64,000 nucleotides of DNA from Planctomycetota bacterium (GTDB lineage: Bacteria > Planctomycetota > UBA11346). Under the pieces are notes generated by a model. It searched no databases. It was not told the origin of the DNA and saw only the letters and a program-made list of their open reading frames with translations. Position numbers and translations under genes: made by a program. Of the stretch, positions 1 through 64,000 are shown in pieces; the first letter of the stretch is position 1, and every line of letters starts with the position of its first letter. Where the stretch lies: assembly GCA_038231435.1 (NCBI GenBank), contig JBBRLJ010000005.1, forward strand, positions 1-64,000. The letters are read 5' to 3'.

Positions 1-25
1 AATAATTATTACAGGGACGTAGTCG

Positions 26-107
26 GTAACCGTCCGAGTCTCCCCACTAGCCGAGAAATGTTCTGAGACATGATGCCGGGTCCGAGGATCCGCCATGCCC
101 CGCAAAC
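26..107 (+). mobile_element. Putative IS66-family left-end stub (IR, promoter, first codons of tnpA)
   Basis: Begins GTAACCGTCCGAGTCTCCCC (IS66-like GTA.. terminus); CATGAT, GAGG RBS and ATG at 95 (MPRK..) follow, then an abrupt junction to Rhs codons (DANKR). Confidence 0.45.
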
Positions 108-748
108 GATGCAAACAAGCGCATGACCACGGAGGCAGATAGCGTAGTGGCAGCATCCAATCAGGTCTTCGGTTACGACCCTCAAGATCGCCTGACGAGT
201 TGGAATCGGGGAGCGAACACGCAAGCTCAGTCGTGGGCTCTCTCGCCGGTAGGAGATTGGCAGAGTACAACTCGTGACGGTGCAACAGAGACGCGCACCC
301 ACAATGCCGTACATGAAGTGACGGCAATTGATGCCCTGGGCAGGCGCGTGCAGAAGACCGTGAACGGTTACGCCATGACCTACGTCAGCGCTGGAGCTCA
401 GGAAATTTTCGAGGCTGGGGACGATTATGCCTACTTAGCTGAGCAAGCGAACGGGGGCCCAGCTACTGCGGATCGGCCGCTCGGTGGTATTTTGAGCGGT
501 GCCAATGTCATTCGGGTCAATGCACAGCCGTCGACGACTTCGTCTCCTCCTGGCTACATCCCAGATAGCGGGGATATCTATGGTGCGCGCTCTAGTGGTG
601 CTACTTACGGATGGCGCGATGGCACACAGGACCACGCGGTCGAGGCACATCGCGTAGCCCTGCTGAATTTCGATACGGATAACGAGATGCAGCATCTGGG
701 CGAGGCGGATGCCGTATGGGAGTACGCGCTGCCGAATGGCGATTATCC
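108..748 (+). pseudogene. Rhs/YD-repeat protein fragment with internal deletions and a truncated inserted domain
   Basis: DANKR..FGYDPQDRLTSW..LSPVGDW..HNAVHEV..DALGRRVQK repeats; ORF 123-773 leaves the Rhs frame at ~749. Confidence 0.8.
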
Positions 749-864
749 GTATCCGCTCATCCAACCCGTGTAGCCATCTGACCACCCCCGCCGCATGATC
801 GCGGCTGGAGGTCATCATGTCAGAGTCGTCAGCCGCCGCCGAGCGGCATCCGCAAGGCGCACAT
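749..864 (+). mobile_element. Second putative IS66-family left-end stub inserted in the Rhs gene
   Basis: Starts GTATCCGCTCATCCAACCC; CATGAT, GGAGG RBS and ATG at 817, nearly the same spacing as the stub at 26; Rhs resumes at ..RYRSDAYG. Confidence 0.45.
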
Positions 865-1668
865 CGGTACCGATCCGATGCGTACGGTCGCAGGACGGTG
901 TTGGCCTCGAACGGGACAACCGTTCTCCCCGAGTCGGGCGTGGACAACCAGATCGGGTTCACGGGGCGGTATGAGGACAGCGAGACGGGGCTGGTGTACA
1001 TGCGGTCACGATACCTGAGCGCTTCGCTAGGGAGATTTCTGCAACGCGACATGTGTCCTAAAATTGCGCGATACCAAGATTACTCTAATCTAAGATCTGA
1101 GCAAAAGCGTGAGATTGCAAAGCGCGCCATCACGGTCGATCCTCTGGTTCGCCAAACCATGCCCAGGGCGGGAGCTGGATACCAAGATGGGATGAATCTT
1201 TATAATTCATATTTTATTCCCAATACCACTGACCCACTTGGAATGGATTCTCCTGGCTGCGACTTGGGTGCGGCTCAATCTATTATGGAGACTAATTGTA
1301 TTTTAGGGTGCTGCGCGAATCATGATAAATGTTATCACGATAACAATTGTTCTTTCACCTCATGGTTTGGGAATCTTACGCCTTTTTGGAAATGCAGTCC
1401 TTGCATGAAATGTAATAGAGACGTTTACCAATGCGTTCTCAATTGCGCCAATCCATTGGGCTCATGGCCAGAGGCACCGGGCCTTTACTATGACGGAGTG
1501 ACGGACACCTTCTTCAATAATCCAAGAGACCCGCGGATGGGTAATAGCACTACAGGAACGCCGAGGGCCAATCTTCCTCCACCGTATCCTGAGGTTCCGG
1601 CACCACTTTCAACCCCACCAATTACGAGCTTGCCATACCCAAGGGCATCGAATGGTATCCTTTGGTGA
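817..1668 (+). CDS. Rhs-associated core plus C-terminal Cys-rich phospholipase A2-like toxin
   Basis: GFTGRYEDSETGLVYMRSRY..GRFLQRD..DGMNLY..PNTTDPLG core; CT has CCANHDKCY (PLA2 His-Asp motif); GC drops in the 3' part. Confidence 0.85.
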   Translation: MSESSAAAERHPQGAHRYRSDAYGRRTVLASNGTTVLPESGVDNQIGFTGRYEDSETGLVYMRSRYLSASLGRFLQRDMCPKIARYQDYSNLRSEQKREIAKRAITVDPLVRQTMPRAGAGYQDGMNLYNSYFIPNTTDPLGMDSPGCDLGAAQSIMETNCILGCCANHDKCYHDNNCSFTSWFGNLTPFWKCSPCMKCNRDVYQCVLNCANPLGSWPEAPGLYYDGVTDTFFNNPRDPRMGNSTTGTPRANLPPPYPEVPAPLSTPPITSLPYPRASNGILW

Positions 1669-2009
1669 TCTGGATGTGGTATATCGGCTCATTCGCTATT
1701 TCCATCACGGCGGCATTTACGGCCTACAGCACTTATCATTTTTGGATTAGTATAATGATTTTCCAAATCATAAGTTCAGCAGCGATTTTAGGCTTAATGC
1801 CGAAGAAGAAGATCGGTATCATTGGAGGGTTTTTGGGAATGATTGTGGGCTGCGTGGTGGGGATGGGTCTTGACAACCAAGGTCACAATCTTTGGCCGAT
1901 AGAACTGTCCATTATTGCATTGTTTTTATGCCCAATATCATTCATTGCGCTTATTTCGGCAATTTCACTGGACCGCAAAGCGAAACTCAGGGCACGCGCA
2001 TTACATTAA
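1662..2009 (+). CDS. Probable cognate immunity protein (about 4 TM helices)
   Basis: Overlaps the toxin stop, AT-rich, very hydrophobic 115 aa. Confidence 0.65.
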   Translation: MVIWMWYIGSFAISITAAFTAYSTYHFWISIMIFQIISSAAILGLMPKKKIGIIGGFLGMIVGCVVGMGLDNQGHNLWPIELSIIALFLCPISFIALISAISLDRKAKLRARALH

Positions 2010-2589
2010 CTTACCGTAAGTAAGGTTCAGATATTCATCACACCCTGCTCTCCGCGTTTTCACGCGGCGACGCGCTCCCAGTGCACCAGCGTACCCGCCA
2101 TGCGTGATCTCATCCTAATGGTGCCTGCCGTCGCTCCGATTTCTGGACCCATCGCAACGGAAGGTGAAATCCTTGGTACGGCTGGTACCGTTTTGGCGTG
2201 AAGGCCGCTGCTAGAAGTTCATCGCGCTCGCACACCAACGCCGGCGTTCCGCGCTGGCTGGGATCGCGCAGCGCGCGCTGCGGGGTTTCTTCGCGCGCTG
2301 AACGATAGCAATGGCAACATGCTCACGAAGGTCGCGGCCGTTGGTACCTCGGCCCATCCAACACCGATGCTTTTGGAACGAGAATCACCATCGCAAGTCG
2401 AGGGGCGGCTCAAATAGCAGCGCTGCTTGTCGAGCTGTGTCCAGCAGGGTCGTGGACGGTTGGACTTGGTGGTAACGTTACGCCGGCAGATCCGAATTTC
2501 TGCAATGAATCGCAGAGCGGCGGATGTATTTCAACCACGATTCCCAGGAAGTGTGAATCCTCAAGCTATCCAGTTTCGTGCTGCTGCAT

Positions 2590-2805
2590 TTGCGGCGTAC
2601 ATGCGGCCGATCTCGGCGATCATTCCCGCTGCAAATGGCTCGTGCTCACTGATGTCGTGGAACTTTCGCCGCGCATGCGCCCAGCATCCGATGGCCGTGT
2701 CGCGTCCAGGGCCGTAGAGCCGCTCGTGCCCCGCATAGGCATCAGCGACGATGAAGCCGCGGTAGTCGCCGAGGAATTCAGCCGGATGTCGACCCTCGCG
2801 ACTAC
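2590..2805 (-). pseudogene. IS66-family transposase TnpC fragment
   Basis: HPAEFLGDYRGFIVADAYAG..GCWAHARRKF signature; no intact ends. Confidence 0.85.
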
Positions 2806-3409
2806 TGCTGCGAATCATCCAGGACGTGGTCATGCATACTCCTCGTGCGATACTTACCCTCAACTTGGCCATTCCGCCAGGACTCCCATGACAGTGAAAG
2901 GGCAATGGTTGTGCGTTCGAACCGGTTGAGTGATAAAATGAGTTCCTCGACGGTCAGGACGATAATCCACAAGCGATAGAAAAACCCTTTCCTTATATTC
3001 ATATTGGGGGCGGGATACATGAAGCATTGACGGTCACGACTTGCAGCCTTCCGACTGGCACTGCTGCGCTAATTGCATTCCACCCACTGCGGCGCCAGTT
3101 GGAGCCGGAATTGGCTATGGGCCGTCTCACTTCGGTCGAGCCCAGAGGCCGTCCAGCGTCGCCAGGATCAATCTTGGGGTGCGGCCCCTTCGGCTGGGCC
3201 TGCCGACTGCGGCAAGGCCCACCGGGGGAGAGTACCTGCTTATCTAAAACGCCTTCCGAATCCTGCAGGATGAGGGAGTCCGTGTTTCTGTTCTCTCGGG
3301 GTCGATTCCGGCCTACTTAATTTTATTTGCCGAAATAGTGGTGAGCCTGTGCCTGGATAGTGCCGCACATTTGCAAATCGGAGTCACGCATTCAGCCTGG
3401 TGCGGGCCT

Positions 3410-3544
3410 GGGGGCTTTAGGTCACCAAAAGGGGGCCTATACATATGAAAGGGCATAGCTTATTCTATTACAAGAAAAACGATATAGGTTTACGATAGAG
3501 ATAAGCTATGTATAGCCCCCCTTTATACGACCAAAAGCCCCCCC
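3410..3544. repeat. Long imperfect inverted repeat (~135 bp)
   Basis: GGGGGCTTTAGGTCACCAAAAGGGGGCCTATACATA..GCTTATTCTAT versus ATAGAGATAAGCTATGTATAGCCCCCCTTTATACGACCAAAAGCCCCC. Confidence 0.85.
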
Positions 3545-3656
3545 TAAATCATGAGTAGCAAGTAATGGACGAAAATACACTCGCCCACTCTGCTCGCTTA
3601 AATGGCCCACGTCCTTCAGGTGTCTGCGATGCCTTGTGAGACTTAGAGGAGGTTTT

Positions 3657-3684
3657 CCTACCGTTATCAAAGCAGTAGGTCGAG
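3657..3684. other. Putative left att core of the integrative element
   Basis: CCTACCGT-TATCAAA-GCAGTAGGTCGAG; 3672-3684 is the exact reverse complement of 9359-9371 in the tRNA. Confidence 0.6.
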
Positions 3685-3992
3685 CAGGCTCATACCGAGT
3701 TATGCCAAAGCGTTGTGCCTGAGATCACAAGCGTTGGTATAACGTTGGCAGCCTTTTAAATTTGCGAGCAAGGTGCGTTGAGGAGCTGGTCTTCACGATA
3801 TTTTCACAAGGCGTAGGCCGAATGAATCCGAGGCTCATCAGGGCGTCTCTCCGATGGTTCCATCTGCTCTGATCGCGCGTCTCCACCCGCACTTCGTGGT
3901 CGTGGGAGGTGTCTGGATGCCGAGGAACTTATTTTCTTTATCTGGACGAGACACCACCCCGATCCGGTTAGTGCTCACCGATCCTACAGCCG

Positions 3993-6329
3993 TCATTTCT
4001 TCATCGGCATCACGAGCTTCCTTTGCAGACGCTTGCCCGAACTCCCAGACGGAGAACCGGCAGAACCGGTGGAAGCCTTTTTTGATATCGCCGGTTTCAC
4101 CGGTTCATCTTGCAGATGCAGGCGAGGGTTCACTTCGTATCGTTCCGGTGGGCGTCCTGGCCCGCTTCTACCTGGGCTTGCTTGGCGGATGTAGCCGCGT
4201 TCTTCCAACTCGGCAAGAACGGGGTCCAGCATGGCTGCCTCTCGGAAGGCGCTGTTCTCGATCCACTTGTAGGCTTGGCTTCGAGTGAACTCGATGACAT
4301 CAGGCTGGGCGCGTAGCTTCTTTAGCAAGCGCTTCGCGTCGTGCACTGCCTGCGAGTCGATCGCATTTCCGAGGGCTGCCATGAAATGTTCACGGAGGTA
4401 GGGGTGCCAAGCGATCGCCGCCCGCATGGTCGCCTCCTTGATCTCGTCTCCCCCGTCGACCAGCATGTGGAGCGTGAGGGCTACGCGGAAGATGTGCCCA
4501 CGGCTTTTCCCATCCCAGCCGACGTCGTCCAAGGCATCACCCATCCGCTTTGCCTCTCGATCATAGTACTCTCCTGCCAATTTGGTTGCCCTAGCGGACA
4601 GCTTAATGCAGCGCGCCTTGATCGTACTTCTGACCAAGGGCGGGTCATTTTCTAGGACAGAGAAGATTCCCATTCCTTTTGCGCGGGCATCGTCTTGCGC
4701 GTTCACGATCCTTCCTGGACGGGGCAAGTCGAGCAGCTTCAGCACGAGCTTGGCCCACCGCTCCGACATCGTCGGCGGGACAGGATTCGAATCCCACTTG
4801 TCGAGACCGATGTGGGATCTCGGTTCGATGATCAAGTAGCGCGCAAGGAAACCTCGGCCCACCGCTGAGCGGTTCTGCACTATGTCGCTCAACACCGCTG
4901 GCTGAACGGTCAGGATTTGGCAGACCAACGGCCTGTCCACTATCAGGGGATCCCGCCTGGCGCGTATGATTGTCACACGAGTTCCTGTGTATCCCTTATT
5001 GACGATCTCGACCCTGGGCTCGTCATCGCTGTACCTTCCGAGCAGGGCTGCAATGGCGGCTCCCTCGTCATCGACGATGCCGACGACGCCCCCGTTGTGC
5101 AGCATGGCCTCGGCCAGCGCCTCCGCTGTCGTGTCGGTGATGGTGAGGATGGGGCAACGCAGCTCTGGCCACTTCGACAAGGATTCAGCCAAACCCTCGA
5201 CCAGTTGGCGTTGAGGGATTTGTTTCTTCGGTTCTTTGTTCCCGCCTATTTCACCTTTCTCAAGGTGCTTAATAAGTTGGCTTCGCCGGGCGTTGTACTT
5301 AGCCAGCTCCCGCCCGAGGCGTTCCCCCGTTGCCTTCTCCCAGTCGCGAATCGGGCGAGTGATTGCTGAAAACACGGGCGACTTGCGTTCTGAGGGTCGC
5401 CCCAACGCTAGAATCCACAAGGGAGCTTGCTCTCGGTATCCCTCCCTCACCTCAAGTTCGACGGCGCCACAGATCGCCAGATTGGCCGCGCCGAGGATCA
5501 GCAGGAGCGGCCAGTCTTTTGCCACTCCGATCTCCTCGCTCGTGGCGTGAGCGAGATCACGAAGCCATGCCCCGGAATCCGGGATGAGCTGGAATAGGTC
5601 GGCCTCGGGGGGAGCCTTCGCAGTGAATGAGGTGGGAGCTTCCCAATCCTCGACATTGGCTCTCAGCTCATCGTCAGGAGATAGGGCGACCCCAGGTTGA
5701 TTGACCAGCTTTCTGATCACGTCCGGGTCCCCCTCGTAGTCGGCCAGGTCCCATCCCTGCGGCAAAGCGCCGAGCCGTTTCTCGACCTGCCGGAGATCCA
5801 CGATCTTGTAGCACCTGCGCCGAAGCTTCGCCGCGATCGCTCGCATTGCCGCTCGCCCATGCTCGTCGTTGTCGGGCCAGAGAATGATTCGGTCTCGTTC
5901 GACGAGAGTCGCGACGTCGGCGTGCGCCGCTGCGTTTGCACCACCCAACCAAGTTACCACGACATGATCGGGAAAGATTTTCTGCGCCGCGTCTGCTGTC
6001 TTTGGGCCCTCGACCACGATGGCCGGAGCCTCGGGTCGTCGCGCGAGACGGTCGAGGCCGTAGAGGGGACGCATTCCCCTGATGCCGAGAAACATCCATG
6101 CCTTGCTGCCATCTGCCAGTTCACGGTAGGTCAAGGGCAGGATGGTTTTTTTGTCATTCCTATCGAATCGCCATTCATACAGGAGAACGCCTCCGTGCTC
6201 ATCGAGGTATGTCCATGTCGCCGTGGGGCGACCTCTGGTGGGGTGCGCCGACGGCGGCGGCGGTGCGCCGTCGGGGACAGGCATGATTGGACGGCCGTGG
6301 TCGTCGGCCGGAGCAGCAGTGAGTTTCAT
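3993..6329 (-). CDS. Toprim primase fused to DUF3987/YfjI-like helicase, C-terminal winged helix
   Basis: VVEGPKTADAA and ILWPDND (Toprim); GRPSERKS and GIVDDEG (Walker A/B-like); ELEERGYIR..YEVNP. Confidence 0.85.
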   Translation of the reverse strand: MKLTAAPADDHGRPIMPVPDGAPPPPSAHPTRGRPTATWTYLDEHGGVLLYEWRFDRNDKKTILPLTYRELADGSKAWMFLGIRGMRPLYGLDRLARRPEAPAIVVEGPKTADAAQKIFPDHVVVTWLGGANAAAHADVATLVERDRIILWPDNDEHGRAAMRAIAAKLRRRCYKIVDLRQVEKRLGALPQGWDLADYEGDPDVIRKLVNQPGVALSPDDELRANVEDWEAPTSFTAKAPPEADLFQLIPDSGAWLRDLAHATSEEIGVAKDWPLLLILGAANLAICGAVELEVREGYREQAPLWILALGRPSERKSPVFSAITRPIRDWEKATGERLGRELAKYNARRSQLIKHLEKGEIGGNKEPKKQIPQRQLVEGLAESLSKWPELRCPILTITDTTAEALAEAMLHNGGVVGIVDDEGAAIAALLGRYSDDEPRVEIVNKGYTGTRVTIIRARRDPLIVDRPLVCQILTVQPAVLSDIVQNRSAVGRGFLARYLIIEPRSHIGLDKWDSNPVPPTMSERWAKLVLKLLDLPRPGRIVNAQDDARAKGMGIFSVLENDPPLVRSTIKARCIKLSARATKLAGEYYDREAKRMGDALDDVGWDGKSRGHIFRVALTLHMLVDGGDEIKEATMRAAIAWHPYLREHFMAALGNAIDSQAVHDAKRLLKKLRAQPDVIEFTRSQAYKWIENSAFREAAMLDPVLAELEERGYIRQASPGRSGPGRPPERYEVNPRLHLQDEPVKPAISKKASTGSAGSPSGSSGKRLQRKLVMPMKK

Positions 6330-6643
6330 GAAAGGGTACCTTTCAGTGATTGGGCCACTCGCCTGGCAGCTTCGCCCTGTGTGGTGCGGTGGAGGAATGC
6401 GTACAACGAGATGAGGTCACCGCCGCGGTCACCGGTGGCGAAGTCGCACCATCGGCCGGTGCTAAGGTTCACCTTGAACGACCCGCGGGTGCGGTCTGGG
6501 CGGCGGGGGTTGAGGGAGCACCACTCGTCACCAATCAGATCGCCGTCCGGGAGCCAGCGAGCGAGTAGGAAAGCCGAATTCCCGAGAGCCGAGGCGGCAA
6601 TGGCTCGGAAATCTTGTGGGAACCTAATCCGGTTAACGCTCAC
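6326..6643 (-). CDS. Stand-alone primase N-terminal (CHC2-like) domain protein
   Basis: LARWLPDG..NPRRPDRTRGSFKVNLSTGRWCDFATGDRGGDLISLYA; stop overlaps the primase ATG (ATGA); GTG start inferred. Confidence 0.75.
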   Translation of the reverse strand: MSVNRIRFPQDFRAIAASALGNSAFLLARWLPDGDLIGDEWCSLNPRRPDRTRGSFKVNLSTGRWCDFATGDRGGDLISLYAFLHRTTQGEAARRVAQSLKGTLS

Positions 6644-7004
6644 GGTGTATCCCGCGCAATGCGTCAAGGTGCTCGGCGACCTTCGCTGGGCCGTCTGTGG
6701 CTCTCCATGCCGAGACATCCGCCGACTTGATGCTGTAGCGAACGCGGTTTCCCCGCGTTGATGTGCTGCGTTCGCTCAACAGGTGACCGGGGTGTCCAGG
6801 CGAGAGCCTTGTCGCTGCGGCGACGAGTTCCGTCCGTACCCGGACGAGGCGCGCAGCTTGGGTGAGCGACAGTCGCCGCTCGGCTTGGTTCAATTGACGA
6901 GTAAAAGTTGGATGGTCGGAGAGTTGCTTCGCCAACAGCGGGGCAAGTGCTGTGGCTAGTGCGGCGGCGTCGAACGACATTTGAATGTGGATCTTTGATG
7001 TCAT
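6633..7004 (-). CDS. Excisionase-like HTH protein
   Basis: RRLSLTQAARLVRVRTELVAAA..RYSIKSADVSAW; first gene of the replication operon. Confidence 0.65.
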   Translation of the reverse strand: MTSKIHIQMSFDAAALATALAPLLAKQLSDHPTFTRQLNQAERRLSLTQAARLVRVRTELVAAATRLSPGHPGHLLSERSTSTRGNRVRYSIKSADVSAWRATDGPAKVAEHLDALRGIHRER

Positions 7005-7037
7005 TGGAGAAGCCTAAGTCCGATGCCGATGTATTCC

Positions 7038-7055
7038 GGGTACGCTTGTGTACCC
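7038..7055. promoter_or_regulatory. Candidate operator between divergent genes
   Basis: GGGTAC-N6-GTACCC in the 106-bp divergent gap. Confidence 0.4.
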
Positions 7056-7110
7056 ACTTTGAACCGATACAAATTTTGACCACTATCAGGCACGGAAGTC
7101 GTGGGGGATT

Positions 7111-7836
7111 ATGGAAAATTTCGACAAACTGACTATCATCCAGCTCAAAAACTCGCGCGCGCAGCGAGTTGGAGCCATCATCGATCTAGTGGCAGCGAAT
7201 ACGAAGCTCAGAACACTCAACGCCTTGCTGGGTCAATGCGGCATCCACGACGGCAGTAATTTCCGCAAGTGGATGAGGGAGAAAACCCGAACAGATAGAC
7301 GATCTAGGCGAGAAACTAAACGCGAGATAAAAATTGGCCTCAACGATTTTGTGAGTAGCGTAAATAATTTGATCTGTGACAAAAATATCCTGCCTCAATC
7401 GTCTAGGTTTTTGCCGTTGGAGTACATGCGGATTAAATTAGCCGAGGAGATAATGGAGACGGAAGATGACGGACTCAATTATAAAGTCGTTTTAAGGACT
7501 TTTGGAGAACTTTCCGTAGAATGGCTTGAGCATGGGCCACCGTGTAGCGGTGAGCCATGGTGGTCTCGACCGGTGGGAAGTGCGGTGCAGAAGAAGTGCA
7601 CCTTTACCCTGCGCGAGATAGCGTGGTTGCGCAAGTCCATGCGTTTTTACCTTAAGGCAGAGCGCTACATGAGGGGCCGGGTCGCTGAAGACGCTCTGAT
7701 CAACGCGGCCAAAAAGGTGGGGATTCACGACGCCCTTGAGGCGAGCAAGCGACCTCATCTTGTCCGCAAAAGATTGGATTCACGGGACTCATCCTCTTCA
7801 AAAAGAACTCGCCTTCCAGCCACCCCTCTGCCTTGA
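7111..7836 (+). CDS. Hypothetical protein, possible HTH repressor
   Basis: Divergent from xis; LNALLGQCGIHDGSNFRKWM resembles an HTH; lower GC. Confidence 0.5.
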   Translation: MENFDKLTIIQLKNSRAQRVGAIIDLVAANTKLRTLNALLGQCGIHDGSNFRKWMREKTRTDRRSRRETKREIKIGLNDFVSSVNNLICDKNILPQSSRFLPLEYMRIKLAEEIMETEDDGLNYKVVLRTFGELSVEWLEHGPPCSGEPWWSRPVGSAVQKKCTFTLREIAWLRKSMRFYLKAERYMRGRVAEDALINAAKKVGIHDALEASKRPHLVRKRLDSRDSSSSKRTRLPATPLP

Positions 7837-8998
7837 CTTGCTCCCGATACTCGTCCGCGCCTCGCGAGTAGTGTTTGCTTGTTACCATCGAGGCGTGCCC
7901 CACCGCGTCCATCACGAGGTACGGTGTCATCCCCGTGGCCGTCAACAAGCTGGCGACGCTGTGGCGGAAGCAGTGGACGCTTCGTCCCATCGGCTCAACC
8001 CCGACCGTTCGCAGATACTGTTGCATCATCTCGTTCGATCGGTCGCTCGTAGACCTTCCCTCGACGGAGAATATCGGGGAGGTTCCGACTCCAGGGGCGC
8101 GCTGAAGGATGGCCTTGAGCTCTGGCTGGATCGGCGCGCGCACGTCCATCTCTGTCTTCGTAATCTCTGCCGGCACCCGGATGCGGTTAGCCTTCCAGTC
8201 GACCATACTCCAGGTGAGGGCGCGCAAGGTCGACGAGCGCAGGCCGGTGTACGCGGCAAGGACGGCGAACATCCACCAGGGTTCGTCGCGGTGGTCATCT
8301 GAGACGATTCGCCGCAGCTCCTCGATGGTGTAGACCTTGCGGAACCTCCTCGCCTCCTTGAAGAGGTCGCAGGCCTGGAACGGGTTGTAGAGCAATCGGC
8401 GCTGCTTGATGCCGAAGTTGGCGATCGTGCGCAGGATCAGGAGGCAGGAATTCTTTGTCCTCGCCGTCGACGGCTTTGGCTTCTTCTGTCCCTTCCTGCA
8501 TGCAGCCATCTTGGAGAGCCAATATTGGGTTCGCTCCGGGAGCGACGGATCCGCGAGGTCGTTGATCCCGGCGGCGATCGCCTTCGCCGTCGCTGTCCGT
8601 ACTTCTCGGATGCGAGATTCCGTGCGACCAAGGCTCTCAAGCCGGACGATGAACTGGTTGGCCAGCTCTTCGACCGTCGGGGTGGCAGCGGACTCCAACC
8701 CCAGGCGGACCTTCGCGGCCATGTTCGCGGCCCAGTCATCTCCCTCCCTGCATCCCGGGCCCCGACGTCCCTTGTCCACCTCATCATGCGGGAAGGTCTT
8801 GCGAACGTACTTCCTGGTCACCCGATCCCGGACGCCGTAGAGCCATCGGCCACCAGTCCGACCTCGGTCATCCTTGGTCCACTGGTCGAAGATCGTGATG
8901 CCGTCACGGCCTCGGATGCGCGCGATACGGGCAGGCGTAGCTGTTGCGGGCGGGGTATCAGCAACGAAAGCAGCCGAGACTGGGGACATGTCTTGCAT
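7700..8998 (-). CDS. Tyrosine recombinase/integrase
   Basis: YTGLR (R), ITKT (K), HCFRH (HxxR), VGHAS (H), SKHYS (Y); start uncertain. Confidence 0.95.
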   Translation of the reverse strand: MQDMSPVSAAFVADTPPATATPARIARIRGRDGITIFDQWTKDDRGRTGGRWLYGVRDRVTRKYVRKTFPHDEVDKGRRGPGCREGDDWAANMAAKVRLGLESAATPTVEELANQFIVRLESLGRTESRIREVRTATAKAIAAGINDLADPSLPERTQYWLSKMAACRKGQKKPKPSTARTKNSCLLILRTIANFGIKQRRLLYNPFQACDLFKEARRFRKVYTIEELRRIVSDDHRDEPWWMFAVLAAYTGLRSSTLRALTWSMVDWKANRIRVPAEITKTEMDVRAPIQPELKAILQRAPGVGTSPIFSVEGRSTSDRSNEMMQQYLRTVGVEPMGRSVHCFRHSVASLLTATGMTPYLVMDAVGHASMVTSKHYSRGADEYREQVKAEGWLEGEFFLKRMSPVNPIFCGQDEVACSPQGRRESPPFWPR

Positions 8999-9225
8999 GG
9001 TAGCTGGTCATCGTGCGCTCCTGTCGGAGATCGTACACGGCCGTCCCGGAGTCTCCCGGACGAGTCCCGCAGTGCCGGAACTGACCCGGGCCGCGCCTGG
9101 TTGGTTCCGCAAGCAAGGAAGCGCTCGCCAGCGAAACCCCACCGGTTCCCCCGGGGGCTGAGGGCGCCGACCCTAAAGAGCCCTCGGGAACGATCAGGAC
9201 GCGTGGGATCTCGTTTTCCCCGCCG

Positions 9226-9249
9226 CTGTTACACCAACTGTTAAACCAA
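9226..9249. promoter_or_regulatory. Candidate integrase arm-type sites
   Basis: Tandem CTGTTACACCAA / CTGTTAAACCAA between integrase and tRNA. Confidence 0.55.
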
Positions 9250-9296
9250 GCCCCGGAATCTGGAGTTTTGTGGGCTGCTCGCAGTGATCTCTAAAA

Positions 9297-9331
9297 ACGA
9301 AAAAACCCTGGCAAAACCAGGGTTTTTTCGT
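9297..9331 (-). terminator. Intrinsic (likely bidirectional) terminator after the tRNA
   Basis: Perfect 15-bp IR ACGAAAAAACCCTGG-caaaa-CCAGGGTTTTTTCGT. Confidence 0.85.
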
Positions 9332-9333
9332 GT

Positions 9334-9410
9334 TGGAGCGGGCGAAGAGACTCGAACTCTCGACCTACTGCATGGCAAGCAGTCGCTCTAGCCAACTGAG
9401 CTACGCCCGC
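9334..9410 (-). tRNA. tRNA-Gly(GCC)
   Basis: GCGGGCGTAGCTCAGTTGGCTAGAGCGACTGCTTGCCATGCAGTAGGTCGAGAGTTCGAGTCTCTTCGCCCGCTCCA; cloverleaf, TTCGA T-loop, CCA end. Confidence 0.97.
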
Positions 9411-9711
9411 GTGAGATCCCAAGCCTAAAGAGGGCTCCCGCTTGTCCAGCCTCTTTTGCGCAGACCGGGCTGTAAGTTGCGTAGGCCGGGGCGGTTGTGC
9501 AGGAGCGCGGAGGGAGACCGGGGGGAGGGACGACGCAGAGGTGCGAGGGTTAAGGAGCGAAGGACGGCGGGCGAATCGAGGTGTACGAATCACCGATTCG
9601 GACAACGGCCGCTCTACTCGGCGTGGCCTCGACGGGCCATTTCGTCCTGCTCGTCCCTGCCGATCTTGCCGGCCTTCTCCGTCCCGCCGACGGTCTCCCA
9701 CGGCTCCTGCC

Positions 9712-10320
9712 TCATCCATCCATACGTGGTGCCGAGACGAACCAATCGCGGCTTGGTTCGGTGTCGGGGATGACGAGGGGCATCTCGTCCATGTCGGAAT
9801 CGAAGTACATGCCGCCGAGCTCTACGTCCTGCTCAGCTCGGAACGAACATTCCACCCGCTGTTCGTCGATCAATGCTTTCGCGGACTCGAGCGGCGGCTT
9901 CGCGGTGGTGGTGACGGAACCGGCAGCCTCGGGTGGGGAAGACGGCGCGTCATGCGCGATCGTCGCGCCATCGGTAGTGCCCACGGCTGTCGCTGTGGGA
10001 GCCGGCAGGCCCAGGCCGTCCCCATGACAACCCGCTAGGGTCATGGCGATGACGGCGGCCAAGCCATTGGTGAGCAGCCGGCGTGTGTTCGACGGCGCGC
10101 GCACGCGGCCTGTCCGGTCCACGTTCGCGCGGATGCAGACGCGGACACCGCCACGCAGCTCGTCAGCGGCCTGGTCGAGGAACCTGACCGCCTCGCTCCG
10201 CTCCATGCGCGTCAGATCGATCACGGCCTTGCCGCACGACGCGCAGTGCCGGCCGCGCTGGCCGGGAATCATGGCGCTCCAGTCTTGCGAGCACGGCGAA
10301 GGGATGCGGTAGCGGAGCAT
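9712..10320 (-). CDS. Hypothetical protein with N-terminal Cys-rich domain and one TM segment
   Basis: IPSPCSQDWSAM..GRHCASCGKAVIDLTRM..VCIR motif. Confidence 0.7.
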   Translation of the reverse strand: MLRYRIPSPCSQDWSAMIPGQRGRHCASCGKAVIDLTRMERSEAVRFLDQAADELRGGVRVCIRANVDRTGRVRAPSNTRRLLTNGLAAVIAMTLAGCHGDGLGLPAPTATAVGTTDGATIAHDAPSSPPEAAGSVTTTAKPPLESAKALIDEQRVECSFRAEQDVELGGMYFDSDMDEMPLVIPDTEPSRDWFVSAPRMDG

Positions 10321-10431
10321 CGAGGGACAGACGTGGCCAACGCGTCTTGGTTCAGCGAGATCCATCAGCAATCCTGTCACGCGTGGCGTGAACCCGGACA
10401 GACGCCATGCGTTGACCAGCTGGAGGCCAGT

Positions 10432-10989
10432 ATGCCCGTACTCAGTCGTCGCCCCTGGCATCTCCTCGGATCCCGCCTGCGTCACGCGGACGCGGATCTC
10501 GATCTCGTGCCCATGATCGATTGCATCTTCCTGATCCTGCTGTTCTTCATGCTCTGCGGCCGCATCAGCATGAGCGATCATCCCGAGCAGATCACCGTGC
10601 CCCCGGGAAAGACCGCCCGCGTCGCATCCGCGGAGTGGCCGCGGCAGGTGGTGAACATCCGCGCCGCCAGCTACGGCAACACCGTCTCGCTCGCCGGCAA
10701 GGAGTATGCTACCGGCGATGACCTGCGGGGGTGGAGCGACCTGCGCGCTCAGCTCGATCTCATCTACGACCACGCCGACCGCTATCCAGACCCGAGATCG
10801 ACGCCGCGATCGACACAGCGGATGCTGCCGCGTGTCATCATCGAGATCCGCGCCGATTCCGACACCGCGTATCGCACCGTGATGGAACTCGAGCAGGTGC
10901 TCGCCGACACCCCCGGGAGGAGTGCCGTACCCTCGGAGCGCCGCCCATTCGTGGACCTCGAATATACGGTGAGGGACGTTGGGCGGTAA
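10432..10989 (+). CDS. ExbD/TolR-family biopolymer transport protein
   Basis: LDLVPMIDCIFLILLFFM TM; IIEIRADSDTAY. Confidence 0.85.
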   Translation: MPVLSRRPWHLLGSRLRHADADLDLVPMIDCIFLILLFFMLCGRISMSDHPEQITVPPGKTARVASAEWPRQVVNIRAASYGNTVSLAGKEYATGDDLRGWSDLRAQLDLIYDHADRYPDPRSTPRSTQRMLPRVIIEIRADSDTAYRTVMELEQVLADTPGRSAVPSERRPFVDLEYTVRDVGR

Positions 10990-11057
10990 TGAAAGGAAGG
11001 AAAGGGAGGGCGATTTAGGGGTGGAACACGGGCATCATGAGTCGCACATCCCGATCG

Positions 11058-11114
11058 TATCCGCTATCCGCTATCCGCTATCCGCTATCCGCTATCCGCT
11101 ATCCGCTATCCGCT
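11058..11114. repeat. Heptamer tandem repeat (TATCCGC)x8
   Basis: Counted directly; intergenic between convergent genes. Confidence 0.95.
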
Positions 11115-11144
11115 CCTTCTTCGATCCGCCACGTGCTCATCTTC

Positions 11145-11963
11145 TCACTCTCCCGCCGTTTCGCTTTCCACCACGTCCCTCCACCACCGCCTCAACCTCT
11201 TCCGCTCGGGCACATCGTACAACGTCCACTGCCCGCTATGATTCCTCCAGGGCAGATCGAGGAACGTCGCGGCCGTGGTCTCGCGTGCTTCGGCGAGCAG
11301 CGCGCGCGTCGCAGCGGTGCCCTCGGGCTGCTCGTGGCAGATGAATTGCGGGCGGCCGGCGAGACGGCGCAGACGTTCGAGCGCCGCTGCGCGGTCATCG
11401 CCAGCGTACCTCCAGGCGCGAACGCCGTCGTAGTGGCTCGAGGCCACGAAGCCGCGCCACAGCGCGGCGGTGGCGCGATCGCGCAGGCCCAGGTAGCCGC
11501 AGGCGATGCCGCCGCGCGAGAAGCCGCACAGCACGATGCGGTGCGGATCGGCCGCGAAGCGCGCGACCAGATCGGCAACGGCGGCACGGCAGTAGGCGGT
11601 GGTGGCGTCGGCATCGCCCCACCACTGCCGCGCATGGGCGCGTGCGACGGGATCGACGCACGGCAGCACCGCCCATATCGCCGAGTCGGGTCCGGCCAGG
11701 CCGAAACCGATCGCCGCGTCTTCCTGCAATCCCGTCGAGCGGTCCCCGCATGCGCTCAGGTGCGGGCCGTTGCCGGGATATTCGACGATCAGCGGCCAGC
11801 GACGATCCGGCCGCCACGAGGTGGGGAGATGGAGCGTGTGGAAGAGCGCGCTGCCCGCGTGCTCGGGCAGCACGCAGCGCACTCGGCGACCAGCGGCTGG
11901 CGCCGAATCCATGAGCGGGGGCACGACGAGATCGGGGGTCAGAAGCGAGAAGTCGATGGGCAT
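11145..11963 (-). CDS. Alpha/beta hydrolase-fold protein
   Basis: PLIVEYPGNG; GFSRGG nucleophile elbow. Confidence 0.7.
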   Translation of the reverse strand: MPIDFSLLTPDLVVPPLMDSAPAAGRRVRCVLPEHAGSALFHTLHLPTSWRPDRRWPLIVEYPGNGPHLSACGDRSTGLQEDAAIGFGLAGPDSAIWAVLPCVDPVARAHARQWWGDADATTAYCRAAVADLVARFAADPHRIVLCGFSRGGIACGYLGLRDRATAALWRGFVASSHYDGVRAWRYAGDDRAAALERLRRLAGRPQFICHEQPEGTAATRALLAEARETTAATFLDLPWRNHSGQWTLYDVPERKRLRRWWRDVVESETAGE

Positions 11964-12011
11964 CGGCTGCTGAAAAGGGGTACAGTGGCAAGGGTGCAGA
12001 GGCAGGTGGCG

Positions 12012-12440
12012 TCAGAAGGGTTTGACGATGACGAGGAGGATGATCGCCGCGAGGAGGGCGAGAGGGACTTCGCGAAGGATAGCGAAGGAGCGCACAGAGC
12101 GCGAGTTGCGGTCGAGGCGGAATGCGCGGACGGTGAGGCTGCACCAGCCGTGGTAGGCGATGACCAGCACGACCAGCGTCAGCTTGGCGTGCATCCAGCC
12201 TTGGTGCTCGTACTGGCTCCAGCCGGTGGCGCCGATCTGCGCGACGCCGAAGGCGATGGCCAGTACCGCGCCGATGTTCATCAGCAGGTGCAACTGGCGC
12301 TCGAGGCGTACGAGCGCCGCTCTCGCCCCCGCGTCCGTGACGCCGGCGTGCTGCGCGAAGACCCGAGGCAGGACGATCAGCGCCGCGGCCCAGATGATCA
12401 CGGAGACGAGGTGCAGGGATTTCAGCAGCAGGATCGGCAT
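12012..12440 (-). CDS. hemJ: Protoporphyrinogen IX oxidase HemJ-like (CopD family)
   Basis: KSLHLVSVIIW..LPR..ERQL..WMHAKLTLV..YH..EVP..VIVKPF. Confidence 0.85.
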   Translation of the reverse strand: MPILLLKSLHLVSVIIWAAALIVLPRVFAQHAGVTDAGARAALVRLERQLHLLMNIGAVLAIAFGVAQIGATGWSQYEHQGWMHAKLTLVVLVIAYHGWCSLTVRAFRLDRNSRSVRSFAILREVPLALLAAIILLVIVKPF

Positions 12441-12557
12441 GCAAGGGGAAGGTAGCCAGGAAGGGGAGACGAGGAAGGTGGGAGGGTGGAGACCGCATGA
12501 TTACCACGCCGCTCTCGCTTTTCTTGCCGCGCCTCCGCTGATCCTGCACCCTGCCCC

Positions 12558-12962
12558 ATGTCCACCCAGCACGACGTCCGCCGCCTCGCTCTCGCTCTCC
12601 CGGACGTGGCCGAGGATGTCGGCCACTTCGGCTTCTCGCTGATCGTCGCCGGCAAACGCAAGGGCCTGGCATGGGCGTGGCGCGAGCGCATCGATCCGAG
12701 GAAGCCGCGCGTCGCGAGCAGTACCGTCATCGCGATCCGCGTCGCCGATGTGGGAGAGAAGCAGGCGATCCTCGCGTCCGACCCGGAGAAATTCTTCACC
12801 GAGCCGCATTACGACGGCTACCCCGCCGTCCTGGTCCGCCTGCGCGCCATCGGCGTGCGCGAACTCGGGCGCTTGCTCACCGGCGCGTGGCAATGCCAGA
12901 CGCCCAAACAGACGAAACGCTCGGACCGCCGCGAGCAGCCGGCATCGAAGTCCAGGCGTTAG
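12558..12962 (+). CDS. MmcQ/YjbR-family protein
   Basis: VRRLALALP..DPEKFFTEPHYDGYPAVLVRL. Confidence 0.85.
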   Translation: MSTQHDVRRLALALPDVAEDVGHFGFSLIVAGKRKGLAWAWRERIDPRKPRVASSTVIAIRVADVGEKQAILASDPEKFFTEPHYDGYPAVLVRLRAIGVRELGRLLTGAWQCQTPKQTKRSDRREQPASKSRR

Positions 12963-13209
12963 CATTTCCGCTCGCGGCGGGCGGCTTTCTGTCTGCTTCG
13001 CTTTTCGCTATCCGCATTCCTTTGTGCGCTCCGGGCTCCTGTCGCTGATCCCCGGTTCTGACGTCCCTCGTTCGCTAACCCCCGCATTCACCCAGGGCGC
13101 CGTTGCCGATTGACCGCGCTTTCCACCGAAGTCAATTTTGACCTGGCAGCGGCCATGATCATCGATTCCGCCCTGAAAAACCGACGCATCCGCTGACAGA
13201 CGGAGCCAC

Positions 13210-13770
13210 GTGTCCTCCCGCCGCAGACTCGATGCCGAGCACCCTGGCTACGACCCCGGCGCCTGCGACGCCGATGGCCGCGCTCAGTGCCGGCGTTGTC
13301 TCGGAGCATTGCCGCATCCCCACGCCATGTTCTGCGGCCCCGCCTGCGAACACGAGTTCCGCATCCGCTCGAGCCCGGCCTATGCCCGCCACGCGGTGTA
13401 CCGTCGCGATCGCGGCGTGTGCATGCACTGCCGGCTCGATTGCGGAATGCTCGATCGCATCATCGCGCGGTTGCGATCTCCAGATGCGAGCGCCGCCATC
13501 GAGCGTGACGCCATCGACGTGCACGCCGGCCCGCGTGTCGAGGAAGCCGCGAACGATGACGGTGAAGGAGCCGCGCTGTGGTTGATCGAGGAGCTGGGGC
13601 TCGGCAAGAGCAAGCGCTGCTGCTCGCTATGGCAGGTGGACCATCGGGTGCCGTTCAGCACCGGTGGGGCCGACTGCGGGCTCGGCAATCTGCGGACGTT
13701 GTGCCTGGAATGTCATAAGGCGCAGACCAAGCAGATGCATAGGCGGGGGAAGGCGGAGCGGCAGGAGTGA
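13210..13770 (+). CDS. HNH endonuclease, ZRANB3-type
   Basis: CxxC pairs; WQVDHRVP..GG.DCGLGNLRTLCLECH. Confidence 0.85.
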   Translation: MSSRRRLDAEHPGYDPGACDADGRAQCRRCLGALPHPHAMFCGPACEHEFRIRSSPAYARHAVYRRDRGVCMHCRLDCGMLDRIIARLRSPDASAAIERDAIDVHAGPRVEEAANDDGEGAALWLIEELGLGKSKRCCSLWQVDHRVPFSTGGADCGLGNLRTLCLECHKAQTKQMHRRGKAERQE

Positions 13771-14010
13771 TGAGCGGTGGAGGCTGGCTGGAAGGGACGT
13801 AGAATAATGGACGCACTCGTTGTTGGCATTCGAGCAAGAGTTGTCGGTGAACCTCAGCGCACAACATCTGCGTCCGCGTTTCCATCGGTCTTCCCTTCTT
13901 CCTTGTCCGGTCGTCCTCTTTTCTCACGCTCGTGGCTCACCGTAACGGGTGACGGGACGAACCTTGAGGAAGTCGTCCTCACGTGCGCTCATGAAGAGGG
14001 GACGGATGTG

Positions 14011-14316
14011 ATGCAAGAGGCGAAGAAAGAAGCAACCTCGACCTCCTCCTGCGCCACCCATCGCTCCCGGCTTTTCGCGGCCATGGCGCTCGCGGGTGCA
14101 ATCCTGTTCCTCGTCTACCCGCTTGCCTACCTGGCTTGTTCCAACTTCCATCTCACCGAGAATCGGACCCTGTGGAGCTACCGTTTCCTGCCCAAGGGCA
14201 TACCGCTCGTACTGTGGTGGCCAGCGGGATGGATAGAGTCGCGGTGTCGCGGCCAGTCGCTGGAGATCGCGATCAGGGATACCCGGGACTATTGGATCAT
14301 CCATTGCGCCCAGTGA
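14011..14316 (+). CDS. Hypothetical membrane protein
   Basis: One hydrophobic segment; start uncertain. Confidence 0.4.
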   Translation: MQEAKKEATSTSSCATHRSRLFAAMALAGAILFLVYPLAYLACSNFHLTENRTLWSYRFLPKGIPLVLWWPAGWIESRCRGQSLEIAIRDTRDYWIIHCAQ

Positions 14317-14470
14317 TGCCGTGGGACTCATCAAAAACCGGAAGTGCACGCAGTGTCGAAAGACGCCCGCCTGGGGAAGTATCATCCGCGACCGTCCGGT
14401 ATACACGGATGCGGGCGAACGCGTCGTCAGCCGCTGAAGCGCCCACCGTAGACCGCGACGCTGCGATCGA

Positions 14471-14722
14471 GTGTCTCGCAGCGGGTCTGCGGATCGACAT
14501 CACCAGGACATCTGCCTTGAGGCGCTATCCGGCATCAGCGATCAGTTGACGGAAGGTCTCGCCGCTTTGGACCAGCTTTTGGCGCCACCGGAAGGCGATC
14601 CCACGTGGTTCGAGGATGCTCGCACGATCTTCACCCATCCGCGCTGGCAACAGGTGCGGGCACTCGCGGCGGAGCTGCTGCCGCTTGTGACTCGAGAAGC
14701 GTGGAGCAGTCCCAGGGACTGA
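14471..14722 (+). pseudogene. Fragment of a small acidic helical protein (immunity-like)
   Basis: LAALDQLL..FTHPRWQQVRALAAELL; no convincing start. Confidence 0.3.
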
Positions 14723-14767
14723 CGGAGAACAGGTCAACGTAGGGATGGGAAAGCGTTCCGCTTTCTG

Positions 14768-15385
14768 CTACTTCTTCTCTGGCTTGTCGGTCTTTTTATC
14801 TCCGGGCTTATCTCCCGCCTTCTCCTCCGCCGGCTTGTCCACCGCCACCCCGAAGACTTGGAACTCCATCACCGCTGGCCAGAACCATTGCTTGTCGCGC
14901 TCCGGTGCATCGGTCAGCGTGAGGCGCACGTAGCGCGCGACGGCGAGGCCCATGTCGGCGTAGGCCGGGTCCTCGGACGCATCCTTGTTCTTCGACTGGT
15001 CCGAGAACATCGTCCAGTGTTCCTTGTCCGACGACACCTCGACGGTGTAGCTGTACCAGATGTTCGGCTTCTCCATGTAGGTCATGGTCTTGATCAGGCT
15101 GTAGTCGGAGCCCAGATCGACCATCAGCCAGGTGGGATACTTCGGGCCGTTGCACCAGACCGTGGCGGCGCCCGTCCACTTGCCGTCGAACGCTTTCTCT
15201 GGTCCGGAGTCCTTGCCGGGCTTGACGTCGGTGGAGTACGAGGCCGCGGGCAGGCCTTGCGAGAGCAGCTTGAGTTCGGTGGCTCCGGCCGGCGCGGCGA
15301 GGCACATCAGCGCGGCCAGGAACGCGAGGCCTGTGGCGATACCAGTGATCGGGGCGCGTCGGTTGGTCGGTGCGGTGGTCGTCAT
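14768..15385 (-). CDS. Secreted discoidin (F5/8 type C, CBM32-like) domain protein
   Basis: Signal peptide; PEKAFDG..WC..WLMVDLG..ARYVRLT..EFQVFG. Confidence 0.85.
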   Translation of the reverse strand: MTTTAPTNRRAPITGIATGLAFLAALMCLAAPAGATELKLLSQGLPAASYSTDVKPGKDSGPEKAFDGKWTGAATVWCNGPKYPTWLMVDLGSDYSLIKTMTYMEKPNIWYSYTVEVSSDKEHWTMFSDQSKNKDASEDPAYADMGLAVARYVRLTLTDAPERDKQWFWPAVMEFQVFGVAVDKPAEEKAGDKPGDKKTDKPEKK

Positions 15386-15519
15386 GGCGATCGAGTCCCT
15401 TATTTCCAGCGAGGTGCGCGGCGTGCTCTGCGATGCGCTTGGCACGCGCCTTGGCGATGAGGCCTCGCCATGAATGAGCGTCATCAGGTTGAGCGTGGGC
15501 TTGATGCAGTACAGGCGCA

Positions 15520-17607
15520 TCACAGCTCGATCACGACGGGGTTCGTGCCCAGCGTCACCGTCACCGCGTCGACGTCGTTCAGGGTCTGCATGGCGTCGGT
15601 GCCCACGGTGGGATCGAACAGGGTCACGGTCTTGATCTTGCCACCGAGGTTAATGGTCACGCTCTCGGGCTTCGAGACGTAGCGCTCGCCCCACACCACC
15701 AGGCAGAACTTGCCGTCGCTCTTCTGCAGCAGCAGGTCGTGCACCGCCGCAGGGCGGTTGGGGATGGTGTAGTTCAGCCGGCCCGGGACCGCGATCGAGC
15801 CGGTATCGGCGAGGATGGTGGTGAGGTTGTGGAGATAGACCGCCGACTTGCGCGGCGTGTAATCCGGGCGATAGAAGCCGAAGGTCTGGTTGCCGCCCTC
15901 GTCCACGCGGTCGCGCAGGATGTAGATCGACGTCCAGCTCCAGCCCTGTTTGAACTGGGACAGGTAGACGCCCAGGTACAGGCGGGCTTGGATCTCCTCG
16001 GTCCAGGTGCCGTCGATGGTCATGCCGGTCTCGGTGGTGACGCGCGGCAGCGACTGCAGGTCGGCCCCCGAATAGCCCTGATACTTCTTCGCCCAGGTCA
16101 CGCCGAATTCCTTCCACAGGCCGTCGACCGGGCAGTCGGGCGTGGGGTCGGAGCTCAGCCACGTCTGGTCGTCGTGGAGGCCCTGCCAGCTGGGGTGGCT
16201 GCAATAATTGTGCACGCAGGCGTAATCGGCGAACTGGGTGCCGTCGGGCATCGCGATGTTGGCGCCCTTGGGGACGAACAGCAGCTGCGCGCCGACATTG
16301 TCGACCTCAGCGCCACCCTCGGTGAGATGCCAGACGGGATAATTGCACAGCACCGGATCGCTCTTCACCGCGGCGTAGAAGTCCCGCTGCAGCTTCAGGA
16401 CCGGAACCCACGAGTCGCCGCCGCCGCCCTTCACGTCCTGATAGGTCAGGCCCCAGTTGTTCGGTTCGTTCGGCCCCTCGTACGCGAGCAGCATCTTGTG
16501 GGCCGCGAACTCGCGCGCGCCGCGCACGAAGCGGTTGATGTCGCCAGAAAAGCCCAGCGAGAATTTCACGCCGGTCGCCTTGTTGAGCTCGATGCAGTCC
16601 TGGGTGCAGCCGAGTCCCGCGCGGATCCAGCGGAAGCCGACGTACTTCACGCATTCGAGGGTCTTCGCCAGGTTCTCGCCGCGCGAGCTGATGGCCGAAT
16701 TGATGCCGATGGTGTCCAGGAAGGCGCCGTTGCGCGCGGCGATCACGCCGGTGCCCGGAACCGCCGTCACGGTGATCGCGCAGGTGGCCTTGGGGCCGCT
16801 TTCAGCGTTCGTCGCCGTGATCGTCGCCTTGCCGGCTGAGACCGCGGTAACCTGTCCGAGGCGATTCACCGTGGCCACCGCCGGATTGTCGGACGTCCAG
16901 GTTGCGAACTTGTCGGTGGCGTACATCGGGGTGTAGATGACCGAGAGGTTCTTGACCTCGCCCTCGATGAGTCCAGCCGTGGCCGGAACCACCTTCAGCG
17001 CGGTCGTCGGCACCGCCTCGGGAATCTTCTCGATCGTGATCGAGCGGATGCACATGTCGGCGTCGGTGCAGAACAGCTTGAAGTCGGCGCCGCCTTCCTC
17101 GCGGCCGGCGAACTTGGCGTTCTCGAGCACGAAGCTCGCGGTCTTCCAGGTATTGCTGCCGGTGAAGAAGGTCATCGGCGCGCGTGCCAGCGGCCTCTGT
17201 GCGGAATCGTAGTAGAATTTGAAGGCATGCTCGGCGTCGGCTGGAGCGGGCTGATCCCAGTACTCGATCGACACCTTCACATGGTTCACGCCATCGTGGA
17301 TGAACGCATCGCTGACATCGCCCCAGATCCCCCACGCGCCCTTGGTGAGATCGGTCTGCAGCCCCGTCTTGCCACCATGCGTCGCGACCGACTCGCCACC
17401 CGGCTTCGACCACACCTTGGTGGTGATGCCGGTCTCCTTGGCATCCTTGCCGAAGGTCACGCTCACCGCGGTCTGATCAGCGCCGGCGGCGAGCGCACCT
17501 CCGCAGACGAGCGGCCACACCAGCGCGAAGCGCTTGCCCGCGGAGATGAACCGACGGAATCCGGTCCGCGGAGAAGGGATGGGACCGCGGTCGTTGGTCT
17601 GGCTCAC
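15520..17607 (-). CDS. Secreted clan GH-A glycoside hydrolase with Ig-like (Big_2) domain
   Basis: TWTSDNPAVATV Ig motif; EGPNEPNN acid/base and VTTETG nucleophile. Confidence 0.75.
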   Translation of the reverse strand: MSQTNDRGPIPSPRTGFRRFISAGKRFALVWPLVCGGALAAGADQTAVSVTFGKDAKETGITTKVWSKPGGESVATHGGKTGLQTDLTKGAWGIWGDVSDAFIHDGVNHVKVSIEYWDQPAPADAEHAFKFYYDSAQRPLARAPMTFFTGSNTWKTASFVLENAKFAGREEGGADFKLFCTDADMCIRSITIEKIPEAVPTTALKVVPATAGLIEGEVKNLSVIYTPMYATDKFATWTSDNPAVATVNRLGQVTAVSAGKATITATNAESGPKATCAITVTAVPGTGVIAARNGAFLDTIGINSAISSRGENLAKTLECVKYVGFRWIRAGLGCTQDCIELNKATGVKFSLGFSGDINRFVRGAREFAAHKMLLAYEGPNEPNNWGLTYQDVKGGGGDSWVPVLKLQRDFYAAVKSDPVLCNYPVWHLTEGGAEVDNVGAQLLFVPKGANIAMPDGTQFADYACVHNYCSHPSWQGLHDDQTWLSSDPTPDCPVDGLWKEFGVTWAKKYQGYSGADLQSLPRVTTETGMTIDGTWTEEIQARLYLGVYLSQFKQGWSWTSIYILRDRVDEGGNQTFGFYRPDYTPRKSAVYLHNLTTILADTGSIAVPGRLNYTIPNRPAAVHDLLLQKSDGKFCLVVWGERYVSKPESVTINLGGKIKTVTLFDPTVGTDAMQTLNDVDAVTVTLGTNPVVIEL

Positions 17608-17702
17608 GTGTGTCCTTCTAGAGATGGATGCGGAGTCGTGGGGTGGCGGGGCTGCGAGCTCGGAGGTGGAACGGCAGGGGGCGGGCGGAGTGACGTATCA
17701 GA

Positions 17703-17728
17703 GTTGATATACCAATTTTAATATCAAC
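17703..17728. promoter_or_regulatory. Candidate repressor operator upstream of the GH gene
   Basis: GTTGATAT-N10-ATATCAAC in an AT-rich patch. Confidence 0.55.
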
Positions 17729-17941
17729 GGCAACGACAGCGAGGACAGGCCATAATATACTGATATAACATAATTTACGATGATGCCAGTGTCCGCCATC
17801 ACCTTCAATCGGGTTGCAGCGCCTCAGAACCGGTCGCCGGCTTGCCCCCAGGAAGTACCGATGCGGGTTGGCTGGGGGCCGAGCGATCTTCAGCCCTCAG
17901 CTCCTCCCCACCTTCTCCCATCTTCATGCTCCTATCCTCAT

Positions 17942-18967
17942 TTACCCATACCTGACCCCCATCTTCACCCCCGCCCCCGGATCCAGCGCCACTCGCGGAT
18001 ACGCCTCGATCAATTCCTCGAACCGCACCACCGGATCCAGGAGCAGCGCGCCCGGGATCGCTCCGTCGCTGATGAGATCCATGCACGCGGTAGTGATGCG
18101 CGCGAAGTCCCAGCGCGGATGGTCTGGATTCGGATCGCTGCAGGCGCGCGAAGAGACCAGGCGTACGCGGTTCATGTGCGCCTCGCCGCCCATGTCCAGG
18201 CCGGCCGGCCAGGGCGAAGGGAAGGCGCCCATCACCACCGTGCCGCCGTAGGCGATGCCGCGCAGCGCCGCCTGGATCGCCTGCATCGCGCCCGAGTAAT
18301 CGATGATCACATCGGGGCCGCGGCCGCCGGTGAGTTCCTTCATGCGCAGTCCGGTGTCGCCACCGCTCGGGATGGCGTCGGTGGCGCCGATGCGCTTGGC
18401 GAGGTCTAGGCGTTTCGCCACCGGGTCGGTGACGATGATGCGCGCGGCGCCGGCGCGGCGCAGCAGGGCGACGGCGACCAGGCCGATGGCGCCCAGTCCC
18501 ATGACCGCGACGGCGTCGCCGATGCGCACCTGGCCGTCGCGGATCGCACCCAGCGCGAATACCGCGGGATCGAGGCAGAGCGCATCCTCCGAGCGCACGC
18601 CGGGAGCGAGTGCCCAGCCCCAGTCCTCGGAGGCGGTGATGGTCGGGCGGAAACCCGCGTAGCCCATCACGCGCTGGCCGACGTGGCGCTTGGTGACCTC
18701 GGTGCCGATCTCGACGACCTCGCCCACCACCTGGTTGCCGAGCGTGAACGGGTAGCTCATCAACGGCTTGCCAGGACGATGGACCTTCATGGTGTCGTCC
18801 CAGCCGCCACGGCGGTTGCCGTGGCCGGCGACGAACTCGGCCGAGGTGCCGTGCTTCTCGGCGCCCAGCACCGCGCGGATGCGCACGGACGCGGGCGGCA
18901 GGGGGCCGTCCTCGTAATCGCGCCAGGCGATGGTTCCGGGGGCTGGACAGGTGAGTTCGCTTGGCAT
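17942..18967 (-). CDS. MDR-family (zinc-type) alcohol dehydrogenase
   Basis: LGNQVVGEV; AVMGLGAIG Rossmann motif. Confidence 0.85.
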   Translation of the reverse strand: MPSELTCPAPGTIAWRDYEDGPLPPASVRIRAVLGAEKHGTSAEFVAGHGNRRGGWDDTMKVHRPGKPLMSYPFTLGNQVVGEVVEIGTEVTKRHVGQRVMGYAGFRPTITASEDWGWALAPGVRSEDALCLDPAVFALGAIRDGQVRIGDAVAVMGLGAIGLVAVALLRRAGAARIIVTDPVAKRLDLAKRIGATDAIPSGGDTGLRMKELTGGRGPDVIIDYSGAMQAIQAALRGIAYGGTVVMGAFPSPWPAGLDMGGEAHMNRVRLVSSRACSDPNPDHPRWDFARITTACMDLISDGAIPGALLLDPVVRFEELIEAYPRVALDPGAGVKMGVRYG

Positions 18968-19037
18968 GGATCCTCCGATCGTATGCTCACCATAATGCAA
19001 CCAGGCCTGCATTTCACCGTCCATTTAGGATGACGAT

Positions 19038-19964
19038 GTGATGGATCCGATGATCGGGCACCGTTTGCGCGCCTTCCTGACCGTGCCCGCCGGCAGCCCG
19101 ACGATGGCCGTGCTCGGCTATGGCCTCGAGGAGCGCATGCCGCCCCAGGTCATCGACCGTCCGCGTGGCACCGACGATTGGCTGCTGATGGGCTTCGACT
19201 CGCCGGCGCGCATCTGGATCGATGGCATGGATGCCCGCCGTCGCGGTGGTGCCGATTCCGAAGCCGAACCCGAACCCGAACCCGAAGACCAGGCCACGAG
19301 CGGGATGCAGACGGGAGCAGGCCGCGAGATCGCAGCGGGAACCCTGATGTTGTGGCGACCGCACGCCCCGCACCGCTACGGCCACCCATCGCGCGCGTGG
19401 CGGCACTCTTGGATCCATATCGATGGCGACCGCGTGCGCACCCGCGCCGCCACCCTCGGCCTGCCGCTCGAATCGCCGATCGCCGACGTTCCCACCGCCT
19501 GGCTCGACGCATGTATCCGCGGCATCCATGACGAGATCACCGGCAACGGCACAGCCGACGGCGAGATCCTCGCCGCGCACCTCGACATCCTGCTGCGGCG
19601 CGCAGCTCGGGTCGCCCGCTCGGCCGGAGGTGGAACGGGCGGCCGCCGCGTGCCCGCCGGCCTGCTCGCGGCGCGCACGCACATCGAGGCGCGCTTCGCC
19701 GAGCCGCTGCGCCTCGCCGCGCTCGCCGGCATCGCCGGTCATTCGGTCCCGCACTTCTGCGCCGGATTCCGCCAGCACTTCGCGCTCTCACCGATCGATC
19801 TGGTCATCCGCCTGCGCCTGGCGCAGGCGCGACGCCTGATGACGGAGCGTCATATGACGGTGGCGGAGGCGGCGAGGCAGGTCGGGTATGCCGATTATCG
19901 GCATTTCACGAGGTTGTTCAGGAAGCGGTACGGGATGGCGCCGAGGGAGATGCGGAGGGAGTGA
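19038..19964 (+). CDS. AraC-family regulator
   Basis: Cupin plus C-terminal EAARQVGYADYRHFTRLFRKRYGMAP. Confidence 0.9.
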   Translation: MMDPMIGHRLRAFLTVPAGSPTMAVLGYGLEERMPPQVIDRPRGTDDWLLMGFDSPARIWIDGMDARRRGGADSEAEPEPEPEDQATSGMQTGAGREIAAGTLMLWRPHAPHRYGHPSRAWRHSWIHIDGDRVRTRAATLGLPLESPIADVPTAWLDACIRGIHDEITGNGTADGEILAAHLDILLRRAARVARSAGGGTGGRRVPAGLLAARTHIEARFAEPLRLAALAGIAGHSVPHFCAGFRQHFALSPIDLVIRLRLAQARRLMTERHMTVAEAARQVGYADYRHFTRLFRKRYGMAPREMRRE

Positions 19965-20164
19965 GCAGGGAAAAGAAGAAGAGGGAAGGCACGAGGGCTT
20001 GAGGGTGCGATGCCTGACGTGATCGATGGCACCGGGTGGGCGCGCAAAGCGGAATGCGGACACATGCACTCGAGAGGAGTGGCGCGAGTAGTCGACCATC
20101 GACCATCGACGACCATCGACCACCGCGCCGCTGGCGCTCCTTCCCCCGCGGCTACCCTGACTGC

Positions 20165-20893
20165 ATGTGCGGCCGCTTCGGCAATTCCAATGATCCGCGG
20201 GTGATCGCGGAATATCACGACGCGTTGAATTACGCGAAGAACGGGAAGCCGACGTGGAATGCCGCGCCGACGCAGCAGTTGCCGATCGTATTCGAGGAGC
20301 CGGTCGAGCGTGACATCGCCCGCGATGGGACTACGGCGGTCGAGGTCGCCGACGGAGCAGCCAGCGGTCTCTCGGTCGAGCGCAAGCTGATCCTCGCGCG
20401 CTGGGGGTGGCGGCGAGATTTCGGCGCCAGTGGTTGGCTGCCGCCGAACGTCAGGGGCGAGGAGGCGGCGACCAAGAAGACCTTCGCCGAGGCGCTGCGC
20501 TTCCGGCGCTGCATCATCCCCGCGACGTGCTTCTACGAATGGCGCGAGGACACCAGGCAACCATACGCCTTCACCCTGGCCAGCGGCGCGCCATTCGGCA
20601 TTGCGGGCATCTGGGAACCGACCCCCGAGGGCATCGCCTTCCTGCTGCTCACCGCGGTGGCGAATGCGGTGGTCGCGCCAATACACCACCGCATGGCATG
20701 CATCCTGCCGCGCGCCGACGAGGCCGCGTGGCTCGCCGCCACGACTCCGGCCGAAGCCATCCAATGCCTGATCCGCCCCTACCCAGGCGAGATGAAGGCC
20801 CAGGCCATCAGCCACCGCATCAACTCGGTGAAGAATGACGGGCCGGAATTGCTTGAGCCGGTGGCTCCGCCGGAGCAGCTACGGTTGTTCTAG
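20165..20893 (+). CDS. SOS response-associated peptidase (SRAP/YedK/HMCES)
   Basis: N-terminal MCGRF; NAAPTQ; FYEW; IHHRM. Confidence 0.92.
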   Translation: MCGRFGNSNDPRVIAEYHDALNYAKNGKPTWNAAPTQQLPIVFEEPVERDIARDGTTAVEVADGAASGLSVERKLILARWGWRRDFGASGWLPPNVRGEEAATKKTFAEALRFRRCIIPATCFYEWREDTRQPYAFTLASGAPFGIAGIWEPTPEGIAFLLLTAVANAVVAPIHHRMACILPRADEAAWLAATTPAEAIQCLIRPYPGEMKAQAISHRINSVKNDGPELLEPVAPPEQLRLF

Positions 20894-20912
20894 GCGGAGC
20901 CGATCGGCACGC

Positions 20913-21155
20913 CTATTTAGCCGTGTCCACCACTGCGTCCGCGCCCTTCTCGAGCGCCTTGCCGGTCGCATCGGCGGCCTTCTCGACGCCCTTGACGGTG
21001 TCATGGGCTGCCTTGTCCACGGCTGCGCCAGAGGTCTCGGCGGGGCCTTTGCCACCGCATCCGAGTGCGCAGGCGGCGAAGGCCGTGGTGGCGAGGAGTC
21101 CGCGCATCCACGTATGGACAGGGATCCGGGCCTGGGCATGGCAGGGAATGTTCAT
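20913..21155 (-). CDS. Small Ala/Lys-rich lipoprotein
   Basis: Lipobox ALGC followed by amphipathic repeats. Confidence 0.6.
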   Translation of the reverse strand: MNIPCHAQARIPVHTWMRGLLATTAFAACALGCGGKGPAETSGAAVDKAAHDTVKGVEKAADATGKALEKGADAVVDTAK

Positions 21156-21214
21156 GGCAACCTCGTGGTAGATGGCGGGGCGACGAAGCAACGCGTGGTG
21201 ACCGCGACTCCGCC

Positions 21215-21394
21215 TCACCCGCGGCGGTCGCGGCCCGAGCCCATCAGGTGCATGAGGCCGGTGATGACGAAGATCACGATGAAGATGAAGAACAGGATCC
21301 TGGCGATGCCGGCCAGATCGTGCGAGAGATTGCCGAAGCCGAACACGGCGGCGATGATGGCGACGACGAAGAAGATCAGGGACCATTTGAGCAT
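21215..21394 (-). CDS. DUF1328 (YtjA-like) small membrane protein
   Basis: MLKWSLIFFVVAIIAAVFGFG..AGIARILFFIF. Confidence 0.9.
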   Translation of the reverse strand: MLKWSLIFFVVAIIAAVFGFGNLSHDLAGIARILFFIFIVIFVITGLMHLMGSGRDRRG

Positions 21395-21806
21395 GGGAAG
21401 ACTCCGGGGAGATCGAGGGGAAGGTAGGAGGTAGCGACGAGCGATCCCAGGTTTTAGGCAACGGCGGCTCGGGCGCGAGGTCATTGTGAGAAAATAGGGA
21501 AGAGGAGGCCACGACGGGAGTCCGGTCAGTCAGGCGAGGCACTGGGCGGGTTTCGGGGCGAGGAACCGGGCGGGGAGGGACCGAACGCAGAACGCTCGAA
21601 GGACCGAGGAAAGCCGACGTTACAACGCGTGATGGTGGCTGCGGAGTTCGCCGGCGGAGCGGGGGATCGCCAGGAATCCGCGCGAGTCGGTTCGTGCCGC
21701 GCATTCGCCCCTGTCCCGCTCCAGAAACGACCAAATCCACACCAGCACTCAGCAATGCTGCTTCGATTCCCTGCCGGCTATCAAGTGCCTGGCGCTACGG
21801 TGACGG

Positions 21807-22109
21807 GTGATCGGAGGTCCCATGTCCGCCATCATCAGTCCATTGGTGTTCATCGACACGAGCAGATCGAACCGCTCTCGCGCTCCATCCGTCTCCGGCT
21901 TCGGCTGGTACACGGTCGGCTGGGAGACCGTCGGCGACTGGTTCGCGGAGCATTCGCTCCGGGGGCGGATCGGCCGGTACCATTCGCGCGCCGAGGCGGT
22001 GATCGCGTGCGGCGCGATGGACATCAATCAGAGCAGGCAATGGCTCATGGAGCATCCGGAGGGAAGCGGAAAGCAGCAAGCACAGGGCAGAGAGAGGAAA
22101 ACGCGTTGA
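21807..22109 (+). CDS. Hypothetical protein
   Basis: Plausible ORF with RBS GGAGG before the ATG at 21822. Confidence 0.4.
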   Translation: MIGGPMSAIISPLVFIDTSRSNRSRAPSVSGFGWYTVGWETVGDWFAEHSLRGRIGRYHSRAEAVIACGAMDINQSRQWLMEHPEGSGKQQAQGRERKTR

Positions 22110-22151
22110 GCCAAGCGGGGAGAGCTCGAGCGCAACGCAGGGAGCGGCTGA

Positions 22152-23027
22152 CTAGGGATCGACGGAGACGATCACGCCATCCGCGCGCCCCCCGGCGGAA
22201 TGGGAGAACTTCAGCCGAATATCCATGCGGCAGTGCGCTCCCACCGTCCGCTCATCGTGGGTAGGCTTGCCGCCGGTCGCGTAGGTGACGCGGAATTTCA
22301 CCAGCCGCTCGGTGTCGTTGCCGTTCCATAGCGACACCGTCACGGTATCCGAGGCTCCTTCGTCGACCTTGAGATAGAGATGGACGAACTTCTCCAAGGC
22401 GCTGAGCACGCATCCTTCGCTGGCGAAATCAGGCTCCTCGGCGGTGGTCGTTGGCGCGTTTGCTGATGCGGTTGCCGATGCCGGCGTTGCCGATCGTCGC
22501 GCCTGATCCGCTCGTCGACCGCCGCGCGCTTCCTGAGGCTTGGACGGTTCGGCCGTGGCCGGCGGTTTCACGGCTGACTTCGCGCCATCCACGCTCGCCG
22601 CCTGGCCGCGATCCTTGCGCAGAGCGACTTCGGTTTCGACCGCCACGCGTGCCTCGTTCTCCCGCTGCAGGGCGATGAGGTCGTCGGCCGTGGCGTCGGC
22701 CGGCGCCTGCACGCCGAAGCGCTCAACCAGCGCCTGCCGCAGAACCCGCACGCGCTCGGCCGAGTCGCGGCGCTTCTCATCGTAGTCGCGGTCGAGGTAC
22801 CCGGTGTACAGACTTCGCAGCTGATGCAGCGAGGCGGCATCCGGGACCTCGACGTGGCGATCCTGCAGATAGGCGATGAGCGCGAGCCGCTCGCCGAGGC
22901 CATAGGGATCGACGACGTTCGAAGCGCGCTCCTCGGCGATCGCGCAGGAAAGAGTCGCGCTCGCGAGCAGGCATGCGCGCGCGGTGCGCAGCAGTCTTGC
23001 AACAAGGGGGCGAGCGGAAAGGGCCAC
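22152..23027 (-). CDS. Secreted hypothetical protein
   Basis: Signal peptide; DPYGLGERLAL; low-complexity linker. Confidence 0.6.
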   Translation of the reverse strand: MALSARPLVARLLRTARACLLASATLSCAIAEERASNVVDPYGLGERLALIAYLQDRHVEVPDAASLHQLRSLYTGYLDRDYDEKRRDSAERVRVLRQALVERFGVQAPADATADDLIALQRENEARVAVETEVALRKDRGQAASVDGAKSAVKPPATAEPSKPQEARGGRRADQARRSATPASATASANAPTTTAEEPDFASEGCVLSALEKFVHLYLKVDEGASDTVTVSLWNGNDTERLVKFRVTYATGGKPTHDERTVGAHCRMDIRLKFSHSAGGRADGVIVSVDP

Positions 23028-23107
23028 GCTCGAGTATACCCCGAGGAATCGGCAAGTGGGTGAGCGCGGGGGCTTGATCGGAGAAACTCCGATAGAAAGC
23101 CCCGATT

Positions 23108-23872
23108 TCAGAAATCGTCTTTTCCGCGCGGCGGCGCTTCGGCTGGCAGCGGGACGGAGTCCGCGCGCTGGCGAGCCGATAGCGTGGGCGCGGGCTCGCC
23201 ATCACGCACCCAGGCATACCCGCGCTGCGCGCCGCCGGCGACCACTACCTCCTGCTTGCCGCTCTGCGAGAGGATCCAGCGCTGATCATCGCCGCTGATG
23301 ACCAGTTGCTTGTCCCAGAGCAGGGCGTGCTTCACCAGTCTCGCCCGCGTGCCTGGGACCTCGGCGAGCATCGCGGCTGCCTCCTCTCCTGGTACGTCGC
23401 CCCCTGGATGGCCAGGCAGATCGAGATCGGTCCAACGCGTGGCGATGAGCCTGAGCACGGCGTCGAGCGCGAGGGGATGCTGGCTCGAGAGCAGGATGCG
23501 CGCGGCGGTCCGTCGCACCCCGGCATCGGGATTCCACAGGGCTGCGACATAGCGCGCGATCGCCGTCATGTCGCCACCCCTCGCGCTCGTCGCACCCTCG
23601 GGCGTGCGATCGATGACGACCTCGGTCACCGCCTGGGCATAGCGGACGAGCGCGCGCTCGAGGCGGCGCGGATCGCTGGCAGAGAGCTCGGTATCGCGTT
23701 CGTGCCGGCGTGCGCGATCGATGAGCATCCACGACGCGAGGCCCACCGTCAGCGTGAGGGCGGCCACGCCGGCCAGCACTGTCGTCGGTCCGAATCCTCT
23801 GCGCTTCATGATCCAGAGCAGCGCGAGCGCGACGACGATCACCGCGACGGCGGATGCGATGTGGATGGGCAT
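23108..23872 (-). CDS. Membrane protein with HEAT-like repeat
   Basis: Two N-terminal TM helices; ALWNPDAGVRRTAARIL. Confidence 0.55.
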   Translation of the reverse strand: MPIHIASAVAVIVVALALLWIMKRRGFGPTTVLAGVAALTLTVGLASWMLIDRARRHERDTELSASDPRRLERALVRYAQAVTEVVIDRTPEGATSARGGDMTAIARYVAALWNPDAGVRRTAARILLSSQHPLALDAVLRLIATRWTDLDLPGHPGGDVPGEEAAAMLAEVPGTRARLVKHALLWDKQLVISGDDQRWILSQSGKQEVVVAGGAQRGYAWVRDGEPAPTLSARQRADSVPLPAEAPPRGKDDF

Positions 23873-24032
23873 GCGCCGGAAGGCTATGCGGTAGCCATCG
23901 AGGGGCCAGGGTCGTGGTGACACTCAAGAAGAGCCGAACGACAGGCACGCAGGCCGGGCTTGTTCCGCGATTGCGCAATCCCTCAACGCATTGACCGTCG
24001 CTTGGGCTCCGTCGACTCGCTAGGGTTCCCAC

Positions 24033-24782
24033 ATGCCGCGTACGTGCGCTGTTACCCTCATCGAGCTGCTGGTCATCGTATCGCTGATACTGGTCCTGAT
24101 CGGGATGCTGCTCCCCATGGCGTCGATCCATCACGGTCCCGCGTCTAAGACCGCCTGCGGCAGCAACCAGCGACAGATCCTGATCGCGATGCTCGTCTAC
24201 ACGAACGACAATGGCGGAGCGTGGCCGGTGAGGCCATCCGATCAGGCAGGAGCGTGGCTCAGTCATCCGGGCCACGACAAGTACACCGCCATCGGCAGCT
24301 TCGAATTCCTGGCCGCGCAGATGTCGGATATGCCGGCGAGGATATTCTCGTGTCCCTGTGAACGGGAATACCACCCTCCAGGCCCGGCCAGCCACGAGCT
24401 CGCCGCGCATCCTGACACCGCGGCATCGTCGTGGTGCGTGGCGGCTGCCCGGAACGTGCATGCCAATCCAGGCTACCTCTTCGATTGGGCCGTGCCCGCG
24501 AACGCGCCACCGACCCGCATCGTCATCGCGGATCGCGCCCGCGTGGGACAGGACCATCAGAACCATGTCCTGGCCGCCTTCGCCGATGGCCATGTCGCCA
24601 GCATCAAGCCTGGGAAGATCACGCCCGCCGCCGACGAGACTCTCGGACTCGACGATCGGTCGGACGGCACGTCGTACGCGAATCCGGACATCGCCGCCGA
24701 CAACATCTACGATGGTTCCGGCGATGGCGGCCAGCCTTGGACGGTGGGTAGCGGATCAGCGACGCGCGCATGGGTACGCTGA
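24033..24782 (+). CDS. Prepilin-type N-terminal cleavage protein (H-X9-DG family)
   Basis: AVTLIELLVIVSLILVLIGMLLP; C-terminal H-X9-DG (HQNHVLAAFADGH). Confidence 0.85.
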   Translation: MPRTCAVTLIELLVIVSLILVLIGMLLPMASIHHGPASKTACGSNQRQILIAMLVYTNDNGGAWPVRPSDQAGAWLSHPGHDKYTAIGSFEFLAAQMSDMPARIFSCPCEREYHPPGPASHELAAHPDTAASSWCVAAARNVHANPGYLFDWAVPANAPPTRIVIADRARVGQDHQNHVLAAFADGHVASIKPGKITPAADETLGLDDRSDGTSYANPDIAADNIYDGSGDGGQPWTVGSGSATRAWVR

Positions 24783-25072
24783 CATCACCCAATGGCCGCA
24801 GCTCGTCGTCCTTGATGTCCGCCCAACTTCAAATGCCTCGGGCAGAAGCCTCGGGCCACGTCAGCGGAGAACGAAGGTCCAGAGGACGGACGGCACAAAG
24901 CGGGCCGGCGAGAGGGCAGAGAAATCAGAGCGCCAGTAGGTGTCGTGGGTAGACGACGCTTATCGAGCCGGAGCGCACGCAGCCGCGGCGCCCGGTACCG
25001 GTAGAGGGTTGGCCAGTTGGTCTGGATCAGGGGAAGGTTCGCGGAGCATTCTCTGGTCAGCGAGAGACCACC

Positions 25073-25468
25073 ATGAGCGATACCAATCCTTCATCATCGA
25101 CATCAGTGACGCCAGCGGCGCCGGCGAAAAAGCCGGCGACGCGGCGGACCAGGCCGGCTGGTCAGGCCAGGCGCAAGCGGAAGGCGAAGCCGACGCTCAA
25201 GCCGACGCTCAAGTCGACGTTCAAGGAGGCGATGTCATCGAGTCTCCACGATACCGTCGCGGCGATCCGCGCCTCGGCGAGCGAGCGCGCGGGCGAGGTC
25301 GGGCCAAAAGTGCTGGCGATCGCGTCGCGCAAGGCGGCGTCCGCCGGCGCCGCGTTGGTGAAGTGGGGCAAGAAGCATCCGGTCAAGACCGCCGCGGCAG
25401 CCGCGACGCTGCTGCTCGCGGCGAAGCTGCTGCAGTCGGCGATGAAGAAACGCGCCGCGAAGGCCTGA
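25073..25468 (+). CDS. Small basic Lys/Ala-rich protein
   Basis: KPTL repeats from a 12-bp tandem at 25187-25222; WGKKHPVKTAAAA. Confidence 0.6.
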   Translation: MSDTNPSSSTSVTPAAPAKKPATRRTRPAGQARRKRKAKPTLKPTLKSTFKEAMSSSLHDTVAAIRASASERAGEVGPKVLAIASRKAASAGAALVKWGKKHPVKTAAAAATLLLAAKLLQSAMKKRAAKA

Positions 25469-25500
25469 TCCGTTTCGATGAGCGATCGGATGATCGTGGG

Positions 25501-27018
25501 ATGATCGGCGGGATCCGAAGTCCAGTGGATCCGCGACGCGGGATTCGCATCCCGACGAAGACCCGGAAAGGGACACGTCCAGGCGTGTCCCGCCCGTCGC
25601 TGTTGGTACTCCTTCTCATCGTGGTCGCGGGCATGGCCTCGGCGGCACCTCTGCATGGCGCGCTCGCGGGTGTGCCCGAGGCGCCTACACCCGCGCCGTT
25701 GCCGTCGGCTTGGCTGGCGCTGCACAACGACGTCTTCGGCGATGCCGTCCTCAACAGCGACGACTTCCGCACCGGCGGGCTCACGCTCGGGCTGCGGATC
25801 GAGCGGGTGGTGCTGGTGGCGGAATACAGCGCCCTGACCAATCGCGGAGGGACGGGCTCCCCGGGGAGCCGCACGGATGAGCTGGCCTATTCGCTGGGCT
25901 ATGTGCTCGTCGATCGGGAATCGCCGCATCGGCCGCTGAGCGCGCTGGTGATGGCGGGCGTCGGCGCGCGTACCTATGGCGAGCTCGGCGGCGAACGCGT
26001 GCAGAACGACGTGCACGGGGCCTTCGGGTATCCGCGCGTGCGCCTGCCCTACGATTCCGAACAGCTGACCTCGCCCATCGGCTACGCCTCGGGCCGCCTG
26101 CTGTGGCTGCCGGTGCGGAACCTCCCCCGTCCGTTGCCGCCCGAGCTCGGACTGGAGCTGCGTTCGTCGTACGTGATCAGTGTCGACGGACACCAGCAGG
26201 CCGACGCGGCGCTCGAGCTTGTCACCCTGGGCAGCCAAGGCGCCGAGTGGCTTGGCGCGCGCTATCACGCCACCAACGGTCGCGGGCGGACACCGACCGC
26301 GCGCATCGTCGACGAGCATGAATCGGGCTGGTCGATCGTGGCGGGCCTCGGCCGCCAACCCGGAATCTACCTCAGCGGCGGCGTCGACCCCCAGAGCCTG
26401 GGCATCGATGGCACGATCGGATTCACCGTGCAGCCGAACAACGCGCCGCCCTCGAGGCGCCAGCTGCCCGTGTGCGAAGAGCTGCTGGTCCTTCCCGACA
26501 GCGCCGCCATGGGCGTGCAGCTGCGTTTGGGGACTGAGCGCGAACGGGACGCACGCGTCTCGGATGGTCTGCGCGACGAGCTGCTGGTCGATTACCGCTT
26601 CGGCAAGGTCGCCGGCTATGATTGGCGGGGCAATCGGGTCGACGAGGATCAGCTGCTCATCGGGTATGAACCGGTGCTCGCCAACCACATCCCCGGAATC
26701 CCCTGGCTGGCGTGCGAGGAGTTCGTCTATGGGGCAGGCGGCGTACGCGTCGAGCGGGTACGCGTGCTGCAGCCGGGCGCGCGATTCTCACAAACGACCG
26801 CGGCATCCCCCGTGCTGCAAGGAGGCGTGGGGCTGCGCCTGGGTCTCGACGTCGCCCATGATCCGACGCGATGGTACAACCAGGCGCGCGTGGGCATCGG
26901 CTACGACGGCTGGCTGCCGCTGATGCGACACCACGTGACCAGCCCCGTCGAGCGCGCGTACTTCCTCGAACCAGGCAGCGGCGCGCAGCTGAGTGTCGGG
27001 TTCGCGATGCTGTGGTAA
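25501..27018 (+). CDS. Outer-membrane beta-barrel, LpxR/DUF2219-like N-terminus
   Basis: Signal peptide; HNDVFG..DDFRTGG; VQNDVH; C-terminal W; start uncertain. Confidence 0.5.
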   Translation: MIGGIRSPVDPRRGIRIPTKTRKGTRPGVSRPSLLVLLLIVVAGMASAAPLHGALAGVPEAPTPAPLPSAWLALHNDVFGDAVLNSDDFRTGGLTLGLRIERVVLVAEYSALTNRGGTGSPGSRTDELAYSLGYVLVDRESPHRPLSALVMAGVGARTYGELGGERVQNDVHGAFGYPRVRLPYDSEQLTSPIGYASGRLLWLPVRNLPRPLPPELGLELRSSYVISVDGHQQADAALELVTLGSQGAEWLGARYHATNGRGRTPTARIVDEHESGWSIVAGLGRQPGIYLSGGVDPQSLGIDGTIGFTVQPNNAPPSRRQLPVCEELLVLPDSAAMGVQLRLGTERERDARVSDGLRDELLVDYRFGKVAGYDWRGNRVDEDQLLIGYEPVLANHIPGIPWLACEEFVYGAGGVRVERVRVLQPGARFSQTTAASPVLQGGVGLRLGLDVAHDPTRWYNQARVGIGYDGWLPLMRHHVTSPVERAYFLEPGSGAQLSVGFAMLW

Positions 27019-27050
27019 GTGGTCGAGGGTGAGCCGCCGATGGCCAGGCC

Positions 27051-28736
27051 TCACTTGGCCGCGAACGCGGCCTCGATCGATCCGGCCTCGTCGCCCGCCT
27101 TGCCGGTCTGCGCCGCAGCATCGGCATCGCGACCCGCCACGCGCAGCCAGAACGCCGCGAGGGCGTGGTCGGCTGGAGCATCGCTGCGGGTGAGGGCGGT
27201 CGCGAGCTCGGCGCGATCGCCGTCGTCGAGCGAGGCCCAGGTCACGGTCAGCACGCTCTCGCCCATGCGTACCGTGAGTCCGCCCGCGTCCGCCTGCTCG
27301 ACCGTCACCTTCGATTTCAGGGTCGAGAGCTCGAATATCGGACCACGACCGGTCGCTGCCGCGTCGCGCGCGCTGTCCTGCAGGCGCTTGGTGTAGGCGG
27401 CGATCGCATCTGGCTGCGGCTTCGCGCGCTCCGCCACGGGACCGGCCGGACCGCCGGGCGCAGAGGCCGGCTTCTCCGCTTTCTCCAATTTCTCCACCTT
27501 CTTGGCCAGCTTCTTCAAGACCGGCCCGGGCATGCGGTTGCCAAGCGCGGCGACGCAGGGCGGAATGTCGCTGCGCGTGAAGACCAGATTGTCGCCCTTG
27601 CCGCTGAACTCGGGCTTGTTGCCGTGGAATTCGCAGTTGATGAACGTCTGCTGCACGTTTCCCGCGGTGAAGATCGCGCCGCCCACGCCCGGACAGGCGT
27701 TGTCCCAGAACGAGCAGCCGCCGACCCACAGGTGGCGCGAGTCCTGGGTGTAGATCGCGCCGGCGTGGCGCACCTTCGCTCCCGCCGGGCCCACGCTGTT
27801 GGCTTCGAAGTGATCGTTCCAGAAGATCGTGCCGGCGAGCTTGCTGGGATCGGTGTAGGCGAACATCGCACCGGCGTGGTCACCCGCGTGATTGCCTGTG
27901 AACAGGCAGCCGGCGACGAAGTATTCCCAGTCCGGCGACGTGAAGCTGACCGAGTCGCAGTAGACCGCGCCGCCGATGCCGCCCTGGCCAGTCGGGCCCT
28001 GGTCGGCGCCACCGCCGATGCCGAAGGCCTCGCAGCGCTCGAACGAGCAGTCGATCAGCTGCACCAGGCATTGGATGGTATTGATCGCACCGCCATTGGA
28101 CGCCGCGCAATCCGTGAAGCTGCAGTTGCTGATCAGCATCGGCCGCTGACCGCGCACGCCGATCGCGCCGCCGCCGATGTCCGGGCCCTTGCTGGTGGTC
28201 TTGCAGTCCTCGAACTGGCAGTCGATGACCGCCAGCGCTCCATCGAAGTTGATGGTCGCGATCGCGCCGCCGAGCTTGTCGGCGCGGCAATGGACGAAGC
28301 GGCAGCGCTGCACCGTGAGATCAGTCTTCCACTCCTTCGCGATCGCGCGCGTCTTGCCCTGGCCATCGAAGGTCACCAATCCCAGGCCGTCGAGCACCAG
28401 CGGCTTGGCCGCCTGTGCCATCACCAGCTCCTTGTCGAGCACGATCGTCATCGGCTTGCCACCGCTATCGATCACCACCGTACCGCCAGCGCGGAACGCG
28501 GCATGCAGCTTGTCGAGTCCGGCGCCGGTGCCGTCCATCTGCACCACCGCATCCGGTTTGTCGATCGGCCGGAGCGCCGGCTTGGCGACGGTGAACGGCG
28601 GTTCGTTCGGCGATCTCGCAGCGGCCTTGGCGTCGGCCGCCGAGGCGGCACCGGCCAAGACCAGCGACCCGAGCAGCAGCCTCAGCGCGGACACGGCGCG
28701 GCGCGGGAGGATCGAGGATGTGGCTGGGCGATGCAT
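27051..28736 (-). CDS. Secreted right-handed beta-helix protein (Pmp/pectin lyase-like)
   Basis: Repeated GGAI and FxxN/FxxC motifs; signal peptide. Confidence 0.75.
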   Translation of the reverse strand: MHRPATSSILPRRAVSALRLLLGSLVLAGAASAADAKAAARSPNEPPFTVAKPALRPIDKPDAVVQMDGTGAGLDKLHAAFRAGGTVVIDSGGKPMTIVLDKELVMAQAAKPLVLDGLGLVTFDGQGKTRAIAKEWKTDLTVQRCRFVHCRADKLGGAIATINFDGALAVIDCQFEDCKTTSKGPDIGGGAIGVRGQRPMLISNCSFTDCAASNGGAINTIQCLVQLIDCSFERCEAFGIGGGADQGPTGQGGIGGAVYCDSVSFTSPDWEYFVAGCLFTGNHAGDHAGAMFAYTDPSKLAGTIFWNDHFEANSVGPAGAKVRHAGAIYTQDSRHLWVGGCSFWDNACPGVGGAIFTAGNVQQTFINCEFHGNKPEFSGKGDNLVFTRSDIPPCVAALGNRMPGPVLKKLAKKVEKLEKAEKPASAPGGPAGPVAERAKPQPDAIAAYTKRLQDSARDAAATGRGPIFELSTLKSKVTVEQADAGGLTVRMGESVLTVTWASLDDGDRAELATALTRSDAPADHALAAFWLRVAGRDADAAAQTGKAGDEAGSIEAAFAAK

Positions 28737-28895
28737 GCGGTTCCCCGGGAACGTGTCGGCGGAGGGATCGGCTCGCAGGCGCGTGCCGTAGGACCAATGA
28801 CGCGAACTGGACGGTTTGGGACACCAACCAGGCCGGTGCGTCTGTCGGCGAGGGGGTCACCGCATGTTCCGGGTCTCCAGGCCTCGTCCGCCCCG

Positions 28896-30740
28896 TCACT
28901 CCTCAGGGACTTCCGTCCTGACCTCTCCTGGCTCCTTCCTGATCTCGGCCGGCGTCTCGCCGAACAGGCGTTTGTAGGCCGCGTAGAAGCGGGACAGCGA
29001 TTGGAATCCGCAGCGCAGCGCGATCTCGGCGATGGGTAGCCTCGTGCCCGCCAGCAGCCGGCGGGCCTCAGCGGCGCGCAGGCGCTGCTGATAGCCGCGG
29101 ATACCGCAGCCGAGATACAGCTGGAAGAGGCGTGCGGCCAGCGCCGGCGCCACGCCCGCCGCCGCGGCGGTCTCGGCAACGCTACGCGTCGTGGCGAGGC
29201 GTTGATGCAGGAATGCGATCATCTCGCCGAAGACGACCGTCGCCGAGCCGGGATCGAGCGGGGGCGCGCGCCTGGACGGCGACGCCGTGGCGTAGCGCAT
29301 GGCGGCGCGGCGCACCAGGGCCTCGAGCTCGAGCATCACCACGGGTCCCAGGAACGGATCCCCGCCATCGCGCATCCAGCGCTCGGCGAGCGCGGCATCG
29401 GCGGGGTCGGCCTCCAGCGCCACTGCGCGGCCGGAGCGCAGCCGTTCGAGCAGGCCCGCCACGCCGGGCCAGGCGCAGGCGATGGCGACGGGCACGGCGA
29501 GGGCGAGGGCGTCTGTGCCCGGTTCGCAGCCAAGCAGGGCGTGCGGCAGCGCCGCCCACAACAGCGTCCAGCGCCGTGCGCCGACCGTCACCGCTCGACC
29601 GGCGAAGGTGTAGCGGAGCTCGCCGCTGAACACGAAGTCCAGCTCGAGGTGCGGATGGACGTGGGCGAGCAGCTGAGGATCGCGCTGACGATTGATCTCG
29701 AGGGGCACGAACGGTTGCGATGGCGGCGCGCCCCGTGCCGTCATCCCCCCGCCGTTCGCGCGCGCGCGCTGGCTGGCGGCGGAGCGTTGGCGGCATCGCG
29801 CCGGGGTTTCGCCGCAGGCGAGGGTGAAGGCCTCGTAGAACCGCGATAGCGAATGGAAGCCGCAGCGTGCCGCGATGTCGGCGATCGGCAGGTGTCCTGA
29901 CACGAGCAGCGCCCGCGCACGATCCGCGCGTAGGCGCTGCTGGTACGCCAGTACCGAACATCCCGCATGGCGGCGGAAGATGCGCGAGGCGGTGTCGGGC
30001 ATCATTCCCGCTCCTGCGGCGCGCGCGATCTCGGCCTGCGTCACGGGGGATCTTCGGGGGGTGTCGCGCGCGTCGCCCGCGATGCGGCGATGAAGCGCGT
30101 CGCGCATCGCCGCGAAACGCCGCGCGTCGCGCGCGCCGCCTGGCGATGGCGATGACGAAGTCGATGCGGCGATCGCTGGCGCATCGGTCGTGGCCACCCG
30201 CGGGGCTGCCGCGCGCCGGACCAAGGCCTCGATCTCCAGCAGCGCCAAGGGACGGCGGCGCGCATCACCGGCCTCGCGCGCCCAGCGCGCGGCGAGCACG
30301 CCGTGCGCGAGATCCGCGTCGAGGACCACCGCAGCTCCTTCCATCAGCCGGAGCGGCACCTCGCGGTAGTCCGCTCGCGTCCGCTTGCCGGAAACCGCGC
30401 CCCTTTCTTTACTCGACATCGTGACCGACTCCTGGCCGACACCCCACCAGGCCAGCGCGGCACGCACCGGCACCGCGATGGCCACGGCATCCACCAGCGC
30501 CGCCCCGTGAGCAGCCAGCGACCGCGCCAACGGCCCCCAAGCCAGCGTCCACCGCCGCGGCGGCGCAATGACCGTGGGTCCGCGCCCGTGGATCGCGACG
30601 GATCCCGTCAACGGGTGGATCAGCAGCAGTGCGTCCTTGCCGTGCGCCGCCCAGGATGCCGAGGGGATCCCTCGGCGCGCGCTGAATGGGGGCGCTGGCG
30701 AGGGCGGTATGATATCCCGAAAACGTGAAGAGGGCGCCAT
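28896..30740 (-). CDS. Fused tandem AraC/MelR-like regulator
   Basis: Two cupin+HTH units (CGFHSLSRFY / CGFQSLSRFY) in one frame. Confidence 0.8.
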   Translation of the reverse strand: MAPSSRFRDIIPPSPAPPFSARRGIPSASWAAHGKDALLLIHPLTGSVAIHGRGPTVIAPPRRWTLAWGPLARSLAAHGAALVDAVAIAVPVRAALAWWGVGQESVTMSSKERGAVSGKRTRADYREVPLRLMEGAAVVLDADLAHGVLAARWAREAGDARRRPLALLEIEALVRRAAAPRVATTDAPAIAASTSSSPSPGGARDARRFAAMRDALHRRIAGDARDTPRRSPVTQAEIARAAGAGMMPDTASRIFRRHAGCSVLAYQQRLRADRARALLVSGHLPIADIAARCGFHSLSRFYEAFTLACGETPARCRQRSAASQRARANGGGMTARGAPPSQPFVPLEINRQRDPQLLAHVHPHLELDFVFSGELRYTFAGRAVTVGARRWTLLWAALPHALLGCEPGTDALALAVPVAIACAWPGVAGLLERLRSGRAVALEADPADAALAERWMRDGGDPFLGPVVMLELEALVRRAAMRYATASPSRRAPPLDPGSATVVFGEMIAFLHQRLATTRSVAETAAAAGVAPALAARLFQLYLGCGIRGYQQRLRAAEARRLLAGTRLPIAEIALRCGFQSLSRFYAAYKRLFGETPAEIRKEPGEVRTEVPEE

Positions 30741-30794
30741 GCCTGGGCAGGATCGCCCATTCCGGACGAGTACAACGGGGGAACGGAGACCGCC

Positions 30795-32861
30795 ATGCCC
30801 CTCGCCTGGAACGACGACGCCTCATGGATCCTCAGCACCGAACAGCCACTGTTCGCGTGCGCGCCGCCGTACGTTGGCAACGGCCGGTTGGGCCTGCGCC
30901 TGGGTGCGCTGATCCTGGGTACCGATCCCGACGCGCCGGCGCTTTCGGGCGCCGGACCCGAGCGCTGCTTCATGGGCACCCCGCGCTTCGACCACACCTG
31001 GCCCCTGCAGGCGTTCGCGGCGCATGGCAGCGATGGTTTCCAATATTGCCTACCATCGTGGGCGCAGCTGCGCCTACGCATCGGCAACGACGAATTCCGG
31101 CCTCTGCGCGCAATCACCGGCTCGCGCAAGCCGCTGACCACCTGGCTCGATCTGCGGACGGGAGAGGCTGGCCTGGATGGCACCTGCATGGCCGGCGGCT
31201 CGGCCGTGCGCATGCGCATCCGCCTGCTGGTGCCACGCTCGTGCCCGCACGGTGCGTTCTGGGAATTGGAGCTCGACAATCTGTCGGCCGGCGCCGAGGT
31301 GGAGTTCGGTTTCGACGGCGACCATCTGGTCGCGGATCTCGAACAGTCATATCGCCTCCAGGGCCAGGACATCATCGGTACGGCACGCACCCGCGGCCGT
31401 GGCCGCACCATGCACCTGGGCCTGCGCTGGAGCGCACAGGGCGCCGCCGAGATCGGGACCGATGTCACGGGAGCCGATGGTGTCTCTGGTGCCGCGGGCG
31501 CGCATGCGCGCGTGCGCCTGCGCTCGTCAGGAAAGACCATGCGCCTGGTGGTGCTGCACGCCTGTCATGGCGGCAGCGAATCCGGAGGCCCTGCCGAGGT
31601 GCGGGCGGATCTCGACGCGCTGGCGACGGGCGTGGCCGATGGCTCGACGCGCCGTGACAACGCGACGATGTGGCGCGCGCTATGGTCGCGCGGGCTCGAC
31701 GTCACCGCGCTGCCGCTGGACGCCGACGCGCGGCGCTTCCTGCTCGCGCAGCAGTTCTACCTGCTGGCGAGCTATGACGAGTCGTCGCATCCGGTGGCAC
31801 CGATCGGTCTCTCCGGCAACCAATGGGCAGGGCAGATGTGGGATGCGGACCTGTGGCACGGCCGAGCGCTCGCCATCCTCTGGCCCGAGCTCGCGCGGCG
31901 GCTGGTGCGCGCTCGCCTGGCGATGCTGCCAGTGGCGCGCGAGCGTGCCCGCGCCGCGGGCTTGCGCGGCGCGTGGCTGGCGTGGATGAGCGACGATGAA
32001 GGCCGCGAGATGTCGCCCCCTGGGCCATACCGCCAGGAGCTGCACGTGAACGCCTGGGCCATGCTGCTGCCGTACGAGCTGTGGCTGGCGACCAGGGATC
32101 GCGCGGTGCTCGAGGAAGCCTGGCCGCTGCTTTCCGAGGTCGCGGATTTCTGGTGCTCGCGCTGCACGCTCGGCGCCGATGGGGCCTGGCACCTCCTACG
32201 CGCGCTCGGCCCGGACGAGAGCGTGCACGAGAATCCCAGCCACCCGCAGCTCTGCGACGACCACCTCACCACCAGCCTGGCGCTGCGCGCGGCCTTGCGC
32301 GCCGCCATCGCGGCCGCGGGCGAGCTCGGGCGCGAGGCGCCGCCGGAATGGCGCGTGGTCGCGGACGGGGTGCGGATCCTCGAGCCCGGCGCTGACGGCG
32401 TGATCCCCGAATACGCCGGCTACAACGGCCACCCGATCAAGCAGGCCGACGTCATCCTGGCCTTCTATCCGCTCGGGCACCGGATGCCTGCCGACGCCAT
32501 CGCGGCGAACCTCGCCTATTACCACGCGCGCATGGAGTGCGGGCCGCTGATGAGCGAACAGATCGAGGCCGCGGTGCGCTTCCAGCTCGGCCGCGAGCCG
32601 CGCGAGGCGGTGCTCGCCGATCTGCTGCGTGAGTACCGGCGCTGCGTTCGCGGCCCCTTTCACGTGCCTTACGAGGTCAGCTGCAACTCCAACAGCCTGA
32701 TGCTCACCGCCTGCGGCGGACTGGTGCAGGCGTTGGCCTGCGGCTGGTGGGACTACCGGCGGCCCGGAGATGACGCGGCGCTGATTCCACGGTTGGGATG
32801 CGCTGATGCCGCGCCCGGCGTCAGCGCATCCACGCGTGCCGCCGGCGCGGCACGCACCTGA
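30795..32861 (+). CDS. GH65-like glycoside hydrolase
   Basis: YVGNG; MWDADLW; GPDE; IKQADV. Confidence 0.8.
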   Translation: MPLAWNDDASWILSTEQPLFACAPPYVGNGRLGLRLGALILGTDPDAPALSGAGPERCFMGTPRFDHTWPLQAFAAHGSDGFQYCLPSWAQLRLRIGNDEFRPLRAITGSRKPLTTWLDLRTGEAGLDGTCMAGGSAVRMRIRLLVPRSCPHGAFWELELDNLSAGAEVEFGFDGDHLVADLEQSYRLQGQDIIGTARTRGRGRTMHLGLRWSAQGAAEIGTDVTGADGVSGAAGAHARVRLRSSGKTMRLVVLHACHGGSESGGPAEVRADLDALATGVADGSTRRDNATMWRALWSRGLDVTALPLDADARRFLLAQQFYLLASYDESSHPVAPIGLSGNQWAGQMWDADLWHGRALAILWPELARRLVRARLAMLPVARERARAAGLRGAWLAWMSDDEGREMSPPGPYRQELHVNAWAMLLPYELWLATRDRAVLEEAWPLLSEVADFWCSRCTLGADGAWHLLRALGPDESVHENPSHPQLCDDHLTTSLALRAALRAAIAAAGELGREAPPEWRVVADGVRILEPGADGVIPEYAGYNGHPIKQADVILAFYPLGHRMPADAIAANLAYYHARMECGPLMSEQIEAAVRFQLGREPREAVLADLLREYRRCVRGPFHVPYEVSCNSNSLMLTACGGLVQALACGWWDYRRPGDDAALIPRLGCADAAPGVSASTRAAGAART

Positions 32862-32873
32862 GCGGCACGCCGG

Positions 32874-33125
32874 TCACGCCTCGCGGCTCCACACCTCGAA
32901 GTGCTGCAGCAGGGTCGCCCCGAAGAACGTGGTGAGCGCGGTATCAGCGGCGTCACGGCCGTAGGCCATCACCACGCGGCCGATGCGCGGGCGGTTGTGG
33001 CGCGCATCGAAGGCATGCCAGGAGCCGGAGAGGAAGGCCTCGAACCACGCCGAGAAAGCCATCGGCGCGGGATTGGCCGGCACGCCGATGTCACCCAGAT
33101 ATCCGGTCGCCGCGCAGCGCGGGCG
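32874..33125 (-). pseudogene. Transglutaminase-family C-terminal fragment
   Basis: TGYLGDIGVP..FSAWFE..FDARHNRPRIGR..GRDAAD; N-terminus and catalytic Cys region missing. Confidence 0.8.
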
Positions 33126-33277
33126 GGACCGCCAGGGTAGGCGCCAGCTTCGGGAGGACATGGTGCGCCGGCGCCGCATTCACGGAACTACGGTTGTCTG
33201 GGGCTCGCCCCCGCGGGGCTTCCCGCGGCGAGGGTGCGTACCGATCGGCGTGGGTCCCGGTCAGCGACGAAGGTCGT

Positions 33278-33922
33278 TCAACGATCGACCTTCGTCGCGA
33301 GCGCGGAGCTCTTCTCGGACACGTCCGTCAGGGCTTTGCGCAGGCCCGCTTCGTCGTCAACGAGCTTGCCGATGATGTGCTTCGCCGACGCCACTCCGGG
33401 CTGCGAGAGATCCAGGTCGAGCGCCTTGAGCGTCTGCGCCAGATCGGCCTCGTAGGAATCGCGGGCGGTCTTGAGCGTCGAGTTGCTGCCAGCCAGGGCA
33501 TCCACGGCTACCCGCAGATCGCCTTCGCGCTTGTTGCTGGAATTGCGCAGTTCGGCATCGGTGAAGGTGTCGGCCTGCTGATGCCATTCGCTGATCTGCT
33601 TCCTGCCTGCGGAAACCGCCGAGTCGCTGCTCGATGCGACATCGCCGAGGGACGATTTCAGGGCCGAGGCGTGGGACTTCACCTCTCCATATGATTTCTT
33701 CAGATCCGAGCCGTCGCTGGAATCCTGAACGCGTTTCAGCCCGGACTGGACCTGATCCAGCTCCCGTGCTGCCTCCGAGACCTCCCCCGCGACCGAGGAC
33801 GAGGCCTTGACGGTAGCGGTGTTGCGATCCTGACCGTTGCCGCAGCCAACGAGGCCCACGGGTATGAGGGCGAGGGAGGCGAGCGCCACGGCGGCCAGGC
33901 TGGAGTGGATGATCGTGGTCAT
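33278..33922 (-). CDS. Helical lipoprotein (DUF2959-like)
   Basis: Lipobox LVGC; coiled coil. Confidence 0.6.
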   Translation of the reverse strand: MTTIIHSSLAAVALASLALIPVGLVGCGNGQDRNTATVKASSSVAGEVSEAARELDQVQSGLKRVQDSSDGSDLKKSYGEVKSHASALKSSLGDVASSSDSAVSAGRKQISEWHQQADTFTDAELRNSSNKREGDLRVAVDALAGSNSTLKTARDSYEADLAQTLKALDLDLSQPGVASAKHIIGKLVDDEAGLRKALTDVSEKSSALATKVDR

Positions 33923-34001
33923 GGTGTTCTCTGGAGGGGGTTCGAGATGGTTGAGTTGATTGAGCTGGTTGAAGGCGAGAGAGGGCGGCGGGCAACAGGC
34001 A

Positions 34002-34157
34002 TCACAGCCTGCCCATCAGGACCAGGATCAGCACCACGACCACGACCACGCCCAGGCCGCCGGTCGGTCCGTACCCCCACGACTTGCTGTGCGGCCACGT
34101 CGGCAGAGCCCCGAGGAGCGCCAGGATGAGGACGACGATCAGAATGGTGCCGAGCAT
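34002..34157 (-). CDS. DUF3309 small membrane protein
   Basis: GTILIVVLILALLGALPTWPHSKSWGYGPTGGLG. Confidence 0.9.
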   Translation of the reverse strand: MLGTILIVVLILALLGALPTWPHSKSWGYGPTGGLGVVVVVVLILVLMGRL

Positions 34158-34407
34158 GAGGTCTTCTTCTAAGGGATCGTGTCGGCGCCAACGGCCGCCG
34201 AGAGGGTGGGAAGGCAGCCTAGGCGCACGCATGAATGCCCGACGATCAATTCCGGGCAACCTTGATGCCTCGCCGCTAACCACATGGGTCAAACGGGTGT
34301 GCAGCGAACCCGTGCGCCGAGCGTGCGTTGATCAGGGATGGTCGAGGAGGATCGTGGCGAGAGTCGTCGACGAGCCGTCGCCATGTGCAAGGCGGAGGGG
34401 ACGCAGA

Positions 34408-36129
34408 ATGCGGCATCTCGGGATGGCAATGCTTTCGACCTGGATCGCGCTGTGCGCGCCACTGGACACCACGCGAGGAGTGGAGCCGGACCTCCTCGAC
34501 GTTCGGCTGCTCACGCCCTTGGGCGAGCTGTCACCCGAGAGCCTCTGGATGGGGGCGGTCCCAACCGTAAGCGACGGCGCGATCGGCATGGCGGTGGTGA
34601 ACGACGAGGTGATCGCCCGAGATCTGCCCTCCGGAAGGGAGCTGTGGCGGATCAGGGATCCACAGGGGCATGCGCTCGGCACGCTGCTGATGTCTGCGCA
34701 TCGCTTGTTCTTGCACCGCATTCCACGCCGCATCCAGGCCGAGCACCGCTGGGATTTCACGGGTTGCGCCGAGGTCCTGCGCGTAGCTACCGCGACCGGA
34801 TCGTGGGAGGAGCCGATCCCTGCGGTCTCGGGAGCAGCGGACCAGGTAGTCGCCACCTCTGCGTGCGCCGCAGGCGACCACCTGCTGATCGCTCGCGCTC
34901 GCTGGGGCATCGATGCCCGAGGCGAGGACGAATGCCTCGCGCTCGAGGTCTCCTCGGTGGGAGCGGGGACGAACCATTGGCTGCGCACGTGGCCGTGCGA
35001 GGCGCCCCTTCCGCAGGCAGGCGCATTCCTGCTGACCGGCACACAGCCAACGGCGACGCATGATGACCCGCGCGCATGCACGATCTGCGGCGGCCTCGCG
35101 CTCATCTGCCCCGGCCCCACCTCGGCCATCCACGGGATCTCGGTGGAGGATGGCCAGGAGCGCTGGTCTCTCGAGCGCATCTGGGAATACGACCGAGACT
35201 TCATCGGGCCCAGCGTGTGGTGCCATCGGATGCGCAGATTCGGGCGCGACGAGGTGCAAGAGGCGTTCAAGCGCGCGGGGACGAAGACCATCAACGTCAC
35301 GCCCGAGGACAAAGCCGCGGTCGACGCACGCCTTCCGGAGGTGATCACCGAATGGCGGAAGGATTTCGACGCGCACTGCACCGCTTGGATCACCGGCGGG
35401 CCATGGGTGGTGCCGCGACCATCAGAACGCGGCGGCGAACCAGCGAACGCCATCCTGGTTGCCATCGCGATCGGCCCACGTCACGGATTCGTGCGCAATC
35501 TCGCGCACGCGCGATTGTTCGACCTGAACGAAGCCGGTCAGGTGTTGGCGATGGGCGACCCGCCACGGCTGATGCGCGACGTCATCGCGGCTCCGAGTGC
35601 GTTGGCGTTCATCGGTGATCCGCTCGGTGTCGGAGCGATCCGGCCGTTTCCGCACGCGCGCGAGATGGCGGGCATGGGCGGTGGACCGGACTGCCTGCTG
35701 TCGCTGGCCTGGCACAGCGAGCCGGCTGGAGGCATGATCGATTCATGGCTGTCAGGGGCATGGCGCTGCGGCGGGGCCCTCGGCGAGGGCGTCGCGCTGC
35801 AGCCGCTTGACGGCGGCGCGATCGCCGAACCTGGGGACAAGCTGCTGAGCACACGTATCGATCGCATCGCCCTGAGCGACGGATCCCGTGAGACTTGGAC
35901 GTTGAAGGTTCCGCTGACCGGAACGGCAAGCCTGCCCACCCAGAATTATTCCACCGCCACCCGGGCCAATGGCGCCACCGCCACCACCAGCTTCGCCCTG
36001 CCGGTACCATCGTCCTCGCTGACCTCGCTGCGCATCCTCGGCGATCGCTTGGTGGCGACCCTGGGCGAGTCAGGCCAGCAAGGCCAGGAATGTCGTGTGC
36101 TGGTATTTCACCTGCCGAAGCGCCCGTAG
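34408..36129 (+). CDS. PQQ-like beta-propeller secreted protein
   Basis: ARDLPSGRELWR; ISVEDGQERWS. Confidence 0.6.
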   Translation: MRHLGMAMLSTWIALCAPLDTTRGVEPDLLDVRLLTPLGELSPESLWMGAVPTVSDGAIGMAVVNDEVIARDLPSGRELWRIRDPQGHALGTLLMSAHRLFLHRIPRRIQAEHRWDFTGCAEVLRVATATGSWEEPIPAVSGAADQVVATSACAAGDHLLIARARWGIDARGEDECLALEVSSVGAGTNHWLRTWPCEAPLPQAGAFLLTGTQPTATHDDPRACTICGGLALICPGPTSAIHGISVEDGQERWSLERIWEYDRDFIGPSVWCHRMRRFGRDEVQEAFKRAGTKTINVTPEDKAAVDARLPEVITEWRKDFDAHCTAWITGGPWVVPRPSERGGEPANAILVAIAIGPRHGFVRNLAHARLFDLNEAGQVLAMGDPPRLMRDVIAAPSALAFIGDPLGVGAIRPFPHAREMAGMGGGPDCLLSLAWHSEPAGGMIDSWLSGAWRCGGALGEGVALQPLDGGAIAEPGDKLLSTRIDRIALSDGSRETWTLKVPLTGTASLPTQNYSTATRANGATATTSFALPVPSSSLTSLRILGDRLVATLGESGQQGQECRVLVFHLPKRP

Positions 36130-36204
36130 GCCCTGATCTCTAGGCGCGCGCGCGGGCTGGAATGAGCCAGAATCGCGACCGCCCGCCGACAGGCGTATCG
36201 TCCG

Positions 36205-38073
36205 TCAGTCAGCGGCGATGGCGTCGCCCGATGCGGCCGGCTTGGCGATCGGCAATCGGATGACGAAGGTGGTGGGCCCGCCATCGGGGGATGTGAAGGT
36301 GAGCGACCCGCCATGGCCCTTCACCACGATGTTCCGCGACAGGTACAGGCCCTGGCCGGTGCCCTTGCCCACCGGCTTGGTGGTGAAGAACGGTTCGTAG
36401 ACACGGCTCTGGATGGCCGCGGGGATGCCGGGGCCATCGTCGGCGATGCGGATCTCGATGCCGTCCTTCCCCCCGGAACCGAGCGACTCGGTCGAAACGC
36501 GGATGGTGCCGCGCCGCTTCATGCCGGAATCGCGGATCGCGTGCGCGGCGTTGACGACGATGTTCAAGAGCACCTGGTTGATCTCGCTCGCGCAGCAGCT
36601 GATCTTCGGCAAAAGGGGATCGAGCTCGAGCACCACATCGGCAACGTACTTGTATTCGCTGCGCGCGACGTTGACCGTGGACTGGATGCTGGCATTGATG
36701 TCGGCCCACATCCGGGTGCCGTGATCCTGGCGCGAGAAATCGCGCATCGCCGAGACGATCTTGCTGATCTGGTCCAGGCCCTCGATCGATTGCTCGAGGG
36801 CCTTCGGGATCTCCACCGCCAGGAACTCGGCGTCGGTCGAGACCACCAGCCCATCGATCCGTTCCAACAGCGCAGCGAATTCTCCTGTTTTTCCAGGCGC
36901 GGGCGCCGCGGCCGCAGCCGCGAGCTCGCGATAGGCGTGCAGGAGCTTGGCGATGCCCTGGAACGATTCCTGGAGGAAGCGGGCATTGTCGCCGATGTAC
37001 TGGGTCGGCGTGTTGATCTCGTGGGCGATGCCCGCGGCGAGCTGACCGACGGCCTCGAGCTTCTGGGAATTGACCAGATGGATCTCGATCAGCTTGCGCT
37101 TGGTCACATCACTGCCGTATACCAACACGTCGGCGCTCGGAGCCGGCATCGCCGCCGCCGATAGCATCAGGAAGGCGTGCTGCCGGCCCTCGCCGCCATC
37201 GATGCGGATCTCGCACTCGGCGGCCGAACCGGTGCCACGCGCATCGGCGGCGAGCGACAGCACCGTCGCGATCGGCCAGGCTATCGGCAACGAGGATAGT
37301 TGCCGGCCGAGGGCTTCCGCGCGCGGGAGGGCAAAGGTCGATTCTGCGATCGCATTCCAGTGCGTGATGACCCCGTCGGCGCCGACGCCGATCAGCACCA
37401 GGGGGACGGTGCGCAGCACCTCCTCGATGCGTTGGCGGACGGCGGCAAGCTCGCGGATGGTGGTCTGGTGGCGCGCAACCTCGTGGCCGAGCGAGGTGTT
37501 GGCCAGCTGGAGCTCGCGGGTGCGCTCTTCGACCAGGATGCCGAGTCCGGCGACATGCAGCTTGAGGGCCTGCGCCATCGCCCACTTCTCGGTGAGCGCG
37601 TGGGCCAGCTGCAGCACCTCAAGGATGTCGAAGGGTTTCTTGAGGATGAGCAGCCGATCGCTGTACCCCAGCTTAGCGGTGAGCTCCGACCACGAGTAGT
37701 CGGAGAACGCCGTGCACAGCACGATCTGCACGTCCGGATCCACCTCCCAGATCTTGGCGATGGTCTTGAGGCCATCCCACCCTGGGGGCATGCGCATGTC
37801 TACGAACGCCAGCGCGTACGGCTCGCCGCGCGCGAGCGCGGCCTCGATCTCTCTCGCGCCATCCTCGCCCTGGTAGGCGGACCGGAGGGTGAACACGAGG
37901 CGACCGGGCATGGCGTCAACTGCCGTGGGTGCGGTTCCGAACAGCGCCGCCTCGGCAGAGGCGAGCGCGTCGTCCACGGCCGGCGAAGCGCCAAGTATCT
38001 TGGCGAAATCGCCATGGATCTGGCGGTTGTCGTCGATGATCAGGATGCGCTGGTTCAGGCTGGTGACGGGCAT
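36205..38073 (-). CDS. Hybrid receiver-PAS-histidine kinase
   Basis: ILIIDD, DMRMPPGWDG, KPF; AHEINTP; FFTTKPVGKGTGQGL. Confidence 0.92.
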   Translation of the reverse strand: MPVTSLNQRILIIDDNRQIHGDFAKILGASPAVDDALASAEAALFGTAPTAVDAMPGRLVFTLRSAYQGEDGAREIEAALARGEPYALAFVDMRMPPGWDGLKTIAKIWEVDPDVQIVLCTAFSDYSWSELTAKLGYSDRLLILKKPFDILEVLQLAHALTEKWAMAQALKLHVAGLGILVEERTRELQLANTSLGHEVARHQTTIRELAAVRQRIEEVLRTVPLVLIGVGADGVITHWNAIAESTFALPRAEALGRQLSSLPIAWPIATVLSLAADARGTGSAAECEIRIDGGEGRQHAFLMLSAAAMPAPSADVLVYGSDVTKRKLIEIHLVNSQKLEAVGQLAAGIAHEINTPTQYIGDNARFLQESFQGIAKLLHAYRELAAAAAAPAPGKTGEFAALLERIDGLVVSTDAEFLAVEIPKALEQSIEGLDQISKIVSAMRDFSRQDHGTRMWADINASIQSTVNVARSEYKYVADVVLELDPLLPKISCCASEINQVLLNIVVNAAHAIRDSGMKRRGTIRVSTESLGSGGKDGIEIRIADDGPGIPAAIQSRVYEPFFTTKPVGKGTGQGLYLSRNIVVKGHGGSLTFTSPDGGPTTFVIRLPIAKPAASGDAIAAD

Positions 38074-38077
38074 GGGA

Positions 38078-39802
38078 TCAGACCGGGAGTTGGAGGGTGA
38101 AGGTGGCGCCCTTGCCCAAGCCAGGGCTTTCGGCGCGCAGCGAGCCGCGCATCTCCTGCGCCGCGAGCGCGCTGCTATGCAGGCCGAAGCCGTGTCCCTT
38201 CTCCCGGGTGGTGAAGCCGTGTGAGAAGATGCGCTGGAGATTCTCCGCGGCGATGCCGTCGCCATTGTCGCGTAGGCTGAACACCAGGCGATCTGGTCCG
38301 CCGCGGCGCACGGAGACCCACATCTTGCGCACTCCGGGCCGCTCGGCGTCGAGGGCATGCTTGGCGTTGCTGACCAGGTTGATGAGGATTTGGAGAGTGC
38401 GGTGCTTATCGAGGCTCATCTGGGGGAGATCCTCGTAGTCGCGATCGACGGAGACGCCATGGCGGCTGAAGGCCGCATTCTGCATGCGCAGGGCATCCTC
38501 CATCAGATCTTGGGGACGGACCAGCATGGTGAACCCCGAGCTGCGCGCGTAAGCCTGCTGCATGCTCACCACATCCTTGACGTGATCGACGTTCTTCACC
38601 AGAGACTGGAGCTCGGCGAGGATGTCGCTGCGTTCGTCCTCGAGCGCGCGCGCGAGCAGGCGCAGGTAGCCCAGTACCCGCTGGCGCTGCTCGTCGGTTG
38701 CCAAGAACGCCGGCAGCTGGTCGCCTTGGGATTCCAGCATCGCGACCGTCTTGGCGAGTCCGCTCGACTTCGAGCCGTTGACGCGGTCCGAGACCACGGT
38801 CGCGGAGATGTTGATGCTGTTGAGCACATTACCGACGTTGTGCAGGACTCCGGTTGCCACCTCGGCCTGGCCGGCTTGGCGCGAGGCCTCCAGCAATTGC
38901 TTGTGGGTCTCCCCGAGCTCGATCTCGGCGCGTTGGCGATCATGCACCTCGCGGGTCAGGTCCTGGTTGCGCAGCGACAATTCGAGCGTCCGCGACTTGA
39001 CTGATTCCTCGAGCGAGCCGTTGAGCGAGCGCAGATCGAGATCCCTTGCTCGCACGGCCAAGCGCATGGCGTCGAATGAGCTGGCGAGCGTTCCGATCTC
39101 GTCGCGATTGCGATCGGAGATCACCGTCTCGAACTCGCCGCGCGACAGCCTGTCGCTCGCGAGCACCAGGGCGCCGAGGCGGCGGGTCAGCTGCGCCGCC
39201 ACGTACACCGACATGCCGACGCTGAAGGAGGCGATGACCGCGAATGCTGCGAGCATCCAGCGCCTATGGCGCGCTGAAGTGGCGATGGTCGAAGTCAGCT
39301 CGGTGCGCAGATCGTCGGAGAGGGATTCCTGGAGCGCGGTGAACGCGGTCTTCAAGGCCCGGGTTTCGGCATAGAGGCTATTGGCGCGGTCGAGATCCGG
39401 TGCGGCGGCGGCGTCCTTGACCATCGGCGCATAGAGCTGGTCGGCCTCGGCAGCGAAAGCGCGATGCCTGTCACGCAGGGAGAGTGCCTGCGCCGCGCGA
39501 TCGCCCCGCAGCTCGAGCGCACCGATCGAACCCAGCAGCTGCGCGACGTCGGCGGCGAGCGTGCGCGCCACGGTCAGTTCGTAAGCCTCACCCTGGAGCA
39601 CCGCATCCTGGTAGGACTGGGCCTGATGGATGAAGGCGGCGTTGGCGCGTTGGCTGAGCAGCGACGCGGTGAAATCAGCGCCCCCGACCCGATCGAGGAG
39701 CTTCTCGGAGGACAATGACAGCCACCAGCCGATGGCGACGGTGAGGAAATACCCGATCAGCAGGATCGAGATGCTCAGCCACATTCTGGTCGCTATGCGC
39801 AT
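38078..39802 (-). CDS. Membrane sensor histidine kinase with HAMP domain
   Basis: Two TM; RDEIGTLASSFDAM; VLHNVGNVLN; GFTTREKGHGFGLH. Confidence 0.92.
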   Translation of the reverse strand: MRIATRMWLSISILLIGYFLTVAIGWWLSLSSEKLLDRVGGADFTASLLSQRANAAFIHQAQSYQDAVLQGEAYELTVARTLAADVAQLLGSIGALELRGDRAAQALSLRDRHRAFAAEADQLYAPMVKDAAAAPDLDRANSLYAETRALKTAFTALQESLSDDLRTELTSTIATSARHRRWMLAAFAVIASFSVGMSVYVAAQLTRRLGALVLASDRLSRGEFETVISDRNRDEIGTLASSFDAMRLAVRARDLDLRSLNGSLEESVKSRTLELSLRNQDLTREVHDRQRAEIELGETHKQLLEASRQAGQAEVATGVLHNVGNVLNSINISATVVSDRVNGSKSSGLAKTVAMLESQGDQLPAFLATDEQRQRVLGYLRLLARALEDERSDILAELQSLVKNVDHVKDVVSMQQAYARSSGFTMLVRPQDLMEDALRMQNAAFSRHGVSVDRDYEDLPQMSLDKHRTLQILINLVSNAKHALDAERPGVRKMWVSVRRGGPDRLVFSLRDNGDGIAAENLQRIFSHGFTTREKGHGFGLHSSALAAQEMRGSLRAESPGLGKGATFTLQLPV

Positions 39803-39912
39803 GGGTTCCTGACGAGAAGGCTCATGAGGAAGCATACGAGACGATCAGCGGGCGGTCATCAGTATTGCGCTAGGTGGGATCCTGGGGTAACCATCCCTAC
39901 GGAGCACACATC

Positions 39913-41124
39913 ATGGCGCGCGCCCATGGATTTTCCGCATTGCGGGGGCTCGTTGCCGCCGGATGCACCCTTGCCCCCTGCGTGCCAATCGCAGCCGAGA
40001 CCCTGCCCGTGGACATCCATGGCTTCGTGAGCCAGGGCTACCTGAAGAGCGACGAGAACAATTACCTCGGTCAGAGCCAACGCGGCAGCTTCGACTTCAA
40101 TGAAGCCGGAGTGAACGTCAGCAAGAACCTCTCTCCGCAGCTGCGCGTCGGCATGCAATTGTTCGCGCGCGACCTCGGCACTCTCGGCGGCGACCAGATC
40201 ACCCTCGACTGGGCCTATGGCGATTATCGCATCAGCGATTCGCTCGGGGTGCGGGTCGGACGCATCCGCGAGCCCGGCGGTTTCTACAATGAGACCCGCG
40301 ACATCGATCTCGCGCGCACCTCCATCCTGCTGCCGCAATCGGTCTATCCCGAGAACTACCGCGACGTGTTGTCGTCGTACAACGGCGGCTGCGTCTATGG
40401 CGACGTGCGCCTGGCCGGGCTCGGCTCGTTGGACTATCAACTGTTCGGGGGCGGCGAGAAGATCGGGTCCAACAGCAGCGTCGCGCAGGCGGTAACCGAC
40501 GCGGGAGCGTTGAGCGTCTCATCGGTCGACGTGAAGTACGTGATGGGTGCCGGCCTGGTCTGGACGACCCCGCTCCGGGGCCTGCGCCTGGGCGCCACCG
40601 TCACCAAGTTAGCGATCGATTATTCCGGACAGACCACGGCCATCCCGTTCTTCGCGCCGTCGCAGCCATTCCACATCACCCTCGACCAGCTCGAGCAGTT
40701 CATCGTTTCCGCGGAATACACGGTCGGTGATCTGATCGTCTCGGCCGAGGGCGAGCGCATCCATGTCAGGGGTACGACCGACATCCCGGGTCAACCGGAG
40801 ATCAGGTTCGATTCCGGAGGCTGGTACCTGAACGCCGATTACCGGCTCACGCACAAGCTCGGCATCGGTTGCTACTACTCAGAATACTACAGCGTCGCTC
40901 CGAACGGCGATTCCCACGATCCGAGCATGTACCAGCGCGATCTCGCCCTCACCTGTGCCTACGACATCACCGACAACTGGCTGGTGAAGGTCGAGGGCCA
41001 TTGGATCCGCGGCTACGCGGCACTGCTGCAGCAGGAGAACCTCGGGCCCGGCTTCCCCTTCGGCTCCAAGCAGGCGGAGACCGACTGGGTGCTGTTCGCG
41101 GCCAAGACCACGGTGAGTTTCTGA
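39913..41124 (+). CDS. Porin-like outer-membrane protein
   Basis: IHGFVSQGY..LDWAYGDY..C-terminal VSF. Confidence 0.75.
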   Translation: MARAHGFSALRGLVAAGCTLAPCVPIAAETLPVDIHGFVSQGYLKSDENNYLGQSQRGSFDFNEAGVNVSKNLSPQLRVGMQLFARDLGTLGGDQITLDWAYGDYRISDSLGVRVGRIREPGGFYNETRDIDLARTSILLPQSVYPENYRDVLSSYNGGCVYGDVRLAGLGSLDYQLFGGGEKIGSNSSVAQAVTDAGALSVSSVDVKYVMGAGLVWTTPLRGLRLGATVTKLAIDYSGQTTAIPFFAPSQPFHITLDQLEQFIVSAEYTVGDLIVSAEGERIHVRGTTDIPGQPEIRFDSGGWYLNADYRLTHKLGIGCYYSEYYSVAPNGDSHDPSMYQRDLALTCAYDITDNWLVKVEGHWIRGYAALLQQENLGPGFPFGSKQAETDWVLFAAKTTVSF

Positions 41125-41128
41125 TCAC

Positions 41129-41581
41129 ATGAACAGCATGAGAAGCATACCGATGCTGGTGCTCGCCTGCCTAGCCTGGCTGGGCTCCCAGGCCAACGCC
41201 GAGACGCTCATCATCGTGTCCGCGGACGCGACGGTCGCCAAGGCGAGCCGCGACGATCTGCACGACCTGTATCTGGGCAAGCGCTCGACGCTCGGCGGGT
41301 ACGCCGTCTCGGAACTGGTGGTGCGAGCGGATGGCGATGCCCACGACGCCTTCGTGAAGAACCACCTCGGCGTCACCGCCTCGCAATTCAAGACCTGCTG
41401 GAAGAAGATGGTCTTCACCGGGCAGGGAAGCTATCCGGTGAGCTGCGCCACCGATGCGGACGTCGTCGAACGGATCAAGAAGGACAAGAACGCGATCGGG
41501 TACATCGACGCGGCGAGTCCACACGAGGGCGTGAAGACCGTCGCCATCGGCGAACCCGACGGCGGCCAGCCCAAGCGCTGA
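41129..41581 (+). CDS. Small periplasmic binding protein (PstS-like fold)
   Basis: Signal peptide; LYLGK..WKKMVFTG..NAIGYID. Confidence 0.8.
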   Translation: MNSMRSIPMLVLACLAWLGSQANAETLIIVSADATVAKASRDDLHDLYLGKRSTLGGYAVSELVVRADGDAHDAFVKNHLGVTASQFKTCWKKMVFTGQGSYPVSCATDADVVERIKKDKNAIGYIDAASPHEGVKTVAIGEPDGGQPKR

Positions 41582-41827
41582 CCGCCGCCGTGTCTCCTCG
41601 CGCGGCTCCGCTCGGCTGAAGTCCGGTTCCCGCACCGCTTTCGGCCATCGCGCGCACGGCGTCAGCCGCAATGGATGTCCCTGGCCACACCGGGTACGAT
41701 GGTTTGGCTGCGGCATGTGGCTCATCGACCCATCCGCATGTTCGGAGAGAGGACGTGGTGGGCGTGGCCGAGCCACCTATCGTGGGAATGGAACAGCCGC
41801 GGGCCCGCCGGCCTGCCCGGAGGCAGC

Positions 41828-42952
41828 ATGCTGCATGACATGAATCCCACGAATCCCATGATGCGAATCATCCTGGCCATCACCCTGGCCACGGCTTGGG
41901 AAGGCTCGGGCGAGGCCGCCGATCAGGTCACCCTGCACCTCTCTTCGGGCCAGACCGTCACCGGCGAGTTGGTGAGCGAGGACGCGGACAAGGTGGTATT
42001 GAAGTCCACGCTCGCGACCAAGAGCGGCAAGGCGATGTCGATGAGCAAGGACTACCCGCGCAACGAGGTCCTCGAGATCGTGCATCTCGCCGATCCCGAG
42101 GAGACCTACAAGACTCGCGCCGCCGCCGCGAAGACCGCCGACGACCAGGCGGCGCTGGCCACCTGGTGCCGCGACCAGGGCATGACCGAGCGCGCGGTGG
42201 CTCACGCAAGGAAGGCGCTGGCCATCGATCCCAAGCACGATGACGCGACCAAGCTGTTGGGGGGACTCGGCTGGGTCGAGGCCGATGGTGCGTGGGTCCT
42301 GGAGTCGGAGTGGCTGGCGGGCCAGGGGAAGGTGCGCTACCAGGGCAAGATCATGACCAACGCCGAAGCCGACGCGCTCAAGGCGCAGCTGCAGGAGAAG
42401 GACGCGGTTAAAGGAGCGCAACAGGCGGTGGATGACAAGACGGCCGCGCTCGCCGCGCTCGATCGGCGGATCGCCGACCTGCCGAAGCGGCCTGCGGAGA
42501 TCGATGCCGAGATCGCCAAGGCCAAGACCGATCTCACCACCGCGCAGGGCGGCGCGCAGCGGATCGCGGGCGCGAAGGCCACGCTCGATGGCGCGGAGAA
42601 ACGGCTCAGCGACGCGCAGGCCTCGGCGCGCGCGCCAGGCACGAACGGGCAGCCCGGCACGGGCAATGCCCCGGCCCAGAACTTCGCGCCGCTGCAACAG
42701 GCGGTCGAGGACGCGCAGAAGGCCTACAACGCGGCAAAACGCGAGACGCAGTCGGGCGATCAGGACTCCACGCGATCCAAATCCCGCATCGCGGCTCTCA
42801 CCGAGGAGAAGAAGACTCTCGAGAAGAAGGGCGCGGACCTGAAGGCGCAGCGCGAGGCCTTGGCCAAGGACCTTGAGCAGGCGAAGGCCGCTCTCGAGGC
42901 GAAGAAGAAGGCGGCCGCGTCGTCACCCCCGCCCGCGCCGCCCGCGCCATAA
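41828..42952 (+). CDS. Secreted coiled-coil/TPR-like protein
   Basis: DQVTLHLSSGQTVTG; ALATWC..ALAIDPKH; long coiled coil. Confidence 0.65.
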   Translation: MLHDMNPTNPMMRIILAITLATAWEGSGEAADQVTLHLSSGQTVTGELVSEDADKVVLKSTLATKSGKAMSMSKDYPRNEVLEIVHLADPEETYKTRAAAAKTADDQAALATWCRDQGMTERAVAHARKALAIDPKHDDATKLLGGLGWVEADGAWVLESEWLAGQGKVRYQGKIMTNAEADALKAQLQEKDAVKGAQQAVDDKTAALAALDRRIADLPKRPAEIDAEIAKAKTDLTTAQGGAQRIAGAKATLDGAEKRLSDAQASARAPGTNGQPGTGNAPAQNFAPLQQAVEDAQKAYNAAKRETQSGDQDSTRSKSRIAALTEEKKTLEKKGADLKAQREALAKDLEQAKAALEAKKKAAASSPPPAPPAP

Positions 42953-43111
42953 GCGCGAAAAAACGTTTCCGGCTCCTCCACCGGGGCGCGCGGATTTCCG
43001 GGCATCTTATGCCTCGCGATCACGGAGTCCGCGCATCAACTGCGGTCATGCCGGCGGTCTTCTGTATGAGCACCGGCGCGGTGGCCCAGGCGCGCCCACG
43101 AGGCGACGGCG

Positions 43112-44944
43112 ATGGCTGATCGACACCGCCTGTCCCGCATCATCGCCTGGCGCCCCGTCGCCTTTCCGCTGCTGGCGAAGGAGCTGCAGGAGCTCTCGGC
43201 GCGGCGGCGCACCTACGTGCTGCGCTCCGTGTTCGCGCTGATCCTGCTCGGCTGCTTCCTGATCGCGTATTCTATCGCATGCCGAGGTGTCGACCCGATG
43301 CTGGGCATGCTCGGGCGCGGGCGGCCGCTGTTCGATCTGCTCTTCTGGACGTTGTCGATCGGCATCCTGCTGATCATGCCGGCCATCACCGGCGCAGTCA
43401 TCACCCAGGAAAAGGAGCAGGGATCACTGACCGCACTGCTGCTGACGCCCATGGGACCGTGGGAGATCCTGCTGCAGAAGTACGCGTCCGGCGTGTTCGC
43501 GATGTTCGGTGTCCTTTTGCTCGGCCTGCCGTTGTTCGCCACCTGCTACGCGTTCGGCGGTGTGGAGATCGAGCGCGTGTGGATCGCGGTCTATGTCCTA
43601 TCGCTCACCTGCCTGCAGGTCGGCGCGGTGAGCGTGATGGTCAGCGCCTGGTGCCGCAGCTCGACGGCGGCGATCTTCGCCAGCTATGTGCTGGTAGCCG
43701 CGCTGTACCTCGTCCAGCCGATCTATCTCGCCTGCGAGAGCAGCGGACCCTTGTCGAACATCTTCGGCGAGAACTTCCTCGGATATCATCGCTGGCGTGA
43801 GGGCGCGGTGCCGCCGATCCAGAGCCTGTGCCCGTTGATCTCCTACCGGTTGCCCGAATTGCAGAACCAGTGGTACAACTGGTACAGCGGCTCGATCCCG
43901 GCCTCGCCCGCCGATGCCGTGCGCCTGGTCCTGGTCAATAGCGGCTGTGCGGTGGCCAGCGTGGTGCTGATACTCCTCGCCGCTCGCATCGCGCTGGTGC
44001 GCCGCGCCGACGTGGTCGGCATGAACCAAGTACTGCGCGGCATGCTCGCGCTCGACCGCTGGTTCGTGCGCCTCGATGCGCGCATCGGCCGCAAGGCGCG
44101 CGCCGATCTGCCCACCGCTGATCCCGTCGCCTGGCGCGAGCTCAACCGCCGCTCGCTCGCCAACTGGCGCTACCTGTTCCGCATCTTCATCCCCATCGGC
44201 CTGGTGGTTCTGATATTGGGCACCATCGCCTGTGTCGGCTTCTACAGCCATCCAGGCAACATCGCGTGCATGTCGGCGGCGGTGCTGGGGATGTCTGCGC
44301 TTGCGCTGCTGGTACTGGGCACCGGACTGGTGGCATCGGAGCGCACCCAGCAGACCTTGGACGTCCTGCTCTCGACGCCGCTGTCGGCGCGCACGGTGCT
44401 GAACCAGAAGGCGAGGCCGCTCCGGCGCATCCACGCCGCCTGCGCGGTCGTCATGCTCATGCTGCTGTCGCTGCGGCTGCTATTCTTGCCGGCGGACATG
44501 CCGATCGCGATCGCCTACGTGCTGTTGACCGCGACCATGCTGCCAGCGGTGCTGTGGCTCGGCATTCTCGCCGGCATCGTCGCGCATCGCCGCGCGCGCG
44601 CGGTGACCCTGGCCCTGGCCCTGTGCGCGGCGTGGATGTTCGGCATCCCACTGATCACGCTCGCCGCCATGGTGGTGGTCCACGCGACGAACGTGGAGCC
44701 GCTCGCGATCGCCATGCACGTCAGTCCGCTGGGCTGCCTCGCCGCGATCGAGCCAGGCTCGGACATGCTAGATGTCGCAAGCGCGGCGATAGGCGACGAG
44801 AGCCAAAATGGTCAGCGGGTCGGGTTGTCCGTCTGGCACATGGCGGTGACGGTGGGATCGTGCATGGCGGTGTGGATCGGCGTTTCCGCCTACTGCCGGG
44901 CCCGCGCCGACCGGCATCTGCGCCGCGGTGGAAACCAGGCGTGA
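43112..44944 (+). CDS. ABC-2 type permease (duplicated)
   Basis: LLAKEL; ITQEKEQGSLTALLLTPM; ASERTQQTLDVLLSTPL. Confidence 0.85.
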   Translation: MADRHRLSRIIAWRPVAFPLLAKELQELSARRRTYVLRSVFALILLGCFLIAYSIACRGVDPMLGMLGRGRPLFDLLFWTLSIGILLIMPAITGAVITQEKEQGSLTALLLTPMGPWEILLQKYASGVFAMFGVLLLGLPLFATCYAFGGVEIERVWIAVYVLSLTCLQVGAVSVMVSAWCRSSTAAIFASYVLVAALYLVQPIYLACESSGPLSNIFGENFLGYHRWREGAVPPIQSLCPLISYRLPELQNQWYNWYSGSIPASPADAVRLVLVNSGCAVASVVLILLAARIALVRRADVVGMNQVLRGMLALDRWFVRLDARIGRKARADLPTADPVAWRELNRRSLANWRYLFRIFIPIGLVVLILGTIACVGFYSHPGNIACMSAAVLGMSALALLVLGTGLVASERTQQTLDVLLSTPLSARTVLNQKARPLRRIHAACAVVMLMLLSLRLLFLPADMPIAIAYVLLTATMLPAVLWLGILAGIVAHRRARAVTLALALCAAWMFGIPLITLAAMVVVHATNVEPLAIAMHVSPLGCLAAIEPGSDMLDVASAAIGDESQNGQRVGLSVWHMAVTVGSCMAVWIGVSAYCRARADRHLRRGGNQA

Positions 44945-45215
44945 TCGGTATCGTGGCCGGAAGCAGCTTGGATGGCGCGAGACTCGCGGTGCACCCATTC
45001 AGCGCGGCTCCAATGCGTGCGAAGATGTCTTTTAGGACAGACAAAATGTGATCTGAATCGTAAATAGCTCGCAGGTTGATCACGAAATGCCGTGATATTG
45101 AGATATCGGCTAGTGGATGTAGGGTGAGGACGTGATGCGATGCCGACGTCTGGTTGTCACCCATGCCGCGCCGGCTCGTTCACTCGCAGCCGGCGCAGCC
45201 CGGCAGGAGAACCCG

Positions 45216-47984
45216 ATGATCCGCACCTCAGCCTCCATTCAGCCGCGTACCTTCCCTGCTTCCATCAGCTTTGTCAGCTTCGTCGTCTTCATCCTCGTGG
45301 CCTGCGGCGCTCGGCTTCACGCAGCCGACGGGAAGGGCAAGGTCGACGCGCCCAATGGAGACGCCGCCGCGCCGACCTGGGTGTGGTGGGAAGCCGAGAG
45401 CCCGACCAAGACCAATTTCAACGGCAAGGGATTCGTCGCGAGCCAATGGCCGGCGACCAAGGAGGGCCTGAGCGGCGGCGACTGGATGACGACCAGCACC
45501 AAGCAGGGCGACGAGCCGCTGTTCGCGGCCTACGACATCGAGACCCCGGTCGAGGCGACCTACACCTTCTTCACCCGCAAGTTCTATTCGCATGGCCCGT
45601 TCCGCTGGAAGTTCGACGAGCAGGAATGGACGAAGTGCGGACGCGACATTTCTCTGCTCGACACCTACGAGCTGGCGAAATCCGTGTGCGCGAACTGGGT
45701 GAACCTGGGCACGGTCAAGCTCGCCAAGGGCAAGCACGCGCTACGCATCGAGCTCACCGACGTCGAGAAGGGCAAGGAGTCGCTCGCCTGCTTCGACTGT
45801 TTCCTGCTCAGCGCCAAGCCCTTCGCGCCCAGTGGCAAGCTCAAGCCCGGCGAGAAGAGCGGCCTGCACGAGGAGGGCTGGTGGGCCTTCGAGCCCGAGA
45901 TCGACGCCTTCCACAAGGAGTCGCCGATCGATCTGCGCTACCTCAACGAGAAGAACGCCGGTGACGCCGGCTGGGTCAAGGCCAAGGGCCTGGATTTCAT
46001 CGACGGCAAGGGCAAGCCCATCAAGTTCTGGGGCGTGGGCTGGTCGCGCACCACCGCGCGCCAGAGCCACGCCGAGATCGATTGGCTGGCCGCGAAGATG
46101 GCGAAGTCAGGCGTCAACCTGGTGCGATTCCACGAGAACATCTTCGACCAGAAATCCAATGACCCCTTCGCCATCGACGCCGCCTACCTGGACCAGCTGC
46201 ACTACTGCATTGCCGCCTTGAAGAAGCAGGGCATCTACGTCGACATCTCGTGGTACTACGTGCTCGGCTACAACGGCAACCACGCCGCGCACGGTCTGCC
46301 CGGATACGACACGCTCAAGGGTGGCGACAAGGGTCACCCGACCTTCGCGCTGATGTACTTCGATCCGCACATGCAGGACATGTGGCGGGCGTGGGCCAAG
46401 GCGATGATGCTCTCGCCGAATCCCTATGACGGCTTGCCGATGGCCAAGGATCCGGCGGTGATGCTCTGCGAGGTCAACAACGAGGACAACCTGCTTTTCC
46501 ACACCCTCAATCCCGACGCCATCCCGAAGCCGTACTGGGACGAGCTCGAGAAGAAGTTCGGCGCCTGGCTGGCGAAGAAGTACGGCTCGCTCGACAAGGC
46601 CTTTGCCGATTTCCCCGGCCAGCACAACGGCCGCGACGACGCCGCCAAGGGCGTGGCCGAGGTGATGGGCGCGTGGAACATGTCCACCGACGGCGCGACC
46701 AAGTACGGACCCGACAAGAAGAAGCGCATGGAGAACCAGGTGCAGTTCCTGGCCGAGACTCAGCGCGATTGGTTCACCCAGGCGCGCGACTACTTCAAGA
46801 AGGACCTCGGCTATCCAGGGTTGATCAGTGCCAGCAACTGGTGCACCTGCGACGACCGCCTCTACGACAGTGTCGAGCGCTGGACCTACCAGGTCGGCGA
46901 CGTCATCGACCGCCATGGCTACTACGGCAAGGGAGACATGAGGGTGGGCGGCGATTTCCACATGATGAGCGCGCTCCTGGCGCCGCAGCACTCGTCGATC
47001 CCGCTGGTGCAAGAGGAGGGCTTCCCGCACATCCAGACCGAGATCAATTGGATCAAGCCCAACCCGAAGACCGTCGAGATGGCGTACCTGTGCAGCACCT
47101 ACGGTGCGCTCCAGGGCATGGACGCGTGGTACTACTTCTGCATCGGCAGCTCGTTCTGGCTCGCAGGCACCAGCAGCGGGCCGGTGATGGTGCCGTCGGT
47201 GATCCTGCAGCCTGCGTACGCGCTGCAGTTCCGCCGCCACGACGTGCAGGAGGCGCCGACGGTGGTGCACCAGGTGTTGCCGCTCGAGGGTCAGTTCGCG
47301 ATGCAGGGCTGCACCAAGTTCGGCGAGAACTCCGATAGCGCGGCTCAGCAGAAGGAGGGCCAGGCCGCCAACGGCCCGCTCGACCCGATGACCCCGTTCG
47401 TGGGCCGCATCACCCGCACCGTCGCCGAGAGCGCGAAGATCGCCAAGACCGACGTGCCGAAATCCGAGGACATCTCCACGTACATCGACCGTGACAAGAA
47501 GACCGTGACCTCGATCACCCACGAATGCCTGCTCGACTGGGGCAACGGCGTCTCGACCGTCAATACTCCGAAAAGCCAGGGTGCATGTGGCTTCCTGGCC
47601 AAGGTGGGCACCTACGCTCTCGGCGACGTGACCATCACCTCCAGGAACGAGTACGGCGCGGTGCAGGTCATCAGTCTCGACGATCAGCCATTGAAGACCT
47701 CGCGCAGGATTCTCATCCAGGCCTTCACCGAGGAGAAGGCCTACGGCTGGAAGTTCGAGCTCGCCAAGGACGACGCGGATCCAAATCGCAAGGAATACAA
47801 GGTCACCAACCAGGGCACCTGGCCGCTGAACATCCGCGACATCGCCTCGACGGTTACCTTCAAGGCCCCGTTCAAGACGGCGACGGTGCTCGATGAGAAC
47901 GGCGACGCGGTATCGAAACTGCCGGTGGCTGGGCTCGCGATCGAGCTTCCGGCGCATGCGCTGTTCGTGGTCATCGAGCGATAG
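45216..47984 (+). CDS. Large secreted GH5-like glycoside hydrolase with N-terminal CBM-like domain
   Basis: GVNLVRFH; GIYVDI; EVNNED; IQTEINW. Confidence 0.75.
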   Translation: MIRTSASIQPRTFPASISFVSFVVFILVACGARLHAADGKGKVDAPNGDAAAPTWVWWEAESPTKTNFNGKGFVASQWPATKEGLSGGDWMTTSTKQGDEPLFAAYDIETPVEATYTFFTRKFYSHGPFRWKFDEQEWTKCGRDISLLDTYELAKSVCANWVNLGTVKLAKGKHALRIELTDVEKGKESLACFDCFLLSAKPFAPSGKLKPGEKSGLHEEGWWAFEPEIDAFHKESPIDLRYLNEKNAGDAGWVKAKGLDFIDGKGKPIKFWGVGWSRTTARQSHAEIDWLAAKMAKSGVNLVRFHENIFDQKSNDPFAIDAAYLDQLHYCIAALKKQGIYVDISWYYVLGYNGNHAAHGLPGYDTLKGGDKGHPTFALMYFDPHMQDMWRAWAKAMMLSPNPYDGLPMAKDPAVMLCEVNNEDNLLFHTLNPDAIPKPYWDELEKKFGAWLAKKYGSLDKAFADFPGQHNGRDDAAKGVAEVMGAWNMSTDGATKYGPDKKKRMENQVQFLAETQRDWFTQARDYFKKDLGYPGLISASNWCTCDDRLYDSVERWTYQVGDVIDRHGYYGKGDMRVGGDFHMMSALLAPQHSSIPLVQEEGFPHIQTEINWIKPNPKTVEMAYLCSTYGALQGMDAWYYFCIGSSFWLAGTSSGPVMVPSVILQPAYALQFRRHDVQEAPTVVHQVLPLEGQFAMQGCTKFGENSDSAAQQKEGQAANGPLDPMTPFVGRITRTVAESAKIAKTDVPKSEDISTYIDRDKKTVTSITHECLLDWGNGVSTVNTPKSQGACGFLAKVGTYALGDVTITSRNEYGAVQVISLDDQPLKTSRRILIQAFTEEKAYGWKFELAKDDADPNRKEYKVTNQGTWPLNIRDIASTVTFKAPFKTATVLDENGDAVSKLPVAGLAIELPAHALFVVIER

Positions 47985-48248
47985 GCCGTCACCCGCCGTC
48001 TCCTGCCCCGCGCCAACCCGCGCTGGCAGTTGGGCAGGCAGCGAGCGGCCGCGTTGCCATCTGCTCACCGTCGCGCCTGGAAAGCACGGAGGTGTCGAGA
48101 ACGATCATGGTGTACCCGACCCGCACGCGCGGGCGGGCTCATCGCGTGCCTGGATCCGGAATCGTCGCTATGATGTTCGGCGAACTCCGGCATCCGTCCG
48201 GGGCCGGCGCGCTCGCCGCACGCCGCTGACGCCGCAACGAAAGACCGC

Positions 48249-49145
48249 ATGGGTATCCTCGATCGCGCTATCGATCTGCTCGTGCGCGCCACACGTGGAA
48301 TCCCACCGGGCCTGGCCTGGACGGTGGGAGGCGCCATCGGCGAGATATTCTCGGTGCTGCCGATGCGCGATCCGCGACGCTGCCGCGAGCATCTCGCGAA
48401 AGCCTATCCGGCCAGCGACTCCGCCTGGATCACGAACACGGCGAGCAGGTGCTTCCGCCACATGGGCTCGATGGCGCTGTGGTCGATCGCGGTGATGGGC
48501 CGCGATGCGCGCTCGCTACGCCGTGGCGTGATGGTCGAGGGAGCCGACAACGTGCGCGCCACGGTGCGCGCCTGCCGACGCGGCGAGGGCACGGTGGGCT
48601 TCTCGGGCCACTTCGGCAATTGGGAGCTGTTCGCGCGCGTCGGCCCGACGCTGTTCCCGGTGACCCTGGTCGGGCGCCGCCTGCGCAGTCCGCTCGCCGA
48701 CCGGCTGGTGCAGGCGGCGCGGCGCAGCGGCGGCGCCCGCGTCGTCTACCAGGACGAGGACATCCGCGTCGCCCTGCGCGAACTGCGTTCGGGCCGCATG
48801 CTCGGCGCACTCGCCGATCAGGACGTGCCGCGCCTCGCCGGAGTGTTCGTGCCGTGGTTCGGCGAGGACGCCTACACGCCATCCGGCCCGGCGATGCTCG
48901 CGCTGATGTCCGGCGGCGCCGCGCAGCCGGTCTTCCTCTACCGCCGCGGCTCGCGTTGGGTCATGCACTTCGGCCCGCGCCGCATCTTCCCGCGCACCGC
49001 CGACCGCGCCGCCGACGTCCGCGCCATCACCGCCTGGGCGATGGCCTACGAGGAGCGCCTGGTGCGCGGTTCGCCGCATCAATGGGTGTGGTGGCACCGC
49101 CGCTGGAAGACGCGGCCCGAGGACGTCGCGGCGCGAGTGGCCTGA
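48249..49145 (+). CDS. Lipid A lauroyl acyltransferase family (LpxL/HtrB-like)
   Basis: GHFGNWE; LADQD; WVWWHRRWK. Confidence 0.9.
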   Translation: MGILDRAIDLLVRATRGIPPGLAWTVGGAIGEIFSVLPMRDPRRCREHLAKAYPASDSAWITNTASRCFRHMGSMALWSIAVMGRDARSLRRGVMVEGADNVRATVRACRRGEGTVGFSGHFGNWELFARVGPTLFPVTLVGRRLRSPLADRLVQAARRSGGARVVYQDEDIRVALRELRSGRMLGALADQDVPRLAGVFVPWFGEDAYTPSGPAMLALMSGGAAQPVFLYRRGSRWVMHFGPRRIFPRTADRAADVRAITAWAMAYEERLVRGSPHQWVWWHRRWKTRPEDVAARVA

Positions 49146-49169
49146 GCGACAGCGACCCCACGCCGGCGA

Positions 49170-52166
49170 TCAGCCGCGTCGACGCCGCCGCGCGCCGAGC
49201 ATACGCCCCAGCCCTGTTCCCATCCAGAGCCCGAGTCCCATGACCAGAACCGCCAGGCCCGAGCCCGGTCCGCACGAGCGTCCGGACGCGGCCGTCGGAG
49301 CCGCGCCCGAACCACCCGCGGTGCCCGCGCCAGAGAGCCAGGTAACCTGGTTGTCGCTCGTGGTCGCGGCGAACGAGGGCAGGCCAGAGTTGCTGGCGGC
49401 GCCGAGGGGGATGGCGGCGATCACCGTTCCGGCCGAACTCATCCCGGTGACCAGCACGGTGTAGTCGGTGCCCGCGCCGATAACGGTCGCGGCCAATGGG
49501 CCGCCGGCGGTTCCGGAGAGCAGCAGATCGGCGGCCGAGAAATCGCTGACCGCGGCGCTGAAATGCACGCTGAAGAGGATCACCGGCGCACGCGTCGGAT
49601 CCGGCTGGCTCGGATGCTGGTCGATGGTGACGGTCGGGCTGCCGACGCCCGGAGGCACGAAGGTGACGGTGTTGTCGGTGCTGGTGCTCACCGCCGAGGG
49701 ATGGCCGTTGGCCAGGGCGGCGTCGGCGGGGATGCTCGCGACCACCGTTCCGCCGCTGGTCATGCCGCTGACGTTCACCGTCCAGGTGGTCCCGCTACCA
49801 CTGACCACTGCGCTGAATGGGCCGCTGGCGGTGCTGCCCGCGAAACTCAGGTCTGCGCCGCTGAATCCACTGACCGGAGAGCTGAACATCACCGTGAACA
49901 CCAACGGACTGCTGATCGCTGGGTCCGCCTGTCCGCCAGCCTGGTTGATGGTCACGCCCGGGCCTGCGCTGTCGTAGACGCGTGTGAACACCGCTGAATT
50001 GCAGGCGAAGCCGCCGGAGTTAGCTGCGCCTGAAGCGACTTCGACGCGAACGGTTCCCGGGTTCGTCGGCGTCAGCGTCGCGGTGTAGGTCGAGCCGCTG
50101 CCCGCGAAGCCACTGAGCGTGCCGTTGGTGACGGCGATGTCGCCCGCGGTGAAGTCACCGACCGCGGTGGAGAACGCGAACGTCAGGGGGATGGCTCGCG
50201 AGTGCGTGGGATCGGGCGCGCTGGACGCGATCGTCGCGATCAGTGAACTTTGGGTGAGCACGATCGGGGTCTCCGGGAAGCTGCCCACCGAGAACGAGCG
50301 CAGCGCCTGCGTGACATCGAGGAACCCGTCCTTGCGCACGCGGATGGAGCCGACCACCACGTTGCTGATCACCAGGCGGTACACGCCGTACGCGACCTCG
50401 GTGAAGGGCAAGGCGTCGGAGGCGTTGAGGCCGAACGACACGCTGGCGCCGGTGATTTTGCCGCCCGAGCCGTCGGTGAGCGTGACGTACGCGCCACCGA
50501 CGGTGAGATCGAGATCGGAATTGTTCACCAGCGTGAGGTGCACGTAGCCGAGCTGCCGGCCCGGCGTTCCGGGCGGGCTGAGCGAATAGGTGAACGAGTC
50601 GGTGGTATCGCCGCTGAAGGTGCTGACGCGGACACGCAGGATGCCAGACGGATCGGCCAATTGGGTTTCCGGTGTCGTGATCAGGACGCCGTCGACACCC
50701 CCAGAGACCTGCTTGATGCGCGTGTTGGCGCCGCTCGGCAGCGACACCACCCAGGCGTTTGCGCCGAGCGCGATGTCGACGAATTCGGAGGGCGGCGATG
50801 ACGCGGTGGTGTAATCGAGCCGGCCGTAGACCACCGGCAGCGAATAATTCGGCGGCTGCGCCCAGGCCACGGTGTTGTCGCTGCTCGTCGACGCCGCGCT
50901 CGGCTTGCCGCCGGCGGTGGCGGTAGCGGCATCGGCGGGAATGGTCGCGGTGATGGTGCCGGGGCCGGACATCCCCGACAGCGAGAGCGTGTAGCTCGCG
51001 CCGCTGCCGGTGAGGGTGCGGATGATCGGCTGCGGCGACGCGCTCGACAGCACCACATCGGATGCGGTGAAGCCGCTGACCGGCGCGCTGAAGGTGATCG
51101 CGAAATCCACCGGATACGTATTCGCCGGATCGGTTTGGCCAGGAGCCTGGTCGATGGTCACGGTCGGACCGCCCGCGTCAGGGGTGACGGTGATCAAGTT
51201 GGACGCGGCGTTGGCGATGCCGGCGGAGTCGCTGGCGACACCAGCGGCTACCGACACCTGCACGGTCGCGCCGGTGGGGATGATCTGCGCGAGATAATCC
51301 TGCGAGCCGCCGTCGAAGCTGAGCAGGGTGCCGCCGGTGACAGAGAGCTCGTTGGCGGTGAAGTCGTTGGTTGCCGCGCTCACCGGCTTGGCGAAGTGGA
51401 TCGCGATCGGGATGGGATTGGCGGCGGTGGTCGTCGCTGCGGTGGTCGAGAGCGTGACCGCGCCCGGCGTGGGATCGACCATGGTCACGGCTTGGCTGAA
51501 GAACAGCCCGGCGCGCACCGTGCCGGTGAAGCTCAGGGTGTTGTAGCCGCTCTTGGTCAGGACGATGGTGGCCGTGGTGTTGGTGCTCGAGGTGGTTGGG
51601 ATGCGGTACTGCCCGGTGCCGACCTCGGCCCCGGATACCGCGGCGCCGCCGAAAGTCAGGGCCGCTCCGGTGACCTTGGCGCCAGTCGCGAAATCAGTCA
51701 CGAACAGGTCGAGCACACCGGGATTCGCCGCGGTGTCGTCGCGGTCGATGCGCAGCGTGCACAGGCCGTAGCGGCGGTTCGGGTTGTTCACCGAATAGGT
51801 GTGCGTGTAGTCGATCGGGCTGTCGCAGAACACGAAGCTGACGATCTGGTCGGCGGGATCGTTGTAGATCTGCCAGCCCATGCGCCCGAGCGCGTCGTTG
51901 AGCGCCGCCGGCGGCGTGAACGACGAGCCGTTCTGGAGATGGAAGACGCCGCCGCTGGGATATGGGCCATCGATCACGAATCCGGTGGGCCCGCAGCTCA
52001 AGGTGATCGCCCGGAACAGCGACGTGGTGCCGACGCTGTTCACCGGCGTGTACGTGCCGTCGACATTCACCGGAGGCAGGGTCAGGTCGTAGCCTGCGGC
52101 CCGCGTCGCCATGAGCGAACCCAGGGCAAGCAGCGACAGCAGGGCGATGAGCAGGATGCGCGTCAT
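49170..52166 (-). CDS. Ig-repeat surface protein with C-terminal Cys-TM-Arg sorting signal
   Basis: Signal peptide; three PxVTIxQ..DP..SDNxV units; ends SCGPGSGLAVLVMGLGLWM..RRRRRG. Confidence 0.8.
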   Translation of the reverse strand: MTRILLIALLSLLALGSLMATRAAGYDLTLPPVNVDGTYTPVNSVGTTSLFRAITLSCGPTGFVIDGPYPSGGVFHLQNGSSFTPPAALNDALGRMGWQIYNDPADQIVSFVFCDSPIDYTHTYSVNNPNRRYGLCTLRIDRDDTAANPGVLDLFVTDFATGAKVTGAALTFGGAAVSGAEVGTGQYRIPTTSSTNTTATIVLTKSGYNTLSFTGTVRAGLFFSQAVTMVDPTPGAVTLSTTAATTTAANPIPIAIHFAKPVSAATNDFTANELSVTGGTLLSFDGGSQDYLAQIIPTGATVQVSVAAGVASDSAGIANAASNLITVTPDAGGPTVTIDQAPGQTDPANTYPVDFAITFSAPVSGFTASDVVLSSASPQPIIRTLTGSGASYTLSLSGMSGPGTITATIPADAATATAGGKPSAASTSSDNTVAWAQPPNYSLPVVYGRLDYTTASSPPSEFVDIALGANAWVVSLPSGANTRIKQVSGGVDGVLITTPETQLADPSGILRVRVSTFSGDTTDSFTYSLSPPGTPGRQLGYVHLTLVNNSDLDLTVGGAYVTLTDGSGGKITGASVSFGLNASDALPFTEVAYGVYRLVISNVVVGSIRVRKDGFLDVTQALRSFSVGSFPETPIVLTQSSLIATIASSAPDPTHSRAIPLTFAFSTAVGDFTAGDIAVTNGTLSGFAGSGSTYTATLTPTNPGTVRVEVASGAANSGGFACNSAVFTRVYDSAGPGVTINQAGGQADPAISSPLVFTVMFSSPVSGFSGADLSFAGSTASGPFSAVVSGSGTTWTVNVSGMTSGGTVVASIPADAALANGHPSAVSTSTDNTVTFVPPGVGSPTVTIDQHPSQPDPTRAPVILFSVHFSAAVSDFSAADLLLSGTAGGPLAATVIGAGTDYTVLVTGMSSAGTVIAAIPLGAASNSGLPSFAATTSDNQVTWLSGAGTAGGSGAAPTAASGRSCGPGSGLAVLVMGLGLWMGTGLGRMLGARRRRRG

Positions 52167-52218
52167 GGGTTCTCCGTCGTCCGGGTGACCAACAAGCCTG
52201 AATGGAAGCTGGTGCCGA

Positions 52219-53580
52219 TCAGAGATGCCAGGTGATGCCAGCGCGCACGGTCACGCCCAGCACGTTGGCGGTGCGGTCGAAGGGGGCGTCGACGCCTGCG
52301 CCGACGCCGCTGCCATAGCGCAGCTGCGCCGCGATGTCGTAGAGGATGGCGCGCTGGAAGACGCTCAGGCCGGCGGTGGCGCCGACGTACTGGTCGACGG
52401 TGGCGTTGACCAGCTCGGGATGCGCAGCGTCGGGCGCGGCGGTGACGCCGGGCAGGCCTTCGTACAGGAGCCCGCAGCGCGGCACCAACACCAGGCGCGG
52501 GAGCAGCCACACGTGCTCGTAGCCGACGCGCAGCGCGTAGCCGTCGGCGAACTTCCCGGGCGCAACGAATGGGCTGATCGGGCTGGTGACCGACGTTCCG
52601 TCGTCCAGGCGCAGCGCGCTCCAGTCGGTCCAGGTCACATCGACCGCGATGGTGTGGCGATCGTTCGGGCGCCATGCGGTGGCGATGGTCGCGCTGCTCG
52701 GGTAGGTGTAGGTCGCACCGCGGCGGGTCGAGGTCGCGGTGGAGCTGGTGACCGCGCCGGTGCCGGCGTCGCGGAACTCGCGCGCGTCGCTCTTGGCGAT
52801 CGACAGGTGCAGATCGTACTGCGGCTTCACCGTGGCGGCGAGAGTCCATTCCGCGTTCACGTGCCAGAGCGCGCCGAGCACCGCGCTGGCGCCATGCTCG
52901 ACGGTGATGCGTTGGTGTTGCGCGGCGGTGAAGGTCTCGTCGCTGACGATCGACACGGGCGGGCCGCTGTCGATGGTGGTCAGGCGTCCGCTGCTCGCGG
53001 TGTCGCGGTCGTTGTGGCTCATGCGCGTGAGATCGTCATCCCACACCAGCGCCGACGCGCCCAGCGACAGGGTCGGAGCCACATCGGCGGCGTAGCTCAC
53101 GCTCCAGCTCGACCACGCGCCACGGTTGCGGATGCGGTTGTCGGAGAAGCCCTGGGTGGTCAGCGTCGGCCCGACATCCTGGAACACCTGGTGGCTGCCG
53201 GTGGCGCGCGTGAAATCGAACTGGCGTTGCCAGGCCAGACCCACGGTCTGCTGGGTGCCGAGCACGAAGAACGGCAGAACCACGCTGGCGTGGTCGAGCG
53301 CCGCGTCGCCCTGGGTCTCCTTCGAGCCGCCGGAAGCCGTCGAACGCGCGTAATAGCCGATGTTCAAGGACAGCTCCGGACGCTCGAGCTGGGCCATGCC
53401 CGCGGGATTCCAGGTGTTGGCGGTGGCGTCGTCGGCGATGGCGGTGAACGCCCCACCCATGCCCAGCGCGCGCGCGCCAGCGCCGATCGGGATCGGGCTG
53501 CCGTCGAAGGGCACCACGGTGACGTCGACGCCCGATGCGACCCCCGCCGTGATGCACGCGATCAGCATCGACAGGAGCAT
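52219..53580 (-). CDS. FadL/OmpP1/PorV-like outer-membrane barrel
   Basis: GAGARALGMGGAFTAIADDATANTWNPAG. Confidence 0.85.
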   Translation of the reverse strand: MLLSMLIACITAGVASGVDVTVVPFDGSPIPIGAGARALGMGGAFTAIADDATANTWNPAGMAQLERPELSLNIGYYARSTASGGSKETQGDAALDHASVVLPFFVLGTQQTVGLAWQRQFDFTRATGSHQVFQDVGPTLTTQGFSDNRIRNRGAWSSWSVSYAADVAPTLSLGASALVWDDDLTRMSHNDRDTASSGRLTTIDSGPPVSIVSDETFTAAQHQRITVEHGASAVLGALWHVNAEWTLAATVKPQYDLHLSIAKSDAREFRDAGTGAVTSSTATSTRRGATYTYPSSATIATAWRPNDRHTIAVDVTWTDWSALRLDDGTSVTSPISPFVAPGKFADGYALRVGYEHVWLLPRLVLVPRCGLLYEGLPGVTAAPDAAHPELVNATVDQYVGATAGLSVFQRAILYDIAAQLRYGSGVGAGVDAPFDRTANVLGVTVRAGITWHL

Positions 53581-53608
53581 CGCACCATAGGCGCGATGGG
53601 GCGGCACT

Positions 53609-53838
53609 CGACACAGCCCTGGGGTAGGCCCGCAGGGCCGTAGGGGCGAAGCCCCTGAACAGAAAGCAGGGGGCCCCATCGCCCCGCGATGGGGCGGGCG
53701 CCGAGAGGCGGTGGGCGGATACCATGGGCGAAGCCCATCCGCCCACGGTTTCGCCGGCCCTGCCGGCGAAACCGAGCCACGACACAGCCCGGGGGTAGGC
53801 CCGCAGGGCCGTAGGGGCGAAGCCCCTGAACAGAAAGC
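53609..53838. repeat. REP/BIME-like composite repeat
   Basis: 59-bp direct repeats at 53609-53667 and 53780-53838 (one mismatch) with GTAG-hairpins, enclosing three further hairpins. Confidence 0.85.
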
Positions 53839-53843
53839 TCTCC

Positions 53844-55669
53844 TCATTCGCTCACCACGGTGCCGCCAGCGGCAGCGGCGCCATCGACGCGTTTCAGGCG
53901 CGCGCGGCGGTCGTCGACCTTGTCGACCTCGAGCGTGCCCTGCACGCGCTTCTCGCCCGGCAGCAGCACGCGGCCAGTGGCGGGATCGACCACGTCGGCA
54001 TCGGCCTTCATCGCGAAGAAGCGCATGCGCCCGACCACGCCGGCCTGGCGGCCGCGATCGATGATCGGTACGCCGCCGTCGCCCGCGGCGAGCGTGCCCT
54101 GCAGCACCGGGAACTCCTGGCGCAGCCGGCCCGCGACCATGGCGAAGAACGCCTGCTCCTGCGCCGGCGCCACCGCTTGCGCGTAGGCGTCGGCACTCGC
54201 CACCACCTGGCCGCTCTGCGCATGGACCAGGCGCACGAAGCATTCGACGTCGTCACGACCGCGACGCAGCGTGCCGGTGAGCACGTAGCGCGCCTTCAGC
54301 CGCTGACCGGCCTCGGCGGCGGTGAGGCGGTCGACCTGGCCAGCCTCGACCAGTTGCAGCTCGCGTCCAAGCAGCGTGTCGGCCTCGGCATCGATGATGC
54401 GGAAGCGACCATCGTCGCTCATCGAACTCAGCAGCTCGGGATCATCACCTGAGCGCACGCGGCCGCCGTCGCTCGGTGCCTGCAGCGGGATCACCAGCGC
54501 GGTCGCGCGCAGCGCGCGATCCTGCGCAGGCGTCGGCGCGACCTCGAGCGTGCGCGACTCGACCTGCGTCTGCGCCAGAACGGCATCCGCCGCGCCCGCA
54601 CGGCCGGTAGCCAGGCTGAAGCGCAGGGCGTGGGTGCCGGCGCTCAAGGGAACGGCGAGCGTGCCGCCCGCCTGGATGCCGGCGAGCTCCTGGCGCGCGA
54701 GCACCGTGCCGTCGCCATCGCTCACCGTCAGCGCGGCGACACCGTTGGCGGCCCGCGCGCTGAAGCGGTACCAGGCGCGGTCGCCGGAGATCTGCGCGCC
54801 ATCGCGCGGGCCGTCGAGGGTCAGCTCGGGCGCCGGGGGCGAGGGCAACGGCGTGACGAGCGTCACCAGAGCGACGCGCGCGGGCTGCGTCTGAGCGGTC
54901 GTCTCGGTGGAATCGGAGGAAGGAGCGAGGGTCGCCAGGCTCTCGCCCGGTGTCAGCGATACGCTGAAGGCGCCGTCGGGCGCGAGCGCCAGCGCGCGCT
55001 GGGAGCCATCGCCGGCGAGCGCCCACAACCCCTGGCCTGCGAGCGCCTGCAGGCGGCCGGTAACATCGAGCGCGCCGGCGGCGCCGGGCGCCACCTGCGT
55101 GAGGACCACGCTGCTCGCGACCCGTGGCGGCGCGGGCAGCTGGGCGGGCGCCACCGCGGGAGCGGCGGCGACGCCGCGCAGCGTGGCCAGGCGGGCGAGC
55201 AGGAACTCGGCCTTGGCGCTCGGCTCCTGGGACAGACTCAGGCGCAGCTCGCGTTCGGCATCGTCCAGGCGATTCTCCTCGATCAGCATCGCGCCCAGTT
55301 CGCGGTGCACGAAGCACTGCACGAAGTGCATGCCGTACGTGCGTGCGCGGCGGCTGTCTTCCTTACGCAGGCTGGCGGCGGTGAGGAGATCGGCCTCGGC
55401 CTCGGCCCAGAAGCCGCCCATCGCCCAGCTCACGCCGCGTTCGTAGTGCTGCCACCAGCGACCGCGGAACGGTGCGGTGGTGGTGCCGAAGGTGGCGCCG
55501 TCGACGGTTCGCGGCGCCGGTCCGCGGACCGCGCCGCAGCCGCTGATCGTAGCGATGGTGATGGCGAGCGCGCCGAAGCCCACGGCGATGAGCGCCGCGC
55601 GCGCTGTCGGCCCATGGGCGGACACCGGCATAGGCACCAGTCCGGTGGGGAGGGAAGTCTCGCGACGGT

Positions 55670-55673
<4 letters not shown>
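53844..55673 (-). CDS. TPR lipoprotein with C-terminal CsgG/FlgO-like domain
   Basis: Lipobox ISGC; RWWQHYERG..RARTYGMHF; ELQLVEAG..AAEAGQRLKARYVLTG..RLVHAQSG. Confidence 0.7.
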
Positions 55674-57685
<2,012 letters not shown>

Positions 57686-58360
57686 TGGAAGCTCCCGCGG
57701 CCGTGTGGATCCCCAGGCTACCCCCCGCCTTGTCAGCCACCACCGATTATGGGTTTTACTCGGGGGATATGCCGGACGGGCGCCTCATCACGAGCGACGC
57801 CGAGCGACCGACGGGGGGCATGGCTACCACGGGGGCCGCCGCGGACATCCCTTCCCCCTGAGTCGAGGTGCTGGCCTGCACCGGCGGCCCCATTTCGCTG
57901 TTCGCGGCGGACATCGACGCCACGGCGGAAGAGGTCCAGCGCCTGATTGGCCCGGCTCGCTCGTGGTGACCTGAGCCGCGCGCGAGGGGGCCGAGACTGA
58001 AGTGCGCGGCGATCGGAGGCCGCTCTGCCGGAGTTCCCAGACGCGCGCCTTCTCGGGCTGATCGTCATCATTCGCATTCCGTCTTTCGAACGTTGCAGGC
58101 ACAGGTTGCCATGGATGCCCGCGACGGCGGGCGCTACACGCCCTCGTGGCTCCCTCTCGATTCCTGGTCTGAGCGGTGGATAGCCGCTCCACGTTGCGTG
58201 CACCGTGGAACTGATCGCGGTACTTATCCTTGATCCGCATTCGAGAGAGCCGTTCCTCTGGAATGGTTTCCATGGAGGGTCTCCTTGGAACAGAGGCAAG
58301 GATTCTCAGCGAGAGACGTTCGTCATCCTCATTCTCAAGCGCGCCCCGACAAGGCCGCGC

Positions 58361-58407
58361 GGGGCAGGCCCGCACGGGCGGTAGGGGCGGAGCCTTTGAC
58401 TGATAGC
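58361..58407. repeat. Degenerate third copy of the REP-like unit
   Basis: GGGGCAGGCCCGCACGGGCGGTAGGGGCGGAGCC resembles the 53609 unit. Confidence 0.55.
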
Positions 58408-58415
58408 ATGCCGAA

Positions 58416-58988
58416 ATGAGCCAGCCCTCACCATCCGCTCCCGAGCGATCCGGCGCCACCGTCGTCATCACCCACCGCGTGCTCCCCGGCAGGCACGACG
58501 AGTACGAGGAGTGGCTGACGGAAATCGGAGCCGCGTGCCGTGGGTCGGTCGGCTTCCTGGATCACCAGATCATCCGGCCCATCCAGGATCTGTCGGCCAC
58601 CTACACGGTCGTCATCGGTTTCGACACCGCGGAGCACGTCCGGGCCTGGGTCGAATCGGAAGAGCGCCGCGTGCTGATCGAGAAGGCGAAGCCGTTCCTG
58701 CAGACGGACAATGCCTATGCCATCCACAGCGGTCTGGATTTCTGGTTCATGCCCACGGGAGTGCGAGCGCAGGAGCCAGTGCGCTGGAAGCAGTTCCTGG
58801 TCATCTGGTCCGCTATCTATCCCTTATCCTTCGGTGTGCCGTTGCTGGTCGTGCCAGCGCTGGCTCAGCTGGGCATCGTGAATCGGGCAATCGTCACTCT
58901 GCCGGTCACGGCAATCATGGTAGGGCTGATGGTCTATGTGGTGATGCCGCGCTATACGAAGCTGGTGCGGAAGTGGTTGTTCACCTGA
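58416..58988 (+). CDS. ABM-fold membrane protein
   Basis: VITHRV..YEEWL..W..SEER..GLDFWF..WKQFLV..YP..MPRYTK. Confidence 0.85.
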   Translation: MSQPSPSAPERSGATVVITHRVLPGRHDEYEEWLTEIGAACRGSVGFLDHQIIRPIQDLSATYTVVIGFDTAEHVRAWVESEERRVLIEKAKPFLQTDNAYAIHSGLDFWFMPTGVRAQEPVRWKQFLVIWSAIYPLSFGVPLLVVPALAQLGIVNRAIVTLPVTAIMVGLMVYVVMPRYTKLVRKWLFT

Positions 58989-59112
58989 ATCGAAGCAGGG
59001 GGCCTGGCAGAAGCCCGGATCTCCACCGGAGCTGGTCCAAGAAAATCACAGGAAGTTGGTCACGCATACCGGGTCCATCGACACCCGTGATTACCGTGCA
59101 ACAATTTTCCCC

Positions 59113-59718
59113 ATGGGCATCCTCCACTACCTCTTCTTCCGCCCCCGCGCTCCCCGCTCAGCCGAAAAGCTCCGCGATCAGCTTTTCGAGGCCGTCGCCC
59201 GTGGCGATGAGCGGCGCCTCCTCTCACTGGCCAACACCTGGAACGACCTGATCCGCGCCGAGTTCAAACATTGGCAGACGATGCCCAAGGCCCTCATTGG
59301 CAACCGCGCCTACGAGGCCTGGTACGGCAAGGGGTTGGTCGGCGTGGCGGAATTCTACCGGCGCTGTGGCGTCAGCGCGCTGATGGATCAACTGATCGGC
59401 GATGGCGCGGAGAATCCACTCATCCGCTGGCGTGATACGTACACGCAGGCGACCGCGTTGCTCGATGCCACGCAGGCCGAGGCGGTGGTCGCGCTGCTCG
59501 AGCCGATCCTCGCCGAATTGACGACCTCGGGCGGATCGGCGGTTGACATGTACCAGCCCCGCTGCCTGGGCTTACGAGGGGCGGCATATCACCAGCTTGG
59601 CCATCAGGCGCGGGCACGCACGGATACGCTGGCGGCGCTGCGCATGTGCCAGGAACTGGGCGATGCAGAGGGCCTCGCCACGTACACGCGCAATCTGGAG
59701 ATGATCGAGCAGGGGTGA
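59113..59718 (+). CDS. TPR-like hypothetical protein
   Basis: CLGLRGAAYHQLG..ALRMCQELGD. Confidence 0.65.
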   Translation: MGILHYLFFRPRAPRSAEKLRDQLFEAVARGDERRLLSLANTWNDLIRAEFKHWQTMPKALIGNRAYEAWYGKGLVGVAEFYRRCGVSALMDQLIGDGAENPLIRWRDTYTQATALLDATQAEAVVALLEPILAELTTSGGSAVDMYQPRCLGLRGAAYHQLGHQARARTDTLAALRMCQELGDAEGLATYTRNLEMIEQG

Positions 59719-59956
59719 GACTGCGGTCTGAGTTCGTAGCAGGAAGCGTCGGACGGCACGAAATTTGGGGATAGCGTGGCCGGCACTCTCAACCTGGAAT
59801 GCCGCGAAGCATTGTTGAGGAGCCAAGCTATGAATGGGGCGGTTCTCATCGCTAGGCTCCGGGCGCCCTGAAGGATTTCGACCACCACGACGTTCCCTGT
59901 CCAATTGCGGGGCGCCCTCGAGCCATGACGATGGCACGTATCGCGAGGCACGCCCC

Positions 59957-60781
59957 ATGCTCACTCCCCAGCAGCACGCATTCTTCCACACCTTCGGCTA
60001 TCTCGCCTTCCCGGGCCTCTTCGCCGACCGCATCGCGGCCATCCAGTCCGACTTCGAGGCGCTGTGGGCGGCGCGCGGCGGCGGACACGGCGGCAAGCCG
60101 CACAATGGGCGCGAGCGCTCGTGCATCGGCGGCTTCATCGATCTGAGCGAGCCGCTGTCGGCGCTGGTCGACGATCCGCGCATCCTTGGCATCGCCAGCG
60201 ACCTGCTCGGTGAGGACTTCAATTACATGGGCAGCGACGGCAATTTCTATGTCGGCGACACCGGCTGGCATTCCGACGGCTGGAGCACCGAGCTGCTCAA
60301 CATCAAGATCGCCTTCTACCTCGATCCGCTGAAGCGTGACAACGGCTGCCTGCGCGTGATCCCGGGCAGCCATCAGGTCGGCGACCACTATGCCGAGGCG
60401 CTCCATGCCAAGCTCGGTGACTGCGGACTCGCGGGCAAGGACGTGCCCGCGGTCGCGCTCGAGGTGGTGCCGGGCGACATCCTGCTCTTCAATCACAACA
60501 CCAAGCACGCGTCCTTCGGCGGCGATGCGCGCCGTCGCATGTTCACCATGAACCTGTCCCAGCGCTGCCCCGAGCGCCTGCTACCGAAGTTCCGCGAGGG
60601 CCTGACCGGCGCCGCGCGCTTCTGGGTCGAGGAGCCGTACTGGGGCCCGTCCGCCCCGATGATCCGTACCGCGAGCCCGGAGCGGATGCGGCATCTCGAG
60701 CAGGTGATCGCGAATTTCAGCCATGTCGCCGAATTCGCGCGCAAGGCGAAGCTGGAGATGGCAGAGCCGGCGAGGGGCTGA
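59957..60781 (+). CDS. Phytanoyl-CoA dioxygenase family protein
   Basis: FHTFGYL; WHSD; NGCLRVIPGSH; GDILLFN..H. Confidence 0.9.
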   Translation: MLTPQQHAFFHTFGYLAFPGLFADRIAAIQSDFEALWAARGGGHGGKPHNGRERSCIGGFIDLSEPLSALVDDPRILGIASDLLGEDFNYMGSDGNFYVGDTGWHSDGWSTELLNIKIAFYLDPLKRDNGCLRVIPGSHQVGDHYAEALHAKLGDCGLAGKDVPAVALEVVPGDILLFNHNTKHASFGGDARRRMFTMNLSQRCPERLLPKFREGLTGAARFWVEEPYWGPSAPMIRTASPERMRHLEQVIANFSHVAEFARKAKLEMAEPARG

Positions 60782-60801
60782 GCCGCCAGGTGGGCGGTGA
60801 T

Positions 60802-62607
60802 CTAGTCGCCGCCCATGGCGCGCAGGTAGCTCGCTCGCAACGCCGCCGCATCGCGCGCCGGCGCCAGGCAGCGGTCGCCGATGCACAGGTACATCACGCC
60901 GGACGGATCTGCGGGGTAGCCTTCTCCAGGCCCCGGCCACGGTCCGGACGCGGGATCCCACCGATCGATGCGCAGATAGGCGGTGGGCAATCCCAGCGCC
61001 GCCGTGATCAGCGGCTGGAGCGCCGTGGGATCGCCGACCGCGACGGCGTGCACGGGCTCGCGTCCGAGCTCGTCAGCGACGAGCAGCGCGCTCGCCGCGG
61101 GCCGGCGGCTGGCGATCGCTGGCGCCGAGATGAAGGAGAACGCCCGCAGCGCCATCGCGCGCCAGCGTTGGTCTCCGCTGCAGCGCGCATAGGCGTTGGC
61201 GCAGCGCGCGAGCGCGACGTTTTCGTCACGCTGCGGGCGTGACGCGGGATCACCGCGCGCGGTGCGGTAGCCTGCGCCAGGAGGATCCGCGAAGCCGTCG
61301 ATCGCGGCCAGCGTGCGCTCGAGCGCCATGCGCCACGCGGAGTCGCCATCAGCGATCCAAAGAGCCATGAGCGCCTGGGCCATGGCGACCGAATCCCCGA
61401 GATACGCACCATCGACGTCCTGGTCGACAGCGGCGTCATCGTGCATGAACGCGCCGTCCGGACGCTGCCGATGCGCCAGGGCCCAGCGCGCGGTGATGCG
61501 CGCCTCGTCGAGTATCGCCGGATCGCCGATGGCGTTTGCGTACGCCACCAGTGCGCGGATCGCCCAGCCGTTCTCGCGGGTGTAGCGGTGTCGGTCGACG
61601 CGCGGCATGCCGAGCGCGCGACGCGCGGAGTCGTCGAGGGCGAAATATCCGGCAGCGTGCTCGCCCTGGACGAGGTCGGCATCCTGGCTGGTGAAGAACG
61701 CGCCATCGGGCGCGCGCAGGAAGGTGGTCAGATAACGATGGATCGCCTCCGCCGCGTCGCGCCACGCCGGATCCCGATCGCGCGCGTAGGTCAGCGAGAA
61801 GCAGCGCAGACCGTCGGTCTGCACCGCCATGATCTTCTCGAAATGCGGTTCCTCCCAGCCTCCGCCCGCGGAATACTGGTACAGGCCGCCCCACGCCGGG
61901 TCGAGCAGCGACGTGCGCACATGCGCCAGGGTCTCGAGCGCCATGCGCCCGGCGTCGCCAGCGCCGCCCTGGACGAGGCCGTACTCGATCGCATCGGCAT
62001 CGAGATACTTGTGCACCGTGCCCCAACCGCCGTGGACCCGGTCGTACGCCGCGCGGTAGTCGGCCTCGAGTTCTGCCCGCTGCGCCGCGGGCAATGATTC
62101 CGCCCCGCCCGCGGAAGACGGAGGCGGCACCACCGACGGGCCCGGCGAGGGATCGTCGATGATCGCCTGCAGGAGCGACATCATCCGCTCTGGCGGGATG
62201 TATCCGGAGCGCACCGCGATCTCGCTGCCATCGGCGGCGAAGATCACCGTCGCTGGCCAGCCGTAGTCCTCGTAGCGATTCGCGAGATCCGGCCGCTGCT
62301 CCTGGTTGACGCGCACCGGCAGGTACCTGGCCGCGATCAGGCGGACGACCTCGGGATCACGGTAGGTGGTGGCCTCCATCACGTGGCACCAATGGCACCA
62401 CTCGGCCTCGAGATCGAGGATGACGAAGCGCTGCTCGCGCCGTGCCTGCGCGAAGGTGTCGGGCGTGAGCACCTGCCACGGGATCGACGAGGCTTCCTCC
62501 GGTACGGACGCCGGGACGGATTCGGCGCAGGAGCAGCGGGAGGATGCGAACCACATCGCCACCAGAGCTGTTGCCAGCATCGAAAAGCCATTCGCTGAGC
62601 GGTTCAT
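60802..62607 (-). CDS. Thioredoxin-domain (DUF255, YyaL/SPATA20-like) protein
   Basis: WCHWCHVM; GWPAT; PHFEK. Confidence 0.9.
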   Translation of the reverse strand: MNRSANGFSMLATALVAMWFASSRCSCAESVPASVPEEASSIPWQVLTPDTFAQARREQRFVILDLEAEWCHWCHVMEATTYRDPEVVRLIAARYLPVRVNQEQRPDLANRYEDYGWPATVIFAADGSEIAVRSGYIPPERMMSLLQAIIDDPSPGPSVVPPPSSAGGAESLPAAQRAELEADYRAAYDRVHGGWGTVHKYLDADAIEYGLVQGGAGDAGRMALETLAHVRTSLLDPAWGGLYQYSAGGGWEEPHFEKIMAVQTDGLRCFSLTYARDRDPAWRDAAEAIHRYLTTFLRAPDGAFFTSQDADLVQGEHAAGYFALDDSARRALGMPRVDRHRYTRENGWAIRALVAYANAIGDPAILDEARITARWALAHRQRPDGAFMHDDAAVDQDVDGAYLGDSVAMAQALMALWIADGDSAWRMALERTLAAIDGFADPPGAGYRTARGDPASRPQRDENVALARCANAYARCSGDQRWRAMALRAFSFISAPAIASRRPAASALLVADELGREPVHAVAVGDPTALQPLITAALGLPTAYLRIDRWDPASGPWPGPGEGYPADPSGVMYLCIGDRCLAPARDAAALRASYLRAMGGD

Positions 62608-62726
62608 CGCGGGTCCTCGCTGGTGGCGTCACGGTCGGCGCCGACGGTCTTGCCGACGTTATTCCAATAGTACGTCCCGCGCGAGGTGGTGGATGTGCGC
62701 AGGGAAACAGCCCTCGACGGTCCCGC

Positions 62727-64000
62727 TCAGGCTTCTTCGGCCCTGCGCGTCATCACCAGCTCCTCGAGATCGAGCTCGCGCTGGATGGTGCGCAGGATGT
62801 CGTCGCCGATTGCGCCGCGATCGCGCAGCATGATGACGGCCTCGCGTTCGGCCTTGAGCACCTGGCGGTTGATGTCCAGGAGCTGCGCGGCGAGGATCGA
62901 CGAGCCGACATTGTCCGGCTGCTGCTCTGAGCCCGAGCGCACGTGGCGACGCATGTGGTGGTGGGTCTGGATCTGCCGCAGCACCTCCTCGGGCAGGCTG
63001 CGTTCCAGCGCCAGCGCGGCGAGGCGATCGCCACCGGCCTGGGACAGCTCGCGACGCGCGAGGTGGTCCTCATCGGATTCGGAGCTGTCGTCGGGCATGG
63101 TCGAGCGCCTGATGAGCGGCCGCAGCGTTACGCCCTGGACCACCAGCGTGACCAGGATGACCGTGAACGAGATCACCAGGATGGCGTGGCGGCCGGGGAA
63201 TGGCGTGCCGTCGTCGACCGCGAGCGGCACGGCGAGCGCGGTGACCAGGGTGTCGCCACCGCGAATGCCCGTCCAGGCCACGAACAGGGTCTCGCTGAAC
63301 GATCCACGTCGGGGCGAGTCCTTGCCCCTGGCCAGCCGGCCCGCCCATGATCCGACGAACACGAACAGCACGCGTACCACGATCACCACCGCGCAGACGA
63401 TCCCGGCGGCGCCCAACAGCGCCATCTCGCCGTTGCCGACGACCTCGGCGCCGAGCCGTCCGAGCTGCAGGCCGATGAGCAGGAAGATCAGGCCGTTGAG
63501 GATGAAGAGCACCAGCGACCAAACCTGCTGCGACTGCACGCGCGTGGCCGCGTCGACCAGCCTGGGCGCCTTGCGCCCGAGCAGCAGCCCGGTGGTGACC
63601 ACCGCGACGACACCCGAGGTGCCGGCCCATTCCGCCGGCAGGTAGGCGGCGAAGGCGGTCATCAGCGACAGCGTGTTCGCGACGATCGGATCGCTGATGT
63701 GGCGGCGCAGCCAGGTCACGCCCAGCGCCACCAGCCAGCCAATGACGAAGGCGCCGACCGCGGTGTAGACGAGCAGCGGCACCACGTGCCATGCGGTGAA
63801 GTGCCCGGTCACGGTCGCGGCGATCGCCAAGCGGTAGGTAGTGAACGCGGTGACGTCGTTGAACAGCGTCTCGCCTTCGAGCAGCGACACCAGGCGGCGC
63901 GGTAGGCCCAGGCGCCGGGCGATGGCGATGGTCACCGCCGCGTCGGGCGGCGAGACGATGGCGCCGAGCACCACCGCGGGAGCCCATTCCAGGTGGGGTG
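62727..64000 (-). CDS. CPA1 Na+/H+ antiporter (5' end beyond the window)
   Basis: LGAIVSPPDA; EGETLFND; WTGIRG; ELDLEE. Confidence 0.92.
   Translation of the reverse strand, partial: PHLEWAPAVVLGAIVSPPDAAVTIAIARRLGLPRRLVSLLEGETLFNDVTAFTTYRLAIAATVTGHFTAWHVVPLLVYTAVGAFVIGWLVALGVTWLRRHISDPIVANTLSLMTAFAAYLPAEWAGTSGVVAVVTTGLLLGRKAPRLVDAATRVQSQQVWSLVLFILNGLIFLLIGLQLGRLGAEVVGNGEMALLGAAGIVCAVVIVVRVLFVFVGSWAGRLARGKDSPRRGSFSETLFVAWTGIRGGDTLVTALAVPLAVDDGTPFPGRHAILVISFTVILVTLVVQGVTLRPLIRRSTMPDDSSESDEDHLARRELSQAGGDRLAALALERSLPEEVLRQIQTHHHMRRHVRSGSEQQPDNVGSSILAAQLLDINRQVLKAEREAVIMLRDRGAIGDDILRTIQRELDLEELVMTRRAEEA

Follow-up and report, generated by a model that had tools for sequence, protein, structure and literature searches.

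The question raised by this locus is how an integrated element came to have two ends that do not match. The window, a 64,000-nucleotide stretch of contig C5, contains a 5.7 kb integrase-carrying element inserted in tRNA-Gly(GCC) at the anticodon loop; this tRNA, the only one of the window, is restored at attL. The 13 bp at 3672-3684 are the exact reverse complement of 9359-9371, with no extension in either direction, and the left and right 7-bp spacers beside them are identical at two of seven positions only, both adjoining the left 13-mer. An earlier note had described this repeat and its mismatched spacers correctly, and had also recognised the right spacer (9372-9378) as an anticodon loop; the tRNA is tRNA-Gly(GCC). 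The following features were assigned at the two ends:

3657..3664, minus strand: outer half-site X2, which resembles the core arm (6/8; P=0.0046) without being tRNA sequence and is the putative half of a secondary site
3665..3671, minus strand: left 7-bp overlap, TTTGATA in the tRNA sense, its first two bases being those of the anticodon loop TTGCCAT
3672..3684, minus strand: core arm C of attP/attR, its 13 bp repeating the 3' anticodon arm of the tRNA in inverted orientation; relatives have equivalent arms
3697..3720, plus strand: left predicted arm-type pair, period 13, rank 7 of 383,856 placements
3732-3753, left end: weaker predicted arm-type pair, period 11
9226..9248, plus strand: right predicted arm-type pair, period 12, rank 2 of 383,856, oriented as the left pair
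9294..9334, minus strand: terminator-like hairpin behind the tRNA (inverted repeat I24)
9334..9410, minus strand: intact tRNA-Gly(GCC), constituting attL, with B at 9379-9383, overlap at 9372-9378 and C' at 9359-9371

The left end has the layout C-TTTGATA-X2 and attL the layout B-TTGCCAT-C'. The left end is a genuine core junction of an integrase, and its overlap is mismatched. By chance, 1.1e-4 occurrences of the 13-mer are expected in the 9.3 kb; the probability of an outer half-site matching at 6/8 or better is 0.0046, and that of a match of the first two spacer bases is 0.05. Among 56 ARAGORN tRNA calls, each compared with the 10 kb downstream of it, tRNA-Gly(GCC) has the longest inverted copy of its 3' anticodon arm (13 nt; the next are 11, 10, 9 and 9). 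A spacer starting like the tRNA's own loop, combined with an outer half of at least 6/8, occurs in none of the other 13 tRNA rows listed. By these figures the repeat is not a product of chance. A second exact copy of the 13-mer, on contig C13, is without a symmetric partner. A single Logan contig in run X1, possibly the source run, covers 961-9362 unbroken, and one in run X2, from the same study, covers 3414-3973 and so runs across the left junction; run X4 (share 0.09) was left out as evidence. The joint of 9371 to 3672 expected of excision or a circle is not listed among the contigs of four runs, which drop rare forms. The resemblance of the left spacer to the tRNA-Ser(TGA) loop (6/7 alike) was rejected as its origin, there being no Ser 3' half behind the spacer.

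The genes between these ends are the following:

3993..6329, minus strand: open gene for a Toprim and DUF3987 primase-helicase of 778 aa (Pfam PF13148, PF01751; PHROG 2373, 239)
6326..6718, minus strand: ORF of primase N-terminal type that overlaps the next start and, in relative L166, is fused to Toprim; without Pfam or PHROG match
6633..7004, minus strand: small ORF, putative excisionase or HTH protein by its position, without Pfam or PHROG match
7111..7836, plus strand: opposite-strand ORF of lower GC, without Pfam or PHROG family match
7700..8998, minus strand: tyrosine integrase of 432 aa (PF00589, phrog_1), with R254, K281, H342, R345, H368 and Y377 present in the alignment

An integrase and a primase-helicase in a small element form a satellite-like gene set, and Pfam and PHROG searches recognised no helper, packaging or AlpA/Fis gene among the element genes. 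Repeats at about 4051-4107, within the 3' end of the primase-helicase gene, are presumably iteron-like. All element genes look intact, which is no demonstration of long immobility. The proteins closest to the integrase are P0002-P0004 (50-56%); its best phage matches reach 23-28%, and PDB profiles gave weak matches to Xer/Int chains only.

The att sites of related elements were used to define the normal state of such ends. The integrase groups among the close relatives (clade support 95/91), and its clade, present in 10 of 401 phylum genomes, all of the window's family, has switched targets among at least nine tRNAs and an intergenic site. A site is visible at eight loci of close relatives (L016, L017, L018, L019, L020, L024, L167 and L171), and at all eight the relative lies next to a C arm followed by the overlap and a tRNA 3' part. 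The 13-bp inverted repeat, taken earlier as standing in place of a duplicated tRNA end, is, as read from the sequence, the ordinary pair of C/C' core arms of an anticodon-loop attP and not a special end type; the earlier contrast was overstated, since relatives have both the symmetry and the duplicated end. Seven of the eight keep the cognate 7-mer, the exception being L017 with the non-cognate overlap TTATCAT, in which TT is kept. Elements seen with both ends (L167, L158, L166, L165 and L061) have identical cores in 5/5 cases; L166 and L165 had been candidates for further mismatched ends and were rejected, as they show plain direct repeats of 14 and 15 bp. The five distant sites compared with their own genome's tRNA all match it, and of the further tRNA-Gly 3' copies taken from family genomes, 21/21 have TTGCCAT. 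L157, L160, L161 and L162 were compared with the loops of the window's genome only, not with their own tRNA-Glu loops, the analysis left out L039 and L041, and no att site was seen at L021, L068, L088 or L168. A circular form was observed for one relative only, L020, a 6.6-kb circle with terminally repeated ends and a whole attP holding the tRNA 3' half. Unlike attL and attR overlaps are therefore not the rule among related elements, and the integrase family, judged by these sites, is not routinely homology-free.

Viral contigs held no close relative of the integrase; their 39 exact matches to the symmetric core pattern, with no tRNA and no related integrase, were dropped as chance. The pattern had two matches in 47 other family genomes, neither adjoining a related integrase in the loci examined. 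The uncut secondary site had no match in viral contigs, and none spanning the junction in the 47 family or 400 phylum genomes.

The missing part at the left end is the tRNA 3' half. No copy of it lies in the window, as had been noted before, and no displaced fragment in direct orientation marks the other element end; the search of the 108-contig assembly (87.6% complete) returned only a piece of 26-27 nt on contig C64. This tRNA-Gly(GCC), the identical gene of which is carried by several family genomes, is the only canonical one in the assembly, two other GCC calls being not tRNA-like. At 87.6% completeness, a 3' copy or a second tRNA gene could be absent from the assembly. Excision between the two sites would take out the tRNA 3' half, a consequence already pointed out, and would break the only canonical tRNA-Gly(GCC). 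Since GGC accounts for two thirds of Gly codons (41,625 of 62,496, counted in 932 long ORFs), excised cells would be selected against. The element is thus likely stuck, as its excision means loss of the tRNA.

Left of the junction the DNA is island-like. GC is 47-59% from 1 to 4 kb, compared with 60-70% right of the tRNA, and the low-GC DNA continues to the contig end. This flank contains an IS66 fragment and broken RHS-type frames; no integrase was found left of the junction. The left end of C5 shares no end overlap of at least 12 nt with another contig, C64 included, and synteny was unhelpful. The piece at C64:21512-21538 consists of TTGCCAT and 19 nt of the tRNA-Gly 3' half, lies 2.7 kb from the contig end and has a foreign arm, 1/8 alike to the core; it may be the end of an older island, unlinked to C5. 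The family often shows curtailed copies of the tRNA-Gly 3' part (C64, L049, L073, L019), and all of these retain the whole overlap and 17-19 further bases.

The predicted arm-type sites were ranked with a matrix built from relatives only. The right pair is unique in the genome at no more than one mismatch per unit; a right-like pair at the end of contig C29 was rejected because it belongs to an unrelated integrase. The left and right units agree at 8/11 at best, with the left ones some 25 nt from the core; in relatives the units are near-identical at both ends and about 70-90 nt from the core. A sister element could therefore be the source of the left end. The element side of the junction, with its core arm of 13/13 and the predicted arm-type sites, appears intact in both parts.

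A mismatched junction with a match at one edge, a look-alike half-site and no tRNA 3' half form the signature reported for secondary-site crossovers, which makes a secondary site most likely; here the partner half-site is core-like at 6/8 at the exact spacing, and the overlap is matched at one edge only (2/7). Our preferred reading, with a probability of roughly 0.55, is that the integrase crossed attR with a secondary site of similar sequence that lay in an older island next to it, deleting the tRNA 3' copy, after which the element could not excise without breaking the tRNA. The idea of a deletion driven by Int next to its own site comes from work on lambda. The element would first have integrated normally, giving an attR of C-TTGCCAT-tRNA 3' half as in relatives. 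Int would then have synapsed attR with X1-TTTGATA-X2, a secondary site lying more to the left. The two matching bp next to C would have licensed the first strand exchange, and replication would have fixed the mismatched product, as in ICEBs1. The DNA between the sites, comprising the tRNA 3' copy and probably the tRNA-proximal part of the older island, would have been lost, and recombination of attL with the new attR is predicted to yield B-overlap-X2, a tRNA without its 3' half. Behaviour of this kind is documented: at the secondary attB sites of mycobacteriophage Fionnbharth, all that is kept of an anticodon-loop core is 5'-CTT, at the same end as here (PMC10865867), and in secondary insertions of ICEBs1, as described in PMC3715440, the attL and attR spacers differ after replication and excision is poor. 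The locked element is likely a known kind of accident and not a new mechanism, and the junction by itself does not show new recombination chemistry.

The earlier note had offered two explanations, an internal accretion junction with the true boundary further left and a homology-relaxed integrase. The former has partial support from the island DNA reaching to the contig end and from the foreign-armed tRNA piece of C64, but tandem accretion alone is insufficient, because the junction would then still contain a tRNA 3' half, and a second event is required. The same Int crossover may also have had another geometry, which is possible though clearly less probable: the element's circle first entered a secondary site in other DNA, with integration of the composite at the tRNA as the second step, or else attR received an insertion or inversion of foreign DNA, so that the tRNA 3' copy was not lost but shifted to the distal end of the left island. 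The resulting top-strand product, C-Ox-X2 ... X1-O-B', accounts equally well for the junction, inversion between attP and a secondary site by Int is cited in PMC6379469, and the C64 piece near a contig end would suit it. Against this stand the arm of the C64 piece (1/8), the lack of end overlap between C5 and C64, and the second genome of the genus, in which L049 repeats the same cut-down site next to the same transposase-like gene as on C64, so that the piece looks like the end of another element.

The homology-relaxed integrase is disfavoured. An enzyme resembling IntDOT, for which one or two matched bases at the first exchange suffice, mismatched overlaps are normal and flanking DNA is captured or shuffled from a tRNA base, would explain the two matches and five mismatches (the 2-bp requirement is given in PMC2817482) and also the retained TT of L017, and the closest proteins, P0002-P0004, fall outside the relatives' DNA-context comparison. 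We nevertheless regard it as unlikely in view of the matched overlaps in close, both-ended and distant relatives, and even after relaxed integration at the tRNA the mismatched spacer should be followed by a tRNA 3' half, where there is none. Equally doubtful is that the branch with attP flipped relative to the genes is a tolerant, one-ended recombinase of this type, anchored at an essential tRNA without a way out and deleting, inverting or capturing neighbouring island DNA with its free C end at 2-bp-matched look-alike sites. Removal of the tRNA 3' copy independently of the integrase, driven by an IS or by microhomology slippage and ending by chance two bases into the overlap, might be suspected from the IS66 fragment, the broken RHS-type frames and the frequency of curtailed copies in the family; it is rather improbable, as it needs a breakpoint within the 7-bp overlap together with the half-site at exact spacing (0.0046), and the other curtailed copies keep their overlaps entire. 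That 3672 is not an element end at all, the match being accidental or the assembly chimeric, is very improbable: the sequence comes from a metagenome assembly, the site lies 3.6 kb from the contig end and all supporting runs belong to one study, but the unbroken Logan contigs, the junction statistics, the arm-pair ranks and the 56-tRNA comparison argue otherwise.

Under the preferred secondary-site crossover, the junction records, to the base, an off-target integrase event that took place in nature, a fossil of a kind that we found described from laboratory selections. The ICEBs1 insertions were obtained in the laboratory after removal of the primary site and have two secondary ends (PMC3715440); the window's element has the primary tRNA at one end and is also without conjugation genes. 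Fionnbharth, as described in PMC10865867, is alike in its anticodon-loop target, in secondary junctions with 5' core bases only and in paired arm-type sites, and attP sites turned round against the remaining phage genome are noted there as well; its attP is without a tRNA 3' half and the phage brings its own tRNA, whereas here the element restores the tRNA and the host-side copy is missing. This likeness is one of site behaviour, the best phage matches of the window's integrase lying at 23-28%. A 7-bp overlap with two identical bp at one edge is shared with IntDOT of CTnDOT (PMC2817482) and with CTnBST and NBU1, as cited in PMC2297512 and PMC10865867; for IntDOT a mismatched overlap is the normal reaction, unlike in the integrase family studied here. 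The tRNA-dependent lysogeny model does not apply, the tRNA being restored at attL and the attP of L020 holding the 3' half. The element is similar in size to minimal phage satellites (PICI/PICMI), as these are described, and like them combines an integrase with small ORFs and a primase-helicase; it differs in having no recognised AlpA/Fis or packaging gene.

The anticodon (A) class of tDNA islands defined by Islander (PMC4383910) is similar in having a tyrosine integrase, a tRNA restored at one end and crossover in the anticodon loop. The present element has the catalytic residues, an intact tRNA at one end and a 7-nt-loop crossover between inverted core arms; lacking the displaced tDNA fragment, it is filed as a damaged derivative of this class, not an intact member. 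The loss of a usable att site recalls 'grounded' prophages, as described in PMC6379469, and suggests a route to grounding in which an essential tRNA is the lock while all element genes remain intact. Such ends escape island finders that seek a displaced tRNA fragment, including the signature used by Islander, and would be detected by a search for an inverted anticodon-arm copy together with arm-site pairs.

The exact 13-bp inverted repeat with unlike 7-bp overlaps described in the earlier note was confirmed: 9359-9371 is the exact reverse complement of 3672-3684, and the overlaps read TTTGATA on the left and TTGCCAT on the right. In the sense of the tRNA, the right site (attL) is B-TTGCCAT-C' and the left site (presumably an altered attR) is C-TTTGATA-X2, where B (9379-9383) is the core arm across the loop from C', C repeats C' in inverted orientation over 13 bp, and X2 (3657-3664) is a half-site that shares 6 of 8 positions with the core. 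The features concerned are:

9334-9410, minus strand, tRNA-Gly(GCC)
7700-8998, tyrosine integrase (Int; PF00589, R-K-H-R-H-Y present)

A chance origin of the 13-mer and its symmetric core, which the note had allowed for, is opposed by an expected count of 1.1e-4 for the 13-mer and a probability of 0.0046 for a half-site X2 match of at least 6/8; the inverted copy at 3672-3684 is also the longest of its kind among 56 tRNA calls. A single contig of sequencing run X1, possibly the source sample, covers 961-9362, and a contig of run X2 of the same study (a name unrelated to the half-site) covers 3414-3973. The circle joint from 9371 to 3672 suggested in the note is not listed among the assembled contigs of the runs examined. 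The left-end junction is a real feature, a known kind of accident and one natural case. A run X2 contig carries 4 substitutions at 8949-8971, in the integrase 5' region, which suggests that this sample also holds a sister element.

Besides the integrase, the region between the sites contains an opposite-strand ORF, a small ORF, a primase N-terminal ORF and a Toprim-DUF3987 primase-helicase, a satellite-like gene set. The latter two are split by a stop/start overlap at 6326-6329, where a hairpin covers the ribosome-binding site; in the related locus L166 they form one fused gene, and no indel was seen at the split in contigs of the runs compared. An arm-site matrix, based on 26 arm-type units from 13 relatives (18 loci tried), placed predicted arm pairs at 9226 (rank 2 of 383,856 window placements) and, in the same orientation, at 3697 (rank 7), so core and arm features are present at both element ends. 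The highest-ranked placement, at 62403, whose unit identity is low, was put down to chance.

Among loci of relatives other than the nearest integrase proteins, att sites were found in 8 of the 12 close loci examined (none in L021, L068, L088 and L168). All eight consist of an arm, a 7-bp overlap and a tRNA 3' part, the arm matching the inverted tRNA stem at 11/13 positions in L024, at 7/8 in L016 and L017, and more weakly in L019, L020 and L171. L020 is a circle (a 6.7-kb contig with repeated ends) comprising arms, terminator, tRNA-Gly 3' half, overlap, C arm, arms and integrase. Together, the relatives' att sites and the L020 attP identify the 13-bp repeat as the ordinary C/C' symmetry of attP and not, as had been proposed, as a replacement for the duplicated tRNA 3' end. 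The cognate loop is kept in seven of the eight close sites, the exception being L017 (TTATCAT). In the L017 attR (410-440) the copied tRNA stem has a base change that makes it more symmetric with the L017 C arm; the same host position is filled in L016, where the loop is the cognate one. Cores are identical at both ends in all five both-ended elements:

L167, tRNA-Met
L158, tRNA-Cys
L166, tRNA-Glu, 3' end
L165, intergenic
L061, tRNA-Gly, with two internal family integrases

All nine distant anticodon-type sites match a cognate loop (five checked against their own genome, four against the window genome's tRNAs only), and TTGCCAT is present in 21/21 of the tRNA-Gly 3' copies retrieved from genomes of the family, whichever integrase accompanies them. 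The L165 element, at its non-tRNA site, contains a 25-nt internal tRNA-Cys piece across the anticodon stem-loop (11145-11174, G412 C200) that could be a landing site for Cys-targeting elements.

The left end of the window's element has C and the arms, but its overlap is foreign and the tRNA 3' half is missing. If a homology-relaxed integrase alone had produced it by integration into the tRNA, as the earlier note suggested, the host 3' half would still sit behind the spacer, yet it is absent. The note's other proposal, an internal accretion junction, agrees with the island-like DNA (47-59% GC, with an IS66 fragment) running from the junction leftward to the contig end, but plain tandem accretion cannot yield an end without the tRNA 3' half. 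A second event would have exchanged the overlap and B', the core arm on the tRNA 3' side, for the left overlap and X2. The match limited to two bases beside C, together with the core-like half-site, points to an integrase crossover, in which Int would have recombined attR with a look-alike secondary site. Counted against such a crossover is the changed overlap of L017. Also counted against this reading are the left arm units, which match the right ones at no more than 8/11 and lie nearer the core than in relatives, where units are near-identical at both ends; the orientation of att sites and arms to the gene body, which is opposite to that in L020 and L167; the intact element genes; and the 87.6% completeness of the 5.2-Mb assembly holding the window's contig, C5. 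The integrase within 3657-9383 sits behind the intact tRNA, not behind the C arm, as does that of L166.

The simplest history comprises an older island, its end on contig C64, the addition of the window element at the tRNA, and a deletion by Int running from attR into that island. An identical junction may instead have come from cointegration, insertion or inversion. No contig-end overlap or helpful synteny linked C5 to C64, and the uncut secondary site had no match in the viral contigs, family or phylum genomes searched. Crossing the two present ends would leave the tRNA without its 3' half. Since this is the sole canonical tRNA-Gly(GCC) in the assembly and GGC makes up 41,625 of 62,496 glycine codons (932 long ORFs), the element is predicted from sequence to be grounded.

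The search for the tRNA 3' half proposed in the note yielded no second copy in the window and one piece elsewhere in the assembly, on C64 (21507-21538, L069; overlap plus 19 nt), 2.7 kb from the contig end. The arm before it matches the core at 1/8, and a transposase-like gene adjoins. Because another genome of the genus (L049) shows this arrangement as well, the C64 piece is probably another element's end. The tRNA-Gly 3' copies in C64, L049, L073 and L019 retain the anticodon loop and in three genomes end at one and the same base of the T loop (19 nt, or 17 nt in L019), with a transposase-like gene, presumably of the integrase-core type, 200-250 bp inside in C64, L049 and L019. The common stop suggests a second site-specific event there, or an IS targeting att regions.

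Left of the junction, no integrase was found up to the contig end. The frames that we take, by motif, to be RHS-type have no Pfam match; those at 123-2009 are broken, end in a cysteine-rich tail and are followed by a small hydrophobic ORF (possibly an immunity gene). Similar RHS cores stand at the start of C31. A 36-bp inverted repeat (83%) with a 61-nt AT-rich spacer at 3410-3542, unique in the genome and family loci examined, resembles an orphan origin of replication or the end of an element. The 5' ends of contig C63 (G000, the window's genome) and L024 share a nearly identical 130-bp sequence, probably the end of an IS, which in each case is close to a tRNA or att site, and a 7-bp tandem repeat of about 8 copies lies right of the tRNA at 11058-11113.

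Int-dependent deletions with an endpoint in the core occur in lambda, and the junction type of the left end is already known from experiments. Secondary sites of Fionnbharth, whose integrase uses a tRNA-Lys anticodon loop, conserve just 5'-CTT, at the same end as here (PMC10865867); ICEBs1 secondary insertions have attL and attR spacers that differ after replication, and excise poorly (PMC3715440); and attL and attR are likewise unlike in Sa3int phages (PMC8649754). The first 3 bp of the lambda overlap govern the first exchange (cited in PMC2297512), and mv4 Int requires overlap identity (bioRxiv 10.1101/2023.11.06.565760). Crossover with mismatched overlaps is the normal reaction of IntDOT (PMC2817482).

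The window integrase has 17 strong relatives (40-56% identity), and the named records holding the closest ones are Planctomycetota MAGs. Its clade, on which no paper was found in the open-access literature, Planctomycetes included, occurs in 15 of 48 family genomes and, across the phylum, in 10 of 401 genomes, every one of them from the window's family; at group level, not in inner order, the window integrase falls with close, matched-overlap members. In one integrase clade (family loci L156-L171) the target has shifted between tRNAs for Gly, Met, Lys, Cys, His, Glu (two), Ser and Gln, at loop, T-loop and 3'-end subsites, and one intergenic site. These loci, each with its own 11-bp-period arm pair, amount to a natural series of core and arm specificities.
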